Virus genome (UHGV): UHGV-1357478
Direction: 5' to 3' (one strand)
DNA length: 39,244 nt
From: a virus
Shown here: positions 1-39,244 of the stretch, piece after piece
How the letters are laid out: each line of letters starts with the position of its first letter
Numbering within the stretch: the first letter of the stretch is position 1
The notes under the pieces: model-generated
The model's database searches: none
Told to the model about the DNA's origin: nothing
What the model saw: the letters and a program-made list of their open reading frames with translations, nothing else
Program-made: the position numbers and the translations under genes

Positions 1-114
1 ACTAATAAAAAAGAGCAAAGTAGATACAATGAACTTATTTTAGAGCGTGAAGTAGAATACTTTAAACTTATTCAAGATGAAGAAGCTTTCGCTAGATTTA
101 TGAGTTTACGTTAA
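1..114 (+). CDS. 3' end of a hypothetical protein (partial; open from window start, ends TAA 112-114)
   Basis: Open frame from position 1 (codons 1,4,7...). It is in frame with the open ORF 38651..39244, if the sequence is circular. Confidence 0.5.
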   Translation, partial: TNKKEQSRYNELILEREVEYFKLIQDEEAFARFMSLR

Positions 115-121
115 CAGACCA

Positions 122-152
122 AGACTGCACTTTCACCGTGCAGTCTTTTTTA
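122..152 (+). terminator. Rho-independent terminator
   Basis: 9-bp stem agactgcac / gtgcagtct with loop tttcacc, followed by TTTTTT. Confidence 0.7.
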
Positions 153-295
153 TACGTAAAAAAGCCACTAGACTATGGGAGCTAGTGGCTGGGTAGCGAT
201 AACTCATGTTACTTCTGGGGAAGAATCACAAGTAGGTTCTATATACATTTAGGATGATGGGCTACCCAAGTAAAGTATAACAAAGGCGAATAGAA

Positions 296-1072
296 ATGAA
301 CAGATTTATACATAAAATTACACAGGAGGTGGCGTTGGATGTGCAGAAATGGGACTTAGCATACGAAGACTATAAGAACGGTATGAAGTATAAGGATATA
401 GCGGATAAATACGATGTATCTATTAATACCGTGAAGTCTTGGAAATCTCGCAAATGGAATGCGCCTCCTAAAGAGGTTGCAACCAAAAAGAAAAAGGTTG
501 CACACAAAAAAGAGTTGCAACCTGTTATAGAGAATGACGATTTAACAGAGCAACAGAAGATGTTCTGTTTATTTTATTTACAGCATTTTAATGCTACTAA
601 GGCATATCAACAAGCGTATCAGAGTGATTATAGAACGGCTAATGTAAACGGGAGTCGACTGCTAGTAAAAGCTAGTATTAAACAAGAGTTGCACCGTTTA
701 AAAGCAGAGTTGCAACAAGATGTGTTTGTGGACGTTAAAGACTTGATACAAGAGTATATTAAGCAAGCATTTGCCGATATCACCGATTTTACAGAATTCG
801 GACAGGAAATGGTTGAGTTTTCAGATGGTGAAGAACGCCCAGTATCTTTTGTTAGATTGAAAAATTCTAGTGAAGTAGACGGAACGCTAATACAAGAAAT
901 CAAAAAAGGTAAAGACGGTGTATCGGTTAAGCTTTACGATAAGCAAAAGGCCATGAGTGAGTTGATGAAGTATCTATCAGTTGACAGTGAGGCATCCAAT
1001 AACGAAGCTGACTCTTGGAAACAAGCAGTTATAAATGCAGCAAATAAGCGGGCGGTGGAAGAAAATGAATAA
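296..1072 (+). CDS. terS: terminase small subunit
   Basis: N-terminal HTH-like segment, then Terminase_2-like motifs ([26 protein letters not shown]...). Immediately precedes terL; stop overlaps the terL start (ATGAATAA). Confidence 0.75.
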
Positions 1073-2519
1073 AGAGTTTATTCCGTTTGCGGATATTGGT
1101 GCAGCAATTGATTATTACTACGATAAACCAGTTGCTTTTTGTCAGGATATCTTGCATCTTGATCCAGATGAATGGCAAGATAGGGTCTTGGATGATTTGG
1201 CTAAATTCCCAAAAGTCTCAGTTAGATCAGGACAGGGTGTTGGAAAAACGGCGTTGGAGGCTGGCGCTATTCTTTGGTTTCTAACATGCCGGCCATATGC
1301 AAAAGTGATAGCAACTGCTCCGACGATGAAACAATTATATGATGTTCTTTGGGCAGAAGTGGCTAAGTGGCTGAATAATAGTCTGATTAAAGACTTGCTT
1401 AAATGGACCAAGACGAAAATTTATATGGTTGGCGATTCAGAAAGATGGTTTGCTACAGCTCGAACAGCAACTAAACCAGAAAATATGCAAGGATTTCACG
1501 AAGACCACATGTTAATAGTGGTTGATGAAGCATCAGGTGTTGCTGATCCCATTATGGAAGCAATATTAGGTACTCTTTCAGGATTTGACAATAAATTACT
1601 AATGTGCGGAAACCCCAACAATATTGAAGGGGTTTTTTATGATTCGCATAATACAGATAGAGACAAGTATAGAACACACAAAGTTTCTAGTTACGATAGC
1701 AAACGTACTAACAAAGAAAATATTCAAATGATTATCGATAAGTATGGTGAGAATAGCGATGTAGCTCGTGTTCGTATTTATGGTGAATTTCCCAAAGGCG
1801 CACTTGATTCATTTATTAGCCTTGAAATTGTTGAGTTTGCCAAAGATATTAATATTTCTGATTCAGAATTAAAACATGTTAGAGAAGGGCACATAGGTGT
1901 CGATGTGGCTCGTTTTGGTGATGACTCAACGATTGTGTTCCCTCGAATCGGAGCTAAAGCATTGCCATTTGAAAAATATAGTAAGCAAGATACCATGCAG
2001 ACCACTGGTCGAGTTTTAAAAGCGGCGAAAAGGATGATGGATAACTATCCCACAATAAAAAAAGTATTCATCAAAGTAGATGATACAGGTGTTGGTGGAG
2101 GTGTTACTGACAGACTTAAAGAAGTAATTAGCGATGAAAAACTTCCCTATAAAGTAATTCCGGTAAATAATGGAGAATCTTCTACAGACGATTATTATGC
2201 AAATAAAGGAACACAAATATGGGGAGATGTTAAAGAACTATTAGAACAAAACATTTCCAATTCGATTAATGGTCAAGAGCCGACGATAGAGCTTCCTGAT
2301 AATGCAAATTTAATTAAAGAATTGAGCACACGTAAATTTAAAATGACTAGCAATGGGAAAATACGTTTAGAAAGTAAAGAAGATATGAAAAAGCGCAATG
2401 TTGGCAGTCCAGATATTGCTGATGCGTTAACGTTAGCGTTTTACGAGCCATTTAGACCAGAACCTATAAACGTTAAAAAAGCTATTAATACGTTCAAAAA
2501 ATTAGGATTAAGTAGGTGA
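1065..2519 (+). CDS. terL: terminase large subunit
   Basis: Walker A GQGVGKT; size and position. Start moved to the ATG at 1065 (MNKEFIPF...), which has a GGTGGAAG RBS and overlaps the terS stop. The track ORF starts at 1035. Confidence 0.8.
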
Positions 2520-2523
2520 TATA

Positions 2524-4137
2524 GTGGATAATAAATTATTGAACGGTTCTAGGTTTGATAAAGAAGCAAATCTAGTTTATAAAGTACCAGTAAGCAAACT
2601 GCCTACTCGAATAATGCAATATTCGAACGGAGAAAAAGAAGAAGTCGTAGATTTTGAGCATCAGGATGTTTTTAATATGATTGTAAAATTTGTCCGACAT
2701 CATAAAGAAAAACAAGTTCCTCGCCTTAAAGAATTAAAGCGTTATTCTTTAGCACAAAATAATATTAAGTTTACTGAAGATAAAAGTGAAAATCGAGCAG
2801 ACAACAAGATTGCAAACGATTGGGCTAGATTTATTGTCAATTTTAAAAAAGGCGTATTACTAGGTAATCCTTTGAAGTACAATGGCGATAAAACTATAGC
2901 TGATAAAATTAATGATTTTTCTAGCAAATCAAATGAAGATTATCATAATCAGTTAATGTTAGACGACTTACTCGTATACGGAAGAGCATTTGAATATATC
3001 GGTAGAGATGAATACGGTAAAGAAATGTTAGCTAAATTCAGTCCAGAAGAAACGTTTATTATTTATGATACAACGACAAACAAAAATTCTGTATGTGCTG
3101 TTCACTGTTATGATCTCGATTTTAACGATGAAACATTTAGTTATATCGATATTTATGCAAATGATGGCTATTTTTATCAACATGAATCAAAAAATCAAGA
3201 CTATGAACAATCTAAATTGATTGATAAATATCAAACTTTCTTTGATTCTATTCAAGTAAATGAATGGATTAACAATGAGGAGCGTTTAGGAGATTTTGAA
3301 ACAGTTTTAGATAATATAGATGCATATGATCTATCGCAATCTTCAATGGCTAATTTCCAACAAGATTCATCTGAAGCTTATTTAGTTATTAAAGGAAACC
3401 CAGAAACTGCTATAGATGATGAAGATGGTAATTCTGCAGTAGACGTTTTAAACGACATGATAAAAGCTAGATTGTTAATCTTAGGAGATAAGAAATATTA
3501 TGGTGATGGCCAAACTGGTAGCGATCCTGATGCATACTACTTGAAAAAAGAGTATGATACACAAGGGACAGAGGCATATAATGACCGTTTGGTTTCTGAT
3601 ATGTTGCGCTTCACTTCTTTAATTGATTTTACCGATGAAAATATTGGGAGTAATCAGTCTGGTATTGGATTTAGATTTAAAGGTTGGGGAAGTGACAATG
3701 ATAGAAAGAACAAAGAAAGAATGGTCAAAAAAGCAATCATGAGAAGACTAAGATTACTAACTTATTCTTGGTCATTGAAAGATAACTTAAATAAACCAAC
3801 AGGGCTTGCTGAGAAAGTTAAGTCTTTTTTTGTATCTAGAGATAATGATAAAGAGCTGCTTTTTGAAAAGGTGAATGCTATAGAGATATTATTCACACCA
3901 AACGTTCCTCAATCAGATAAAGAAATTATGGAAGTTATTGCCGGAATGGTTGGAATTGTTTCAGATGAAACACTTTGCGAAATGGCGGCTAAATTGACTG
4001 GTGTTCCTGTTCAAACAGAACTAAAGAGATTGAAAAAGGAAAATCAGCCAGATACATTATCCGATGAAAATGCAGCGAAGCTTAAAGAAAAACAGGCAGA
4101 ATTTTTGGCGAATCAGTCGGAAACAGAGGAGGACTGA
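2524..4137 (+). CDS. portal protein
   Basis: 537 aa, immediately after terL, acidic C-terminus; matches the canonical order. Confidence 0.7.
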   Translation: MDNKLLNGSRFDKEANLVYKVPVSKLPTRIMQYSNGEKEEVVDFEHQDVFNMIVKFVRHHKEKQVPRLKELKRYSLAQNNIKFTEDKSENRADNKIANDWARFIVNFKKGVLLGNPLKYNGDKTIADKINDFSSKSNEDYHNQLMLDDLLVYGRAFEYIGRDEYGKEMLAKFSPEETFIIYDTTTNKNSVCAVHCYDLDFNDETFSYIDIYANDGYFYQHESKNQDYEQSKLIDKYQTFFDSIQVNEWINNEERLGDFETVLDNIDAYDLSQSSMANFQQDSSEAYLVIKGNPETAIDDEDGNSAVDVLNDMIKARLLILGDKKYYGDGQTGSDPDAYYLKKEYDTQGTEAYNDRLVSDMLRFTSLIDFTDENIGSNQSGIGFRFKGWGSDNDRKNKERMVKKAIMRRLRLLTYSWSLKDNLNKPTGLAEKVKSFFVSRDNDKELLFEKVNAIEILFTPNVPQSDKEIMEVIAGMVGIVSDETLCEMAAKLTGVPVQTELKRLKKENQPDTLSDENAAKLKEKQAEFLANQSETEED

Positions 4138-4142
4138 TTTAG

Positions 4143-5081
4143 ATGTCCTATTTAAAAGATCGTGAAGATGCTTGGATCAAAGAGCAGATGAAGCTAGATC
4201 GTAATAGAGAAAAAGAAATTGTTCAACAGCTTCAAAATGCTATTGATGCGATTCAAACCGAAATTGAAGCTAACTGGGATAGATTTTCCAATGGCCAAAA
4301 GATTACGATTAGCGAAGCAAGAAAAATGGCTAATAAGATGGACGTAAAACGCTTTGAGAGAAAAGCGAAGGAGTATGTAAAAAATAAAGACTTTAGTCCA
4401 CAGGCCAATAAAGAATTGAAAATCTATAACTTAGTAATGCGAGTGTCTAGATTAGAGCTATTAAAGTCTCAAATTGGCTTAGAACTAATCACGTTGTTTG
4501 ATGAGCTAGATAAGTGGGGATATTCTCAGTTAACTGAAGCCGCAAAAGATGAATATTTAAGACAGGCGGGAATACTAGGCGAAACCGTTAAAGAAAATTA
4601 TTCGTCTATGGTTAGAAAAATTGTTAATGCCTCATTCAAATCAAGTGATTTCCCTTCGTTCAGTGATAACATTTGGCAAAATTTTGTTGAAATGAAAGCT
4701 GATTTAGAAAAAATAATTACTCAGGCAATCACTCAAGGTAAAAATCCAAGAGCAGTAGCAAAAGAGATGGCTAAATTTTTAAAGCCTAACCAATTAAATA
4801 TAAGATACAAGCTAAATAGGCTAATGATGACTGAAATATCTGGTATTCAAACAGATATTCAAAAGCAAAGTTACTTGGATGCAGATATCGAAGAATATGA
4901 TTACATTGCAGAACCGTTTGCCTGTGAAATATGTAAAAAAGTGGCTAAAGGAAGCCCTTATAGAGTATTAAAGATGAAAAAAGGTATTAATGCTCCTTAT
5001 ATGCATCCTCATTGTAAATGCTCTACTGTCCCTAAAGTTAGTGAGGATTATGATAAGTCGCTGAAAGAAAGAGGTTTGTAA
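4143..5081 (+). CDS. minor head / head morphogenesis protein (Mu F / SPP1 gp7-like)
   Basis: Position after portal, 312 aa, C-terminal Cys/His cluster (CEICKK...HPHCKC). Confidence 0.6.
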   Translation: MSYLKDREDAWIKEQMKLDRNREKEIVQQLQNAIDAIQTEIEANWDRFSNGQKITISEARKMANKMDVKRFERKAKEYVKNKDFSPQANKELKIYNLVMRVSRLELLKSQIGLELITLFDELDKWGYSQLTEAAKDEYLRQAGILGETVKENYSSMVRKIVNASFKSSDFPSFSDNIWQNFVEMKADLEKIITQAITQGKNPRAVAKEMAKFLKPNQLNIRYKLNRLMMTEISGIQTDIQKQSYLDADIEEYDYIAEPFACEICKKVAKGSPYRVLKMKKGINAPYMHPHCKCSTVPKVSEDYDKSLKERGL

Positions 5082-5351
5082 ATGGATAATCTATATAAAT
5101 GCAATCAATGTCATAAATACACTCCGTTAGTTAGAAAATCTGAAAATATCACGAAGGATATTGAACACCATTATGCTGAATGTGCCAACTGTGGGTATAA
5201 AGCGACAATTATGTATATGAATACCGAAATTAAGTTATTAATGCATGAACAAAGAAAAACAAACTTTGGCACAAAAAAGAAAGGTAAATTGACGGAAAAG
5301 CTAAACAGATTAATTTCTGAATTAAGAAAAGAAGTTGAGGAATCACTTTGA
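5082..5351 (+). CDS. small zinc-ribbon protein
   Basis: CxxC (CNQC)...CxxC (CANC); overlaps the previous stop (TAAATGG). Confidence 0.45.
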   Translation: MDNLYKCNQCHKYTPLVRKSENITKDIEHHYAECANCGYKATIMYMNTEIKLLMHEQRKTNFGTKKKGKLTEKLNRLISELRKEVEESL

Positions 5352-5443
5352 AAATATGACAGAAAGGCGTGATTCTATGAATGACGATCCTTACGATTAC
5401 CTAGATGCTGATTATGAAGAATATTTAAGAAAGGAAGAAGTAA

Positions 5444-5722
5444 ATGAAAGCACGAAAGAAACCAGTAGTGATTGAAACTGTAATTTTTTTAGGTTTTTAT
5501 GGGAAGGATCGCAATTTCAGTGAAAGACCTAAGTGGCTGGAGAGAGCAATCTATGTTGATAAAAAAATTGAATTTTTTGATGTTCCTGAAAAATTAACTA
5601 TCCATACTATTGAAGGACCAATTTATGCAAGTCCTGGTGATTACATCATAAAAGGCGTTAATGGCGAACTTTATCCGTGCAAGCCGGACATATTTGAAAA
5701 ATCTTATGAGATTATTGAGTGA
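5444..5722 (+). CDS. hypothetical protein
   Basis: 92-aa ORF with an upstream GGAAG-like RBS. Confidence 0.4.
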   Translation: MKARKKPVVIETVIFLGFYGKDRNFSERPKWLERAIYVDKKIEFFDVPEKLTIHTIEGPIYASPGDYIIKGVNGELYPCKPDIFEKSYEIIE

Positions 5723-5851
5723 AGTCTGACAAACGTTAGGCTTTTTATATTGCCTTCTTACTGCTTACAGGCACTAAAGAGAAAGCTGTTTCGATTGATA
5801 GGCGTAACTTATCAAATATATCGGGTAGCGGCGTAACCGTGGAGGATAATC

Positions 5852-6493
5852 ATGAAAACAAAAAAACTATTATTGCCAATGCATTTACAATTCTTTGCTG
5901 ATAATCCAGATACTGGCACTGGGGATACGGACCAACCGGCCGGAGGTCAAGAGCAAACACCGCCAGAAGATGATAGTAAAGATAAAGGCAATGGAAAAAC
6001 GTTTTCTCGTGATGAAGTAGCAAAAATGATTGCTGCTGAAGTATCAAAAACAAAAGAAGCTTGGGAAAAAGAGCTTCAAGAGAAACAAGAAGAAGCTGAT
6101 AAATTAGCCAAAATGAATGATCAGGAGAAAAATGATCATGAAAAGCAGAAGTTACTTGAAAAAATCAAAGAGCTGGAAAGTGCGCAAAACTTAGCTGAAA
6201 TGTCTAAGACTGCTACTACAATGTTTTCTGATAAAGGTATTCAAGCGACTGAGGGATTACTTTCGTTAGTAGTAAAGGAAACAGCAGAGGAGACATCTGA
6301 AAATGTTAAAGCTGTTGTAAAACTTATTGAAACTGAACGTGAAGCGATTAAAGCAGATTTTGAGAAACGAATTGGTTCTAAACTCCCACTTGATGGAAAT
6401 GCTGATGCTAGCTTATCTCGTGGTGCACAAATGGCTAAACAAGCAAATAATCAAAATAAAGCGCCTGAAAATAATCCTTGGGCGACAAATTAG
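5852..6493 (+). CDS. scaffolding protein
   Basis: Acidic, coiled-coil-rich 213 aa directly upstream of the capsid gene; RBS GGAGG. Confidence 0.65.
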   Translation: MKTKKLLLPMHLQFFADNPDTGTGDTDQPAGGQEQTPPEDDSKDKGNGKTFSRDEVAKMIAAEVSKTKEAWEKELQEKQEEADKLAKMNDQEKNDHEKQKLLEKIKELESAQNLAEMSKTATTMFSDKGIQATEGLLSLVVKETAEETSENVKAVVKLIETEREAIKADFEKRIGSKLPLDGNADASLSRGAQMAKQANNQNKAPENNPWATN

Positions 6494-6505
6494 GAGGAAT
6501 TTTGA

Positions 6506-6847
6506 ATGGTTTATGTAAAGAAAACTCAAACATATCAAGATATTAATTTTTTAAAGAGCGAAAAATTTATTTCGTTCACAAAACAAGTTGATGAAAAAAC
6601 TGAAGGGGTAGTAAAAGGAGTGTTACCTGCAGGATCAGTGTTCCCTAAAAATGATGCTACAGCAGAAGGTATTACAATTAACGATGTTGATGTATCAAAT
6701 GGACCACAACCGGTAGGAGTAATTGTTGAAGGTCATGTTCTTATTAAACGATTACCAGTTGAACCATCATCGGAAGCTCAAAAAGCAATGCGTGAAGTTA
6801 AATTTTATGATGCAAACGGTAAAATGCTAGCAGTTCCAACTGCTTAA
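6506..6847 (+). CDS. hypothetical head protein
   Basis: 113 aa between scaffold and major capsid; RBS AGGAGG. Confidence 0.45.
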   Translation: MVYVKKTQTYQDINFLKSEKFISFTKQVDEKTEGVVKGVLPAGSVFPKNDATAEGITINDVDVSNGPQPVGVIVEGHVLIKRLPVEPSSEAQKAMREVKFYDANGKMLAVPTA

Positions 6848-6869
6848 TAAATAATTAGGAGGATTTCAA

Positions 6870-7883
6870 ATGGCAAATATTGCAGAATTATTTTCACAGA
6901 AAAATGTATTAGATTATGTAAATAATCGTCAAGCACCAGTTTTATTAGGAGAAACATTGTTTCCAGCACGTAAGGTACAGGGGTTAGAGTTTGATGTTTT
7001 AAAAGCGGGATCTAAAATCCCAACAATTGCAAGCGTTCATGCATTCGATACAGAAGCTGAGATTGCTTCACGTGTTGGATCAAAGACAGCTCAAGAGCTG
7101 GCGTTCATCAAACGTAAGATTCAATTAAAAGAAAAAGATTTAATGGCTTTACGCAAGCCTCGTGATGCAGCAGAACAACGTTTTTTAGAACAAGAAGTGT
7201 ACAACGATGTAGATGCAATGGTTGGATCTGTAAATGCGCGTGTTGAAAAGATGCGAATGGAAGTATTAGCAAATGGTAAAGTAACGTTAGATGAAAATGG
7301 GTTAGATTTAGTAGTTGATTATGGTGTGCCAGAAGATCATAAAGGTACTGCTGATTTTTCTGCTCCTGATACAGACATCATTGGGTTATTAACAGAATGG
7401 GCAAGCAAGTTGGATGTAATGCCAACACGCATTTTGACATCTACTAAAGTGCGTAACGCAATCTTGAAAAACGACGGAATCAAGGCATTCTTTAAAACTT
7501 CTGGTTTGTTACCAAATGTTGGCTCGTTAAACCAAATGTTACAACAATTTAATTTACCGACAATTGTGACATATGATGCAAAATATAATAAAGAAAACGC
7601 TGAAGGTGTACTAGTAAAAGAACGTTATTTCCCAGAAAACAAGCTAGTCATGTTTGGGGATGAAAACCCAGGAGAGTCTATTTTCGGTGTAACACCAGAA
7701 GAATCTCGTTTGTTATCAACTGGATCAAATAACTACACAGTAGGCAATATTTTCGCAATGGTATACGAATCTAATTTAGACCCAGTTGGAACATGGACTA
7801 AAGCATCAGGAACAGCTCTACCAAGTTTCCCAGAAGCTGACAATGTATTCCAAGCTACTGTCTTACCTGATTCAAAAAAATAG
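6870..7883 (+). CDS. major capsid protein
   Basis: 337 aa after the scaffold; strong RBS AGGAGG. The 3' end carries a candidate -1 frameshift extension to 7945. Confidence 0.65.
   Translation: MANIAELFSQKNVLDYVNNRQAPVLLGETLFPARKVQGLEFDVLKAGSKIPTIASVHAFDTEAEIASRVGSKTAQELAFIKRKIQLKEKDLMALRKPRDAAEQRFLEQEVYNDVDAMVGSVNARVEKMRMEVLANGKVTLDENGLDLVVDYGVPEDHKGTADFSAPDTDIIGLLTEWASKLDVMPTRILTSTKVRNAILKNDGIKAFFKTSGLLPNVGSLNQMLQQFNLPTIVTYDAKYNKENAEGVLVKERYFPENKLVMFGDENPGESIFGVTPEESRLLSTGSNNYTVGNIFAMVYESNLDPVGTWTKASGTALPSFPEADNVFQATVLPDSKK
7874..7880 (+). other. candidate -1 ribosomal frameshift site, A_AAA_AAA abutting UAG
   Basis: tcA AAA AAA TAG at the capsid 3' end. The -1 frame is open 7871..7945 and encodes ...KIEAPKVESVIPTTDGASIVLS*. 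A stem (gccccg/cggggc) begins 5 nt downstream. Confidence 0.5.
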
Positions 7884-7956
7884 AAGCCCCGAAAGTTGAA
7901 AGTGTAATACCAACAACTGACGGGGCCTCAATTGTATTAAGTTAGGTGGTGTTTAA

Positions 7957-8289
7957 ATGCCTAGCATTACAGATGACATAACAAAACTGTTAAATAGTCC
8001 AGCTAATGAAAAGTTAGAAGTGATTGAGCGACGAACTAGAGAACGTCTCAATAGTTTGTTAAATGTATCGGAAACGCCAAGCAAATTTGATTCGATTATA
8101 TACGAGGTCGTTTTAAAAAGATTTAACCGGATTGGTCAAGAGGGTATGATTTCATATTCTCAAGAAGGTTTAACAATGGCCTTTCCTGATTCTGATTTCT
8201 CTGAATATGAAAAACAAATTAACGATTATTTGAATGAAGAAAAAGAAGTGCAATATAAAAAACTTCGTGGAAAGGCCCGATTCGTATGA
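7957..8289 (+). CDS. head-tail connector (gp6-like)
   Basis: 110 aa, position. Confidence 0.5.
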   Translation: MPSITDDITKLLNSPANEKLEVIERRTRERLNSLLNVSETPSKFDSIIYEVVLKRFNRIGQEGMISYSQEGLTMAFPDSDFSEYEKQINDYLNEEKEVQYKKLRGKARFV

Positions 8290-8621
8290 GATATACAGAT
8301 GAAATTACCTTTGTAAAAAAATCTTCAGAATCGCATTATGATCCAAACTCAGGGGAATGGATTGAAGAAGAACCGTTTAGAAAAACTACTGATGTCAATG
8401 TAACTGATATTGGTACAGATCGTTCTATTACTATTTTCGGAAGCATTAAAGAAGGGGCTAAAGTCATTAGGACACAGCCCCTTTTTGTTATTCCAGAATT
8501 TGATTACATTGAGTTTGAGGGTAAAGCTTGGGAAGTTATTACAAGTAGAGTTCCTGCATTAAGAAATAGCTTGATTATTCAGGAAGTGATTATTGATGGC
8601 AAGAAGTCAAGTAAGAATTAA
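8286..8621 (+). CDS. head closure / head-tail adaptor
   Basis: 111 aa; overlaps the previous stop. Confidence 0.5.
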   Translation: MRYTDEITFVKKSSESHYDPNSGEWIEEEPFRKTTDVNVTDIGTDRSITIFGSIKEGAKVIRTQPLFVIPEFDYIEFEGKAWEVITSRVPALRNSLIIQEVIIDGKKSSKN

Positions 8622-8976
8622 TGGATTAGCTGGAATTTCTAAAAAACTAAAGAGAAATGCTCAACTTGATGATGTGAAAAAAGTTGTTAGAAATAACACA
8701 GCAGAATTAACCGCCAATATGCAAGCTGAAGCCGGAAAGGTGTTAACTGGACATCGGGAAGGTAAAAAGTTTGTTAAACCAACTGGGGCAACAAAAAGAA
8801 GTATCGTTATGAGGCTTTCGAACAATGGTTTTTCTGGGCATACAGGACCAGGAACAGAATACGCACCATACTTAATACACGGAACAAGATTCATGGTGAA
8901 ACGTGATTTCTTTTTACCACCGCTGAAACAACAAAAAGTGAAATTTAGAACGGACTTGGAAAGGTTGATGAAATGA
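8593..8976 (+). CDS. tail component (HK97 gp10-like)
   Basis: 127 aa, position. Confidence 0.45.
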
Positions 8977-9362
8977 TTAAAACAAGAGATCAATCAATCT
9001 TCGATGAAGTGTATAAGAAGTGTCAATCACTGGGTTATGAAATTTACGATTATAAACCTATGAATGATGTAGGTTATCCATTTGTCGAATTAGAAGATAC
9101 TCAGACACTGCACCAAGCCAACAAGACTGATATTAAAGGTTCGGTTATATTGAATCTATCTGTATGGGGATTGGCAAAAAAACGTAAACAAATATCGGAT
9201 ATGGCTTCAGCAATTTTTGCTGAGGCTCTATCTATTTCTGAAACGGAAGGTTATCATTGGTCGCTTAATATTCAATCAAGCGGTATTCGGGTAGTAGATG
9301 ACATTTCGACTAACACACCATTGAAGCGGGCAATGATATCTTTAGAATTCAAAATACTATAG
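8973..9362 (+). CDS. tail completion protein
   Basis: 129 aa, ATGA overlap, precedes the major tail gene. Confidence 0.45.
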
Positions 9363-9377
9363 AGAGAAGGAATATAA

Positions 9378-9908
9378 ATGGCTAATGAAGCAAAAGTAGC
9401 GGCTAAAGGTATTGATATTATTTTACTTTTCCGTTTGTTAAAAAAATCAAAAGAGGAAGCAGCATGGAAATTAGCTTTCCAGACAGAACATGAAAATACA
9501 AAAACAAAAGATAGTGATTCTGTGGCCACTAAAGATGGTCCGATTCGCATCCCAGGATCATTGGAAATTGATTTTTCGGCAACATCTATTTTATCAGTCG
9601 GTGATCCGTATGTTGACCAGCTAGAAGAAGCTTTAGACAATGACGATATTATTGAAATCTGGGAAATCAACAAAGCAGAAAAAGGCACAGGAGATAATGC
9701 TGACAAATACAAGGCAACCTATTACCAAGGATATGTAACATCATTTGGTAAATCGCCTAATGCTGAAGACACCGTAGAAGTTTCATTAGAATTTGGTATC
9801 AATGGTAAAGGTGCAAAAGGATTTGCAACATTAACTGCTGATCAAGAAGAAGTAGTTCAATATGTCTTCAAAGATACGACTATTGAAACAGCTGATCCGG
9901 GAAAGTAG
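9378..9908 (+). CDS. major tail protein
   Basis: 176 aa, position. The 3' end carries a candidate -1 frameshift extension to 9970. Confidence 0.65.
   Translation: MANEAKVAAKGIDIILLFRLLKKSKEEAAWKLAFQTEHENTKTKDSDSVATKDGPIRIPGSLEIDFSATSILSVGDPYVDQLEEALDNDDIIEIWEINKAEKGTGDNADKYKATYYQGYVTSFGKSPNAEDTVEVSLEFGINGKGAKGFATLTADQEEVVQYVFKDTTIETADPGK
9899..9905 (+). other. candidate -1 ribosomal frameshift site, G_GGA_AAG abutting UAG
   Basis: ccG GGA AAG TAG. The -1 frame is open 9896..9970 and encodes ...GKVDSPYVGSVTPTVDGASIELS*. A stem (agccc/gggct) begins 5 nt downstream. Confidence 0.5.
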
Positions 9909-9985
9909 ACAGCCCTTATGTGGGAAGTGTAACTCCTACAGTCGATGGGGCTTCTATTGAATTAAGCTAAGAAAGGAAAATAAAT

Positions 9986-10444
9986 ATGGTGGATACTTTT
10001 AAAATTTATAAAGGCCAAACCGAAGTTGTTTCCGGCACATCACCTTTAACTATAACAGGAATGGAACCTAACACCTCTGTGCCAGTTGGTGAGTACCAAG
10101 TAACTCGTGTTGTTAATGGGAAAGAATCAGAGCGAGTAGATATTCCAGCTTTTAAAACATTGTCTATTGCTGTAACTGGCTTAGAGTTTTCTCCTAAAAC
10201 ATCAACAGCAGATGCGGGTACTGCAGGTAGCCGACAAATCACAGCAACTGTCTTGCCTGAAAATGCAACCAACAAAAAAGTAACCTATAAGATTACGCCT
10301 GAAACAGAAGGTCTTGCTGTCTCTGAAACAGGAAATATTACTTGGACAGAAGCGGTACCGGCTGGTGTTTATACCACAACAGGAACAACAGAGGATGGTA
10401 AAAAAACAGCTCAACACACCTTAACATTGAATAATCAAGCTTAA
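9986..10444 (+). CDS. Ig-like (Big_2-type) domain protein, tail/virion surface
   Basis: Thr/Val-rich beta-rich sequence typical of bacterial Ig-like domains; RBS AAGGAAA. Confidence 0.55.
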   Translation: MVDTFKIYKGQTEVVSGTSPLTITGMEPNTSVPVGEYQVTRVVNGKESERVDIPAFKTLSIAVTGLEFSPKTSTADAGTAGSRQITATVLPENATNKKVTYKITPETEGLAVSETGNITWTEAVPAGVYTTTGTTEDGKKTAQHTLTLNNQA

Positions 10445-10456
10445 AATAAAATTTAG

Positions 10457-10486
10457 AGGGCAGCTTAGCGGCTGTCCTTTTCTTAT
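10457..10486 (+). terminator. intra-operon terminator / attenuator
   Basis: Stem gggcagc/gctgtcc followed by a TTTTCTT run, after the Ig-like gene. Confidence 0.45.
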
Positions 10487-10498
10487 GGAGGAAAAGAC

Positions 10499-10849
10499 AT
10501 GCAAATCGAAATTAAAGGGAAAAAATATAACTGTATTTTTGGAGTCAAGTTTATTCGTGAATTGGATAAGCAGCATGGGGTAGTTCGTAATGATGTGAAT
10601 CTTGGTATGGGACTAACAACTTTATTACCGCAGCTAGTAAGTGGAAATATCGTTGTTCTATCTTATGTACTTTACACAGCTACCATTACGGAAAAAAGTA
10701 GACCTTCTAAGGATGAAGTAGATGAGTTTGTTGAAACTGTTGATGATATTGAGGCGTTATTTGATGAAACGTTGAAAAACTTAGAAGAAAGCAATGCGGG
10801 AAAGTTAACGGTCAGAAATTTCAAGAAAGCTCTGATGGAGAACAAGTAA
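10499..10849 (+). CDS. tail assembly chaperone (gpG-like)
   Basis: 116 aa immediately upstream of the tape measure gene. Confidence 0.65.
   Translation: MQIEIKGKKYNCIFGVKFIRELDKQHGVVRNDVNLGMGLTTLLPQLVSGNIVVLSYVLYTATITEKSRPSKDEVDEFVETVDDIEALFDETLKNLEESNAGKLTVRNFKKALMENK
10798..10804 (+). other. -1 programmed frameshift site G_GGA_AAG (G -> G-T fusion)
   Basis: Heptamer in the G frame. The -1 frame is open from 10768 through 11199. Confidence 0.6.
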
Positions 10850-11199
10850 GAGAGGAACTAACCTCAGCTGAAGCTTATGAAAATATTCTTATTAATTGTT
10901 TTCGTTACCTAGAAATTACTGATTTATCAGAAATTGAACGAATGACTTTGTATGAATATGAAGTTAGGCTATTGGCGTTTCAGTTAAAAAGACTTGACCA
11001 TGAAAGAGACCTCTATCTTCAATCTTGGCTAAATAACCAAATTAAGGCGACTAAAGGTAAAAAATCCGAACCTTATTATAAGGAATTCAATAAGTTTTTC
11101 AATTATGAAGAACGAGAGAAGCTTATTTTGGGTAAATCATTAATTGATGAAAAAGTTGATATAGGAGCAATTGATTTATTAAGAAAAGCAAATAAGTAG
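10801..11199 (+). CDS. gpT-like part of the G-T chaperone (by -1 frameshift from 10499)
   Basis: -1 frame relative to G. Conserved arrangement upstream of the tape measure gene. Confidence 0.55.
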   Translation, partial: KVNGQKFQESSDGEQVREELTSAEAYENILINCFRYLEITDLSEIERMTLYEYEVRLLAFQLKRLDHERDLYLQSWLNNQIKATKGKKSEPYYKEFNKFFNYEEREKLILGKSLIDEKVDIGAIDLLRKANK

Positions 11200-11214
11200 G
11201 AAAGGAGGAAAATA

Positions 11215-14200
11215 ATGGAATCATATTCAGTCGAAGCAATACTTACTGCTACTGATAGAACGTTTAGTAGCACGATGAGTAGCGCTGAACGTTCAATGGC
11301 TGGTGTAAACAAGCAATCTGGTGAGCTAGGTGATGGATTGGATAAAAGCACCACTAAAGGGAATCAATTAGGCAAGTCAATTCTTAGTATTGGAGCAGGT
11401 GTGGGCGCTGTAAAATTAGTATCTACGGCCGTAAATATGGTTAAGGACTCTGTTGAAGGAGCGATTAACCGTTTTGATACGTTGAATAAGTATCCTGTAG
11501 TTATGAAGGCTCTAGGTTACTCAACAGAAGATGTTGATCGGTCCATGAATAAACTATCTGATGGGATTGATGGATTACCTACATCCCTCGATGAAATTGT
11601 AGCTAGTACGCAACAACTATCAATTTCAACTGGTAGCTTGAGTAAAGGGACTGACACAGCTATTGCATTAAATGATGCCTTTCTTGCTTCTGGAGCTTCA
11701 ACTGCTGATGCAACTCGTGGTATGCAACAATATATTCAAATGCTCGGTAAGGGTGAAGTTGATATGCAGTCTTGGCGAACATTACAAGAAACAATGCCGA
11801 TTGCGATGGATAAAGTTGCTAAGTCTTTCAAAGAACAAGGTGTAAACTCAGTTAACCAATTATATGATGCCTTAAAAGAAGGAGATATTACATTTAATGA
11901 GTTCAATAATCGTTTGATTGAGTTGGACAAAGGCGTAGGTGGTTTTGCGGATTTAGCCAAGAAAAACTCAAAAGGTATCAAGACCTCATGGGCAAATATT
12001 AAAACAGCCACCGTTAAAGGTGTAACTACAGTTATTAAATCATTTGATGAATTATCCAAAGCAGTGACAGGAAAAAATATTGCCGAAAACTTAGACTCTT
12101 TAAAAAATGTTGTTAATATAACTTTTAAGGCAATTGATGCAGCGATTCAATCAACTATTCCGTTGATGAAACTATTCGGAAAAGCTATTACGTCGATAGG
12201 TACAGCCTTAACACCATTACTACCAACAATTGCCAGTTTTGCTGCCACCTTTACAGCATTGAAAGTAATTCAGCAAGTGACAGGCTATATAAAACAATCT
12301 GAATTGGCAATCAAAGCTTATACAACCGCAATAAGTTTATACAATGGAATATCAAAACTGGCAACGTTATCTACTACAGCACTCGGAAGAGCATGGATGT
12401 TAAACCTAGCAGCCGATAAAGCAAATTCTGCAGCAATAGCAATAAAAACTGGTCTTTTAGTGGCGCAAAATACAATCGTTGGTGTTTTGACGGGAACAAT
12501 TAGTTTAGCTACAGTAGCTACAACTGTTTTTAGTACCGCTATGAAATTGTTGATGGGCCCTATTGGTTGGGTAACAGCTGCAATAGGAGGGCTAGTAGCT
12601 GTAGGGGTAAACTTGTGGAAATGGTTAAATAAGGAAACTGAATCAACTAAGGCAGTTAAAAAAGAACAAGAAAACCTTATGAAAACTACAGATGACTTGA
12701 TTAAAAAGAATCAAGAACATACCCAATCACGAAAAGATGAAGCTATTGAGTTAGAAAATACTAAAGAAAAATTCCAATCTTTGATTTCTGAAATGGAAAT
12801 GCTCGCTGCAAAAGAGAAATTAAGTAACAGCGAGAAAAAACGCATGACAGAAATTGTTGAAGAGTTAAACGGTAAAATGACTGGTTTAAACTTAGTTTAC
12901 GATGAACAAAGTAATAAACTTTCTGAAATGCCAGGTAAAATTCAACAACAAGTTGATGCCTATAATGCTTTAGATGAAGCTTCTCAAGCTCAAGAAAACA
13001 TTAATCAAATGTTAAAAGAACGAAATGATAATGAAGCGAAGTTGATGGAAATCAATGCCGCTAGAGAAAAATGGAACCAAACTTTAAAAGAATCTGGTGG
13101 GAATACAAAAGAAGCTCGTGAAAATATTGAAAAGTTGGGCGAGCAAGAGCAAGTGTTAAAGGGCGTTCAACAGGAATTAACGAATGAAATTATAAATACA
13201 GCTAATGCCCATGAACAATCAATGCAGCGTGCAAGCCAAGCTGTGGAAAATGGCGTGTTAAATCAAACAGTTTCATACAATGCTTTAAGTGGTAAGACGA
13301 AAGAAACAATGGATGCAATGCGTTCAGAATATTCATCGCTTGAAGAAAAAGTAGGGAGTGCTTTTGATGTTATTGAACAAAAGCAAGCTATTTCGGTTGA
13401 TCAGATGGCTGCTAACCTACAGAAGAACCAAGAAGCTGTTGCACAGTGGGGACAAAATATTTCAACTCTTGCAGAACGACATGTTGACCAGGGGTTATTG
13501 GAACAACTTAGAAAAATGGGACCAGAGGGTGCAGCACAAGCAGCAGAGCTTGTTAATGCATCAGACGAACAATTACAACGCTTGAATGATGTTTATCGTA
13601 ATACCGGGGAAACTTCCATGAATGCGATGAAAGAAGGCTACCAGTTAGGTAAAAATGGTGTTAATGAGGAAATAGCAAGCTTAATCCCAACTCAAAAAGA
13701 AACTTTGATGACTCAGATTAAGAGCACCGATTTTAATAGCGTTGGTCTAAGTGTAACCGAAAACTTTAAAGCAGGTATTGAGAATGGACGTACAGCAGTC
13801 GAAGAAATGACCAAAGGAATTGTTCCTAAAGTCGGGGAAGACATGAAAGGCGAAGTTCAAAAAGCTGATTTCAGAGGTATTGGTAAGTCCATTCCTCAAG
13901 GATTAGAAAAAGGTGTTGACGACGGCAAAGGAGTTCCTGTAAAAACATCTAACCAAATGATTGATGATATTGTTTCTGGTGCCAGAAAAGGTTTAGATTC
14001 TCACTCTCCTTCTCGTGTATTTCACTCAATTGGTGAAGATGTTGATTCTGGATTATCAAACGGTATCGAACAAAACGCAATGAATCCAGTAAGAGCTGTT
14101 GAGTCTATTGTTGATAAAATAATTTCTGCAATGGATAAATTGCCATCAGAAATGAATTCTATCGGAGCAAATGCAATTGATGGATTGACTAATGGTATTA

Positions 14201-14622
14201 ACGCCAATGCTAATAGTGCTTTAGCTGCAGCAAGAGGTGTGGCAGATCAAATTGTAAGTACAATGAAAAGCGCTATGGATATTCATTCTCCATCACGTGT
14301 AATGCGTGACGAAGTAGGTAAAATGATTCCAGCAGGAGTAGCGGTTGGTATTGATAAATATTCAAACTTTGTAGAAAAATCTATGCAACGACTAAGTAAA
14401 AAAGTAGCCATGCCCGCGCTGGATAATTTAAATTCAAATCTGTCATTTAGTGGCGGAACACAAAGTTTAGCGTTTTCTGGAGATGTATCTTCAAAATTCA
14501 CTGTGGAGGTACCTGTTATTTTAGATAGTACAGAGGTTGCAAGGGTTATTGCTAAACCAATGAGTAAAGAATTACAGAATCAACAAGATAAAAAAAATGT
14601 TTCTTTAGGAAGGAGGCGCTAA
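11215..14622 (+). CDS. tape measure protein
   Basis: 1135 aa with hydrophobic segments and coiled coil; two HSPSRV motifs near the C-terminus. Confidence 0.85.
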   Translation: MESYSVEAILTATDRTFSSTMSSAERSMAGVNKQSGELGDGLDKSTTKGNQLGKSILSIGAGVGAVKLVSTAVNMVKDSVEGAINRFDTLNKYPVVMKALGYSTEDVDRSMNKLSDGIDGLPTSLDEIVASTQQLSISTGSLSKGTDTAIALNDAFLASGASTADATRGMQQYIQMLGKGEVDMQSWRTLQETMPIAMDKVAKSFKEQGVNSVNQLYDALKEGDITFNEFNNRLIELDKGVGGFADLAKKNSKGIKTSWANIKTATVKGVTTVIKSFDELSKAVTGKNIAENLDSLKNVVNITFKAIDAAIQSTIPLMKLFGKAITSIGTALTPLLPTIASFAATFTALKVIQQVTGYIKQSELAIKAYTTAISLYNGISKLATLSTTALGRAWMLNLAADKANSAAIAIKTGLLVAQNTIVGVLTGTISLATVATTVFSTAMKLLMGPIGWVTAAIGGLVAVGVNLWKWLNKETESTKAVKKEQENLMKTTDDLIKKNQEHTQSRKDEAIELENTKEKFQSLISEMEMLAAKEKLSNSEKKRMTEIVEELNGKMTGLNLVYDEQSNKLSEMPGKIQQQVDAYNALDEASQAQENINQMLKERNDNEAKLMEINAAREKWNQTLKESGGNTKEARENIEKLGEQEQVLKGVQQELTNEIINTANAHEQSMQRASQAVENGVLNQTVSYNALSGKTKETMDAMRSEYSSLEEKVGSAFDVIEQKQAISVDQMAANLQKNQEAVAQWGQNISTLAERHVDQGLLEQLRKMGPEGAAQAAELVNASDEQLQRLNDVYRNTGETSMNAMKEGYQLGKNGVNEEIASLIPTQKETLMTQIKSTDFNSVGLSVTENFKAGIENGRTAVEEMTKGIVPKVGEDMKGEVQKADFRGIGKSIPQGLEKGVDDGKGVPVKTSNQMIDDIVSGARKGLDSHSPSRVFHSIGEDVDSGLSNGIEQNAMNPVRAVESIVDKIISAMDKLPSEMNSIGANAIDGLTNGINANANSALAAARGVADQIVSTMKSAMDIHSPSRVMRDEVGKMIPAGVAVGIDKYSNFVEKSMQRLSKKVAMPALDNLNSNLSFSGGTQSLAFSGDVSSKFTVEVPVILDSTEVARVIAKPMSKELQNQQDKKNVSLGRRR

Positions 14623-15552
14623 ATGTTATACAACTTTATTGATGTAAATGAACAACAAACAAAAGCCTCTTTGCCTTCGGAAGCCATGAATTTTAATGGT
14701 TCCTTTTTAGAAGATTTAGTTCCAGGTTATAGAACATTATCTGTTGTTGGAAGAGAGTTAGCTCCTACTGAGATACAAAGCTACCAGTTGGGAATTCGTG
14801 ATGGAATGCGACATGTTTATGCTCGTATTCCGGAAAGAGAATTAACGGTTAAATTCAAAGTTGAGGCTAACTCTAACGAAGCGTTTAGGGATTCTTTTAA
14901 CAGACTAAACGTTGCTTTGTTCACAGAAAAAGATGTACAGATTTGGTTTAATGATGAACCAGAAATGCTCTGGTCAGGTAGTAAGTCAGACATTGATGCA
15001 GTTCCTGAAGGATTGAATCGTGTCGTTGGTACATTTACAATCTTGTTGAATAATCCATATAAATATACTAGAAGCGATGCGACTAGTGTGATGTGGGGTT
15101 CAACAGAAATAACGTTTCAAGCGAATTACTTAATGGGTAATACTGGATCAGGGGCTGTTGATTTACCGATTGTTATCGAAGGTGGGGCTTATTGGGGTTC
15201 TACCATGATTACTTTTCAAAACCGTTCCTATCTGATGGGAGACAACGGTCAAGAGGTGAAGCCAATTGAAATATATCCAACTGTTGAAGGGTTAAAAGTA
15301 AAACCAATTATTACTATAAAAGGCACTGGTAGAGGCGTGTGGATAAAAACTAGAAGTGATACTATTGATATTGGTGATTTTGATAAATCAGAAATAGTGA
15401 TTGATACAGAACAGTTTAATATTACGAAAAATGGGAAGCCAATGATTCGTCCTATGAACGATTTTTATATTTATCCAAATGAGCCACTATACATCCAAGC
15501 GAAAGATAGTACTTTTAATCTAACTATTCGATATCCAAATCGTTTCTTATAG
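14623..15552 (+). CDS. distal tail protein (Dit)
   Basis: 309 aa directly after the tape measure gene. Confidence 0.6.
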   Translation: MLYNFIDVNEQQTKASLPSEAMNFNGSFLEDLVPGYRTLSVVGRELAPTEIQSYQLGIRDGMRHVYARIPERELTVKFKVEANSNEAFRDSFNRLNVALFTEKDVQIWFNDEPEMLWSGSKSDIDAVPEGLNRVVGTFTILLNNPYKYTRSDATSVMWGSTEITFQANYLMGNTGSGAVDLPIVIEGGAYWGSTMITFQNRSYLMGDNGQEVKPIEIYPTVEGLKVKPIITIKGTGRGVWIKTRSDTIDIGDFDKSEIVIDTEQFNITKNGKPMIRPMNDFYIYPNEPLYIQAKDSTFNLTIRYPNRFL

Positions 15553-15568
15553 GAGGTGTTGCTAAAAT

Positions 15569-17587
15569 ATGTTGATGGCAATGGATTTAAAAAGAGAATA
15601 CACGGCAGTTTTAGATAACGCTTATAATGTTGGATATGAAAAAATTGAAAACCAAATAGGGAATCTAGAATTTTCAATGCCGTTGGATGATCCTAAAAAT
15701 GAATTTTTGCAAGAAATGTTATGGGTTGAACTAACAGATAATGAAAATGAATATATAGGATTATACCGTGTTATGCCTTCAACGGTTCGTAAAGATGCTA
15801 GTAACAATTCAATCACGTATACGGCAAATGAAGCCCTTTGTACTTTGCTAGACACAGTTCTTTTTGGTTATCATGAACTAGTGAATCGAAAAACGGTTGA
15901 TGTTATTAACTATCTTTTGAATAAACAAAGGTCAAAACACTGGGTTTTAAAAAAATGTGAATTCACTCGGTATTTTAGTTATGCATGGGAAAATGAAAAT
16001 GGTCTCGCTGATGCCTTGTTTAGTATTCCTCAAGCATTTGATGAAGACTATATGTGGCAATGGAATACCAAAGTTTATCCATTCGAATTATCTTTAGTGA
16101 AGCCACCAAAAGAACCTATTGCTCGTATTCAAGAAGGATATAATATGCAAGGCTTTGAGATTGAAAGAGATCCTAACAATTTAGTTAATCGAGTTTATCC
16201 TTTAGGTGCTGGTGAAGGCGTCAATCAGATAAATATTAAATCGGTAAATAAAAATATTCCTTATGTAGAAGATGTAAAGTCTATAAAAGAACATGGTTTA
16301 GTTGAATATGTTTGGGTAGACCAACGATTCACAGTTCCACAAGCTTTAAAAGACAATGCAATCAACATGTTAAAAAAATGGGCACAGCCTAAAGTTTCTT
16401 GGGATGTGACTGCGGCTGATTTATTGAAATTAACAGATGAACCTTTAAGCATTGATAAGTTAAGACAAGGAACTGTAATTATGATCAACACAGATGACTT
16501 TGGAAGTATAAATTTGCGTATTAAAAAAGAGACAAAACAGGATGTATTCGGCGCCCCACAAGATATTCAGCTAGAGCTTGGTAATTTATCTGACGATTTT
16601 ACTACAACAATGTCTGATTTGAAACGTAAACAGGAAATAAACGAGACATACTCGCAAGGTGCAACGAATATTTTGAACTACAGTTATCAAGATAACTGCG
16701 AAAAGGCATACCCAGCAGAAATTGAATTCTTCTTAGATGATGATGTTTTTCATGTAAATACTGTGGAACTGACCTTTAAAACTAAGCGCTATCGTGGTTA
16801 TACAAAAGCCGTAAAAGGCGGAGGAGCTACAGTAAAAAGTACGTCAGCTGGTGGAGCTTCAACACAAACGAGTTCAGCTGGTGGTGGAAGTGTCGTTTCA
16901 AGTTCAGCTGGAGGAGGCTATTCTAGCGGATCTACCACAGGTGGCGGAGGAGGTAGTATTCAATCTAGTTCTGTAAATGGACAAAGTTCTCAAACAAGTT
17001 CTGCTGGTGGAGATCATAATCACTTGGTTGCAACTAATAATGGTAGCACTGAATCAAGTGCGTTTTATCGAGAAATGGATGCGGGGTCAGGTATGAGATT
17101 TAGACTAATGTCGACTGCATCAACAGATTGGTACACAAAGACGAGCTCAGGTAATCATACTCATAATGTGACTACACCGGCACACTCCCACACAGTGAAT
17201 ACACCTAACCATAGTCACAATTTTAATATTTCTATACCAAACCATACTCACAGCATATCGGTTCCTAGCCATAGCCACCAAGTAAGAATACCGGCACATA
17301 CACACCAAATTACTTTACCTGATCATAGCCATCCATTAGAATGGGGGATTTATGAGGCGCCAAGTAGCGCAACTAGTGTTGATATAGTTGTAGATGGTAC
17401 CACCATTCCAGTTCATGATACTAGCCAACAAAGACTAAACATTGTTAATTACCTTAGAAAAACTAGTGGCGGTAAAATCTCTAGAGGTAATCATACAATC
17501 AAGATAATACCTAACAAACTTGCACGAATCGAAGCGCAAGTTATTTGTCGTGTTTTTATACAATCACAATTAGGAGGACAATTTTAA
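15569..17587 (+). CDS. tail-associated lysin / tail endopeptidase (Tal), with Gly/Ser-rich linker and seven HxH repeats
   Basis: 672 aa after Dit. The N-terminal ~400 aa resembles a prophage tail endopeptidase family. Low-complexity segment 16811-17023 and HxH repeats 17150-17340. Confidence 0.65.
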   Translation: MLMAMDLKREYTAVLDNAYNVGYEKIENQIGNLEFSMPLDDPKNEFLQEMLWVELTDNENEYIGLYRVMPSTVRKDASNNSITYTANEALCTLLDTVLFGYHELVNRKTVDVINYLLNKQRSKHWVLKKCEFTRYFSYAWENENGLADALFSIPQAFDEDYMWQWNTKVYPFELSLVKPPKEPIARIQEGYNMQGFEIERDPNNLVNRVYPLGAGEGVNQINIKSVNKNIPYVEDVKSIKEHGLVEYVWVDQRFTVPQALKDNAINMLKKWAQPKVSWDVTAADLLKLTDEPLSIDKLRQGTVIMINTDDFGSINLRIKKETKQDVFGAPQDIQLELGNLSDDFTTTMSDLKRKQEINETYSQGATNILNYSYQDNCEKAYPAEIEFFLDDDVFHVNTVELTFKTKRYRGYTKAVKGGGATVKSTSAGGASTQTSSAGGGSVVSSSAGGGYSSGSTTGGGGGSIQSSSVNGQSSQTSSAGGDHNHLVATNNGSTESSAFYREMDAGSGMRFRLMSTASTDWYTKTSSGNHTHNVTTPAHSHTVNTPNHSHNFNISIPNHTHSISVPSHSHQVRIPAHTHQITLPDHSHPLEWGIYEAPSSATSVDIVVDGTTIPVHDTSQQRLNIVNYLRKTSGGKISRGNHTIKIIPNKLARIEAQVICRVFIQSQLGGQF

Positions 17588-17761
17588 ATGAGATTAACAG
17601 TAAAACTAATTAGCAAACAAGAAGAATTTATAATTAATGATGAATCAGGTAAAACGTTAGATGATTATTTTGCAGAACTGATTGATAATAGTTCGCCATT
17701 CATCAAGATAGGAAATCGTATTTTACAAAAAGCCACGATTGAATACATTAATGCAGAATAG
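17588..17761 (+). CDS. small hypothetical protein (57 aa)
   Basis: ATG at 17588 with TAGGAGG RBS; fills the gap between Tal and the fibre gene. Below the 60-aa cut-off of the ORF track. Confidence 0.4.
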   Translation: MRLTVKLISKQEEFIINDESGKTLDDYFAELIDNSSPFIKIGNRILQKATIEYINAE

Positions 17762-17763
17762 GA

Positions 17764-19731
17764 GTGATGGATATGGCTATTGAACAAATTAAAGAAACCG
17801 ACACACTGAATCAAGGTCGAATTAAAATTAATGCGATTTTGGATCAATCAAATGCTTCATCTGAAAAAGTAGATGCGTATCAAGAAGAATTAAAAAACGG
17901 CGTTGATGATGCGAAGAAAATAGCTGATACCGCTGGTAAAGAGGCAATCAAAGTTGCTGAAGAAGCAGGGGCTCAAGCAAATGCAACGGCGAACCAAGCG
18001 ATGGATAATGCTAATACGGCAATTACGATTGCAGGAAATGCAGTTTCAACGGCAAATAATAATAAACAAGAATTCGATGCTCTAAGAAATGATTTTGACA
18101 AGTTGGTCGGTGAAGCAGGTGATAGTAACCCTGAAATCGTACAAGCTAGAACAGATACTCAAGGAGTAACGCAACCGACATTAGCGACTCGATTACTGGT
18201 TGATTTTAACGATCGTATGACTAAATCGGAAGGTGTATCATTACTGTCAGGAACAACAAATGTAAAAATTCCTATGGATTTTTCTGGGAAAACGGCAGGT
18301 AATACAGCAACTAATGCGCATCAATATTTTACGGATATAACTGCTAAATCGCTAAAAAAACCAAAAGATATATGGAATGAAGTTTCTCAAGCAGAATACA
18401 ATAAATTAGTAAGCCGTGATGATTCTGGAGTAAGTAGTGGTTCAACACAAACTGGAGTTATCCCACAACAGTTAGGCTCATTCAATGCTTTAGAAGCTGC
18501 AAAAAAATTAATTCCTCAAATTTTCGAAGGATTAAATCAAGAAGAAGCGGTATCTTTATTAAAAGATAGCTTTGTAGCGTTCACTATTAGCGAACGTGCT
18601 AAAGCAACTTCGCCAAACAACAAAACAATTAAAGTTTCTACTTACATTGAGTCAACAGATTCATGGGCAACTCAAATCCAAGAAAGCGCTGGAGAGTATA
18701 AAGATATATCAGCGCAAATAACAGACAAAAATTTCATTACTAGCGAAGGGGTTATATATCTAATTAATTATACAGATCCATCGAATGGAGTAACAACAGC
18801 TAATTTAGATATAGACTATTCAGCTATTCAATTAGAAATTAGTGTTAATGTCCAAGACGTTTTAGAAAAAAGTGGGTTTGTTAAATCAAAACAATTAAAT
18901 GATCATGTAGACGATAAAGAAAATCCACATCAAGTGACAGCTGAGCAAGTGGGAGCATATAGCAAGACTGATTCTACTGATCTATTTATTAACAAAACTG
19001 AAGCAGAAAATGGATTGTTTGTTGCTAAAAAAACAGTTGTTAACTCGCAAGATTGGGATAAAATTCTAGATGCAGGTATTTACACCGTTTTTGGAGCTTC
19101 TGGAGCAAACAGACCTTATTCGGGTGCAGCTTATGGTGCTTTAGTTGTTTATGCTGATAATACATTTGTAAGTCAAACGTATATGTATAAAGGTGAAACA
19201 TACACCCGTAGTCGTCAAGGCAGTCCAGCGACTTGGACACCATGGAATAAAATGCTTGTGGAAAAAGAACAACCTTTTGAAGCTTGGTATTCGCCTGGCA
19301 CTAATCATCCTGGATTCAAAAATAAGGCAAGATACAACTTAGGACCAGAATTTAGCAACGTAGGGCAACGACTTGGATTACCTATGAAAAGTAATCCCTT
19401 AGAATGGAATAGTAGTCGATGGCAAGCAAAAGTGCTTAGAGACTGCAAGTTAAATGTAAGCGGAACTGTAAAATATCAAGTTGCCGGTTCGAGAGGTGTT
19501 CTATATGCTTATACTCATATAGATAAGGGACTAGATGCTGGGGCAAGTGACTTAGGTATTGGAGCGGCAGTCGGAGCTGTTGGCGGTTTGAATTATCAAA
19601 ATGTCGCAGCCTTTGACTTAAACATCACACTAAAAAAAGGCGAGTATTTTGCGTTTCGTTTAGAATTAGCAGCAGATAAGCAACTCGACTATACGCAACT
19701 AGTTTCTATGCATATTACAGAATTAGTATAG
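17764..19731 (+). CDS. tail fibre / receptor-binding protein
   Basis: 655 aa with Ala-rich coiled-coil N-terminus. The true start may be the ATG at 17773 after GGAG. Confidence 0.6.
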   Translation: MMDMAIEQIKETDTLNQGRIKINAILDQSNASSEKVDAYQEELKNGVDDAKKIADTAGKEAIKVAEEAGAQANATANQAMDNANTAITIAGNAVSTANNNKQEFDALRNDFDKLVGEAGDSNPEIVQARTDTQGVTQPTLATRLLVDFNDRMTKSEGVSLLSGTTNVKIPMDFSGKTAGNTATNAHQYFTDITAKSLKKPKDIWNEVSQAEYNKLVSRDDSGVSSGSTQTGVIPQQLGSFNALEAAKKLIPQIFEGLNQEEAVSLLKDSFVAFTISERAKATSPNNKTIKVSTYIESTDSWATQIQESAGEYKDISAQITDKNFITSEGVIYLINYTDPSNGVTTANLDIDYSAIQLEISVNVQDVLEKSGFVKSKQLNDHVDDKENPHQVTAEQVGAYSKTDSTDLFINKTEAENGLFVAKKTVVNSQDWDKILDAGIYTVFGASGANRPYSGAAYGALVVYADNTFVSQTYMYKGETYTRSRQGSPATWTPWNKMLVEKEQPFEAWYSPGTNHPGFKNKARYNLGPEFSNVGQRLGLPMKSNPLEWNSSRWQAKVLRDCKLNVSGTVKYQVAGSRGVLYAYTHIDKGLDAGASDLGIGAAVGAVGGLNYQNVAAFDLNITLKKGEYFAFRLELAADKQLDYTQLVSMHITELV

Positions 19732-19771
19732 AGATTGGATTTTAAAATGAAGCCGTTTAGCAAAGAGCTAA

Positions 19772-20020
19772 GTGGTTTTTATTATTGGAGGAATGATTTT
19801 GTCAAATGAAATAGTTGTTGCTGTAATAGGATTAGTAGGCAGTACATTTGGTGCATTTATTGGAGTTGTAGCTAGTGCCAATTTGACAGCTTACAGAATT
19901 GAACAGCTAGAAAAGAAAGTAGAAAAACATAATGGGGTAATTGAAAGAACCTTTAAATTAGAAGGTCGAATGCAAGAAGCGGAACATGACATAATAGAAT
20001 TGAAAGGAGCAAAAAAATGA
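19772..20020 (+). CDS. holin-like membrane protein
   Basis: One N-terminal transmembrane segment plus a charged coiled-coil tail. The start is uncertain: GTG 19772, ATG 19793 or TTG 19799. Confidence 0.5.
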   Translation: MVFIIGGMILSNEIVVAVIGLVGSTFGAFIGVVASANLTAYRIEQLEKKVEKHNGVIERTFKLEGRMQEAEHDIIELKGAKK

Positions 20021-20223
20021 TTCTACCAGATAAGTACTACAAAATTATCAAATGGGGCGTGCTAACAGTGCTACCTGCAAGTTCTGTTTTGATTGCCACG
20101 CTAGGTAAAGCTTATGGGTGGCAGCAAACAGATATGGCTGTTTTAACTATTAATGCGATAGCAACTTTTTTAGGAGTAGTAACAGGTGTGTCAGCATATA
20201 ATTTAAAAGACAAGGAGAAATAA
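20017..20223 (+). CDS. holin-like membrane protein
   Basis: 68 aa with two hydrophobic segments; ATGA overlap with the upstream gene; directly upstream of the endolysin. Confidence 0.55.
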   Translation: MILPDKYYKIIKWGVLTVLPASSVLIATLGKAYGWQQTDMAVLTINAIATFLGVVTGVSAYNLKDKEK

Positions 20224-20225
20224 AA

Positions 20226-21326
20226 ATGAAAAAGAAACTATTAGTAGGAGCGCTTGTCGCTCTATTTTTTATGCCTGCAATCAATGTGGACGCATATCAA
20301 GTGGAACAGGATCCAATCAATTTTGGTGGCTATTTTCCGGGCTATGCGACAAACGAAATTGTAGTTCTTCACGAATCAGGCAACGGAAATAATGTCGGTC
20401 CAAACAGTCTAGACAATGAAGTAGCATATATGAAACGCAACTGGACAAGTGCTTATGTGTCTTATTTTGTCGGTTCTGGCGGTCGAGTGAAACAATTAGC
20501 GCCAGCAGGTCAAATTCAATGGGGAGCGGGAGCGACAGCCAATGCAAAAGCATATGCACAAATCGAACTCGCTCGAACGAATAATAAAGAAACATTCAAA
20601 AAGGACTATGCCGCATATGTAAATTTGATTCGTGATTTAGCTATACAGATTGGTGCAACATTTGACTTAGACGACGGTACAGGATACGGAATCGTAACAC
20701 ATGATTGGATTACTAAAAATTGGTGGGGCGATCATACTGATCCATACGGATATTTAGCACAGTGGGGAATTAGTAAAGCACAACTAGCACAAGATTTACA
20801 AACTGGACTTCCAGAAGATGGTAGCGAAGTTATTGTAAACCCAGGCAAACCTAATAAACCAAAATATAAAGTTGGTCAACACGTTCGTTTCACAACAATC
20901 TACAAAAATCCAGATGCGCCAATTTCACAGCATATCAATGCATACACATTGTGGACGCAAGTTGGAACAATTACACAAAAGTTAGACGGTCGTAAAAATT
21001 TATATCGCATCGAAAACAGCGGTAAATTACTAGGATATGTCAACGATGGAGATATTGCGGAATTATGGGAAAATAGCAAGCCGACACCGGCAAAAACATT
21101 TACCATTGGTGTAAATGAAGGTATTGTTCTTCGCAACGGTGCGCCAAGCTTGTCAGCGCCTGTATATGGAGTATGGCCGAAAGGTTCTACTTTTAAGTAT
21201 GATTCAGTTCGTGTAGCAGATGGCTATGTTTTCTTAGGCGGTTCTGATGTAAACGGAACACGCATTTATATTCCTGTTGGACCAAATGATGGAAATCCTA
21301 GCAATACTTGGGGAACTGGATATTAG
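20226..21326 (+). CDS. endolysin: N-acetylmuramoyl-L-alanine amidase (Amidase_2/PGRP-like) with two C-terminal SH3b-like repeats and an N-terminal Sec-type signal peptide
   Basis: N-terminal MKKKLLVGALVALFFMPAINVDA|YQ. Amidase_2-like core, then two ~65-aa repeats (KYKVGQHVRF... and FTIGVNEGIVLRNG...). Confidence 0.75.
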   Translation: MKKKLLVGALVALFFMPAINVDAYQVEQDPINFGGYFPGYATNEIVVLHESGNGNNVGPNSLDNEVAYMKRNWTSAYVSYFVGSGGRVKQLAPAGQIQWGAGATANAKAYAQIELARTNNKETFKKDYAAYVNLIRDLAIQIGATFDLDDGTGYGIVTHDWITKNWWGDHTDPYGYLAQWGISKAQLAQDLQTGLPEDGSEVIVNPGKPNKPKYKVGQHVRFTTIYKNPDAPISQHINAYTLWTQVGTITQKLDGRKNLYRIENSGKLLGYVNDGDIAELWENSKPTPAKTFTIGVNEGIVLRNGAPSLSAPVYGVWPKGSTFKYDSVRVADGYVFLGGSDVNGTRIYIPVGPNDGNPSNTWGTGY

Positions 21327-21341
21327 TAATAATGTCTTTTA

Positions 21342-21370
21342 GTCCACCTTATTCAAGGTGGACCTATTTA
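21342..21370 (+). terminator. terminator of the late/lysis operon
   Basis: 9-bp stem gtccacctt / aaggtggac with loop attc. Confidence 0.6.
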
Positions 21371-21440
21371 CATAGAAAATCAATAAAAGTTTAATAAGAA
21401 CTTTATATATGATATGAGGGATAATTTTAAAATATGATTT

Positions 21441-21463
21441 GCCTATTAAGCCTTGTTTATAAT
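21441..21463 (+). promoter_or_regulatory. putative sigma-A-type promoter for the accessory cassette
   Basis: TATAAT at 21458-21463 with an upstream TTG-containing element. Spacing is not ideal. Confidence 0.3.
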
Positions 21464-21508
21464 ATACTGTATGCAAATAGGTATATAAAGATGTGGGGGG
21501 AGAAGTAC

Positions 21509-22357
21509 ATGGGTAAAGTTATTTCGGTGATTAATATGAAAGGTGGAGTGGGTAAGACAACGCTGACAAAAGAACTAGGTTATTTTATGGCCAAAAATAA
21601 AAACAAGAAAGTTTTGTTTATTGATTTAGACCCACAATCTAATTTAACTCAGTCATTTTTTCTAAATAAAAAGTTAAGACATCAAGAAGATTTGAATGAA
21701 CCTAAACAAAATTTAAGATTAGTAAGTCAGTCTATTCAGAAACTTTTTGATTCATCTTCGATTGGTAAATTAAAAGATTCAGAAGTTATTTTGAATCTGG
21801 AACAAAACTTTACAGTTGACCTTATTCCAGGCACATTATCAACTATTTTTCTAGAAAGATCATCAAATTCATCGAATATGGAAAGAGCAGTTTATAATTT
21901 TATTGAAGAAAAAGAGTTAAAGAAGAAATATGATTATATATTGATTGATTGTCCACCCACATATTCTGTGTATACTGTTTCCGCTTTACTTCCGAGTGAT
22001 TTTTATTTTGTTCCTGTTGATCCAGGTATATATTCAGTTTTAGGAATAACCATGTTAGAAAAAGTTGTTAATGCAATAAAAGAGCCAAATAAATTGTATT
22101 TTAAAGATAAACCATTACGACATTTGGGGGTCATCTTTACTAGATATAATAGTGATTCTGATTATTTGGTTGATATGATTGAAACAGCAAAGTCGTTAAA
22201 AAATATGTACTTTTTTAAAGAAAGATTTTTATTTTCAAAAAAATTAGTTGATCGACCGTTGTACTTTATCAGTGATAATAGTGATCAAAGATTATTAGAA
22301 AATCTAAATGCAATTTTTGATGAAATGGAAAGGAGGATTAATGGATTTGAGAAGTGA
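21509..22357 (+). CDS. ParA/Soj/MinD-superfamily P-loop ATPase
   Basis: Deviant Walker A KGGVGKTT, A' motif DLDPQ, Walker B ILIDCPP. Start at the ATG 21509 after GGGGGAGAAG; the track ORF starts at 21434. Very AT-rich. Confidence 0.8.
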   Translation: MGKVISVINMKGGVGKTTLTKELGYFMAKNKNKKVLFIDLDPQSNLTQSFFLNKKLRHQEDLNEPKQNLRLVSQSIQKLFDSSSIGKLKDSEVILNLEQNFTVDLIPGTLSTIFLERSSNSSNMERAVYNFIEEKELKKKYDYILIDCPPTYSVYTVSALLPSDFYFVPVDPGIYSVLGITMLEKVVNAIKEPNKLYFKDKPLRHLGVIFTRYNSDSDYLVDMIETAKSLKNMYFFKERFLFSKKLVDRPLYFISDNSDQRLLENLNAIFDEMERRINGFEK

Positions 22358-22718
22358 ACTTAAAAAAATTAGAGTATCAATTATTGATAATTCAGAAGAA
22401 CAAGTCAAAAGTGAATTGTACGGAATTTTTTCTTCATTAATCCTTTCTAAAAAAATAGCACCTAAAAATTCAGATTTAAAAGGTATAATGTCGGAATTAA
22501 ATTTTAGTTTTAAAGAATATGTTTTTAAGAGTAGAACTATCCTTTTGTCACGAATTATAAGAGCAATTGAAAAGATGGATGAAAAAGAAGTAAGTATTTT
22601 AATAGAAAAGTTAATTAATTTTATTGAAGTTGACGATATTCTTAATCAAAAAACAAAAGTATCATACAAAAAGAAAAAGAAAAATATCTTTGATGATATT
22701 TTTAATCAACTAGGATAG
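22341..22718 (+). CDS. hypothetical protein (125 aa), translationally coupled to the ParA-like gene
   Basis: Overlaps the 3' end of the ATPase gene by 17 nt; AGGAGG upstream; no recognisable motif. Confidence 0.55.
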   Translation: MDLRSELKKIRVSIIDNSEEQVKSELYGIFSSLILSKKIAPKNSDLKGIMSELNFSFKEYVFKSRTILLSRIIRAIEKMDEKEVSILIEKLINFIEVDDILNQKTKVSYKKKKKNIFDDIFNQLG

Positions 22719-22722
22719 ATAA

Positions 22723-23391
22723 ATGAAAAAGGATATTCAGACAGAATATAAGAGGTATTGTGAATATCTGGAGAGTTACTTTCCAGAAACATCGCTTGCG
22801 CATAATAAATCAGAAATCTTAGTAAAGGATGTATTTGAAGTTACGATGTCTCTTTCTAAAATAGCTCATTTTCTTGACGAAGATAGTAATTATTCTTATT
22901 TTACAAATTTAATTGAATATAATTTGAATAATTTACTTTATTTTTTACCCTTGAATGAACTAGTTTCATATAATGTTTCAATTAGAAATTGTACTGAAGC
23001 AATTTTGAAAATGATTTTTACATTGGAAGATGAAGATGTTGATCATAAATCTACTGGATATAGAACTATGAAAGATAACAGAGAAAGACTTTTGATATAC
23101 CAAAAACATAAGAACAAAATTGATAATCTTTTTTCAATTTATAGTAACAGATCCAATTCTTTACATTTGAAAAAAGCAAATGAAGTTGAATTGACGAAAA
23201 TGTTGGAAAATAAGTTATGTCGTCAAATAAATAAAACAGAAATGAATGAAATCAAGCAAGATTTAAGTAATTGCAAAACAACATTATTAGAAGTTATATG
23301 TTTTTACAACATAGATTTATCCACTCAGCAAAAATTGAATCTCAAAAGATTTGTATCAAAATCATGGATAGAAAAGTTATACTGTTTATAG
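22723..23391 (+). CDS. hypothetical protein (222 aa), possible HEPN-like R-x4-H motif
   Basis: Starts 4 nt after the previous stop. RSNSLH at aa 143-148. Compositionally all-alpha. Very AT-rich. Confidence 0.55.
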   Translation: MKKDIQTEYKRYCEYLESYFPETSLAHNKSEILVKDVFEVTMSLSKIAHFLDEDSNYSYFTNLIEYNLNNLLYFLPLNELVSYNVSIRNCTEAILKMIFTLEDEDVDHKSTGYRTMKDNRERLLIYQKHKNKIDNLFSIYSNRSNSLHLKKANEVELTKMLENKLCRQINKTEMNEIKQDLSNCKTTLLEVICFYNIDLSTQQKLNLKRFVSKSWIEKLYCL

Positions 23392-23504
23392 TTAGGTAGA
23401 AAATCATGCTATAAGGTTTATTGCACTTTAATGTATTTTTTACTAATATCAATAGATATAATTGAAATAAAACATGTCATAATTGATATTAAGATATGTA
23501 GGCT

Positions 23505-23548
23505 TATAAAAAAACTCCAACTCCAGATAAGAGTTGGGGTTTTATTTT
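23505..23548. terminator. bidirectional terminator
   Basis: Stem ccaactc/gagttgg with an A-run upstream and a T-run downstream. Sits between the convergent genes 22723..23391(+) and 23547..23795(-). Confidence 0.65.
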
Positions 23549-23795
23549 ATGCACTAATCAAAGATTTTCTAACAAGCATTTTCTCAATTACAAGTTGATT
23601 TCGTTTATTCAAATGACCATAGACAGCTAATTCAGATTGTTCAGGTAGCATTAGTAACATATTTGCTAGCTCGCATTTGGAGACGATACAGTTTATAGTT
23701 TCGTCCTGTGTTACTAATGAGAATCGAACTAGCATTTTTGGATACATACTTAACATTCTAATCTTTTCAACTACTCCTACATAATTAGTTTTCAT
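23547..23795 (-). CDS. hypothetical protein (82 aa)
   Basis: Good RBS AGGAGGG 7 nt upstream of the ATG on the minus strand. Lies next to the att region. Confidence 0.5.
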   Translation of the reverse strand: MKTNYVGVVEKIRMLSMYPKMLVRFSLVTQDETINCIVSKCELANMLLMLPEQSELAVYGHLNKRNQLVIEKMLVRKSLISA

Positions 23796-23876
23796 AAAAT
23801 CGCCCTCCTAGTAGTGTAATTATACCGAATGTACGTTCGTTTTGTCTATCGTTTTACACAACTGTAATATTTTGGG

Positions 23877-24110
23877 AAGAAGGGGCAAAAAAGGGGCAAA
23901 AGTTGTAAAAGGTTGTAAAAAATTATATGGTATTAAATTATAATATTATTGATTTACTAGTGTTTTTACAAGGTTATAAATAGTCGTAAAATACGCTTGA
24001 AAGACTAAGCAAGTGCCGCCATGTGTCTGAATTATAGTTGATATCAAAGGCTTTAAGCCTTTTTTTATTTGTTTTGAATTAAAAAAGGGGCACGAAAGGG
24101 GCAATTACTT
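23877..24110. repeat. attP-like region with four AAGGGGCA(A) arm-type repeats and two GTTGTAAAA(G/A) repeats
   Basis: aaggggcaaaaaaggggcaaaagttgtaaaaggttgtaaaaa at 23880-23925, and aaaggggcacgaaaggggcaa at 24087-24107, immediately upstream of int. Confidence 0.5.
24044..24070. terminator. hairpin + T-run near the int 3' end
   Basis: aaggctt-t-aagcctt followed by TTTTTTT. Confidence 0.4.
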
Positions 24111-25241
24111 GCCATATTTATTTAGAGCTTCTACCAGATTTGTTTTAGCTTTTTTTGTAACATGAGTATAAATTTTTAAAGTTGTTTCCGTGTCAACGTG
24201 GCCTACACGTTCCATTATTGCTTTTACTGGTACATTTAATTCTGCAAGTAGTGAAATATGAGAATGTCTAAAAATATGACTTGATATAGTTTTGTTTATT
24301 TTATTTTTACCTAGACTTTCATTAGCTTTCTTTAGAGAGGCATTGAATGAATTAACTTGAATTGGTTTGCCCGTTTTGCCAACAAATAGATAATTTGTTT
24401 GCTCTTTGAATTTTATTTCTCTTTCTAAAATTAACTCTTCGATTATTTCTACAGCTCTATTTGATAATTCTACTTTCCTGAATGATGCTAGAGTTTTAGG
24501 TAATTCTTTTGTAGCGTTTTTATAACCGTTAGAATAATCCAAAGTCCCATTAACTAAAATAGCATGTTCATTTTTTACATAATCATTTATAGTAAGACTA
24601 ATTGCTTCACCAGCTCTTAATCCAGTTAAATACATAAACTCTGCTAAACGACCATGATGGACACTTTGAAATGTAGAATAATAATAGTTTAATAATTGAT
24701 AAACCTCTCTCTCTTCGAGGTATTTACTTTCTATATTTTCAAAATTTTCTTTTGTTAGTGGGGGTTTAACAACTTTCACTCTATTGATAGGATTTTCATC
24801 AATCATTCCCATGTCTTGTGCATAAGTGAAGGACATGTTAAGCACACTTTTGAATTTTTTCTTATACTCCCACGAATGCGGTAAATCATTAATAAAGTCT
24901 TGGAAAAATTTTGTATCTGTGTTTCTTATGAGTACATCAACATTCATATTGGAAAATATATATTTTAAAATTTTTCCGTAAGCTTTAACTGATGTTTTCC
25001 TAATAGATAATTGATGTTGTTGCCACCAGCTATTTAAGAGATTCTCTAATGATACTTTTTGTTGATCTTTTTTCTCCATTCGATTATTAATCTTATCCTG
25101 TAATTCCATCATCGCTTGTTTTTTTGCTTGGTTAGACTTCGAATTAAGTGTAACTGAAACACGTCGATATTTTTCCGTGTACGGATCTTTATATCGCTCA
25201 AAGTATTTAAATTTTCCATTAGGAAGTTCCTCGATCCACAA
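24105..25241 (-). CDS. int: tyrosine site-specific integrase
   Basis: C-terminal HxxR...Y catalytic signature (HIFRHSHIS...GHVDTETTLKIYTHV). TTG start with AAAGGAG RBS. Confidence 0.85.
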   Translation of the reverse strand: MWIEELPNGKFKYFERYKDPYTEKYRRVSVTLNSKSNQAKKQAMMELQDKINNRMEKKDQQKVSLENLLNSWWQQHQLSIRKTSVKAYGKILKYIFSNMNVDVLIRNTDTKFFQDFINDLPHSWEYKKKFKSVLNMSFTYAQDMGMIDENPINRVKVVKPPLTKENFENIESKYLEEREVYQLLNYYYSTFQSVHHGRLAEFMYLTGLRAGEAISLTINDYVKNEHAILVNGTLDYSNGYKNATKELPKTLASFRKVELSNRAVEIIEELILEREIKFKEQTNYLFVGKTGKPIQVNSFNASLKKANESLGKNKINKTISSHIFRHSHISLLAELNVPVKAIMERVGHVDTETTLKIYTHVTKKAKTNLVEALNKYGK

Positions 25242-25398
25242 TGTTAAAACTCCTTTCGAATGTATGTTCTTATTTTTTTAAAAAGAAAAGCCTAAAGGCT
25301 AATTCTTTTGTTAATGAGTTGAGTTAGTAATTTACTAAAATAAGTGGTAAAATACTTATAATGTAATAGACAAATTATGGAAGGGGAGTGTATCTATC

Positions 25399-25563
25399 AT
25401 GCATAAAGAGTTAAGAAAAGATTACGACTTGTTAAAAGCTAAAAATAGAAAAAGAAGAATAGAACACCAAATCCAAATGTCTAATAGCCAACATCAATAT
25501 AACTTCAATTCAGAAAAAATAGAAAAAAGATTAAATAAGTTTATTCCGACTCGAAATAAATAG
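25399..25563 (+). CDS. candidate excisionase-like small basic protein (54 aa)
   Basis: ATG with GGAGTG RBS; perfect TATAAT at 25357-25362. Divergent from and adjacent to int. Highly basic. Confidence 0.3.
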   Translation: MHKELRKDYDLLKAKNRKRRIEHQIQMSNSQHQYNFNSEKIEKRLNKFIPTRNK

Positions 25564-26476
25564 CTAGTGGGCGTATAAAGTATCCGTCGTCTTCTAGTAA
25601 TGAGTAAGAATCCAATATTATTTCTGTAAACATTGCAGGAGTTGAAGAGGCGATAACACTCGTCTCCAATTGTTCTCCGTCTTTTGGCAATATATTGTTA
25701 TCCCTTTTTGAAATTACGATTCCCAACATTTTTAGTTTTCTGCGAGTTTGCCCAAGTGCCGCAATGATTGGAGCATTGACGCGCAGATTATTTTTATCTA
25801 ATATAGACATTGTATTTTTGATTATAATTAGAATTGAGTTCGGATATAACAATTGTGAGAAAGAAGCAAACCGTCTGACTAATTCAAAATTTTTAGTGGA
25901 ATCTTGTTCATCAATCTTTTCTTTTAATTCTTCAATTTTTTGTTTTGCAGTATTGCTTTTTTGTTTTTTCTTCGATAGTTTTTCAAGCTGCTGCTTTTCA
26001 CGTTTTAATTCTTCTGTTTCAATCATAACTAAATTTACGGATTCCTTTTTAGTTAATTCCTCAAGCATTTCGAAATCATAAATTTTAAAATTATCTTCAA
26101 TACAAATAAAATCTCCTTCTTTCCACTGGTCCGCCATGACTAGTGATTTGTTTTCTGTAAGTTTATTTATAAGTACATCTAAAGAATAGTCATCCATTAT
26201 AGTATCAACTAGCTCTGTATTACTTTCAGAGAACACAAAGTTGAATTTATCTATTTCAGTTTGTGAATAGTCAGTACCTGCTTTCACAATACCTGGCACG
26301 CCCCCTGAAACATTACCTGACTTAGTTATTTGCTGACCTCCTTCCTCGCCATTTGTTTTTTGTTCATTCTTTCCAATTGTAGCCTTGGCTAATAAACCTT
26401 CATCCATTTGTGCTAAATATGAATTTATTAACTTTGTATCCAAATAGATAAATTCTTTCAAGATAGATCCCTCCAA
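25541..26476 (-). CDS. hypothetical protein (311 aa), lysogeny-strand accessory gene
   Basis: Central charged coiled-coil; no recognisable motif. Sits between the lipoprotein gene and int. Confidence 0.5.
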   Translation of the reverse strand: MEGSILKEFIYLDTKLINSYLAQMDEGLLAKATIGKNEQKTNGEEGGQQITKSGNVSGGVPGIVKAGTDYSQTEIDKFNFVFSESNTELVDTIMDDYSLDVLINKLTENKSLVMADQWKEGDFICIEDNFKIYDFEMLEELTKKESVNLVMIETEELKREKQQLEKLSKKKQKSNTAKQKIEELKEKIDEQDSTKNFELVRRFASFSQLLYPNSILIIIKNTMSILDKNNLRVNAPIIAALGQTRRKLKMLGIVISKRDNNILPKDGEQLETSVIASSTPAMFTEIILDSYSLLEDDGYFIRPLAIYFESE

Positions 26477-26484
26477 ATGATTTT

Positions 26485-26694
26485 TTACTTAAACAAATCC
26501 CAAAAGCTAAAGGTTGTTTTATTATATACTTTATTATACATAGCTTTCTTGGGGTTCTTAATGAAACCAGTTCCTTTTTGCCCATAACCAGGAATTACTG
26601 CTTTTTTAAGCTTACGTTTAGCTTTTCCAGTAGTACGAGCACTTATTGATTTTTTTATACTTGGTTTACGCATTCCTACTTTCATGTAAAACAC
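26485..26694 (-). CDS. small highly basic protein (69 aa)
   Basis: K/R-rich, tightly packed between neighbouring genes. Confidence 0.35.
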   Translation of the reverse strand: MFYMKVGMRKPSIKKSISARTTGKAKRKLKKAVIPGYGQKGTGFIKNPKKAMYNKVYNKTTFSFWDLFK

Positions 26695-26711
26695 GTCCTT
26701 TTATATATGAT

Positions 26712-27476
26712 TTAGAAGTTTTCTGAAACAACCTCTCCATTTACAATTTTTGCAATCTCTTTATTATCTTTGAGTAATACTATAGGGTAATCTATTTCAT
26801 ATGCAGATTTAGCTGACTTAGATAACGATTTGGCACTGTCTAATAAAGATTTTTTTATATCTGATGAATCGAGTTGTTTAACTTTTGAAATATCAATGTC
26901 TAGCTGTTCGCTATCAGTATTAAATTTAGAAATAGCTCCAGTTGATTTAAAGATGTAATCAGAATCTCGAACCAAGTAATTTTGATATTCTAATTCCTTA
27001 GAGGAATGAGAGCTGTTATTATCTAATATTGGAAATGTAACATTACCATCTTGAACAACAAAAACATCTTTATTAATATCACCAGGATATTTCAATTTAA
27101 TTTTATATTCTTTACCAATGGCCTTAGAAATACTTTTAGATAAATTTGTAAAGTTAGATGAAATATCAGTTAAAGAATCTTTGTATTTTGGTATTTCGGC
27201 ATTATCTGCAACAGTTTTTAAAGTATCTGTTACTGATAATCCTACTATTGGATCTAAAACAAAGCTTTTTGATTCTTTATCAAAAGTAACTTTATGATTT
27301 TTGGAAAAATTATCTTGTAAGTCTTTTAAAGTTGAGCTTATTAATTCTTCTTTTTTGTTATCAATTTTACCTACTTCAGTTTCTGAACTATTATTTGTTT
27401 TTTCGGTAGATTGAGAACATCCAGATAACGCAACGGTCAATAGCAAAAAAGATGTGAAAATAACCTTCTTTTTCAT
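26712..27476 (-). CDS. lipoprotein (254 aa)
   Basis: Signal peptide with lipobox LSGC (MKKKVIFTSFLLLTVALSG|C). RBS GGGGAG. Confidence 0.7.
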   Translation of the reverse strand: MKKKVIFTSFLLLTVALSGCSQSTEKTNNSSETEVGKIDNKKEELISSTLKDLQDNFSKNHKVTFDKESKSFVLDPIVGLSVTDTLKTVADNAEIPKYKDSLTDISSNFTNLSKSISKAIGKEYKIKLKYPGDINKDVFVVQDGNVTFPILDNNSSHSSKELEYQNYLVRDSDYIFKSTGAISKFNTDSEQLDIDISKVKQLDSSDIKKSLLDSAKSLSKSAKSAYEIDYPIVLLKDNKEIAKIVNGEVVSENF

Positions 27477-27539
27477 TTTTAAAACTCCCCATTTCTGATA
27501 TAATGTATTTATTGAATAATTCTCACAAATGAGGAAAGA

Positions 27540-27567
27540 GTTCCGTGTTGTAGCACGGGGCTTTTTT
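27540..27567. terminator. hairpin with T-run on the plus strand
   Basis: ccgtg-ttgtag-cacgg then ggcTTTTTTATT. It is oriented for plus-strand termination, yet sits between minus-strand genes. Confidence 0.35.
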
Positions 27568-28039
27568 ATTGTAAATTTGTATTTAAAATCATGACTGATA
27601 AATCATTAAACTCAAAAATTCTACCTTTATAAAAATGGGTATCACCAAATTTTTGACGATAATAGGCGAGTACATTTTTTAGCGTTTCAACGTCTACCCC
27701 TAAAAATTCAGCGCACGTGTAATGATTACTGAATCCTGATTCTGAACACTTAATTAAATCATCTAAAGTGACTAATTGTTCTAAAGCATATTGTCTAGCT
27801 TTTAATTCTTGTTTGCGGTTTTCTAAACAATCCTGGTTTAATATATCGCCAAACGAAGTATCATGGTGACCAAGTTCTTCAGCTAGCACATTTCTTTTTT
27901 CAACTAGACTCAACGATTTTTCAATATAAATTCTACCATCACGGTACAATCCATAGCATCCAGTATTTTGAAACAAATCTGTTTCAATAACTGGTGTTTT
28001 TTTCTGTACCTCTGACACCAACAGTTCATATTCGTTCAT
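27566..28039 (-). CDS. ImmA/IrrE-family metallopeptidase
   Basis: HEXXH motif (AEELGHH). Start taken at the internal ATG (MNEYELL...) with AGGAG RBS, 17 nt after the repressor stop. The track ORF extends to 28126. Confidence 0.7.
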   Translation of the reverse strand: MNEYELLVSEVQKKTPVIETDLFQNTGCYGLYRDGRIYIEKSLSLVEKRNVLAEELGHHDTSFGDILNQDCLENRKQELKARQYALEQLVTLDDLIKCSESGFSNHYTCAEFLGVDVETLKNVLAYYRQKFGDTHFYKGRIFEFNDLSVMILNTNLQ

Positions 28040-28055
28040 AAAATACTCCTGAAAA

Positions 28056-28628
28056 TTATTCTTTATCATCTGATTCATCATCAAAAAGATGTTTACATTC
28101 TTTTTGCTTTCTATCATAATCAGCATCCACTTTATCTAGAAATTGATTAATTTTAAGTTTCTCTTCATCAGTAAATACTTTATCAGGGTCTGGTGAATGC
28201 GCAGCTAAAGTATCATATTTTTTCTTGTTAATGTTAACCACATTATTAGAAGCTTTGTTTTGTTTTTCTAAATGAGACTTAGCTTCGTTATATATAAGCT
28301 GTTGGATCTTGGGTTCTAACTGGTTGAATATAGGTACTATGTCGAAGTCATTTTTTTCACTAGATCTTTGTTCGTCAGGGATTCTTTTTTTAGAGACATC
28401 AAACCCCATTAGCCATGCTTCGTTAACATCTAAAGTTTTTGACAGAAGATAAATTCTATTTTGGTCAGGTGATTGCTTTCCAGTTACATATTGTGACAAA
28501 GTACTTTTACTCATTTTTATATTTAATTCTTTTTGATATGGTTCTGACAAACGAAGAATATCAACTTGTTTTAAATTGCGCTCACTCATAAGTTGCTTTA
28601 GACGAGCAGATGTTTTAACTCTATCCAT
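28056..28628 (-). CDS. XRE-family (cI-like) repressor
   Basis: N-terminal HTH (LKQVDILRLSEPY...TLSQYVTGKQ). No S24 peptidase domain. Confidence 0.75.
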   Translation of the reverse strand: MDRVKTSARLKQLMSERNLKQVDILRLSEPYQKELNIKMSKSTLSQYVTGKQSPDQNRIYLLSKTLDVNEAWLMGFDVSKKRIPDEQRSSEKNDFDIVPIFNQLEPKIQQLIYNEAKSHLEKQNKASNNVVNINKKKYDTLAAHSPDPDKVFTDEEKLKINQFLDKVDADYDRKQKECKHLFDDESDDKE

Positions 28629-28786
28629 TGGTACACCTCCTTACAGATTTAAGTATACAAGATATTGAATATATCTTCAACGAAAAAATTCATGAATCAT
28701 GAACTTTTTCGTTGACAATAAGAAATGAACAATGTATTATATGGTTATAAAGTTCATGTTCGTGAACTTGAAGGGGGTGTTTGTAA
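28629..28786. promoter_or_regulatory. genetic switch: divergent promoters with GTTCA/TGAAC operator palindromes
   Basis: Plus strand: TTGACA-17-TATTAT upstream of cro. Minus strand: TTGAAG-17-TATACT upstream of the repressor. Palindromes include AAGTTCA-N6-TGAACTT and TTCATGAATCATGAAC. Confidence 0.6.
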
Positions 28787-29020
28787 ATGTGCTATGATTA
28801 CTCAAAATTAGCAGGAAGAATTGTTGAAAAGTTTGGAACTCAATACAATTTTGCTATCGCAATGGGATTGTCGGAGAGAACAATATCATTGAAAATGAAC
28901 GGGAAAGTCTCTTGGAAAGACACTGAAATTACGAAAGCTTGCAAATTGCTAGACTTGGAAACAAATTTTATTCATTTATATTTTTTTAAAGAAAAAGTTC
29001 ATGTTTGTGAACAAGGGTAA
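28787..29020 (+). CDS. Cro-like HTH regulator
   Basis: 77 aa with HTH (NFAIAMGLSERTISLKMNGK); divergent from the repressor. Confidence 0.6.
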   Translation: MCYDYSKLAGRIVEKFGTQYNFAIAMGLSERTISLKMNGKVSWKDTEITKACKLLDLETNFIHLYFFKEKVHVCEQG

Positions 29021-29101
29021 TTTTGGAAGTATACAAATGAAAAAGGAAAAGTGCTCCATTAATGGAACGAAAGACAACCAGAACAGAAGGGATGAAACCA
29101 T

Positions 29102-29827
29102 ATGAACGAACTAATTAAAGTAACAGCAAATGAAAATGATGAACAGCTTGTAAGTGCAAGAGACCTGCACAGATATTTAGGTATTAAAAAGAAATTTTCC
29201 GCATGGTGGGAACAGTATGGAGATATGTTCCTAATTAACGAAGAATACACGAGGGCACCTCGAAGTTACCTCGTTGAAAGCGGGAATGGAGCGAACAGAC
29301 TATACGACGACTATGCCTTAAAGTTGGATATGGCGAAGCACATTTCTATGTTAACGAAAACCGAAAAAGGGAAACAAGCAAGACAGTATTTCATCCAACT
29401 AGAAAAGTTTTGGAATAGCCCAGAAATGGTTACTAAACGAGCTCTTGAATTTCAACAGAAAAAAATAGAAGTATTACAACTAGAAAATGAATCATTAAAA
29501 CCTAAAGCATTATTTGCAGATGCCGTGGATGCAAGTAAGACTTCCATTTTAATCGGTGACTTAGCTAAGCTAATCAAGCAAAACGGCATTGACATTGGGC
29601 AGAATCGTTTATTCCAATGGCTGCGAGACAATGGGTATCTAATTGCTCGAAAAGGTGAAAGCTACAATATGCCAACCCAGCGGTCACTTGATTTGGGAAT
29701 TGCGGAAATCAAGGAACGAACCCATAACAATCCAGATGGAAGTATTCGAATTAGTCGAACGCCGAAAATTACTGGTAAAGGGCAAATATATTTTGTTAAC
29801 AAGTTCTTACATGACAAGACAGCATAG
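29102..29827 (+). CDS. antirepressor (Rha N-terminal domain + KilA-C/ANT C-terminal domain)
   Basis: N-terminal VSARDLHRYLGIKKKFSAWW (pRha-like). C-terminal ...NRLFQWLRDNGYLIAR... (KilAC-like). Confidence 0.65.
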   Translation: MNELIKVTANENDEQLVSARDLHRYLGIKKKFSAWWEQYGDMFLINEEYTRAPRSYLVESGNGANRLYDDYALKLDMAKHISMLTKTEKGKQARQYFIQLEKFWNSPEMVTKRALEFQQKKIEVLQLENESLKPKALFADAVDASKTSILIGDLAKLIKQNGIDIGQNRLFQWLRDNGYLIARKGESYNMPTQRSLDLGIAEIKERTHNNPDGSIRISRTPKITGKGQIYFVNKFLHDKTA

Positions 29828-29842
29828 AAAGGAGATGTCTAC

Positions 29843-30091
29843 ATGCAAATCACACTAGCAAAGACTATCGATTTACAGCAAGCTTGGATGGCAAAAGATG
29901 AAGCAATTGTTTATTTTGGCTATCAGCATCACAAACCAACATTTCAAAAACTTCTGAGAGAGTTTAAGGAACATAAAGAATTTAAAGATGGATATAGACT
30001 CGTTACATCATGCATGCCAATTATCCACATTCAGAAATTTGATGAATTTTTGGTTTGGCGGGAAAAAAACAAGTATAAACGAAATAAATAG
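29843..30091 (+). CDS. hypothetical protein
   Basis: 82 aa ORF with RBS GGAG. Confidence 0.4.
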   Translation: MQITLAKTIDLQQAWMAKDEAIVYFGYQHHKPTFQKLLREFKEHKEFKDGYRLVTSCMPIIHIQKFDEFLVWREKNKYKRNK

Positions 30092-30112
30092 ACGTTATAG
30101 GAGGTAAGTAAT

Positions 30113-30286
30113 ATGAGAAAAATTTATAACTTAAGAAGAATTGCAGTATTGCTAATCGTTTTCGGATTGGGGTTGATAGTAGGCGGAAAATTTAATCCGA
30201 TTATCCAAAATATATATGTCGGCTTATTCATCATTTGGACACTATTTTATGATTTGGCACTTGAAGATAGAGAGGTTAAGAAATGA
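30113..30286 (+). CDS. small membrane protein (57 aa)
   Basis: RBS TAGGAGG; two hydrophobic stretches. Not in the track (<60 aa). Confidence 0.4.
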   Translation: MRKIYNLRRIAVLLIVFGLGLIVGGKFNPIIQNIYVGLFIIWTLFYDLALEDREVKK

Positions 30287-30392
30287 CAAGAAAAGACAAA
30301 CTAGAACAAACGAAAAAACTTGCTGATTTATGGTACCAGCAACAAAAAAATCAAATATACATTATGCAACAAAAAGAGAGAAGGGAATTTAG

Positions 30393-30548
30393 ATGTTTAA
30401 AGCAGTAGGAAAAGATAGTTTGAAAATTTACGTGGTTGAGGATACGAAAGCCCTGGTATTTCAAAAGCTTAAAGAAAAATATCCAGACACTGCGATAAAT
30501 AAGGCAGTATTTCCAGAAGCGTTATTTATCCAAGAAACAAAAAAGTGA
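30393..30548 (+). CDS. small hypothetical protein (51 aa)
   Basis: ATG 30393. Follows another overlapping 41-aa ORF at 30283..30408. Confidence 0.25.
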   Translation: MFKAVGKDSLKIYVVEDTKALVFQKLKEKYPDTAINKAVFPEALFIQETKK

Positions 30549-30604
30549 CTTCCGCCGGCAAGCAAAAAGTCACAAACAAAATTAATTGATAGGAGAATTA
30601 TAGC

Positions 30605-30841
30605 ATGAGAGTGGAAGTGGATTCAATGCAAAGAATTGTCTTAATTGATAATCATTCACCTTATGGATCACTGATTTTTGAAAAGGATGCTATTAATAAT
30701 CATGTTGCTGTTTACCAAGATAGCGAAGATGAAGAAGTTAGAACAGTATTCGAGAGTTTAGATGAAAGTGCTTATTTTAATCAAGTTGAATTAATCGAAG
30801 GACTTCAAAAAGTTATTTCATTACTGAAAGAAGGGGAATAA
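30605..30841 (+). CDS. hypothetical protein
   Basis: 78 aa; ATGA-type overlap with the downstream ERF gene. Confidence 0.45.
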   Translation: MRVEVDSMQRIVLIDNHSPYGSLIFEKDAINNHVAVYQDSEDEEVRTVFESLDESAYFNQVELIEGLQKVISLLKEGE

Positions 30842-31519
30842 ATGAACGAGAACAGCGAAAATTTAAAAGAATTGTTTGATGGGATGTATAAGCTAAAAAG
30901 CAAATTAATTCAACCAAGATTTGACGCAGAAGTTGCCTATACAACGAAAAAAGGTCCAATGAATTTCCAATATGCAACTCTAAAAGCGATTGAAGAAGCA
31001 ATTAGAAAAGCTGCACAAGAATCCGAAAGCGGAATTGATTTTCAACAAAATGTCGTCAATGAGAATAATGCGTTAAAAGTCACAACAATTATTACTCATG
31101 TTAGCGGTCAATATATCATTCATGGACCTTTTGAATTTCCAAACAGTGGCACCAATCCGCAAGGGCTAGGAAGCTTAACAACTTATGCAAGACGTTACTC
31201 TTTGTCTGCTGCTTTTGGAATTGCTGCAGATAAAGACGATGATGGCCAAACAGCAGCTGAAAAGAACAGCGATACTCCAAAAGTTGATTTGATTAGCGGT
31301 AAACAATTAGCCACGTTAAATGATTATATCCGACAACTTTCTGAATTATCGAATTCTGAACTTGACTATGTGCGGAATGAACTAAGTAAAGAATTGAATG
31401 TAGATGTCAATGAAAACATGCCAGCCAGCATGTTCAATAAAGCTATTGGAGTTCTGAAGCAATGGATACAACAATTCCAACCACAACCAGAAGAAAACAT
31501 TACATGGGGGCAAAGCTAA
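30842..31519 (+). CDS. ERF-family single-strand annealing recombinase
   Basis: ERF signature LTTYARRYSLSAAFGIAADKDDDG (compare P22 Erf ...SSYARKYCLNGLFGI...). Confidence 0.75.
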   Translation: MNENSENLKELFDGMYKLKSKLIQPRFDAEVAYTTKKGPMNFQYATLKAIEEAIRKAAQESESGIDFQQNVVNENNALKVTTIITHVSGQYIIHGPFEFPNSGTNPQGLGSLTTYARRYSLSAAFGIAADKDDDGQTAAEKNSDTPKVDLISGKQLATLNDYIRQLSELSNSELDYVRNELSKELNVDVNENMPASMFNKAIGVLKQWIQQFQPQPEENITWGQS

Positions 31520-32442
31520 TGACAAACGAATTAACAACAGAATTGCAGTTTAATGTTGATTTTAAAGCTAGTGAAATCACTATCCAAAATGAAGAACAGT
31601 TGGCTGAGATGGTTGAGAGTGCAGTTAACCACTATTCAACAATGGTTTTCACAGATAAAAACATTCCAGAAGCTAAAAAAGCAAGAGCAGACTTAAACAA
31701 AGTTGCGACGTTGCTAGATGATCAACGAAAAGCCGTTAAAAATCAATATAATAAGCCATTAAAAGATTTTGAGGAAAAAATAAAAAAATATACTGAAAAA
31801 ATCAGTGAGGTTAGTTCAGGAATTAACGAAAGTATCCAATCATACGAAGAAGTAGAAAAACAGAAACGAAGCGAAAAGCTTCAAAAAGTAATTGCTGAAA
31901 TGTCTGAAAACTACAATGTATCCATTGACGAAATTGAAATTCCTAGTTCGTGGACTAATAAAACAGCTTTCACAGTTAAAGGTGAACCAAATAAGAAAAC
32001 TATTGAGGAAATAGCGGCATCGATGGTAGCAGTTGCATCTGAAAAAGAACGTATAAAAAACGATAAGCTCATTGTTGAAAATTATGCTAAGGCAGTTGGC
32101 CTTGACTCGTTTTCTTGGGTCGCATTAATTGATAAAGGGTCTACTGCACCAGAGCTGATAAAAGAAATCGATTCTGCCGTTGCTTTAAAAAAAGAACAAG
32201 AAGAACGTGAAAGAGCAAAAAGAGAACACGACGAAGCCATTGCTGCTTTGAAAACTGAAACAATCAACAATAAAACGGTTGACACTGCGACGGGTGAAAT
32301 CATCACGGAAGAAGCACCAAAAACCAGCAAAAAACAACAAGAGAAAACAGTTACGTTAAGACTAACAGCAGAACATCAAAAGTTAGTTGCTCTAAACAAT
32401 TTTATTATTAATAACGGGATTCAAGTGGAAGTGATTGAATGA
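31519..32442 (+). CDS. hypothetical coiled-coil protein (DUF1351-like position after ERF)
   Basis: ATG overlapping the ERF stop (TAATGA). The track ORF starts upstream at 31462, inside erf. Confidence 0.45.
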   Translation: MTNELTTELQFNVDFKASEITIQNEEQLAEMVESAVNHYSTMVFTDKNIPEAKKARADLNKVATLLDDQRKAVKNQYNKPLKDFEEKIKKYTEKISEVSSGINESIQSYEEVEKQKRSEKLQKVIAEMSENYNVSIDEIEIPSSWTNKTAFTVKGEPNKKTIEEIAASMVAVASEKERIKNDKLIVENYAKAVGLDSFSWVALIDKGSTAPELIKEIDSAVALKKEQEERERAKREHDEAIAALKTETINNKTVDTATGEIITEEAPKTSKKQQEKTVTLRLTAEHQKLVALNNFIINNGIQVEVIE

Positions 32443-33119
32443 ACCTAACCAATGTTTATTCTGCTGTTATTAAGAGTTTGAAAAACAACTCAATAACAGC
32501 AGTAATAAACGAAGCAATAAATATTGAACGATTAAAAACCATGTATTTTGATTATACAGGGCCAAGAGAAGTTGAAATAAGATTTATTGATCCGAGAAAA
32601 TTTAGTGTTGCCCAACGTCGATTTATCTTTGCAATGCTAGAGGATATATTCTCTTTCACAGGGCAAGAAACAGAAGTGTTAAAGGAAATGTTCTATCTCA
32701 GATTTGAAGCGTTACAGGGCTATGAAATTAGCCTTAGAAACGACTCAACAAACACAATGGATGATGCAACGATATTAGCAAACATTATCTTGAATTTCAT
32801 TTTTGAAAATAATATTCCATTTCGCAATGGGTATGATATTTTGCCTGCTAATCAGGAATATTACTTTTACAAATGTATCACTAACCGAGTTTGTTGCATT
32901 TGTGGCAAAACTGGTGCAGATATTGACCATTTCGATAAAGCTCTAGGTCGGCGGAAAAGAAAAAGTGTGGACCACACAGAATACACTTACGCTGGTTTAT
33001 GTCGATGCCATCACACCGAAAAACACAACATTGGTATTACAGCATTTAAGAAAAAATACCATGTTAAAGGTATCAAATTGAACCAAGAAACTATCAAAAA
33101 ATTACACATAGGAGGCTAG
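32439..33119 (+). CDS. Cys/His-rich HNH-like nuclease-family protein
   Basis: CCICGK...DIDH...VDH...CRCHHTEKH cluster. Confidence 0.4.
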   Translation: MNLTNVYSAVIKSLKNNSITAVINEAINIERLKTMYFDYTGPREVEIRFIDPRKFSVAQRRFIFAMLEDIFSFTGQETEVLKEMFYLRFEALQGYEISLRNDSTNTMDDATILANIILNFIFENNIPFRNGYDILPANQEYYFYKCITNRVCCICGKTGADIDHFDKALGRRKRKSVDHTEYTYAGLCRCHHTEKHNIGITAFKKKYHVKGIKLNQETIKKLHIGG

Positions 33120-33123
33120 ATAA

Positions 33124-34068
33124 GTGGCTGAAATTAGCTGGATAAAATTAAGCACTAGTTTACCTGATAATAAGAAAATCAAGCGAATACGTAAATTGCC
33201 AGATGGCGATCGAGTAATTTTGTTTTGGGTATTTTTATTAGCTCGTGCTGGTGAAAGCAACCAAAAAGGCGGATTGTTCTTAACTGATACTTTGCCCTAT
33301 TCAGATGAAGATTTAGCAGCTGATTTTGATTTCACAGTTGAGTTTGTAAAGTTTGCCATTTTAACTTTGGAAAAATACAGCATGGTAACAACCTATGAAG
33401 ATGTAATTTTCATTAAGAACTGGGAAGAATATCAAGCTATTGATGGTATGGAAAAAGTCAAAGAGCAAAATCGCATTAGACAAGCGAAATACCGAGAAAA
33501 ACAAAAGCAACTGTCATTAAGTAACGTTACTAGTAACGTTACACGTAACGCTGATGTAACGCTGAGTAACGGAACAGATAAAGATATAGATAAAGAAATA
33601 GATAAAGATAATAAAGAAGAGTCAAAGAAACCTCCTTGTAAATATTCTGACGAACATTTACGTCTTGCTCAAAAATTACAAAATAATTTAATCAATGATT
33701 TTCCAAGTGAAATGAAAAAAGTGAAGATTGAAAAATGGGCAGATGTTTTCAGATTAATCGAAGAACGAGATCAACAAACTATTGCAGCAATTGACTATGT
33801 TCTTGATTGGTTACCGACAAATTCATTTTGGTTTGGAAACATTAGAAGTGCTTCTAAGCTAAGAACGCAGTTTGAAAAACTAAAATTTGAAATCAAGAAT
33901 GAAAAAGAACGGGGCCAACAACGAACGACTTACAAACGTCAAAATGTTAGGACTGAAAATTTACCAGAATGGGCAAAAGAACCAAATAAACAGCAAGAAG
34001 AAAAGCTATCGCCAGAAGAGCAAGCGGAACTTGATAGACAAATAAAAGAATTCATGGAGGGAAAATGA
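33124..34068 (+). CDS. replisome organiser / DnaD-like replication initiator
   Basis: N-terminus MAEISWIKLSTSLPDNKKIKRI...LFWVFLLARAGES matches the phage replisome-organiser N-domain. Internal iterons. Confidence 0.7.
   Translation: MAEISWIKLSTSLPDNKKIKRIRKLPDGDRVILFWVFLLARAGESNQKGGLFLTDTLPYSDEDLAADFDFTVEFVKFAILTLEKYSMVTTYEDVIFIKNWEEYQAIDGMEKVKEQNRIRQAKYREKQKQLSLSNVTSNVTRNADVTLSNGTDKDIDKEIDKDNKEESKKPPCKYSDEHLRLAQKLQNNLINDFPSEMKKVKIEKWADVFRLIEERDQQTIAAIDYVLDWLPTNSFWFGNIRSASKLRTQFEKLKFEIKNEKERGQQRTTYKRQNVRTENLPEWAKEPNKQQEEKLSPEEQAELDRQIKEFMEGK
33521..33575. repeat. GTAACG(T/C)T iterons (x5): candidate origin of replication inside the initiator gene
   Basis: agtaacgtt actagtaacgtt acacgtaacgct gatgtaacgct gagtaacgg. 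Confidence 0.55.
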
Positions 34069-34367
34069 TGAACGAATTAGTTAAATTAGTAGAAGAATGG
34101 GCGAAAGAAAAGCATTTAGATAAAGCAGAGCCAGAAAAGCAAATGTTAAAAGTGATTGAGGAAGTCGGAGAAGTTGGCGCTGCATTGGCAAGAAATAATG
34201 AAAACGATCTAAGAGATGGTATAGGTGATGTGGTTGTGACGTTAATTATTCTCGCTATGCAAAATAACATGGACTTATACGAATGCTTAAATCAAGCATA
34301 CAGCGAAATTAAAAATCGGCAAGGGGAAATGGTAAACGGAGTATTCGTCAAAGAATCCGATTTGTAA
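34065..34367 (+). CDS. MazG-like nucleotide pyrophosphohydrolase
   Basis: EEVGEVGAA...DGIGDVVVTLIILA (EExxE...D motifs); 100 aa. Confidence 0.6.
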   Translation: MMNELVKLVEEWAKEKHLDKAEPEKQMLKVIEEVGEVGAALARNNENDLRDGIGDVVVTLIILAMQNNMDLYECLNQAYSEIKNRQGEMVNGVFVKESDL

Positions 34368-34388
34368 GGTTTGGGGTGGAAATAAATA

Positions 34389-34913
34389 ATGACAAAGTAC
34401 CCAACACAAGAATTAAAAAACAAAAGAAAATCTCATGTGCAATTCATGAGTACAGAGGCAATGAAGAATATTTATGAGCTAGGCTATCCCTTTGAATACT
34501 TCGAACATAGTTGCCAATTTGCGATTGAAACGCCTGTAGGTGTCATTGATTACTTCGGGATAAATGGCACTTGGGTGGTCCGCAAAGGACAAGACCGGGG
34601 GAAAGGTATACGAAAACTGAAGCAGTATATAAAAAACAGAGTAGGTGATTACATGGAAAAAGTAAAAGTAGTGAAATGCGCTGGGTATTTGGATAAAGAC
34701 GGGAACATCACTAATAAAATTAAGCAGGCGATGCATTTTACAGACGATGAATTAGCAAATCTTGCTGCAGAAGTGGCAGGTGGAAAGGTCGTAAACGTTG
34801 TAATTCCACCAGAAAAGCCAAAACAATTACTTGAAAAAGTGAAAGAAGAATCATTTCAAGAAAAAACTAAGAAGAAAACCAAGAGCAATCAGTCTTGGAT
34901 GAACAAGAAATAA
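34389..34913 (+). CDS. hypothetical protein
   Basis: 174 aa with a Lys-rich C-terminus. Confidence 0.45.
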   Translation: MTKYPTQELKNKRKSHVQFMSTEAMKNIYELGYPFEYFEHSCQFAIETPVGVIDYFGINGTWVVRKGQDRGKGIRKLKQYIKNRVGDYMEKVKVVKCAGYLDKDGNITNKIKQAMHFTDDELANLAAEVAGGKVVNVVIPPEKPKQLLEKVKEESFQEKTKKKTKSNQSWMNKK

Positions 34914-35039
34914 TTTGTTGTTTTTACGGCGTAATTTAACGACAGTTAAATTCAATAATTAGTTTAGGGTAATTAATCATAAATGATTTAAAACGCCTTA
35001 AATCGAAAAATAAAGCGGTAAAATTGTGAGGTAAAAAAT

Positions 35040-35267
35040 ATGAAATTAACTAGTGTGACATTTAAGCCGTCGGCTGAACGTTTTCCGCCAATTGTGGCAA
35101 TAGATTTAGACCAATTAACACCAGATGAATACGTGACACTTAGAAATTTGGGTTATGATACGCAACTTTCCAAAATTACAAAAAGGACCTTTGAAGAGTT
35201 GGAAGGCCATTTGGGAATTCGAGGAGACGTTGCAAAGAAAAATGGATTTTATGTATTAATCAAATAA
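35040..35267 (+). CDS. hypothetical protein
   Basis: 75 aa. Confidence 0.4.
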   Translation: MKLTSVTFKPSAERFPPIVAIDLDQLTPDEYVTLRNLGYDTQLSKITKRTFEELEGHLGIRGDVAKKNGFYVLIK

Positions 35268-35286
35268 TCAGAAAGTAGAGGAGTTT

Positions 35287-35472
35287 TTGAACATGAGAAA
35301 AAATTACAGATTGATTTACAAACAGTGTTTCATGGGTGAAGAATTGCAGGACACAATTATGAAATACAACAAGACAATTGCTGAGATGGAGCAATCAGTA
35401 AATGACTTGTACAGCGATCCTCATGTGTTTAGTGTTCGCTATGAAGAGGTGCAAAATGATTCCAAAATTTAG
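35287..35472 (+). CDS. hypothetical protein
   Basis: 61 aa. Confidence 0.35.
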   Translation: MNMRKNYRLIYKQCFMGEELQDTIMKYNKTIAEMEQSVNDLYSDPHVFSVRYEEVQNDSKI

Positions 35473-35926
35473 AGCGTGGGATACCTACGAGAAAGAAATG
35501 CTAGAAAACGTTACACCTTTGTTTGATGACTCGAATAGCATGATGGCCATAATTACGGATTTTCAGATTAAAGGCAGTCCTGGCACGTCTGAAATAGAGA
35601 TAGGAAGTTATGATACAACTTTTAATTGGGATGAATTTCCTTATGTCATCATGCAATCAACAGGGTTGAAAGATAAGAACGGCGTTGAAATTTTTGAGGG
35701 TGATATTTTGAAAATAATAGAAGTAACAAATGAAGGTATTTCAGAATACATCACTGATGTTATTTGGGAAGACTGTTCATTCGTGTTTAAAAGTGAGGGT
35801 GTAGATTACTATGACACTTTTTTAGGAGCGTTTTCAGGAGATCCAAATAAGACATACCCACTTTTTGAACTATTAGTCATCGGAAATGTATGGGATAACC
35901 CAGAATTATTGGAGGGAACAGAATGA
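35456..35926 (+). CDS. YopX-family protein
   Basis: Starts MIPKFRAWD..., the YopX N-terminal signature. GAGGTG RBS. The track ORF starts earlier, at 35402. Confidence 0.65.
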   Translation: MIPKFRAWDTYEKEMLENVTPLFDDSNSMMAIITDFQIKGSPGTSEIEIGSYDTTFNWDEFPYVIMQSTGLKDKNGVEIFEGDILKIIEVTNEGISEYITDVIWEDCSFVFKSEGVDYYDTFLGAFSGDPNKTYPLFELLVIGNVWDNPELLEGTE

Positions 35927-36405
35927 GTAAAGAACAAATACTAAAAGGCTGGGTCGCTAAAATAGGAGATTATGATCCAGCAATCCATTTATTAAAAAGC
36001 TTGATGCACAGACAAGATTATAACGAATTTGATCTAGAAAATAGAAAACTCGGTAGTTTAATTTTGAACGCTTTGTCAGCTTTAGGATACGAAAATATTT
36101 CAGATGAAGAGGAAGACTTTGAAAATGGAATTAATGATAAACGTGTTGCTGAAAATGTAATAATGCAACTATACGCTAGTGACAAACAAGAAAAATTAGA
36201 AAGTATTAAAGAAAAAGTGGTATTGGACAGTATGGGATTGTTAGAGTTTCAAGAGAACTGGTATGGCTACAGTACATGGACGATTGAAGGGTATGGAATA
36301 GATACTTTCACGCTCGGTGGCCATAATTTACTTGAAATATTAGAAGGATTAGAAGGAAAATTTATTTATTTGATTATTGATCGATTTAAGGAGGAAGAAG
36401 AATGA
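35923..36405 (+). CDS. hypothetical acidic protein
   Basis: 160 aa; ATGA overlap with the upstream gene. Confidence 0.45.
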   Translation: MSKEQILKGWVAKIGDYDPAIHLLKSLMHRQDYNEFDLENRKLGSLILNALSALGYENISDEEEDFENGINDKRVAENVIMQLYASDKQEKLESIKEKVVLDSMGLLEFQENWYGYSTWTIEGYGIDTFTLGGHNLLEILEGLEGKFIYLIIDRFKEEEE

Positions 36406-36662
36406 GCTACGAAAATTACAAAAATTGTGTTGAAGAGGTAAAAGACAAGAACGGTAAAGCAATTAAATATCATGACGTTGTTAGAACGTCACGAGGTGAA
36501 ATTTTATTAGTAGGACTAGGAGTAAATCACCATCATAAAACAAAAGGTTTGAATGCCTTTAATAATTTTATTGGTTCTCATGATTGGTTAGATGTTTATC
36601 CAGACGGGGAATTAGAAATCCTAGGAAACGTTGATTTTTTGGGGAGGAACAGCGATGAATAA
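36402..36662 (+). CDS. hypothetical protein
   Basis: 86 aa; ATGA overlap with the upstream gene. Confidence 0.45.
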   Translation: MSYENYKNCVEEVKDKNGKAIKYHDVVRTSRGEILLVGLGVNHHHKTKGLNAFNNFIGSHDWLDVYPDGELEILGNVDFLGRNSDE

Positions 36663-37239
36663 ACAAGAATTGATTGAAGAATTAGAATGCATAGAAGTTT
36701 CTACAGACAGCCTTGATTATTTGCAAGGTGCTGACTATGCCAACGAAAGAGCAATTAATTTAGCAAAACAACTAGATGAACCGATAAAAGTTGTTGTTCC
36801 GAAGTTTGTTGCGGAATGGCTTGATAAACATAAGTATTCCACTGATATAATTGATCTCTTTTTAAGCGTTGAGTACGCAACTGATTCAGATGGGTTTGTT
36901 GCTGAAAAATGGGATTACAGCGAAGAATTTTATGATTGGTTGAGTAATAGTGCAGATATACAGTTTACGTTGTGCGACGCTATGAGGTATGGCTACGAAG
37001 CCGAGAAAGAGCCAACCATTCACGAGCTTAAAATTTTACCAGAATACTTTGAAGCGGTTGTTTCAGGTAATAAACGTTTTGAAATCCGTAAAAATGACCG
37101 TAACTATCAAAAAGGTGATATCTTACGCTTAAACGAATATCAAGACGGACAATATACAGGCGATGTCCATGTCGCAGAAATAACGTACATTACAGATTAT
37201 GCCCAACAAGATGGCTATGTAGTGCTAGGAATTAAGTGA
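36655..37239 (+). CDS. ASCH/DUF3850-like domain protein
   Basis: C-terminal ...LPEYFEAVVSGNKRFEIRKNDRNYQKGDILRL.... Start at the ATG 36655 after GGGGAGGAA. The track ORF starts at 36631. Confidence 0.5.
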   Translation: MNKQELIEELECIEVSTDSLDYLQGADYANERAINLAKQLDEPIKVVVPKFVAEWLDKHKYSTDIIDLFLSVEYATDSDGFVAEKWDYSEEFYDWLSNSADIQFTLCDAMRYGYEAEKEPTIHELKILPEYFEAVVSGNKRFEIRKNDRNYQKGDILRLNEYQDGQYTGDVHVAEITYITDYAQQDGYVVLGIK

Positions 37240-37252
37240 GGAGGATCAATAA

Positions 37253-37438
37253 ATGAAACGCAACTGGAAAAGAGTAATAAATAAATTTAGTGGCATTGCA
37301 ATAATGATTCTTGTAGCAAAAGCAACCGTGAGTCATTTCGTGTGTGGAAATGACATAACAAGCAGTGATCTCGTTTATTTCCTTTCATGCTCTTTTATTT
37401 TTGGATTAGGGCTATATTTAGGAGGTTCAAGTGTATGA
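37253..37438 (+). CDS. small membrane protein
   Basis: 61 aa with two hydrophobic segments. Confidence 0.4.
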   Translation: MKRNWKRVINKFSGIAIMILVAKATVSHFVCGNDITSSDLVYFLSCSFIFGLGLYLGGSSV

Positions 37439-37635
37439 GTTATCCAGAAGTTTATATCTTAGGAAGGCAAGTCAATGGAGTGTATGTTGAGTATTCAGAG
37501 CCATATCTTTCAAAAAAAGAAGCTGAATTTGATAAGAATCACTATGAAATGGGCCAATCAATGTCACATGATGCTGGCTCTTGGAAAATTTTAAAGTATG
37601 GCAGGCCAATTACACTGGAGGTGCAACATGGGTAA
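37435..37635 (+). CDS. hypothetical protein (66 aa)
   Basis: ATG overlapping the upstream TGA; RBS GGAGG. The track ORF starts upstream at 37387. Confidence 0.4.
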   Translation: MSYPEVYILGRQVNGVYVEYSEPYLSKKEAEFDKNHYEMGQSMSHDAGSWKILKYGRPITLEVQHG

Positions 37636-37779
37636 GAAAAAATCAAAAATTAAAAAGAAAAAGCGTCGCTTGCAGGAAAAGGCGATTGCAAACGGCACTC
37701 AAAATTCTAAAAAATAAAAAAAGTCGGAATCGCTCCGACCAACCATATCGATATTATAACATAAAAGGAGCGATTTAAC

Positions 37780-38196
37780 TTGATTCAATTGTTAAAAGAA
37801 GTTGATTTCAGTAAGACTAGAGCCAATGCGAGAGCCGTGTTGAAAAATTTTAGACGTTTGGACCGAATAGCTGGTCGTTCCTTAGTAGATGTTCGGTCGC
37901 CAATCATTACAGACATGCCTAAAGGTATAACGCATGGCAACAAAGCAGAAGATGCGTTGATCCAGATGATTGATGTCGAAGTAGAGCGTGATGCAATCCT
38001 AACGGCTTTGATGTCATTAAGTATAATAAGTCGTCAAATTCTTCACTACAGTTTTTGCGTGCAGGACCATTACTCTAATTACAAAATCGCCAGAGAAATT
38101 GGATATTCTGAAAGAAGTATTCAAAGAATGAAATCAGAAGCTTTGGTTGAATTCGCGGAAGCTTACCGCAATGGAAAAATAATTGCATATAAATAA
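37780..38196 (+). CDS. ArpU-family late-gene transcriptional regulator
   Basis: 138 aa, typical size and position (last gene before the packaging genes). TTG start with AAGGAG RBS. Confidence 0.55.
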   Translation: MIQLLKEVDFSKTRANARAVLKNFRRLDRIAGRSLVDVRSPIITDMPKGITHGNKAEDALIQMIDVEVERDAILTALMSLSIISRQILHYSFCVQDHYSNYKIAREIGYSERSIQRMKSEALVEFAEAYRNGKIIAYK

Positions 38197-38198
38197 TT

Positions 38199-38235
38199 TT
38201 TGGCGGTTTTTTGGCGGAAAGTTGGCGGTTTTTAT
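38199..38235 (+). repeat. three direct TTTTGGCGG repeats
   Basis: ttttggcggttttttggcggaaagttggcggttttt, immediately downstream of the ArpU-like gene. Confidence 0.5.
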
Positions 38236-38367
38236 ACGAATTTGAGTGCTAATATAGTAATATCGAAAGTCAAAGAAATGGACACATTACACAACGCTTT
38301 CTGGTTTAGTCACCGTTCACTTTGACTTTTGATGGTCACTTGCAGACTTACGTTCTCAATAAAATGA

Positions 38368-38396
38368 AGTGAGGTGAATAACCTCCTCTTTTTTCT
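38368..38396 (+). terminator. terminator-like hairpin upstream of the tRNA
   Basis: gaggt-gaata-acctc then ctcTTTTTT. Confidence 0.45.
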
Positions 38397-38420
38397 ACAA
38401 GTTTGCAAGGGACACGTTAA

Positions 38421-38493
38421 TGGAATATAGCTCAGTTGGTAGAGCATACGACTGTTAATCGTAGGGTCATGAGTTCGAGTCTCATTATTCCAG
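38421..38493 (+). tRNA. tRNA-Asn (anticodon GTT)
   Basis: Hand-folded cloverleaf: acceptor TGGAATA/TATTCCA; D-arm GCTCAGTTGGTAGAGC; anticodon stem TACGA/TCGTA with loop CTGTTAA; T-arm ATGAG-TTCGAGT-CTCAT; discriminator G. No encoded CCA. Confidence 0.8.
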
Positions 38494-38556
38494 TAAGCAG
38501 CATAAGCTGCTTAAAAAAATTAGGAAACGTCAATAGATGTTTCTATCCTTCACGAA

Positions 38557-38590
38557 GGGGCATCCATTTGCGGGATGTCTCTTTTTATAC
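38557..38590 (+). terminator. terminator after the tRNA
   Basis: ggcatcc...ggatgtc stem followed by TCTCTTTTTAT. Confidence 0.5.
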
Positions 38591-38650
38591 ATAAATTTAC
38601 GAAGAGGTGTTCTAGTGATTATAAAAAGAGTTGTTAAATCAGGAGGAATC

Positions 38651-39244
38651 ATGGAAGGAAATACGCTTACTAGTCATAGCTGGCAAGGAATTATAGATGT
38701 AGCTTCGATTTTATTAACTAAAAATAACTCACTTTGGTATAATGAAAATAAAAATAGCAGTGAGGAGAGAAACAATATGGATCCACAATTATTAGATTTA
38801 AGTACACGATTAGCTGAAGTAGCAGTAAAAAATACAGCTAGTACTATTGCATCGAAAATAAGAGCAGTGAAGAGTAACAAAGATGATAAAAGAATTATAG
38901 CTGAAATGAACGATATTATTTATGAATTATTAGAGGAAAAACAAGAACTAGAATTAATCGCCAAAGCCTATCAAGAAGAGTTTGTTTCTCAGAAATTAAA
39001 AGATGAAGATTTAGAATATATATCTTCAACAGTTATTCCAGTCCTGAAATCGTTTATGGAAAAATGGGCAGAAACTCAAGAGGGAAATGAACGAAAAAAG
39101 ACACTTAAATTTATTGAATCCATAGATGCTTTTGAATCACTAATATCTCTCAATACTTTAAACGTATTACAATTATTAGGATTTAATTTTAAAAAAGGAA
39201 TCGGAGAGCCTATGACAGAAGCGTTAAAAAAATCAATTGATGGG
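38651..39244 (+). CDS. hypothetical protein, 5' part (open at window end; 198 codons)
   Basis: ATG with AGGAGG RBS 7 nt upstream; no stop before the end of the window; AT-rich. Missing from the ORF track because it lacks a stop. Confidence 0.6.
   Translation, partial: MEGNTLTSHSWQGIIDVASILLTKNNSLWYNENKNSSEERNNMDPQLLDLSTRLAEVAVKNTASTIASKIRAVKSNKDDKRIIAEMNDIIYELLEEKQELELIAKAYQEEFVSQKLKDEDLEYISSTVIPVLKSFMEKWAETQEGNERKKTLKFIESIDAFESLISLNTLNVLQLLGFNFKKGIGEPMTEALKKSIDG

What the first reader, a model, noticed from the sequence alone, without database searches (positions are those of the whole stretch)
7866..7956. Candidate -1 programmed frameshift at the very end of the major capsid gene (A_AAA_AAA immediately followed by UAG)
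The capsid ORF ends tcA AAA AAA TAG (7874-7883). The -1 frame is open from 7871 to a TAG at 7943-7945, so a slip on the heptamer would replace the stop with a ~22-aa tail: ...K-IEAPKVESVIPTTDGASIVLS. A 6-bp stem (gccccg 7886-7891 / cggggc 7921-7926) starts 5 nt after the heptamer, which is the usual spacing for a frameshift stimulator. The stop codon in the A site could itself act as the pause. Listeria A118/A500-type phages are reported to make long and short capsid forms by frameshifting near the 3' end of cps, so this may be the same phenomenon.
Basis: partly seen in the sequence, partly recalled or inferred. Interest (0 to 1): 0.6.

Follow-up and report, generated by a model that had tools for sequence, protein, structure and literature searches.

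The report
Capsid frameshift adds FN3 docking tag
At the end of this Enterococcus phage's major capsid gene, ribosomes very probably slip back one base on a run of A's next to the stop codon and add 21 residues; this slip was already proposed for the near-identical phage phiEf11, but the tail turns out to be the first two strands of a fibronectin-type domain, probably a peg on which a separately encoded Ig-like protein docks.

Summary
The capsid ORF (6870-7883) ends UCA AAA AAA UAG. The -1 frame is open for 21 codons to TAG 7943-7945. A two-tier hairpin (7886-7926, -18.2 kcal/mol, z -4.4) starts 5 nt after the heptamer.

The same frameshift was proposed in 2016 for phage phiEf11, which is 97.5% identical. 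Two capsid bands were seen there, but the extension peptide was not detected. So the site is not new.

New here is comparative support:
- Capsids only 52-60% identical keep UCA AAA UAR, a hairpin and a homologous -1 peptide.
- Substitutions are mostly synonymous in that frame.

The same 21-aa peptide is also added to the tail tube, through G_GGA_AAG UAG at 9899-9908. In phiEf11 it is in frame there.

The peptide matches strands A-B of an FN3 domain. ORF 9986-10444 supplies strands C-G plus a Big_2 domain. Unsplit homologues exist, and the fused sequence models as a complete FN3 domain (pLDDT 93).

My best reading is a real programmed -1 frameshift that displays a docking tag on some capsid subunits. 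Docking in trans is inferred, not shown. Related tags occur in Lactobacillaceae and Staphylococcus phages, reached by -1 shift, +1 shift or in-frame fusion.

The parts
6870..7883 (+). Major capsid protein gene (337 aa, lambda gpE-type), zero frame
   Evidence: Pfam PF03864 E 4.6e-37. phrog_29 major head protein. 96.7% identical to phiEf11 ORF10.
7874..7880 (+). Slippery heptamer A_AAA_AAA. The minimal conserved element is A_AAA (7877-7880 with 7876-7879) directly before the stop.
   Evidence: Sequence. Relatives carry UCA AAA UAG/UAA (L041, L042, L127, L141, L198) or ACG AAA AAA UAG (L192).
7881..7883 (+). Zero-frame stop UAG. Its first two bases, with A7880, form the first tag codon AUA (7880-7882) in the -1 frame.
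   Evidence: In 19 of 19 aligned short-tag cassettes the stop's TA is invariant and overlaps the first tag codon (A/G)TA.
7880..7945 (+). -1 frame extension IEAPKVESVIPTTDGASIVLS (21 codons, 7880-7942) plus its stop TAG 7943-7945. It corresponds to strands A-B of an FN3-like domain.
   Evidence: Coding-type substitution pattern. Aligns to the N-terminal strands of unsplit domains. AF2 places the paralogous tail tag as strands A and B, pLDDT 89-98.
7886..7926 (+). Putative frameshift-stimulating hairpin: outer stem 7886-7891/7921-7926, inner stem 7894-7898/7914-7918. It is formed by the tag-coding sequence itself.
   Evidence: -18.2 kcal/mol, z -4.4. Equivalent hairpins in all relatives. The paired synonymous sites are fixed: C in 18/19 and G in 19/19, against 12.5% GGG usage in the window. 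No terminator or promoter pattern here.
7944..7959 (+). Shine-Dalgarno AGGUGGUG (7944-7951), overlapping the -1 stop, and the ATG (7957-7959) of the head-tail connector gene
   Evidence: Next gene 7957-8289 is PF05135.
9378..9908 (+). Tail tube gene ending CCG GGA AAG UAG: heptamer G_GGA_AAG 9899-9905, stop 9906-9908
   Evidence: PF06199. The same heptamer serves the tail-chaperone shift at 10798-10804.
9905..9970 (+). -1 frame tail tag VDSPYVGSVTPTVDGASIELS (13/21 identical to the capsid tag) plus stop TAA 9968-9970. Its hairpin has outer stem 9911-9916/9947-9952.
   Evidence: Hairpin -17.9 kcal/mol, z -2.5. The tag is in frame with the tail tube gene in phiEf11, L003, L004, L006 and L009, and in the -1 frame in the window, L002, L007, L008 and L010.
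9986..10444 (+). Gene for an incomplete FN3 domain (strands C-G, residues 1-60) followed by Big_2. It is the proposed partner that docks on the tags.
   Evidence: Big_2 at residues 62-144. phrog_341, full-length match. About 60 homologue clusters start at the same strand. The fused tag+ORF models as FN3.

Best explanation
This is a programmed -1 ribosomal frameshift at the last sense codons of the major capsid gene.

Proposed mechanism (inferred): the ribosome reaches UCA AAA AAA UAG and is held by two things, the slowly decoded stop codon and a hairpin that begins 5 nt downstream. Peptidyl-tRNA-Lys, alone or together with the A-site tRNA-Lys, re-pairs one base back on the A run. Reading then continues AUA GAA GCC ... 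for 21 codons and ends on the Shine-Dalgarno sequence of the next gene. A minority of capsid subunits therefore carry IEAPKVESVIPTTDGASIVLS at the C-terminus.

Shown by homology and modelling: this peptide is not a random tail. It corresponds to strands A and B of a fibronectin type III-like domain. The rest of that domain (strands C-G), followed by a Big_2 Ig-like domain, is encoded separately by ORF 9986-10444. The tail tube gene receives a paralogous tag through its own site, G_GGA_AAG UAG.

Inferred function: the tag is a docking peg. The incomplete FN3 domain completes its fold on the tag. One Ig-like decoration protein is thereby fixed to both head and tail, at a density set by frameshift efficiency.
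For: 1. Anatomy. The heptamer, stop, 5-nt spacer and stable hairpin are all present.

2. Conservation of the site. Capsids 52-60% identical keep UCA AAA UAG/UAA, a hairpin 5-6 nt after the slip codon (2-3 nt after the stop), and a -1 peptide ending (P/A)T.DGA.I...* (L041, L042/L056/L141, L127/L128, L186/L198/L201, L192).

3. Coding signature. Across 20 distinct tag sequences, substitutions fall 5/9/22 on codon positions 1/2/3. That gives 20 synonymous and 14 non-synonymous changes in the tag frame, against 4/27 and 5/24 in the other frames, which also hold 44 and 50 stops. On capsid-only comparisons, I count 10 of 13 changes as synonymous third-position changes from the sequences.

4. RNA-level constraint. 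In 19 cassettes the pairing CCC/GGG is invariant. The two synonymous sites involved are C in 18/19 and G in 19/19, although GGG is only 12.5% of Gly codons here. Lineages with a separate local hairpin use GGT or GGA at that glycine. Read directly from the sequences, that local stem shows an A-U to G-C double change between L042 and L052.

5. Experiment in a 97.5% identical phage. phiEf11 virions contain two ORF10 species, 41-43 and 38-39 kDa (PMC5221750).

6. Sister site. The tail tube ends G_GGA_AAG UAG with a paralogous tag in the -1 frame. Five relatives have it in frame, so it is certainly translated there.

7. Identity of the tag.
- A full HMMER scan finds proteins where tag and half-domain are one contiguous domain (P0008, P0023, P0025, P0035, P0054). 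About 60 clusters start exactly at strand C.
- AF2 of the fusion gives pLDDT 93.3 and pTM 0.84, with the tag as strands A-B.
- Foldseek and a profile search both return FN3.

8. Association of tag and half-domain.
- Every locus with a capsid tag and enough flank also holds a half-domain gene.
- Relatives 82-88% identical that lack the tag also lack the half-domain gene within up to 7 kb downstream.
- Phages carry one half-domain gene but two or three tags, after the tail gene in the window and after the capsid gene in L198 and L232.
Against: - The extension peptide has never been observed. MALDI of the upper phiEf11 band found none. This is explicable: trypsin would give IEAPK and a 1586.8-Da C-terminal peptide with no basic residue.
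- Frameshift efficiency is unknown.
- A7 runs are common in this genome.
- Covariation in the inner stem is inconclusive. Sliding the partners by +1 scores as well, and RNAalifold keeps only the three invariant pairs.
- Docking in trans rests on homology and a single-chain model of an artificial fusion. No complex was modelled or measured.
- Two loci (L204, L209) carry a tail tag but no detectable half-domain gene within 7 kb.
- In one locus (L211) the capsid tag lies in the zero frame behind the stop.
Confidence: 0.75

Rival explanations
1. The frameshift is real, but the 21-aa tail works by itself or is a relic of an FN3 domain once fused in cis. It might be a small surface strand that stabilises capsomer contacts. 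No protein docks on it.
For: Two loci have a tail tag without any half-domain gene nearby (L204, L209). The tail arrangement (tag, stop, 15 nt, ATG) looks like a once-continuous gene cut in the B-C loop. No binding data exist.
Against: - A relic would not stay under purifying selection on capsid, tail tube and decoration genes of unrelated families in Enterococcus, Lactobacillaceae and Staphylococcus phages.
- An FN3 domain lacking strands A and B should not fold alone (inference from the fold), yet about 60 protein clusters begin exactly there.
- Tags within one phage resemble each other more than tags of other phages, as expected for one shared partner.
Confidence: 0.3
2. The longer capsid form arises by transcriptional slippage. 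RNA polymerase adds one A in the A7 run, which gives the same protein without any ribosomal event.
For: An A7-to-A8 mRNA would encode exactly ...KK-IEAPK... (sequence). Runs of A are known slippage sites (PMC5009743).
Against: - Relatives with only four A's (UCA AAA UAG) keep the same extension.
- The tail site is a classical ribosomal heptamer, G_GGA_AAG, with no homopolymer.
- Other family members use G_GGG_GAG or +1 CCC_UGA.
- A conserved hairpin at stimulator distance, and a stop fixed at the slip site, have no role in polymerase slippage.
Confidence: 0.08
3. There is no recoding. The A run, the open -1 frame and the stem are incidental, or the stem is an mRNA stability or processing element after a highly expressed gene. 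On this view the two phiEf11 capsid bands come from proteolysis, modification or gel behaviour.
For: A7 runs are not enriched. Many relatives have a plain hairpin or terminator after the capsid stop. The extension peptide was not found by MS.
Against: - It does not explain a -1 peptide conserved at 52% capsid identity with mostly synonymous change.
- It does not explain the same peptide being in frame on the phiEf11 tail tube, or its homology to FN3 strands A-B.
- There is no U tract or terminator pattern at 7884-7956.
Confidence: 0.05
4. The -1 ORF exists mainly to carry ribosomes through the hairpin and release them on the Shine-Dalgarno sequence of the connector gene, coupling its translation to the capsid gene. 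On this view the peptide is irrelevant.
For: The -1 stop TAG 7943-7945 overlaps AGGUGGUG, 11 nt before ATG 7957. The same layout occurs in relatives.
Against: - Peptide-level conservation and the FN3 homology are not needed for coupling.
- The tag occurs in frame.
- The tag also occurs before unrelated downstream genes: connector, half-domain gene, tail chaperone.
Confidence: 0.07

Closest known systems
phiEf11 ORF10 frameshift hypothesis (Stevens et al. 2016, Bacteriophage 6:e1251381; PMC5221750)
   Same: Same site in a 97.5% identical phage: AAAAAAA before TAG, a 21-aa extension of about 2.1 kDa, and a downstream stem-loop. Two ORF10 bands were seen on SDS-PAGE.
   Different: The authors called it speculative because MS found no extension peptide. 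They gave no comparative evidence, did not note the tail tube tag, and did not identify the peptide.
Listeria phages A118/A500: Cps -1 and Tsh +1 frameshifts (Dorscht et al. 2009, as summarised in PMC5009743)
   Same: Both the major capsid and the tail tube get a longer form by recoding at a slip site touching the stop. A118 cps ends G_GGA_AAC UAA followed by a hairpin; tsh ends CCC_UGA. The same HeH-appending cassette occurs on relatives of this capsid (L052 with the A118 heptamer, L181 with C_CCA_AAA). The CCC_UGA +1 site delivers the FN3 tag in L149.
   Different: The A118 capsid is not a close homologue. Its extensions are complete modules (a HeH domain on Cps, Big_2 on Tsh), not a 21-aa fragment of a domain.
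Lactobacillus phage A2 gp5A/gp5B (Garcia et al. 2004, cited)
   Same: A -1 shift near the 3' end of the major head gene gives a second capsid component. The C_CCA_AAA slip site I recall for A2 (from memory; not checked here) is seen in relatives of this capsid (L181).
   Different: The slip site differs. From the relatives, the extension is long (I recall about 85 aa) and HeH-type.
SPP1 gp17.1* and T3/T7 gp10B: FN3 or Ig-like extensions by frameshifting (PMC8718954, PMC5009743)
   Same: An FN3 or Ig-like module is displayed on a fraction of tail tube or capsid subunits through a frameshift.
   Different: There the whole domain is appended in cis. Here only strands A-B are appended, and the rest is a separate gene product.
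Donor-strand complementation in chaperone-usher pili, and engineered split-protein tags (own knowledge; analogy only)
   Same: An incomplete Ig-like fold is completed by a strand from another polypeptide, giving a stable non-covalent joint.
   Different: The proteins are unrelated. Two strands are donated here rather than one. No experimental evidence exists for this system.

Membership tests
Programmed -1 ribosomal frameshift cassette | In-frame slippery heptamer X_XXY_YYZ, or a P-site slip site next to a slow A-site codon | tested here: met
   A_AAA_AAA at 7874-7880 in the capsid frame, directly followed by UAG. Relatives have A_AAA UAR.
Programmed -1 ribosomal frameshift cassette | Stable RNA structure 5-9 nt downstream of the slip site | tested here: met
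   Hairpin 7886-7926, 5-nt spacer, -18.2 kcal/mol, z -4.4. Positionally equivalent hairpins in relatives. Synonymous sites in the paired bases are fixed. Inner-stem covariation is inconclusive.
Programmed -1 ribosomal frameshift cassette | The -1 frame downstream is conserved as coding sequence | tested here: met
   Codon-position bias 5/9/22. 20 synonymous and 14 non-synonymous changes, against 4/27 and 5/24 in the other frames, which are full of stops.
Programmed -1 ribosomal frameshift cassette | Two protein products from one gene, the longer one carrying the trans-frame peptide | not testable with these tools
   Literature: two ORF10 bands in phiEf11, but the trans-frame peptide was not detected (PMC5221750).
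Fibronectin type III (FN3) domain | Seven-strand beta sandwich recognisable by profile and by fold | tested here: met
   For the tail tag (13/21 identical to the capsid tag) fused to the first 60 residues of ORF 9986-10444, joined by the natural intervening codons: PDB profile hits to fibronectin at E 5e-6; AF2 pLDDT 93.3; all 50 top Foldseek hits listed are FN3 or FN3-derived (scaffold) domains or FN3-containing proteins, TM up to 0.70. Pfam alone gave nothing. The tag alone is only strands A-B.
A118-type long capsid form (HeH/LEM extension) | The extension encodes a HeH/LEM-like domain | tested here: not met
   The window extension has 21 aa and no HeH motif. The A118 -1 frame equals ORF7, a HeH/LEM protein. 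HeH extensions do occur on other relatives of this capsid (L052, L181).
Ig-like domain appended in cis by frameshift (Fraser et al. type; SPP1 gp17.1*, T3 10B) | A complete Ig-like or FN3 domain is encoded in the shifted frame | tested here: not met
   Only 21 codons lie before the -1 stop. The rest of the domain starts at ATG 9986 of another gene.
Split-FN3 tag / half-domain system (proposed here) | The tag-bearing structural gene co-occurs with a gene that starts at FN3 strand C | tested here: met
   Seen in the window, L152-L155, L176, L186, L198, L201, L213, L215, L149, L229, L230, L232 and Staphylococcus phage 42E. Exceptions: L204 and L209.
Split-FN3 tag / half-domain system (proposed here) | Tag and half-domain bind in trans and are present together in virions | not testable with these tools
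   Only a single-chain fusion could be modelled. No multimer prediction or experiment was available.

The most novel reading that the evidence does not exclude
Many siphophages of Bacillota (Enterococcus, Lactobacillaceae, Staphylococcus) may use a portable peg-and-socket system.

- The peg is a 21-aa tag, FN3 strands A-B. It is written onto major capsid, tail tube or decoration proteins of unrelated families by whatever recoding is at hand: -1 on A_AAA, A_AAA_AAA, G_GGA_AAG or G_GGG; +1 on CCC_UGA or CCC_AGC; or plain fusion.
- The tag's own codons form the frameshift-stimulating hairpin.
- The socket is a separately made protein that starts at FN3 strand C. It completes its fold on the tag, which decorates head and tail with Ig-like or other modules at a tunable density.
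- In some phages the socket protein itself ends in a tag (L041, L042, P0022), which would allow chains.
Probability: 0.5. Interest if true: 0.8.

Novelty: new variant of a known kind. Interest (0 to 1): 0.6.

Why it matters
The frameshift by itself is ordinary. Such sites are known in A2, A118, PSA, T3/T7 and SPP1, and this very site was proposed for phiEf11 in 2016. The comparative data here turn that speculative proposal into a well-supported one. They also explain why MALDI missed the peptide.

The less ordinary result is what the 21 residues are: a third of an FN3 domain whose remainder is a separate gene. If the two parts join in trans, this would be the following:
- a so far undescribed way of fixing decoration proteins to virions by fold complementation;
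- an explanation for why both head and tail proteins of many Gram-positive phages carry short frameshift tails;
- an explanation for the many database proteins annotated 'major tail protein' (phrog_341) that start in the middle of a domain;
- a natural small display tag for phage engineering.

It also shows one coding sequence serving three roles at once: protein strand, frameshift stimulator and overlap with the stop codon.

Tried and rejected
- **Pfam on the tag fused to the half-domain.** No FN3 hit, only noise-level matches.
- **AF2 of the fusion without an alignment.** Poor model, pLDDT 57. It was superseded by the run with alignment A4.
- **Word-indexed protein search with the fusion.** Only close ORF16 homologues and fragments.
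- **Metagenome scan with the tag profile.** Only three loci, all of known types.
- **RNAalifold on 19 cassettes.** It keeps just the three invariant C-G pairs. Pair counting on the window's structure is not register-specific, since slide +1 scores equally. I therefore rest the RNA argument on per-sequence stability and on fixed synonymous sites, not on covariation.
- **Terminator or promoter reading of the hairpin.** No pattern at 7884-7956.
- **Rfam.** Only a sub-threshold rdlD match on the minus strand, 27 bits against a threshold of 50. I treat it as chance.
- **A second 'A_AAA_AAA + stop' at 20011-20020.** It is an ordinary ATGA overlap with the next, holin-like gene.
- **Close homology with the A118 capsid.** Rejected: no Listeria phage appears among the ten most frequent genera or the 60 spread-sampled rows of the tblastn output.
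- **Literature searches for a split FN3 or strand complementation in phage decoration.** Nothing found in the held library. The Dorscht 2009 paper could not be retrieved under the PMC id I tried.
Full report
**What the window is.** The region matches Enterococcus faecalis phage phiEf11 at 97.5% identity. Around the finding, the gene order is: scaffold, a 113-aa head protein, major capsid (6870-7883; Pfam Phage_cap_E, E 4.6e-37), head-tail connector (7957-8289), then further on the tail tube (9378-9908), a Big_2 protein (9986-10444), tail chaperones and the tape measure.

**Checking the observation.**
- The capsid ORF ends GAT TCA AAA AAA TAG, with the A run at 7874-7880 and the stop at 7881-7883.
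- After a -1 slip the reading is AUA GAA GCC CCG ..., giving IEAPKVESVIPTTDGASIVLS (21 aa) up to TAG 7943-7945.
- That stop overlaps the Shine-Dalgarno sequence AGGUGGUG of the next gene. The -1 frame has no start codon of its own.
- GCCCCG 7886-7891 pairs with CGGGGC 7921-7926. Folding adds an inner stem (7894-7898 / 7914-7918). The 47-nt element has -18.2 kcal/mol and z -4.4, and none of 200 shuffles folds as well.
- No terminator-like or promoter-like pattern lies there. Rfam gives only a sub-threshold minus-strand match.
- Taken singly, the features are not unusual. There are 29 runs of A7 or longer against about 40 expected, and many genes have long open -1 frames after their stop.

**Prior art.** Stevens et al. 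2016 (PMC5221750) analysed phiEf11 virions.
- Two SDS-PAGE bands, 41-43 and 38-39 kDa, both matched ORF10, the capsid protein.
- The authors proposed exactly this -1 shift on AAAAAAA, a 21-aa extension of 2,106 Da, and a downstream stem-loop.
- They called it speculative because MALDI found no extension peptide.
- That failure is explicable. Trypsin would give IEAPK (556 Da) and VESVIPTTDGASIVLS (1586.8 Da), and the latter has no basic residue (the ionisation argument is inference).
- So the site is not a new discovery.

**Comparative evidence for the shift.** I collected relatives of the capsid from viral, genome and metagenome collections.
- Close relatives (93-97% identical) are nearly identical at the site.
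- Relatives about 82-88% identical end differently and have no extension. The capsid 3' end is therefore a recombination boundary.
- Several lineages only 52-60% identical keep the arrangement:

| Locus | Capsid 3' end | -1 peptide |
|---|---|---|
| L041 | GCG TCA AAA TAG AA-CCGCCAC... | IEPPRNSGGDIPMKPTNVTVNPTIDGAAISVK* |
| L042/L056 (Companilactobacillus) | TCA AAA TAG | IDPPSSSDGDKTSPDKPTNVKSVATTDGAIISAE* |
| L141 | same, with TAA | INPPSSSDGDKTVPDKPTNVKSVATADGAIISAE* |
| L127/L128 | TCA AAA TAG ACACGCCATC... | IDTPSGSGGAKTKP(A/T)KPTKVTSMATADGAIISAN* |
| L186/L198/L201 | ACG TCA AAA TAA | ITAPSGVSATPTSDGALITA(K/E)* |
| L192 | ACG AAA AAA TAG | IAAPSGVSATPESGGTLITAK* |

- Each has a stable hairpin starting 2-3 nt after the stop.
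- Among 20 distinct tag sequences, substitutions on a minimum spanning tree fall 5/9/22 on codon positions 1/2/3. That gives 20 synonymous and 14 non-synonymous codon changes in the tag frame. The other two frames give 4/27 and 5/24 and hold 44 and 50 stops.
- L127 and L128 differ at seven bases in the tag, and six of them are synonymous.

**What the relatives say about mechanism.**
- The common denominator is A_AAA directly before UAG or UAA.
- With UCA AAA UAR a tandem slip is not possible, because tRNA-Ser would have to re-pair on GUC. The likely event is a P-site slip of peptidyl-tRNA-Lys while the stop sits in the A site, a -1 'shifty stop' (inference).
- In the window both routes are open.
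- In an ungapped alignment of 19 short cassettes, the TA of the stop is invariant. It always forms the last two bases of the first tag codon, AUA or GUA.
- Transcriptional slippage could make the same protein from A7. It cannot explain the A4 relatives, the heptamer sites, or the hairpin.

**The hairpin is written in the tag's own codons.**
- The outer stem pairs the (Ala/Ser)-Pro codons (GCC CC / AGC CC) with the Gly-Ala codons of the DGA motif (GGG GC).
- The pairs at alignment columns 17-53, 18-52 and 19-51 are C-G in 18 or 19 of 19 sequences.
- Column 17 is a synonymous third position and is C in 18/19.
- Column 53 is the third position of the Gly codon and is G in 19/19. GGG makes up only 12.5% of Gly codons in the window.
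- Lineages whose extension begins with a linker that has its own local hairpin use GGT or GGA for that glycine.
- Read directly from the sequences (folds), those local stems differ by a U-A to U-G change and by an A-U to G-C double change: CGCCAUC/GAUGGCG in L042, CGCCAUC/GGUGGCG in L127, CGCCGUC/GGCGGCG in L052.
- Formal covariation on the inner stem is inconclusive.

**A sister site on the tail tube.**
- The tail tube gene ends GAT CCG GGA AAG TAG. This is the classical heptamer G_GGA_AAG (9899-9905) touching the stop.
- The -1 frame reads VDSPYVGSVTPTVDGASIELS* (9905-9970), which is 13/21 identical to the capsid tag. It has the same kind of hairpin (-17.9 kcal/mol, z -2.5).
- Four further loci share this -1 layout.
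- In phiEf11 and four other loci the same peptide is in frame with the tail tube gene, through a one-base difference just upstream. The peptide is therefore certainly translated in those phages. Close relatives differ only in how often it is made.
- The phage uses the same heptamer at 10798-10804 for what looks like the usual tail-chaperone frameshift.

**What the peptide is.**
- The tail tag is followed, after a stop and 15 nt, by ORF 9986-10444. Its C-terminal part is Big_2. Its first 60 residues have no Pfam match.
- I ran a full HMMER scan of 1.8 billion proteins with tag + junction + those 60 residues, and it gave 83 hits.
- In P0008, P0023, P0025, P0035 and P0054, one contiguous stretch covers both parts (query 4-9 to 86-87). 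For example, P0025 reads PPTIESVTPTEDGAVVIVVSGNGIDGSTMKVY...
- P0054 has the same FN3-like + Big_2 architecture, unsplit.
- About 60 other clusters start at residue 1-4, aligned to query 29-33. That is exactly at 'M..TFKIYKG'.
- ORF 9986-10444 matches phrog_341 over its full length, so the truncated start is the family norm.
- With alignment A4, AlphaFold2 models the fusion at pLDDT 93.3 and pTM 0.84. The tag forms two strands (residues 7-14 and 17-23) at pLDDT 89-98, and only the artificial junction is lower, at 73.
- All 50 top Foldseek matches listed are FN3, FN3-derived or FN3-containing structures over the full length, with TM up to 0.70. A profile search of PDB sequences also returns fibronectin, E 5e-6.
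- The tag is therefore strands A-B of an FN3-like domain. The domain is split in the B-C loop by a stop, a ribosome-binding site and a start.

**Distribution of the split system.**
- L039/L176 (Lactobacillus type): the capsid has no tag. The 120-aa protein upstream of it and the tail tube both do, each through GGG GAG TAA, read as a -1 slip on G_GGG.
- L198, L201 and L232: the half-domain gene follows the capsid gene, and the tail tag has no adjacent partner. This mirrors the window, where the partner gene follows the tail gene.
- L232: the capsid is of another family (Phage_capsid_4) and uses TCA AAA AAA GCG TAG.
- L149: the tail tag lies in the +1 frame after ACG CCC TGA. That is the motif reported for Listeria tsh genes.
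- Staphylococcus phage 42E (Triavirus): both an unrelated (non-gpE-type) capsid gene and the tail tube gene end TTA CCC AGC TAA. The tags PAKPQKVNVTAKAKSAVISAE* and PANPQNVEVAVNSKSATVSAE* lie in the +1 frame, followed by a split FN3 + Big_2 gene.
- The half-domain is found in 599 phage records, mostly from Staphylococcus and Enterococcus.
- L041, L042 and P0022: the half-domain protein itself ends in a tag.
- Relatives with 82-88% identical capsids but no capsid tag have neither tags nor a half-domain within up to 7 kb downstream.
- Exceptions: L204 and L209 have a tail tag but no half-domain gene nearby. L211 has the capsid tag in the zero frame behind the stop, through a C5-versus-C4 run.

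**Proposed function and its status.**
- Shown: the tag is conserved, it is translated in some genomes, it is homologous to FN3 strands A-B, and it is associated with a gene for the remaining strands.
- Inferred: the half-domain cannot fold alone and completes itself on the tag. This would fix the Big_2 protein to a fraction of capsid and tail subunits.
- Capsid C-termini are exposed in T7-type display systems (own knowledge), so access is plausible.
- Tags within one phage are more alike than tags across phages. This fits one shared partner, though duplication alone could also produce it.
- I put the frameshift at about 0.85, the FN3 A-B identity at about 0.9, and trans-docking at about 0.5.

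**Comparison with known systems.**
- A118 uses the same logic. Its cps ends GCG GGA AAC TAA followed by a hairpin, and the -1 frame is the HeH/LEM ORF7. Its tsh ends CCC TGA, with Big_2 in the +1 frame.
- HeH cassettes also sit on relatives of this capsid. L052 uses G_GGA_AAC TAA, and L181 uses C_CCA_AAA CCG TAG, the slip site I recall for phage A2.
- SPP1 gp17.1* adds a whole FN3 domain in cis.
- The window differs in appending only part of a domain.
- Searches of the held literature found no description of a split FN3 or strand complementation in phage decoration. That is not proof of absence.

**Verdict.** The finding is real and correctly interpreted, but the site itself was already published as a hypothesis. 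Its added value lies in the comparative support and in the unexpected nature of the extension.

Noticed in passing
window 9899-9970: The tail tube gene ends G_GGA_AAG UAG, and a 21-aa paralogue of the capsid tag lies in the -1 frame. Close relatives are polymorphic: five loci have the tag in frame and five have it in the -1 frame.
   Followed up: yes
window 10798-10804 and 10849-10942: G_GGA_AAG lies inside the first tail-chaperone gene (10499-10849). The -1 frame runs on into ORF 10942-11199. This looks like the usual G/GT-type tail chaperone frameshift, and it uses the same heptamer as the tail tube site.
   Followed up: partly
window 9986-10444: This protein, annotated 'major tail protein' (phrog_341), starts in the middle of an FN3 domain at strand C. 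About 60 protein clusters in public data start at the same point.
   Followed up: yes
L151 (Staphylococcus phage 42E, NC_007052) 1230-1310 and 3390-3470: Both the capsid gene and the tail tube gene end TTA CCC AGC TAA, with an FN3 A-B tag in the +1 frame. The tags are annotated only as tiny ORF172 and ORF083. A split FN3 + Big_2 gene follows the tail tube gene.
   Followed up: partly
L144 2480-2575: An unrelated major capsid gene ends CCA AAA GCC TAA. The tag (K)PNTPSKVKSDATADGAIISAE* lies in the +1 frame. This could be a +1 shift on AAA_G or an assembly indel. It is a single metagenome contig.
   Followed up: no
L211 8039-8103: The capsid tag lies in the zero frame directly behind the TAG stop, because of a C5 run where relatives have C4. 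This could be stop read-through, a defective copy or a homopolymer sequencing error.
   Followed up: no
L198 8103-8170 and 11551-11620; L209 10475-10545: A conserved stretch of about 60 nt (..GTCGCC.AAGAAA..CACAGTAC...GGCGGCT..) follows both the capsid tag and the tail tag in Lactobacillus-type phages. Its function is unknown; it may be a long-range stem.
   Followed up: no
L204 and L209 (tail tag near 11050 and 10410): The tail tube carries a -1 tag, but no half-domain gene is detectable within 7 kb either side. These orphan tags argue against obligatory pairing.
   Followed up: partly
L229 2100-2125; L232 6175-6200; L039 1195-1215: At G_GGG_GAG UAA sites the G run is complementary to the C run just after the stop (GGGGGAG UAA CUCCCCC). 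The C run could therefore pair either upstream with the slip site or downstream with the GGGG of the tag.
   Followed up: no
window 7880-7943, minus strand: A sub-threshold Rfam match to the rdlD antitoxin RNA (27.4 bits against a gathering score of 50, E 0.008). It is probably a by-product of the hairpin.
   Followed up: no
L011-L036 and L156-L171, at the capsid 3' end: Capsids 82-85% identical to the window's end ...AEG* (or ...AEA*) and run straight into a different small gene. The recombination boundary lies exactly at the capsid C-terminus, and the whole tag system is absent.
   Followed up: partly
window 20011-20020: GCA AAA AAA TGA looks like a second 'A7 + stop' site. It is an ordinary ATGA overlap with the next, holin-like gene.
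   Followed up: yes

Follow-up and report, generated by a model that had tools for sequence, protein, structure and literature searches.

A frameshift-encoded peptide shared by phage capsid and tail-tube proteins may dock a separately encoded FN3-like/Ig protein

The window, a 39,244-nucleotide stretch of viral DNA (UHGV-1357478), is a phiEf11-like Enterococcus faecalis phage, with 97.4% identity to phiEf11 across the region 6800-10500. Its major capsid and tail tube genes both end at a slippery heptamer followed by a -1-frame extension, and the two extensions encode closely similar peptides, here called tags. Comparative evidence indicates that the tags are translated and selected as peptides, and that the tag and the N-terminal domain (~58 residues) of a neighboring protein are the two parts of a domain that occurs unsplit in relatives. 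Taken together, these data are probably best explained by a recoded tag, equivalent to strands A and B, that docks a free FN3-like/Ig protein on both capsid and tube. The relevant features of the window are:

6870..7883, + strand: major capsid protein gene, 337 aa, 0 frame (Pfam Phage_cap_E, E 4.6e-37; counterpart of phiEf11 ORF10)
7874..7880, + strand: slippery heptamer A_AAA_AAA in the capsid register, directly before TAG 7881-7883 (from sequence; same site proposed in phiEf11, PMC5221750)
7880..7945, + strand: -1-frame capsid extension (tag) IEAPKVESVIPTTDGASIVLS plus stop (from sequence; tag-HMM E ~1e-11 for the identical phiEf11 tag)
7886..7926, + strand: two-tier RNA hairpin, outer stem GCCCCG/CGGGGC (MFE -18.4 kcal/mol, z -2.0 versus shuffles)
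9378..9908, + strand: tail tube protein gene, 176 aa, 0 frame (Pfam Phage_tail_2, E 7.4e-18)
9899..9905, + strand: slippery heptamer G_GGA_AAG in the tube register, directly before TAG 9906-9908 (read from sequence)
9905..9970, + strand: -1-frame tube extension (tag) VDSPYVGSVTPTVDGASIELS plus stop (from sequence; in-frame tube fusion in phiEf11, L025 and L212)
9911..9952, + strand: RNA hairpin, outer stem AGCCCU/GGGGCU (MFE -17.9 kcal/mol; z -2.9 versus synonymous recodings)
9986..10159, + strand: N-terminal domain ("catcher") of a 152-aa protein, FN3-like without strands A and B (homologues, fn3 profile register, unsplit relatives)
10169..10417, + strand: Ig-like domain (cargo) of the same 152-aa protein, ORF 9986..10444 (Big_2, Pfam PF02368, by profile and fold)

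In the proposed mechanism, some ribosomes on the capsid and tail-tube mRNAs would slip back one base at the heptamer before the stop codon, helped by the hairpin 5 nt downstream, and would thereby add a 21-residue tag to a fraction of capsid and tube subunits. The tag would supply strands A and B of an ~85-residue FN3-like domain, while protein 9986..10444, a separate translation product carrying the Big_2 cargo, would contribute strands C to G through its N-terminal 58 residues. By non-covalent beta-strand complementation, the tag would complete the fold of the free protein and so dock it on tagged subunits. One small gene could thus decorate both head and tail, with frameshift efficiency setting the density of decoration. 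Other phage Ig-like domains suggest, by analogy, that the decoration may serve to adhere weakly to glycans of the cell wall or of mucosa. That the two parts dock, how they do so and to what end are what we infer from the evidence that follows.

The segments 7901-7945 and 9926-9970 read as quoted in the initial annotation and are identical at 33 of 45 nucleotides. Differences between the copies had been described as mostly synonymous, and this holds: 8 of 12 are third-position changes in -1-frame codons, and Nei-Gojobori counting gives 7 synonymous and 4 non-synonymous changes, the twelfth difference being TAG versus TAA. The 14-residue cores, SVIPTTDGASIVLS and SVTPTVDGASIELS, are identical at 11 residues. 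Among the 78,406 fourteen-residue windows in the six-frame translation of the window, the one that comes next closest to the capsid tag is identical to it at 7 of 14 residues. The core match bears out the proposal of a shared tag, but its suggested length of ~14 residues was too short: the full extensions are 21 residues each and their likeness continues upstream of the core (xxxPxVxS). The consensus of the 21-residue tag is V-x-S/A-P-x-V-x-x-V-T-P-T-T-D-G-A-x-I-x-L-x.

As expected of -1 frameshifting, the heptamers at 7874-7880 and 9899-9905 are registered in the 0 frame. A common architecture had been claimed for the two sites and proved accurate, each comprising heptamer, TAG, a stem beginning 5 nt after the heptamer, and a 3' arm formed by the D-G-A-coding (C/U)GGGGC. 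This spacing falls within the ~5-9 nt that typically separates a slip site from stable RNA. G_GGA_AAG is also the slip site of the window's own tail-chaperone shift, and in Brochothrix phage BtpYZU02 it occurs at both the capsid and the tube gene, each of which is tagged. Overall, 60 of 64 unique tags are reached by a -1 shift, at six types of site (xxG_GGG_GAG-stop, G_GGA_AAG, A_AAA_AAA, G_GGA_AAT/C and C_CCA_AAA); the commonest in relatives, G_GGG_GAG, departs from the canonical X_XXY_YYZ pattern. Other routes to the tag are a +1 shift at CCC-stop in Efquatrovirus and in the S. aureus siphophage IMEP5, a +1-frame tag after the capsid gene of Lactobacillus phage SA-C12, and in-frame fusion in phiEf11, L025, L212 and GH15 ORF148.

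Part of this picture had already been proposed. Stevens et al. 2016 (PMC5221750) suggested that ribosomes shift to the -1 frame where phiEf11 ORF10, the capsid gene, ends, an event that matches the capsid site of the window in gene, AAAAAAA site and 21-residue extension. Virions yielded two capsid bands from ORF10, of 41 and 38 kDa; the authors considered their proposal speculative, as mass spectrometry had revealed no peptide of the extension. ORF16 lay outside the size range of the gel (PMC5221750). Their study misses the same peptide at the end of the tube protein ORF15, where it is in frame in phiEf11, and draws no link to ORF16. Our search of the full-text literature turned up no previous account of a shared tag, a split domain or a link between the tag and the neighboring ORF. 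The capsid frameshift of phiEf11 is a prior proposal, while the shared tag and its link to the neighboring ORF are apparently new.

Tags were found in ~210 related loci from phages of Enterococcus, Bacillaceae, Brochothrix, Lactobacillus and Staphylococcus. Their carriers fall into 13 BLAST clusters, at least 10 of unrelated capsids (including Phage_cap_E, Phage_capsid, Phage_capsid_4 and Gp13-like) and 3 of tubes (including Phage_tail_2 and Phage_TTP_1). As to specific co-evolution of tag and catcher, when unrelated capsids accompanied by a near-identical catcher were compared by eye, their tags were no more alike than those of other genera. Every one of 60 non-redundant complete loci having the N-domain also has tags, with two tags detected by HMM in 55 and by eye in 4 more. 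The one true single-tag locus, L104, has only its capsid tagged, and we take a 353-aa product encoded immediately before its tube gene to be a tail sheath, on grounds of position and size only. The 51 loci that lack the N-domain have no tag, despite tube proteins 63-84% identical to that of the window. The N-domain gene begins 0-40 nt past the stop codon of a tag in 131 of 134 loci; depending on the phage, it lies behind either the capsid gene or the tube gene. Some of this co-occurrence may stem from inheritance as a single block instead of from functional coupling.

The relationship between tag and N-domain emerges from unsplit relatives, which align over tag, short loop and N-domain as one ~85-residue domain. 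Unsplit copies spanning the junction occur in P0236 (E 3.7e-19), P0253, P0257, P0278 and P0261, with 42% identity over query residues 4-80 for P0257 (BLASTP). P0236, whose gene follows a tube gene ending in an in-frame tag, consists of one truncated N-terminal copy and then two intact copies. Truncated copies start exactly past the tag segment, and are thus domains without strands that their intact homologues possess. Consistent with this register, fn3 profile matches always start at profile positions 32-41; the family member P0033 passes the Pfam fn3 cut-off (26.3 bits, E 8.8e-6) over profile positions 36-83 only, and several weaker matches share the register. The window's own N-domain, with or without its tag, has no significant match to Pfam fn3 (PF00041), and hhalign comparison with five classical FN3 domains gave a weak alignment (P 0.002) of the E-F region only. 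A profile search of PDB sequences returned no match to the tag/N-domain module, so no solved structure contains it. In two libraries of 5.8 billion and 1.84 billion proteins, the N-domain always lies at residue 1-3 of its protein. What follows it varies: one or two Ig domains, Thr-rich linkers, an unassigned non-Ig region, a whole fn3 domain, or nothing, as in a 66-aa Efquatrovirus protein that is an N-domain without any cargo.

Of the alternatives, the one that survives best, improbable as we judge it, is that the tags are translated and act alone, as a strand clasping neighboring subunits or as a host-surface ligand, with the Ig-like protein bound in some other way or not at all. AF2 results can be read in its favor. 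With an alignment deep for the ORF part only, the N-domain was predicted with high confidence (pLDDT >90) without the tag, and the tag itself (pLDDT 43-50) was left without confident docking; a model built from the single fused sequence was poor (pLDDT 57). The in-frame fusion of phiEf11, which puts a tag on every tube subunit, also fits an independent role. Against such a role, complete loci never showed a tag without an N-domain gene or an N-domain gene without a tag, and the two correspond to halves of one domain. In Kayvirus GH15, moreover, tags and N-domain proteins are equally numerous, and every tag lies directly before an N-domain gene. The suggestion in the initial annotation of a tag to which the Ig-like protein 9986..10444 docks remains the best-supported reading, resting on near-perfect co-occurrence and on the two halves of one domain as deduced from sequence.

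A second recoding event, by readthrough or hopping at TAA 9968-9970, could instead join the tube tag to the ORF and create a tube-FN3-Ig fusion in cis, a possibility we rate as very unlikely. Its appeal is that the tube extension and ORF 9986 share one frame with that single TAA between them; a shared frame interrupted by one stop codon is also seen in other Enterococcus and in Brochothrix loci. Readthrough was rejected because tag and downstream ORF are in different frames in Bacillaceae loci. Also contrary to fusion, the window's capsid tag has no ORF behind it, every downstream ORF has its own start codon and Shine-Dalgarno-like motif, and neither protein library contains a predicted protein combining carrier, tag and N-domain. 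Furthermore, a free 7-kDa N-domain-only protein was detected in vB_EfaS-271 by mass spectrometry, with 94% coverage (PMC7503890). The model for a cis product is SPP1 gp17.1*, one of several phage Ig-like or FN3 domains that programmed frameshifting adds in cis (Auzat 2008 and Fraser 2006, as cited in PMC8718954 and PMC5221750). Such domains are believed to bind cell-surface carbohydrate weakly. They resemble the proposed system in having a shift near the 3' end of a major tail gene and an FN3/Ig-like module on a sub-stoichiometric fraction of subunits. The shifted frame there encodes a whole domain, whereas that of the window encodes strands A and B and stops, the rest of the domain and the Ig module forming a separate gene. 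The extension ends after 21 residues and so does not join a complete domain to the structural protein.

It is about as doubtful that the tags are functionless, tolerated leftovers of a longer frameshift extension that a stop codon has truncated. The probable origin of the split is indeed a stop codon, together with a new start codon, within an FN3-Ig extension in cis, and intact relatives exist. Leftovers would not be expected to show the purifying selection seen here. Across 62 unique core sequences, pN/pS was 0.40 in the tag frame versus 1.01 and 1.56 in the other two frames, and pairwise differences at codon positions 1, 2 and 3 were 0.29, 0.19 and 0.56. A conserved shifted frame under purifying selection, together with the existence of in-frame fusions, is also a hallmark of genuine -1 frameshifting. 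Selection on the encoded peptide, as first surmised from the two copies in the window, is upheld by the restriction of low pN/pS to the tag frame and by retention of the peptide across -1, +1 and in-frame versions. In addition, slip sites of many kinds and both directions have been kept over many genera and carrier families, and tags persist after capsid genes that have no downstream remnant.

The hairpin itself is also under selection. In the near-identical capsid-tag region of related loci, z was ~-3.0 to -3.6 versus synonymous recodings. All 59 tested -1 tags surpass their synonymous recodings in folding stability (mean z -2.1), 59 of 62 tags use GGG for the Gly, and the base preceding the Pro codon is C in every tag inspected. 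Such data might suggest a purely RNA element (terminator, attenuator or frameshift stimulator) with peptide likeness as a by-product, but this reading is largely refuted, as third codon positions vary most, low pN/pS is confined to the tag frame, +1-shift and in-frame tags retain the peptide although their nucleotides differ, and Brochothrix tags and the L197 capsid tag keep the peptide pattern without the GGGG stem. Conservation of the stem-loop and conservation of the peptide had been posed as opposing outcomes; each is found, and the answer is both.

The docking of a recoded tag on a free catcher has parallels in several known systems. In donor-strand complementation of chaperone-usher pili and in engineered split-domain pairs such as SpyTag/SpyCatcher, an Ig-like fold that lacks one or more strands is completed by a foreign short peptide. 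One strand is donated in chaperone-usher pili, whereas here two, as an A-B hairpin, would be. SpyTag/SpyCatcher is covalent, whereas nothing here suggests an isopeptide bond; this candidate was rejected because the tag Asp is not invariant (Asn, Ser or Gly in some tags) and the capsid bands of phiEf11 differ by only ~3 kDa. Listeria phages PSA, A118 and A500 and Lactobacillus phage A2 are said, in work ascribed to Zimmer 2003, Dorscht 2009, Garcia 2004 and Rodriguez 2005, to have paired capsid and tail frameshifts, with extensions that are reportedly long (~85 residues in A2). Like the window, these phages recode both major structural genes at their 3' ends, and the slip motifs C_CCA_AAA (-1) and CCC-stop (+1) are common to them and the tag sites described here. 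We know of no shared short tag or trans-acting partner described for them, and tblastn with a tag-plus-N-domain query found no relatives in Listeria phage records. T4 Hoc and T5 pb10 are separately encoded Ig-like decoration proteins (PMC5292684; PMC7602432). They resemble the proposed system in being free proteins with Ig-like cargo and an anchoring domain, which here would likewise bind the outside of the assembled capsid. Hoc and pb10 recognize the folded capsid lattice, whereas the anchor proposed here would recognize a recoded C-terminal peptide. Also unlike either protein, a single anchor would serve capsid and tail tube alike, at a density governed by frameshift efficiency.

On balance, we lean toward the broader view that Gram-positive phages carry a natural, modular tag-and-catcher system in which a -1- or +1-recoded tag, borne by a tunable share of capsid and tube subunits, captures a catcher with interchangeable cargo (Ig domains, mucin-like linkers, whole fn3 domains or none), and in which tags on the cargo proteins themselves (Kayvirus ORF148, ORF149 and ORF150) allow chains to form. 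About 1% of deposited phage genome records, those of therapeutic phages K and Sb-1 among them, contain a detectable catcher domain. If docking occurs as proposed, a purpose would be found for the puzzling short frameshift extensions on capsid and tail proteins of Gram-positive phages. The small "second major tail protein" gene beside these genes, mis-annotated in hundreds of genome records, would also be explained. Attachment would follow a new principle, with a recoded peptide completing the fold of the decorator rather than a decorator recognizing the capsid lattice, and the stoichiometry of decoration would be fixed at the ribosome. One set of 40 nucleotides codes for both a selected peptide and a shift-stimulating hairpin. 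Finally, a tag of ~20 residues and a catcher of ~58 residues, a natural and portable pair at work on many unrelated capsid and tube families, would provide a handle for cargo display on therapeutic Enterococcus and Staphylococcus phages.

Across positions 6800-10500 the window is 97.4% identical to the Enterococcus faecalis phage phiEf11. Late genes run in the order scaffold, small head protein, major capsid, head-tail connectors, tail tube, 152-aa protein, tail assembly chaperones and tape measure, and include:

6870..7883, major capsid gene (Phage_cap_E)
9378..9908, tail tube gene (Phage_tail_2)
9986..10444, gene for the 152-aa protein (Big_2 domain)
Tagged capsid C-terminus: ...SKKIEAPK/VESVIPTTDGASIVLS
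Tagged tube C-terminus: ...GKVDSPYVGSVTPTVDGASIELS

The capsid gene ends in tcA AAA AAA TAG, and another 21 codons (IEAPKVESVIPTTDGASIVLS) can be read in the -1 frame, up to 7945; the tube gene ends in ccG GGA AAG TAG and has a -1-frame extension (VDSPYVGSVTPTVDGASIELS) up to 9970. The initial annotation held that both genes are followed by the same peptide tag, and indeed the tube tag equals the capsid tag at 11 of 14 positions, with none of the other 14-residue windows of the six-frame translation (78,406 in all) exceeding 7/14. Its description of the nucleotide differences as mostly synonymous is likewise borne out by the 45-nt tag cores, where 33 nt are identical and 8 of 12 differences fall at third codon positions (7 synonymous and 4 non-synonymous changes). 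So is the common architecture, a two-tier hairpin lying 5 nt 3' of both heptamers with the D-G-A-coding GGGGC as its 3' arm. Downstream, the tail assembly chaperone pair (ORFs 10499..10849 and 10942..11199) carries a classical G/GT -1 frameshift on G_GGA_AAG (10798-10804), a heptamer identical to that of the tube site, from which the -1 frame continues into ORF 10942..11199. Three -1 recoding sites (capsid, tube and chaperone) are found within about 3 kb of this single late operon. A 113-aa ORF between the scaffold and capsid genes (6506..6847) carries the annotation 'major head protein' in phiEf11 and could encode a further accessory protein of the head. Directly 3' of the 152-aa ORF, a GC-rich hairpin with a T-run (gggcagcttagcggctgtccttttctt, 10447-10485), absent from the list of a simple terminator scan, may keep the tail genes behind it at a lower expression level than capsid, tube and decorator.

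Approximately 210 loci, retrieved by searching with the tube protein and with the 152-aa protein, were scanned with a small tag HMM. Unique sequences in the collection number 77 for the tag and 62 for the ORF. Among 62 unique tag cores, pairwise differences at codon positions 1, 2 and 3 were 0.29, 0.19 and 0.56, and pN/pS was 0.40 in the tag frame versus 1.01 and 1.56 in the other two. These values agree with the earlier proposal of selection on the encoded peptide and indicate that the tags are translated and selected. All 59 -1 tags tested were also more stably folded than 200 synonymous recodings of their own peptide (mean tag-region MFE of -13.9 versus -8.2 kcal/mol; mean z of -2.1), z-scores that are descriptive rather than independent tests, the sequences being mutually related. 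Of 62 cores, 59 use GGG for the tag glycine, with other four-fold sites free to vary. The RNA hairpin is under selection as well, and because peptide and hairpin are both selected, the tag stretch is dual-coding. Retention of the stem-loops with loss of the -1 peptide, the pattern named in the initial annotation as contrary to its reading, is not what related loci display, since stem-loop and peptide are each conserved.

Tags accompany the partner gene encoding the N-domain, the N-terminal ~58 residues of the 152-aa protein. All 60 non-redundant, complete loci with an N-domain have tags. The proposed check, that the two peptides are conserved together in related phages, gave two tags by HMM in 55 of these loci; a divergent second tag was recognised by eye in L144, L197, L206 and L207. 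One locus, L104, has a capsid tag only and a 353-aa gene directly upstream of its tube gene, which we read from size and position alone as encoding a tail sheath. This sheath would cover the tube, and a review makes the same point that Ig domains would clash with tail sheaths (PMC8718954). No tag was found in 51 loci without the N-domain, the lone apparent exception being L142, a viral contig with both tags intact and a partner gene broken by a frameshift at ~4935-5200, which would be an assembly error or else a pseudogene formed recently. Where tube relatives (63-84% identity) have no tag, the 152-aa gene is absent too, and a terminator-like hairpin and then the chaperone gene come directly 3' of the tube gene. 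The partner gene lies 3' of tube in Enterococcus and Brochothrix phages and 3' of capsid in Efquatrovirus, SA-C12 and the examined Bacillaceae loci (L084-L087, L089 and L090), starting 0-40 nt past a tag stop codon in 131 of 134 loci. Of 50,697 phage records, 578 contain a detectable N-domain, including those of phages K, Sb-1 and phi12 and of the genus Efquatrovirus.

Sequence comparisons indicate that tag and N-domain are two halves of one FN3-like domain, the tag supplying strands A and B. Searches of 5.8 billion proteins placed the N-domain at the first residues of its own protein in every match, and no match covered the tag. Matches to the fn3 profile in family members always start at profile positions 32-41 and end at about 62-86; that of the library protein P0033 passes the Pfam cut-off (E 8.8e-6), and weaker ones in the same register occur in TexasRanger, GH15 ORF149 and ORF150, P0253, P0257 and P0236. 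Exhaustive HMMER with the fused window query recovered unsplit copies in P0236, P0253, P0257, P0278 and P0261 that align from query residue 3-7 to 79-80, across the junction (E 3.7e-19 to 8.7e-7), and carry 5-7 additional loop residues exactly at that junction. By BLASTP, P0257 is 42% identical over residues 4-80, with PYVGSVTPTVDGASIEL opposite PTIESVTPTEDGAVVIV. The clearest case is P0236, in which a truncated copy precedes two intact copies and whose gene lies 3' of a tube-like ORF with an in-frame terminal tag (...VTVPTVDSVTPTTDGALIELS before the stop codon). In Kayvirus GH15, ORF148 with a terminal in-frame tag lies before ORF149 (N-domain, Big_2 and C-terminal tag), and ORF150 (N-domain alone) comes next; these two tags and two catchers, every pair adjacent, resemble split domains linked in a daisy chain. 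The GH15 set (L208, 1910-3318) is not part of the structural module but sits between genes for a sigma factor and an exonuclease.

We infer that the free 152-aa protein would complete its own fold with the A-B hairpin of the tag and would thereby dock on tagged capsid and tube subunits. An AF2 model, in which the tag itself has low confidence, leaves the conserved SPLTITG segment outside any sheet, as expected if an A-B sheet is missing; SPLTITG would be strand E and pair with strand B. A cis fusion made by read-through is unlikely, given that tag and ORF frames differ in Bacillaceae loci and every ORF has its own ribosome-binding site. A covalent tag-catcher bond is also unlikely.

Among relatives, the recoding route changes while the tag peptide persists. 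Slip sites for -1 shifts comprise xxG_GGG_GAG-stop (commonest), G_GGA_AAG, A_AAA_AAA, G_GGA_AAT/C and C_CCA_AAA. The commonest, xxG GGG GAG TAA (L084-L090 and many metagenome loci), departs from the canonical X_XXY_YYZ heptamer; its G-run could pair with CCCC just 3', and the shift might come from one P-site slip on G_GGG. Shifts of +1 at CCC-stop, a motif reported from Listeria phage PSA, are seen in two Efquatrovirus phages (TexasRanger, IME-EF4) and in the S. aureus siphophage IMEP5. In TexasRanger (L207, 3493-3818 and 5873-5940), IME-EF4 (L210) and IMEP5 (L211, 617 and 4424), a +1 shift leads into both tags, on or close to a CCC codon beside the stop; in the IMEP5 record, the tube gene and neighbours are present in two copies (2168-4424), which looks like an assembly duplication. 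Lactobacillus phage SA-C12 has a +1-frame tag behind a capsid gene ending in AAT-TAA. One additional base puts the tube tag in frame in phiEf11 (L001, 4079..4672; ...DDPEKVDSPSVESVTPTFDGASTELS) and, as a second, independent fusion, in L025 (~4501-5094), and therefore every tube subunit would be tagged. In EFC-1 and IME197, whose capsid is unrelated (Phage_capsid family), the capsid gene still has a -1-frame tag (VTSPVVGKVTPTTNGATIELT) behind it. Overall, tag carriers form 13 BLAST clusters, in which capsid proteins represent at least four Pfam families and tube proteins at least two.

Published proteomics are compatible with the docking model without proving it. Virions of phiEf11 yield two bands of the capsid protein ORF10, with extension peptides not detected, and a tube protein migrating at 28-30 kDa versus 21.5 kDa predicted (PMC5221750). 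Purified vB_EfaS-271 lysate contains an abundant 7-kDa N-domain-only protein (PMC7503890). Capsid and tail frameshift extensions, and Ig or FN3 display by frameshift (SPP1, PSA, A2), are already established, and a capsid frameshift in phiEf11 was proposed in 2016 (PMC5221750). A full-text literature search, with most subscription journals outside its coverage, returned no description of the shared tag, its tube occurrence or the split domain; an earlier report is possible.

Cargo behind the N-domain consists of one or two Big_2 or He_PIG domains, Thr-rich linkers, a non-Ig region, a complete fn3 domain, or nothing, the Efquatrovirus partner being a 66-aa N-domain without cargo annotated as 'major tail protein'. 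Long Thr-rich, mucin-like tracts (TTTTTKPTTTTT...) replace the Ig domain in some partners (L090, ~4974-5342, and similar metagenome ORFs), and one partner protein has an unassigned region starting SRETLIQAIDGASAGDTINIDGG. These varied architectures are those expected of an anchor module whose cargo can be exchanged.

What the first reader, a model, noticed from the sequence alone, without database searches (positions are those of the whole stretch)
9891..9975. Matching -1 frameshift module at the end of the major tail protein gene (G_GGA_AAG + UAG)
The major tail ORF ends ccG GGA AAG TAG (9899-9908). The -1 frame is open from 9896 to a TAA at 9968-9970 and would append ...GK-VDSPYVGSVTPTVDGASIELS. 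A stem (agccc 9911-9915 / gggct 9948-9952) again starts 5 nt after the heptamer. GGGAAAG is the same heptamer used at the chaperone G/GT site of this phage (10798-10804).
Basis: partly seen in the sequence, partly recalled or inferred. Interest (0 to 1): 0.6.

Follow-up and report, generated by a model that had tools for sequence, protein, structure and literature searches.

The report
Frameshift tag that docks a decoration protein
The tail-tube gene of this Enterococcus phage very probably uses a programmed -1 ribosomal frameshift to add a 21-residue tail that is the missing first two strands of a split fibronectin-type-III domain carried by the next gene's Ig-like protein, so the tail (and a twin tag on the capsid protein) likely serves as the docking site for that decoration protein.

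Summary
The major tail protein (MTP) gene 9378-9908 ends ccG_GGA_AAG_UAG. The -1 frame is open to UAA 9968-9970, and a stem-loop starts 5 nt after the heptamer.

Comparative data support recoding. Of 67 distinct homologous tag sequences from about 100 phage loci, 64 lie in the -1 frame behind a shift-prone site next to the stop codon. Those sites take several forms. Wobble positions are fixed so as to keep a CCCC/GGGG stem. phiEf11 carries the same tail in frame.

The extension is not a domain. It matches strands A-B of an FN3 domain, and the other strands (C-G) open the next gene's protein (9986-10444, FN3-lacking-AB plus Big_2). In unsplit homologues the two pieces are contiguous (hhalign probability 98.9%). 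AlphaFold gives an FN3 fold for the unsplit form.

The capsid gene (heptamer 7874-7880) carries a homologous tag. The same layout recurs in Bacillaceae prophages and in Staphylococcus Triavirus and Kayvirus phages. Published MALDI data on Triavirus virions show a free 15.87-kDa Ig-like protein and an unassigned 25,208-Da peak; the +1-shifted MTP-tag is predicted at 25,205 Da.

The frameshift is a known kind of event. The split-domain "tag and dock" reading is inferred and, as far as my searches reach, undescribed.

The parts
9378..9908 (+). Major tail (tube) protein gene, zero-frame product 176 aa
   Evidence: ORF list. PF06199 Phage_tail_2 E 7e-18. phrog_238 'major tail protein' E 3e-65. 98-99% DNA identity to the MTP genes of EFC-1 and IME197.
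9899..9905 (+). Slippery heptamer G_GGA_AAG in X_XXY_YYZ phase
   Evidence: Sequence read directly. Invariant in all 35 phiEf11-like loci that need the shift, while the codon supplying the first G varies CCG/CTG/TCG. The same heptamer sits at the chaperone G/GT site of this phage.
9906..9908 (+). Zero-frame stop UAG directly 3' of the heptamer; overlapped by the first new -1 frame codon GUA
   Evidence: A stop at this homologous G|UAR position is present in essentially all 64 out-of-frame tag sequences.
9905..9970 (+). -1 frame extension (tag): VDSPYVGSVTPTVDGASIELS plus stop UAA 9968-9970. Predicted FN3 strand A is about YVGSVTP (9917-9937) and strand B about ASIELS (9950-9967).
   Evidence: Translation. 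In frame in phiEf11. Conserved peptide with invariant P, P-T and G and free third codon positions. Aligns to strands A-B of the contiguous FN3-like domain of P0203.
9906..9956 (+). Predicted stimulatory stem-loop: outer 9906-9909/9953-9956, core 9911-9916/9947-9952, inner hairpin 9919-9925/9934-9940
   Evidence: Fold -20.8 kcal/mol, z -2.66. More stable than all 300 synonymous recodings. Family-wide fixation of C at the wobble position before the Pro codon (34 of 35) and of GGG for Gly (32 of 35), against window baselines of 11.6% and 12.1%.
9971..9985 (+). Shine-Dalgarno region (GAAAGGAAA) and spacer of the next gene, directly after the tag's stop
   Evidence: In other loci the tag frame and the next gene's frame differ, so the next gene is translated independently.
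9986..10444 (+). Free-standing Ig-like decoration protein, 152 aa. The N-terminal domain (about aa 1-58, nt 9986-10159) is FN3 strands C-G lacking A and B. A Big_2 domain follows (aa 62-144, nt 10169-10417).
   Evidence: Pfam Big_2, weak. phrog_341 E 1e-52. Family of about 150-aa proteins across Bacillota. AlphaFold model with pLDDT above 90 in which the SPLTITG (E-strand) segment has no sheet partner. Homology to contiguous FN3.
6870..7883 (+). Major capsid protein gene (337 aa) carrying the twin site
   Evidence: PF03864 Phage_cap_E E 5e-37.
7874..7945 (+). Capsid twin module: heptamer A_AAA_AAA 7874-7880, stop UAG 7881-7883, -1 frame tag IEAPKVESVIPTTDGASIVLS (7880-7942), stop 7943-7945
   Evidence: Recognised by a tag profile that did not contain it (E 9e-8). 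A -1 shift here was proposed for phiEf11 ORF10 from two capsid bands (PMC5221750).
10499..11199 (+). Tail assembly chaperone G/GT pair, with G_GGA_AAG at 10798-10804 and the -1 frame continuing to 11199. This is context: the same heptamer in the canonical tail-chaperone frameshift.
   Evidence: PF12363 Phage_TAC_12 E 2e-31. Sequence and frames.

Best explanation
A minority of ribosomes translating the major tail protein mRNA slip back one base on G_GGA_AAG (9899-9905). Three features favour the slip: the UAG that would otherwise occupy the A site, the stem-loop that begins 5 nt downstream, and the slipperiness of the heptamer itself, which this phage also uses at its tail-chaperone G/GT site. 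The shifted ribosomes read GUA over the stop and add 21 residues (VDSPYVGSVTPTVDGASIELS), giving a 197-aa MTP-tag beside the 176-aa MTP.

The tag is not a domain. [quoted passage not shown] The remaining strands, C-G, form the N-terminus of the separately translated product of the next gene (9986-10444), which also carries a Big_2 Ig-like domain.

I infer that the hairpin completes this incomplete FN3 in trans, by two-strand complementation. That would tether the Ig-like protein non-covalently to the tail-tube subunits that carry the tag. A homologous tag, made by a -1 shift on A_AAA_AAA at the end of the capsid gene (7874-7880), would tether the same protein to a subset of capsid subunits. 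Frameshift efficiency would then set how densely head and tail are decorated.

Shown: the sequence features, the conservation of the recoding arrangement, the homology of tag plus N-domain to a contiguous FN3, and the co-occurrence of tags with N-domain genes. Inferred: that the shift occurs in this phage, its efficiency, the trans-complementation itself, and the role of the Big_2 domain. That role is presumably weak binding to surface carbohydrate, as proposed for other phage Ig-like domains.
For: Recoding.
- phiEf11 has the identical tail in frame, through one extra nucleotide.
- 35 of 40 phiEf11-like loci need the shift, and all keep GGGAAAGTAG while the preceding amino acid varies P/L/S.
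- 64 of 67 distinct tag-coding sequences from Enterococcus, Bacillaceae, Vagococcus and Tetragenococcus phages lie in the -1 frame. They follow G_GGA_AAG, C_CCA_AAA, A_AAA_AAA, G_GGA_AAC, G_GGA_AAA or xxG_GGG_GAG next to the stop.
- One lineage (L095) and the Staphylococcus Triavirus phages use a +1 site on a CCC codon instead: ACA_CCC_UAG next to the stop in L095, and TTA_CCC_AGC_TAA, one codon before the stop, in Triavirus.
- The tag peptide keeps invariant P, P-T and G with free synonymous positions.
- No start codon with a Shine-Dalgarno sequence can express the tag on its own.

RNA structure.
- The window fold is -21.7 against -12.7 +/- 2.8 for synonymous recodings, with 0 of 300 as stable. 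The family mean z is -1.64, and 42% of sequences reach p <= 0.05.
- The wobble C before the Pro codon is kept in 34 of 35 representatives across many different amino acids, and GGG is used for Gly in 32 of 35. The window baselines are 11.6% and 12.1%.

Split domain.
- The downstream protein family always starts at the FN3 C strand.
- In the AlphaFold model of the window protein the E-strand segment lacks a sheet partner.
- Unsplit homologues P0203, P0172 and P0188 carry the tag-like and N-domain-like segments contiguously.
- The window tag plus N-domain aligns to P0203 as a single BLASTP segment, 42% identity over 86 residues, E 3e-15. hhalign gives probability 98.9%.
- In the AlphaFold model of P0203 the tag-homologous residues form strands A (246-252) and B (257-262), with pLDDT about 84-96 across the domain. 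Foldseek's best matches are FN3 tandem structures, probability 1.00.

Coupling of tags and N-domain genes.
- Both the capsid gene and the tail gene carry homologous tags in the window, L004, L005, L006, EFC-1 and phi12, although the host genes belong to unrelated families.
- Over 105 loci, 81 have one N-domain gene and two tags. The 8 loci where Big_2 is fused directly to the structural gene have neither.
- The window holds exactly one N-domain and exactly two tags.

Published protein data.
- Triavirus virions contain the Ig-like protein as a free 15,871-Da species and show a common peak at 25,208 Da. That peak does not appear among the assigned proteins of the paper's Table 3, and the paper never mentions frameshifting (PMC5923470). 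The +1-shifted MTP-tag of phage 47 is calculated at 25,204.7 Da.
- Kayvirus virions contain all three members of a tag/N-domain chain, including a 7.8-kDa protein that consists only of the incomplete domain.
- phiEf11 virions show two capsid-protein bands (PMC5221750).
Against: - No experiment on this phage or on its MTP shows the shifted product.
- For phiEf11, mass spectrometry did not recover the capsid extension peptide.
- The in-frame variants (phiEf11-type and L013) show that limiting the tag through frameshifting is not indispensable.
- AlphaFold did not dock the tag onto the N-domain in a single-chain fusion: residues 1-28 had pLDDT below 50.
- Pfam fn3 does not match the window sequences. 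Profile comparison with PDB sequences and with human FN3 was not significant.
- Column-wise covariation of the stem is weak, partly because the pairing register slides and because the core pairs fall in conserved Pro and Gly codons.
- L100 has a tag but no N-domain gene within the stretch held.
Confidence: 0.62

Rival explanations
1. The -1 frameshift is real, but the 21-residue tail acts on its own, for example as a flexible C-terminal arm that modulates tube assembly or touches the cell surface. Its adjacency to the Ig-like gene would then be historical, a leftover of an ancestral fused FN3-Big_2 extension that was cut in two.
For: AlphaFold folds the downstream protein confidently without the tag and leaves the tag disordered. 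L100 carries a tag with no N-domain gene nearby. Direct frameshift or in-frame fusions of the homologous Big_2 domain exist (L099, L079-L086, L100), so a fused ancestor is plausible.
Against: Tags and N-domain genes co-occur almost perfectly, 81 loci with one N-domain and two tags against 8 with neither. The second tag sits on a different, unrelated structural gene about 2 kb away, and within a genome it shares lineage-specific features with the first tag. The split lies exactly in the B-C loop in every lineage. A 7.8-kDa Kayvirus protein made only of the incomplete domain is a virion component.
Confidence: 0.2
2. The arrangement is a relic. A one-base deletion in an ancestor like phiEf11 truncated the tail protein, the heptamer arose by chance, and no meaningful amount of extended protein is made.
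For: phiEf11 has the tail in frame. In-phase heptamers are common in this AT-rich genome, 65 in long ORFs. A 21-codon open frame is not rare by chance.
Against: The out-of-frame state is the rule: 64 of 67 distinct sequences, across unrelated capsid and tail genes and several genera. The heptamer and stop are invariant in 35 loci while flanking codons change. After a loss of function the tag peptide and the stem would decay, yet both are conserved. The same heptamer drives the obligatory G/GT shift of this phage.
Confidence: 0.05
3. Tag and Ig-like protein become one polypeptide through a second recoding event, either readthrough or bypass of UAA 9968-9970. In this window the -1 frame and the next gene share a frame, separated only by the stop and five codons.
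For: The same frame, with 9905 and 9986 both congruent to 2 modulo 3. Unsplit homologues exist.
Against: In L004, L005 and L006 the tag frame and the next gene's frame differ. The next gene has its own Shine-Dalgarno sequence and ATG. Triavirus virions contain the Ig-like protein at exactly its stand-alone mass, and a species matching MTP plus tag only.
Confidence: 0.03
4. The extended product arises from transcriptional slippage (RNA polymerase stuttering) rather than from ribosomal frameshifting.
For: The capsid twin site is a run of seven A, and many relatives have a run of five G. Homopolymer runs of that kind can support slippage.
Against: At this site the runs are only GGG and AAA, too short for efficient polymerase slippage (established knowledge of slippage-prone runs). 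The site has exact X_XXY_YYZ phasing, an adjacent stop and a conserved downstream stem, which are hallmarks of ribosomal shifting.
Confidence: 0.02

Closest known systems
Bacillus phage SPP1 gp17.1 / gp17.1* (two major tail proteins made by recoding)
   Same: Recoding at the very end of the tail-tube gene, next to the stop, yields a C-terminally extended subset of subunits. The review read gives a 3:1 ratio. The added sequence belongs to an FN3 domain exposed on the tube, and it is dispensable for viability (PMC8718954).
   Different: SPP1 uses a +1 shift (own knowledge) and adds a complete FN3 domain in cis. Here a -1 shift adds only strands A-B, about 21 aa. The rest of the FN3, with a Big_2 domain, is a separate gene product.
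Lactobacillus phage A2 and Listeria phages PSA, A118, A500 (frameshifts in both capsid and tail genes)
   Same: Both major virion proteins of one phage are extended by recoding near their 3' ends. The direction (-1 or +1) varies between phages, as summarised in Atkins et al. 2016 (PMC5009743). The PSA-type CCC_stop site resembles L095 and the Triavirus sites found here.
   Different: Those extensions are described as whole Ig-like domains fused in cis. The Ig-like protein family studied here was not found in Listeria phage records at E <= 1e-8. No separate partner protein is involved in those phages.
Phage lambda G/GT tail-chaperone frameshift
   Same: The same heptamer G_GGA_AAG and -1 direction (own knowledge for the heptamer; mechanism in PMC5009743). 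This phage uses it at its own G/GT site, 10798-10804.
   Different: A different gene and a different purpose. G/GT makes an assembly chaperone that is not part of the virion, and that shift occurs well before the stop codon.
Proposed -1 frameshift in phiEf11 ORF10 (capsid), Stevens et al. 2016
   Same: The twin site of this window (A_AAA_AAA_UAG, 21-aa extension, downstream stem) in a 96%-identical phage, proposed to explain two capsid-protein bands (PMC5221750).
   Different: The authors called their proposal speculative. They found no alternative frame for the tail protein, because in phiEf11 the tag is in frame. They did not link the extension to ORF16 or to an FN3 domain.
Donor-strand complementation in chaperone-usher pili, and engineered split Ig-like domains (SpyTag-type)
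   Same: It works like them: an incomplete Ig-like sandwich is completed by strands supplied by another polypeptide (own knowledge).
   Different: There is no homology. Pili use one strand and polymerise subunits, and SpyTag forms a covalent bond. Here two N-terminal strands of an FN3 would be supplied by a recoding-made tail on a capsid or tail-tube protein. This is not demonstrated.
Capsid decoration proteins with an anchoring domain plus Ig-like domains (T5 pb10, T4 Hoc)
   Same: A free-standing protein with one attachment module and exposed Ig-like domain(s) (papers listed).
   Different: Those proteins bind the assembled capsid lattice through a complete folded domain. Here the attachment module is an incomplete domain, the binding site is a peptide added to only some subunits, and the same protein would decorate both head and tail.

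Membership tests
Programmed -1 ribosomal frameshift site (bacterial or phage type) | Slippery heptamer X_XXY_YYZ in the zero-frame phase | tested here: met
   G_GGA_AAG at 9899-9905, with codons CCG GGA AAG.
Programmed -1 ribosomal frameshift site (bacterial or phage type) | A -1 frame that is open from the site and encodes a conserved peptide | tested here: met
   Open 9896-9967. The peptide is conserved across 67 distinct sequences with synonymous variation at invariant residues. It is in frame in phiEf11.
Programmed -1 ribosomal frameshift site (bacterial or phage type) | A stimulatory element (downstream structure, adjacent stop) at suitable spacing | tested here: met
   Stop directly 3' of the heptamer. 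Stem core starts 5 nt after the heptamer. It is more stable than synonymous recodings, and wobble positions are fixed family-wide. Stimulation itself was not measured.
Programmed -1 ribosomal frameshift site (bacterial or phage type) | Conservation of the out-of-frame arrangement and of a shift-prone site in relatives | tested here: met
   64 of 67 distinct sequences, with several different slippery motifs at the homologous place. GGGAAAGTAG is invariant in 35 loci.
Programmed -1 ribosomal frameshift site (bacterial or phage type) | Two protein products demonstrated | not testable with these tools
   Indirect evidence only: two capsid bands in phiEf11, and a Triavirus MALDI peak at 25,208 Da against 25,204.7 Da calculated for the homologous +1 product.
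Frameshift-extended major tail proteins carrying an Ig-like domain (SPP1 gp17.1*, A2, PSA type) | Extension made by recoding at the 3' end of the tail-tube gene | tested here: met
   Inferred from sequence and comparative data.
Frameshift-extended major tail proteins carrying an Ig-like domain (SPP1 gp17.1*, A2, PSA type) | The extension encodes a complete Ig-like or FN3 domain in cis | tested here: not met
   The extension is 21 aa, corresponding to strands A-B only. Relatives L099 and L079-L086 do meet this feature.
Fibronectin type III fold (tag plus N-terminal domain of the 9986-10444 product) | Sequence match to the Pfam fn3 model | tested here: not met
   No PF00041 match for the window sequences, separate or joined. 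Precomputed PF00041 hits exist for family members P0031 and P0111.
Fibronectin type III fold (tag plus N-terminal domain of the 9986-10444 product) | Seven-strand A-B-C-C'-E-F-G sandwich; homology of the two pieces to one contiguous domain | tested here: met
   BLASTP E 3e-15 as a single segment and hhalign probability 98.9% to P0203. The AlphaFold model of P0203 shows the seven strands. Foldseek's top matches are FN3 tandems. This was tested on the homologue, not on a complex of the window proteins.
Strand-complementation docking between two polypeptides | Physical complex in which the tag supplies strands A-B to the incomplete domain | tested here: inconclusive
   The single-chain fusion model left the tag disordered. 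Support is indirect: co-occurrence and virion proteomics of homologous systems.

The most novel reading that the evidence does not exclude
Many phages of Bacillota (phiEf11-like and other Enterococcus phages, Bacillaceae prophages, Staphylococcus Triavirus and Kayvirus) share a 'tag and dock' decoration system built on a split FN3 domain. A roughly 20-residue A-B hairpin is appended to a fraction of both capsid and tail-tube subunits, usually by a -1 or +1 ribosomal frameshift at the stop codon. A single free-standing protein carrying the remaining FN3 strands plus Ig-like domains completes the fold in trans. One decoration gene thus serves head and tail, and recoding efficiency sets occupancy. 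The module, including its shift site and stem-loop, moves between unrelated structural genes.
Probability: 0.6. Interest if true: 0.85.

Novelty: new variant of a known kind. Interest (0 to 1): 0.75.

Why it matters
Frameshift-made longer forms of major capsid and tail proteins are known, and the added piece has been understood as a whole Ig-like domain fused in cis. If the reading here holds, recoding is used for something different. It would mark a controlled fraction of subunits with a short peptide that is half of a domain, and a separately encoded protein would snap onto it.

That would explain several things:
- why a small "second major tail protein" gene sits beside the tail or capsid gene in many Gram-positive phages;
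- why it is an abundant virion protein although it has no recognisable binding domain;
- unassigned masses in published Staphylococcus phage spectra.

It would also correct the annotation of capsid and tail genes in clinically used phage groups (Enterococcus phages, S. aureus Triavirus and Kayvirus). Finally, it would offer a natural, genetically compact peptide-protein pair for displaying cargo on phage heads and tails at tunable density. Each of these points can be tested directly with mass spectrometry, reporters and binding assays.

Tried and rejected
- AlphaFold of a single-chain fusion (tag, natural ERKIN linker, Ig-like protein). The Ig-like part was confident, but the tag stayed disordered. 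This is uninformative because the tag columns had no alignment depth.
- Paired alignments of tag plus partner from other loci, which would be the fair test. 
- Pfam scan of the tag joined to the N-domain: no fn3 match.
- Profile search of the joined alignment against PDB sequences, and hhalign against the human tenth FN3 domain. Only insignificant matches over the E-F region.
- Word-based protein search for unsplit homologues using the Kayvirus tag plus P3. Only short split proteins came back. The exhaustive profile search then found the unsplit forms.
- Column-wise covariation of the stem. It was not significant because the pairing register slides by one between sequences and the core pairs never vary. 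I replaced it with synonymous-recoding and wobble-position tests.
- Rfam: no family at gathering score. A weak chance hit (rdlD, 27 bits against a gathering score of 50) lies on the opposite strand of the capsid-tag hairpin.
- The Brochothrix phage NF5 structure paper has no frameshift and no decoration protein.
- Ten literature searches found no description of a split FN3 or tag-docking system. The key older papers on A2 and the Listeria phages are not held.
- Rejected: readthrough joining tag and next gene, because the frames differ in other loci.
- Rejected: the third stop-proximal heptamer at 34059 as a further site, because it is a Shine-Dalgarno/ATG gene overlap.
Full report
**What the window is.** The window is a temperate Enterococcus faecalis siphophage of the phiEf11 / EFC-1 / IME197 group, with 96-99% DNA identity over the region. 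The gene at 9378-9908 is its tail-tube protein: PF06199 at E 7e-18, phrog_238, related to the MTP of TP901-1. The order of its neighbours is:
- scaffold protein, 5852-6493;
- capsid protein, 6870-7883;
- neck genes;
- tail-tube protein (MTP), 9378-9908;
- a 152-aa ORF annotated as a second "major tail protein", 9986-10444;
- the tail-chaperone pair, 10499-10849 and onward to 11199;
- tape measure protein, 11215-14622.

**Checking the observation.**
- Codons CCG GGA AAG UAG place G_GGA_AAG (9899-9905) in X_XXY_YYZ phase, directly before the stop.
- The -1 frame is closed by UGA at 9893-9895, then open to UAA at 9968-9970. It would add VDSPYVGSVTPTVDGASIELS.
- The region after the heptamer folds into a bipartite stem-loop of -20.8 kcal/mol, z -2.66.
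- The same heptamer lies in phase at 10798-10804 in the chaperone gene, with the -1 frame continuing to 11199. That is the classical G/GT arrangement.

None of this is significant alone. GGGAAAG is no more frequent than chance, and the window has 65 in-phase slippery heptamers in long ORFs. Only three of them lie within two codons of a stop: this site, the capsid site at 7874, and an ordinary gene overlap at 34059.

**Evidence that the -1 frame is read.** The closest informative relative settles that the extension is coding sequence. In phiEf11 the MTP gene is 63 nt longer. One extra nucleotide (CCAGAAAAAGTAG against CC-GGGAAAGTAG) puts the same 21 residues in frame.

Among 40 phiEf11-like loci (13 haplotypes), 35 need the shift. 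All 35 have GGGAAAGTAG. The codon that supplies the first G of the heptamer changes between CCG, CTG and TCG (Pro, Leu, Ser) and keeps its G. That is selection on a nucleotide, not on an amino acid.

**The module is widespread and mobile.** The downstream 152-aa protein belongs to a large family of free-standing proteins of about 150-165 aa in Bacillota phages and prophages. I fetched about 95 loci that encode it.
- In almost every locus the gene directly upstream ends at a shift-prone site next to its stop. A homologous extension of about 20 aa then follows in another frame, with the consensus ..P.(I/V)..V(T)PT(T)DGA.I(E/D/N)L(S/T/K), and ends just before the ribosome-binding site of the Ig-like gene.
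- The upstream gene is sometimes a tail-tube gene (phrog_238 or phrog_820) and sometimes a capsid gene (Phage_cap_E, phrog_840, phrog_544 or the EFC-1 type).
- Of 67 distinct tag-coding sequences, 64 need a -1 shift. The sites are xxG_GGG_GAG_UAR (32), G_GGA_AAG_UAG (9), C_CCA_AAA_xxx_UAR (13), A_AAA_AAA_UAR (3), G_GGA_AAC and G_GGA_AAA.
- One Vagococcus lineage uses ACA_CCC_UAG with the tag in the +1 frame. Staphylococcus Triavirus phages use TTA_CCC_AGC_TAA, also with a +1 tag.

Different recoding solutions at one homologous place are a strong sign that the extension must be made, but only in part of the molecules.

**Selection on the peptide and on the RNA.** In 35 representative tags the invariant residues (Pro, Pro-Thr, Gly) use all synonymous codons freely. 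Two wobble positions, however, are fixed.
- The codon before the first Pro encodes many different amino acids (Ala, Ser, Pro, Thr, Asp, Gly and others), yet ends in C in 34 of 35.
- The Gly codon is GGG in 32 of 35.
- The window's own baselines are 11.6% C at third positions and 12.1% GGG among Gly codons.

These two positions extend a CCCC/GGGG stem. Recoding each tag synonymously shows that the natural RNAs are more stable than their peptides require. The mean z is -1.64, and 42% reach p <= 0.05. For this window's site the values are -21.7 against -12.7 +/- 2.8, with 0 of 300 recodings as stable. A simple column-wise covariation count is not significant, because the pairing register slides between sequences. 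No Rfam family matches.

**What the extension is.** The Ig-like family always begins M.FKIYKG..VV.G.SPLTITG.EPNT....G.YQ..RV....ES.RVDIPAFKT, followed by a Big_2 domain. This reads like FN3 strands C to G with A and B missing. Two family members carry precomputed fn3 hits.
- An AlphaFold model of the window protein is confident (pLDDT above 90). It shows strands C, C', F and G, while the SPLTITG segment (strand E) has no sheet partner. This is what one expects if its neighbours, strands A and B, are absent.
- An exhaustive profile search with the N-domain found 454 relatives. They include many short proteins that start with the domain and also unsplit forms.
- In P0203, P0172 and P0188 a tag-like segment is contiguous with an N-domain-like segment...PPTIESVTPTEDGAVVIVVSGNGIDGSTMKVYQASDDTEIASSESPVTITGLEPNTTYPEGTFYI...VDIPEFTT.
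- The window's tag joined to its N-domain aligns to this domain as one BLASTP segment, 42% identity over 86 residues, E 3e-15. As a profile it reaches hhalign probability 98.9%.
- In the AlphaFold model of P0203 the tag-homologous residues form strands A (246-252) and B (257-262) of a seven-strand domain with pLDDT about 84-96, and strand E is now paired. Foldseek's best matches are fibronectin and titin FN3 tandems.

The 21-residue tail and the start of the next protein are therefore the two halves of one FN3 domain, cut in the B-C loop.

**Two tags, one partner.** The capsid gene of the window ends tcA_AAA_AAA_UAG, and its -1 frame gives KKIEAPKVESVIPTTDGASIVLS, a homologue of the tail tag. 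A tag profile that did not include it finds it at E 9e-8. The window holds exactly two tags and exactly one N-domain.

The same pairing of a capsid tag, a tail tag and a single Ig-like gene holds in L004, L005, L006, EFC-1/IME197 and Staphylococcus phages phi12 and 47. In each genome the two tags share lineage-specific features.

Over 105 loci:
- 81 have one N-domain gene and two tags;
- 10 have one N-domain gene and one tag;
- the 8 loci in which the homologous Big_2 domain is fused directly to the structural gene, by frameshift, have neither.

In Kayvirus (phage K group) the tags are in frame and form a chain: a 210-aa protein ending in a tag, then a protein with the architecture FN3-lacking-AB, Big_2 and a tag, then a 75-aa protein that is only FN3-lacking-AB.

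**Published protein data that fit.** Intact-virion MALDI of Staphylococcus phages (PMC5923470) gives the following.
- The Triavirus Ig-like protein appears at 15,871 Da, exactly its stand-alone mass without Met (15,871.2 calculated). It is therefore a separate and abundant virion protein.
- The six Triavirus phages share a further peak at 25,208 Da. It does not appear among the assigned proteins of the paper's Table 3, and the paper never mentions frameshifting.
- The +1-shifted MTP-tag of phage 47 is calculated at 25,204.7 Da. The unshifted MTP is 23,294.7 Da calculated and 23,298 Da observed.
- Kayvirus virions contain all three chain members, at 23,069, 17,718 and 7,818 Da.

For phiEf11 itself, two capsid-protein bands were reported and a -1 shift at the AAAAAAA site was proposed. 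The authors marked this as speculative and had no peptide evidence (PMC5221750).

**Most likely mechanism.**
- A fraction of ribosomes shifts -1 on G_GGA_AAG, helped by the adjacent stop and the stem-loop, and makes MTP-tag. Given the comparative evidence I put the probability of this step at about 0.9.
- The tag then supplies strands A-B to the incomplete FN3 of the 9986-10444 product, fixing that Ig-like protein to tagged tail subunits. The capsid tag does the same on the head. I put this step at about 0.6-0.65.
- The Ig-like gene is translated on its own. It has its own ribosome-binding site, and the tag frame and gene frame differ in other loci.
- The function of the exposed Big_2 domain is not addressed here. 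Weak carbohydrate binding is the usual proposal for phage Ig-like domains.

**What speaks against it.**
- There is no direct protein evidence for this phage.
- The capsid extension peptide was not seen in phiEf11.
- In-frame variants exist, so limiting the tag is not essential.
- Pfam fn3 does not match the window sequences.
- One locus (L100) has a tag without a visible partner.

**Comparison with what is known.** Recoding at the end of capsid and tail-tube genes to make longer subunits is established for SPP1, A2, PSA, A118, A500, T3 and T7. The heptamer is that of lambda G/GT. As a frameshift site this is a new member of a known kind.

It fails one defining feature of the known frameshift-added Ig-like extensions: the extension is not a domain. 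The split of an FN3 between a recoding-made tail and a separate decoration protein, serving two unrelated structural proteins, was not found in ten literature searches. The library does not hold many subscription papers, so prior description cannot be excluded. I rate it a new variant of a known kind.

Noticed in passing
window 7874-7945: The capsid gene ends tcA_AAA_AAA_UAG. Its -1 frame encodes IEAPKVESVIPTTDGASIVLS, a homologue of the tail tag, followed by a GCCCCG/CGGGGC stem. This is the same site proposed, speculatively, for phiEf11 ORF10.
   Followed up: yes
window 34059-34068: A third in-phase heptamer (GGGAAAA) lies two codons before a stop. It is the Shine-Dalgarno sequence (GGAGGG) and ATG start of the next gene, overlapping the stop (ATGA), and the -1 frame is that gene's frame. 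It looks like an ordinary gene overlap.
   Followed up: partly
L004 2410-2421 and 4881-4892; L005 2411-2422; L002 73-84; 32 of 67 distinct tag sequences: A recurrent non-canonical -1 site, xxG_GGG_GAG_UAA/G, at the ends of unrelated capsid and tail genes. It is not X_XXY_YYZ and contains a Shine-Dalgarno-like GGGGGAG. How it shifts is not explained.
   Followed up: partly
L102 (phi12) 1737-1748 and 3898-3909; L104 (phage 47), same positions: Staphylococcus aureus Triavirus capsid and tail genes both end TTA_CCC_AGC_TAA, with homologous tags in the +1 frame. The calculated mass of the shifted tail protein (25,204.7 Da) matches a published MALDI peak at 25,208 Da that is not among the paper's assigned proteins.
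   Followed up: yes
L103 (Kayvirus phiSA039) 4335-5746: Three consecutive genes form a chain of split FN3 junctions with in-frame tags: a protein ending ..SAPKNVQVTPTEDGADVSAE; then FN3-lacking-AB, Big_2 and ..PEAPADVTVEPGENSADITA; then a 75-aa protein that is FN3-lacking-AB only. All three are reported virion proteins.
   Followed up: partly
L099 2935-3792; L079, L081-L086; L100 2185-3306: Relatives in which the homologous Big_2 domain is joined directly to the capsid gene. In L099 this is a -1 shift at the same GGGGGAGTAA site; in L100 it is in frame. L079 and L081-L086 have the Big_2 frame open with no start codon, but their upstream genes were not identified. These loci have neither an FN3 piece nor tags. 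L100 nevertheless has a tag on its tail gene and no partner gene in the stretch held.
   Followed up: partly
L001 (phiEf11) 4041-4172; L013 about 2900-2985: Two independent in-frame versions of the tail tag: CCAGAAAAAGTAG in phiEf11 and three metagenome contigs, and GATCACGGGAAAGTAG in one contig. The phiEf11 tail protein is reported to run at 28-30 kDa although 21.5 kDa is predicted, which is unexplained.
   Followed up: partly
window 7880-7943, minus strand: Weak Rfam match to rdlD (27.4 bits against a gathering score of 50), coinciding with the capsid-tag hairpin. Judged to be chance.
   Followed up: no
L077 / L097 about 2905-2925; L076 / L096: Frames around the shift site are inconsistent in two draft genomes of the JCM 190xx series. 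I suspect indel errors in the assemblies rather than biology.
   Followed up: no

Follow-up and report, generated by a model that had tools for sequence, protein, structure and literature searches.

A conserved ParA-type ATPase/HEPN-like three-gene cassette in an Enterococcus faecalis prophage and its probable role as a RemAIN-type defense module

The DNA analyzed here, a 39,244-nt virus genome (UHGV-1357478) whose full length we refer to as the window, represents a phiEf11-like Enterococcus faecalis prophage. Between its Amidase_2/SH3_5 endolysin gene and its tyrosine integrase gene lie three plus-strand open reading frames, which we confirmed at 21509–22357, 22341–22718 and 22723–23391. Read directly from the sequence, genes 1 and 2 overlap by 17 nt and genes 2 and 3 are separated by a gap of 4 nt, the tight coupling that had originally been described. 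In order, the genes measure 849, 378 and 669 bp and encode proteins of 282, 125 and 222 amino acids. The GC content of the cassette is 26.0%, as against 35.0% in the rest of the window, and in phiEf11, the closest relative, unrelated genes occupy the same slot; the original prediction of an AT-rich accessory insert of foreign appearance, in a prophage slot with variable content, is thus borne out. The features of the locus are the following (RemA, RemI and RemN are the components of the Salmonella RemAIN system discussed below):

21342–21363, plus strand: hairpin closing the lysis operon, with a 9-bp stem (GTCCACCTT/AAGGTGGAC), a 4-nt loop and a weak T tail
21364–21508, plus strand: AT-rich leader, with a −10-like TATAAT at 21458–21463 and the gene 1 ribosome-binding site at 21495–21505
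21509–22357, plus strand: gene 1, ParA/MinD-class deviant Walker-A ATPase of 282 aa, RemA-like (Pfam, PHROG, motifs)
22341–22718, plus strand: gene 2, helical protein of 125 aa, adaptor or immunity candidate in a RemI-like position
22723–23391, plus strand: gene 3, HEPN-fold protein of 222 aa, predicted metal-independent RNase effector, RemN-like
23511–23543, no single strand: bidirectional intrinsic terminator shared by the cassette and a convergent 82-aa open reading frame (terminator scan, folding)

Purine-rich ribosome-binding sites precede the starts at 21509 (GGGGGGAGAAG) and 22341 (GGAAAGGAGGA). The public annotation places both starts slightly further upstream, which yields proteins of 288 aa for gene 1 and 132 aa for gene 2; we favor 21509 and 22341 because the N-termini are conserved. 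The terminator originally assigned to 21342–21370 is a real 9-bp hairpin (dG −14.7 kcal/mol, z −4.1), but its T tail is weak, and the short T run kept it from being called in the terminator scan. Equivalent terminators lie upstream of the cassette in most related loci, followed by an AT-rich leader of about 130–150 nt with −10-like boxes. The leader at 21364–21508 presumably contains the cassette's own promoter: the TATAAT on which this suggestion was based is present, but a promoter scan of the region returned 20 promoter-like matches where 20.6 were expected, which is not above chance. At the downstream end, the proposed bidirectional terminator was called on both strands, with a fold z-score of about −4 on each.

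The product of gene 1 is assigned to ParA by Pfam, PHROG and NCBIfam alike (AAA_31, 1.7e-37, and CbiA, 3.9e-20, in Pfam; phrog_164 ParA-like, 1.3e-44), has Soj/ParA proteins as its nearest solved relatives and lacks an N-terminal HTH. ParA-class ATPases are normally DNA-positioning motors. The KGGVGKTT, DLDPQ and ILIDCPP sequences that had led to this assignment in the first place belong to a Walker A (NMKGGVGKTT), a Walker A' (IDLDPQ) and a Walker B (ILIDCPP) motif that are invariant across the clade. Furthermore, K11, K16, T17, D39 and D147, which cover the Walker A signature lysine, the catalytic lysine and threonine, the A' aspartate and the B aspartate, are invariant in 17 diverged members. 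Judged from its sequence, the gene 1 ATPase belongs to the ParA/MinD class and retains an intact catalytic site. Because gene 2 has a C-terminal aromatic tail, we also weighed whether gene 1 might be a BY-kinase (a CapA/CapB-like activator tail plus kinase) and rejected this assignment: gene 1 has the ParA signature-lysine Walker A and a DxDPQ motif, the tyrosine cluster is absent, and the tyrosine-autokinase model matches at only 4.4e-5, far below its cut-off.

Gene 2 encodes a four-helix bundle, continues with a variable linker and ends in a conserved amphipathic tail rich in lysine (KKKKKNIFDDIFNQLG, also given as KKKKNIFDDIFNQLG), the terminal peptide of which is invariant. It has no match among Pfam models, and a search for an RHH, HTH or ParB fold found none.

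Gene 3 encodes a four-helix up-down bundle in which an insert separates helix 2 from helix 3, a feature of the HEPN superfamily. Its E-x3-[KR] motif reads E92-A-I-L-K96, in which E92 is invariant throughout the family; lysine or arginine occupies position 96, except for asparagine in one Staphylococcus member. The R-x4-H motif, R143-S-N-S-L-H148 in the window, is invariant in the close clade. In remote members H148 and S144 are invariant and R143 is replaced, the invariant basic residue being R88; the four invariant residues of the putative effector are R88, E92, S144 and H148. For such a relocated arginine in HEPN proteins there is published precedent in the Parep1/8 family. Gene 3 has a HEPN-like fold with conserved catalytic-type residues, and we predict that it is a metal-independent RNase. 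Both small proteins had been described originally as lacking recognizable motifs, a description superseded by the conserved terminal peptide of gene 2 and by the HEPN-like nature of gene 3. At E<=1, Pfam HEPN models matched neither the window gene 3 nor 12 close, 10 remote and 9 very remote relatives; a gene 3 profile found no matches among PDB sequences, and a Foldseek comparison with the PDB was not significant (best E 0.16). One relative carries a UniRef name beginning 'Cthe-2314-like HE…', and we rejected an identification as Cthe_2314 HEPN, as none of these 13 + 10 + 9 members was matched by Pfam.

The conservation of the neighborhood, named at the outset as something to check, is evident in each of the four independent sets of loci that we sampled. 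All 16 loci reached via gene 2 or gene 3 homologs carry the three genes intact and in this order, as do 28 of 29 loci from a clade just 20–25% identical in gene 3 and all five loci reached via ParA relatives (Staphylococcus, Listeria, Bacillus and E. faecium). Among IMG/VR loci, where triads were counted by architecture, HMM and motif, 72 of 74 are intact, and both exceptions have a frameshifted third gene. The profile used for the locus search was built from a 5-sequence subset, the 20-sequence alignment being too diverged. The three-gene linkage is obligate over deep divergence, across the Firmicutes: hosts include Enterococcus, Lactococcus, Listeria, Staphylococcus, Bacillus and gut Clostridia-like bacteria, and the named members reached in an exhaustive gene 3 profile search are from Firmicutes only. 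Mean pairwise identity decreases from 49% for the ATPase to 34% for gene 2 and 29% for gene 3, a gradation that fits a motor under strong conservation, coupled to immunity and effector components that evolve rapidly.

Partition had been offered originally as the other reading of the cassette. On this reading, the ParA protein and a small adaptor would segregate an episomal phage, and gene 3 would be an accessory. Gene 1 does encode a true ParA-family ATPase, with an intact catalytic site and a size typical of type Ib, gene 2 is small with a Lys-rich terminal peptide of the ParA-stimulating kind, and ParA genes occur in some temperate phages; type Ib systems (ParF/ParG, delta/omega, pB171 ParA/ParB) likewise pair a small deviant Walker-A ATPase with a small protein, encoded next, that has a basic terminal peptide. 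However, the partner in the window lacks a DNA-binding fold of the RHH, HTH or ParB kind, the cassette and its surroundings contain no iterated repeats of centromere type, and the upstream regions differ between genera rather than being conserved. In addition, two diverged gene 3 queries yielded zero matches in 72,556 plasmid records, the triad is found at a core chromosomal site without a replicon as well as in integrase-bearing prophages, and a conserved, additional HEPN-like third gene has no role in partition. The absence from plasmid records together with the lack of centromere repeats led us to reject this reading, which we regard as already largely refuted and highly improbable.

We determined that the triad moves between accessory slots. 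It is located at the endolysin–att junction in Enterococcus, Lactococcus, Staphylococcus and Listeria prophages, at the repressor/integrase end in another prophage locus, in small integrase/VapE islands, at a core chromosomal site beside rpsI without mobile genes and, in many gut and Marinilactibacillus phages, in late-gene orientation between the late transcriptional regulator and the small subunit of terminase. Given its position just upstream of the terminase genes in so many phages, it could be transcribed with the late genes and act to the phage's own benefit, by shutting off host translation, by counter-defense, or by ParA-type organization of replication or packaging. In the window, too, the cassette is co-directional with the lysis genes upstream of it, from which a hairpin with a weak T tail separates it. 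Yet the triad uses at least four kinds of site and also occurs outside phages, phiEf11 and other close relatives are viable without it, and 50,697 sequenced phage records contain no match to gene 3 of either the window or Staphylococcus. In most loci, moreover, a terminator upstream insulates the triad, which has a leader of its own, and we consider a function in the phage's own lytic cycle quite unlikely.

According to the original prediction, no defense system combining a ParA-type ATPase with partners of this kind was known. This was wrong, because RemAIN (2024) and a ParA/Soj-HEPN dyad predicted in 2013 (PMC3710099) were already in print. RemAIN is located in the Gifsy-1 prophage of Salmonella Typhimurium 14028 (STM14_3218–3220; Sargen & Helaine, Cell Host Microbe 2024), and the account given here follows papers that cite it, PMC13043305, PMC9879122, PMC12626290 and PMC13492144. 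By these accounts, the system comprises the ParA-like ATPase RemA, the immunity protein RemI and the HEPN anticodon nuclease RemN, encoded by genes of 840, 309 and 663 bp (PMC9879122). STM14_3218 is described as ParA-like and without a ParB partner, and transposon insertions are almost absent from the 309-bp STM14_3219 (PMC9879122). The locus is required for the RNA signal that activates RtcR, and its expression in the lysogen does not depend on induction (PMC9879122), which in turn argues against a lytic-cycle function for its analog in the window. Two of these papers report that RemAIN acts as an anticodon nuclease, protects against phages and prevents induction of co-resident prophages (PMC13043305, PMC12626290); it is also reported to block the ST64B lytic cycle.

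Compared on the basis of these descriptions, the cassette closely matches RemAIN in architecture and gene sizes. Both have the order ATPase, small protein, nuclease (282/125/222 aa in the window and 279/102/220 aa in RemAIN), both ATPases are ParA-like without a ParB partner, the third protein is HEPN in RemAIN and HEPN-like in the window, and each belongs to the variable accessory gene content of a prophage of a temperate siphovirus. The two differ in host phylum (Proteobacteria for RemAIN, Firmicutes for the window cassette) and in slot, the immunity region beside the repressor as opposed to the endolysin–integrase junction; gene 2 of the window is also about 20 aa longer than RemI, with its conserved Lys-rich amphipathic tail, and the gene 3 profile search reached no named enterobacterial protein. 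The relationship may be one of homology rather than analogy, although RemAIN and the cassette could be convergent, given that the named proteins recovered with the gene 3 profile all come from Firmicutes. The Salmonella P22-like phages ST160 and SE1 were considered as carriers of RemAIN relatives and discarded, as they have a lone 368-aa ParA-like protein without partner genes. Our verdict is that the cassette is an uncharacterized Gram-positive member or variant of a known defense type.

The dyad predicted in 2013 joins a ParA/Soj-class ATPase to an adjacent HEPN protein (MAE_18760) with catalytic-type motifs, and its proposed logic is that the ATPase controls an RNase toxin (Anantharaman et al. 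2013, PMC3710099). There, however, the unit has two genes, whereas the window has an obligate triad with a middle adaptor; MAE_18760 HEPN proteins are often fused to other N-terminal domains, and gene 3 matches no curated HEPN model. Since these dyads were predicted to be toxin–antitoxin systems with the ATPase as antitoxin, the triad might be a three-component addiction module that has no specific anti-phage role and serves to stabilize a prophage or island. The ATPase, together with gene 2, would neutralize the HEPN toxin, and cells that lost the element would die. Tight translational coupling of the genes and the presence of the triad on many types of mobile element are in keeping with this, as is the scarcity of transposon insertions reported for the middle gene of the Salmonella analog. 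Against it, phage defense and prophage competition are measurable for the Salmonella system, which shares this architecture, and at the non-mobile chromosomal site an addiction module would have nothing to stabilize. We therefore view such a module as unlikely. Toxin–antitoxin behavior and abortive-infection defense can coexist.

Other known systems resemble the cassette in part. HepS of Gifsy-1 and Tha of staphylococcal prophages are prophage-encoded HEPN RNases that act as abortive-infection effectors expressed in the lysogen; each of them works as one protein and recognizes phage tail proteins directly, whereas the HEPN-like protein of the window type never occurs without the ATPase and adaptor in the loci sampled. 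HepT-MntA (HEPN-MNT, type VII toxin–antitoxin) differs in that the window has no MNT nucleotidyltransferase, its upstream enzyme being a ParA-fold ATPase, and has a third protein; gene 3 is also about 90 aa longer than HepT. In PADLOC-DB v2.0.0, genes 2 and 3 and their remote members found no match, and gene 1 gave a single weak P-loop match (PDC-M28B, 4.7e-5). The lactococcal Abi systems, such as AbiT, with components similar in size to those of the cassette, were also rejected as an identity: PADLOC gave no match to them, and a 2026 review and plasmidome and mobilome surveys contain no ParA-ATPase Abi system.

We regard it as probable that the cassette is a self-contained accessory operon encoding a RemAIN-type defense or prophage-competition module. 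Defense of the lysogen against other phages, rather than DNA partition, is its most likely function, and of the readings considered, the defense interpretation put forward originally is the best supported. We infer the following scheme for an operon that would be expressed in the lysogen. Gene 3 would be the effector, a HEPN-fold metal-independent RNase, and by analogy with RemN its target is probably tRNA. Gene 2, which would be produced by translational coupling with its neighbors, most likely silences the RNase in an immunity role and links it to the ATPase via its Lys-rich amphipathic C-terminal peptide, a tail resembling the terminal ATPase-activating peptides of ParB, ParG, MinE and PomX. 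Gene 1 would act as a nucleotide-dependent switch or sensor that decides on release of the RNase. Infection by a competing phage or induction of a co-resident prophage might then free the RNase, whereupon translation would halt and the lytic programme of the competitor would be blocked.

It is also conceivable, though we rather doubt it, that the Firmicutes triad is no homolog of RemAIN but an independently assembled immune module, in which the ParA protein would be a surface-bound sensor on the nucleoid or on foreign DNA, its ATP cycle driven by the adaptor peptide, and a non-canonical, split active site (R88/E92 + S144/H148) would replace the R-x4-H of classical HEPN proteins. If so, ParA-class positioning ATPases would be a recurrent, convergently recruited class of sensor in bacterial immunity. 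If the cassette is instead RemAIN-like, it would represent the first Gram-positive branch of a defense type so far characterized in one Salmonella prophage, with a bearing on phage therapy against E. faecalis, phage resistance of dairy lactococci and prophage competition in polylysogens. The four invariant effector residues, the invariant terminal peptide of gene 2 and the fully conserved ATPase site offer mechanistic handles. As PADLOC v2.0.0 lacks this family and genes 2 and 3 match no Pfam model, surveys based on these libraries would score loci of this type as 'ParA plus hypotheticals'. The branch is a large one: more than 500 ParA clusters match at E<=1e-20, with partner genes checked in part of them, and 232 IMG/VR viral contigs encode a ParA protein with the motifs of the clade.

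The cassette belongs to a phiEf11-like temperate phage of Enterococcus faecalis, whose queried first 21.3 kb, the structural and lysis genes, are matched by phiEf11 at 95.7% identity across 85% of that length. ORF calling returned the three plus-strand genes at the coordinates originally predicted, with a 17-nt overlap between genes 1 and 2 and a 4-nt gap between genes 2 and 3 when read from the sequence, and good ribosome-binding sites lie upstream of 21509 and 22341. The cassette is flanked by an Amidase_2/SH3_5 endolysin on one side and, beyond an 82-aa ORF, by a tyrosine integrase on the other.

21509-22357, plus strand: gene 1, ParA-type ATPase (282 aa)
22341-22718, plus strand: gene 2 (125 aa)
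22723-23391, plus strand: gene 3 (222 aa)
23511-23543, called on both strands: bidirectional terminator
23547-23795, minus strand: 82-aa ORF, convergent with the cassette and sharing its terminator
25541-26476, minus strand: DUF6414 protein (311 aa, Pfam 1.1e-16), between the integrase and ImmA/repressor genes
26712-27476, minus strand: 254-aa ORF without family, following the DUF6414 gene

The suspected AT-richness was borne out (26.0% GC as against 35.0% in the remaining window), as was the bidirectional terminator, which the terminator scan called. At 21342 the proposed terminator forms a strong hairpin (dG -14.7, z -4.1), but one with a weak T tail, and the scan made no call there. The TATAAT at 21458 is present, but since shuffled sequence gives promoter-like matches at least as often as this AT-rich stretch does, the promoter of its own suggested for the cassette is only plausible. 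The 82-aa ORF had no match in Pfam or PADLOC. At 25541-27476 the prophage has a further accessory slot, neither of whose two products was matched in PADLOC.

The three genes form an obligate unit, and their neighbourhood was conserved across four samplings of loci. The triad was intact and collinear in all 16 loci reached via gene 2 or gene 3 homologues (Enterococcus, Vagococcus, Marinilactibacillus, Lactococcus). An exhaustive gene 3 profile search gave 73 cluster representatives, nearly all of 215-240 aa; in one remote clade (20-25% identity), ParA and gene 2 lie upstream in 28 of the 29 loci with room for them, the lone exception being a deletion variant. A search begun from ParA returned upwards of 500 clusters with E <= 1e-20. 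For four ParA relatives, from Staphylococcus pseudintermedius, Listeria monocytogenes, Bacillus velezensis and E. faecium, five loci were inspected, and all five have homologous second and third genes. Finally, when IMG/VR was scanned for the clade's ParA motifs, 232 contigs were identified; 72 of the 74 fetched loci with room hold the full triad and the other two have a frameshifted third gene. Mean pairwise identity is 49% for gene 1, 34% for gene 2 and 29% for gene 3, making the ATPase the most conserved component.

Decayed copies were also seen: ParA is split in two in one relative's locus (L002, 413-1284), the third gene is frameshifted in others (L026/L060 and L100), and a further one (L042) retains only a ParA fragment and the third gene, which hints that the latter is either tolerated without its partners or inactive there.

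As predicted, gene 1 is unambiguously a ParA/MinD-class ATPase (Pfam AAA_31, 1.7e-37; phrog_164 'ParA-like partition protein', 1.3e-44). Its best solved relatives are Soj/ParA, and it has no N-terminal HTH. The signature Lys, the catalytic Lys and Thr, and the Asp residues of Walker A' and Walker B do not vary among 17 diverged relatives, so the protein should be active as an ATPase. The most striking feature of gene 2 is its tail, KKKKKNIFDDIFNQLG, invariant in 26 homologues; every remote clade retains a tail of this kind, in which a Lys-rich run leads into an amphipathic helix, usually ending in or near Gly (for example KNYMKEVLKLYG, KFDDLLNQFER and NENDKLKKWLKGL). Basic terminal peptides of ParB, ParG, MinE and PomX stimulate the respective ParA/MinD partners, and because of this likeness we infer that the tail may contact the ATPase.

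A partition module, the other reading originally offered, was rejected and is very improbable. Gene 2 has neither a centromere-binding fold nor clear ParB/RHH homology, a search of the cassette region found no iterated repeats, and the DNA upstream of the triad varies between genera. Furthermore, two diverged gene 3 queries had no match among 72,556 plasmid records, chromosomal copies exist in Vagococcus, and partition has no use for a conserved RNase-like third gene. The P22-like phages ST160, SE1 and ST-32 carry a lone 368-aa ParA-like protein, encoded right behind the c2 repressor and DUF3024 genes; in Salmonella phage ST160 (NC_014900, 2968-4074) neither a gene 2 nor a gene 3 partner accompanies it, and the roughly 800 bp that come after it are unannotated. 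It may represent a further accessory role for ParA in the immunity region.

Pfam, PADLOC, PHROGs and NCBIfam all gave no match for gene 3. AlphaFold models it confidently (pLDDT 91.7) as all helical, and the HEPN proteins named beside it are Csx1-Crn2, sacsin, Roquin, LsoA, RnlA, AbiA and several HEPN toxins. The superfamily is marked by R-x4-6-H, whose Arg precedes a polar residue, and, upstream of it, by an acidic residue within E-x3-[KR] (PMC3710099). Gene 3, in which no motif had originally been placed, contains both, as E92-AIL-K96 and R143-SNSL-H148. R88, E92, S144 and H148 are family invariants down to about 20% identity, S144 being replaced by Cys in the most remote members, while R143 is limited to the close clade; some HEPN families keep the His with the basic residue relocated (PMC3710099). 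Curated HEPN models matched none of the 32 family members tested, profile searches of PDB sequences found nothing, and Foldseek gave no significant match. The case for a HEPN protein is good but not certain.

RNA with a 2',3'-cyclic phosphate end is the type of product made by metal-independent RNases. ParA/Soj ATPase genes paired with MAE_18760-family HEPN genes have been described and proposed as toxin-antitoxin systems with the ATPase as antitoxin (Anantharaman et al. 2013, PMC3710099). In the Gifsy-1 prophage of Salmonella Typhimurium 14028, according to PMC9879122, a strain-variable region beside the repressor comprises STM14_3218 (840 bp, encoding a ParA-like ATPase without a ParB partner), STM14_3219 (309 bp, one transposon insertion versus 223 and 103 in its neighbours) and STM14_3220 (663 bp). 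Mitomycin C leaves their expression unchanged, and they are needed for the signal activating RtcR, thought by those authors to be RNA with a 2',3'-cyclic phosphate end. Later reports name the locus RemAIN and ascribe to it anticodon-nuclease activity, phage protection and a block of the lytic cycle of co-resident prophages (PMC13043305, PMC12626290, PMC13492144). The layout of the cassette matches that of RemAIN in composition and order, and nearly in size (849/378/669 bp versus 840/309/663 bp). All named gene 3 members looked up are Firmicutes, one a Negativicute, which leaves room for convergence rather than homology.

By this analogy, the cassette is probably a RemAIN-type prophage defence or competition module, in which gene 3 would be the HEPN RNase effector, gene 2 an immunity protein and adaptor, and gene 1 a ParA-class ATPase switch. 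A pure addiction module, as the toxin-antitoxin proposal for ParA-HEPN pairs would have it, is unlikely, and a role in the lytic cycle of the phage itself is quite doubtful. The cassette is real and biologically meaningful, and its comparative data provide testable residues and a testable peptide; the original view, that no defence system combining a ParA-like ATPase with partners of this sort was known, does not hold, however, since the central idea is already published for Salmonella. PADLOC v2.0.0 (2023) had no model for the cassette proteins, and lactococcal defence surveys and a 2026 Abi review make no mention of a ParA-ATPase system. Apparently, the cassette is an uncharacterised Gram-positive member, or possibly a variant, of a known kind of system and not categorically new.

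The triad occupies at least five kinds of site: the endolysin-att junction (the window, and Lactococcus, Staphylococcus and Listeria comK prophages); the gap separating a late regulator (phrog_36) from the small terminase subunit; the stretch from the repressor/ImmA region to the integrase; small integrase/VapE satellite-like islands of L. cremoris; and, in Vagococcus, a core position of the chromosome behind rpsI, around which mobile genes are absent within 8 kb. Most loci have an upstream terminator and their own AT-rich leader. In the slot that the cassette fills in the window, phiEf11, the closest sequenced relative, carries unrelated cargo. That cargo (NC_013696, 21054-25301) comprises an autolysin regulator, a DD-metalloendopeptidase, a glucosyltransferase and a LysM protein, and the endolysin of phiEf11 is of GH25/LysM type as against Amidase_2/SH3_5 in the window. 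Among 50,697 deposited phage records, cassette DNA had no full-length match, the window and Staphylococcus gene 3 queries had none, and the best ParA match had 42% identity across 75% of the query; it seems that the module is restricted to prophages not isolated as phages.

Three L. cremoris islands (L010, L011, L013) carry the triad with an integrase, IS elements and, depending on the strain, an NYN-domain protein or VapE-like primase gene, and resemble phage satellites. Leaders of Lactococcus loci (L010/L012/L014, ~6040-6060) contain a tandem TATTAGTCA-G-TATTAGTCA, and a Vagococcus leader (L001, ~6690-6720) has a palindrome, ATATCTAATAT...ATATTAGATAT, over a -10-like box; these repeats are genus-specific, not conserved between the two genera, and are possible operators. 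In the L. monocytogenes comK prophage (L053/L054, 7123-8544), an LXG/EndoU polymorphic toxin gene directly follows the triad, with a small ORF also beside it, forming a stack of conflict genes at the prophage end. On the B. velezensis chromosome (L055, 656-3748, minus strand), the triad adjoins a 1030-aa AAA_11/AAA_12 helicase-like protein, in a neighbourhood outside any obvious prophage that looks like a defence island.
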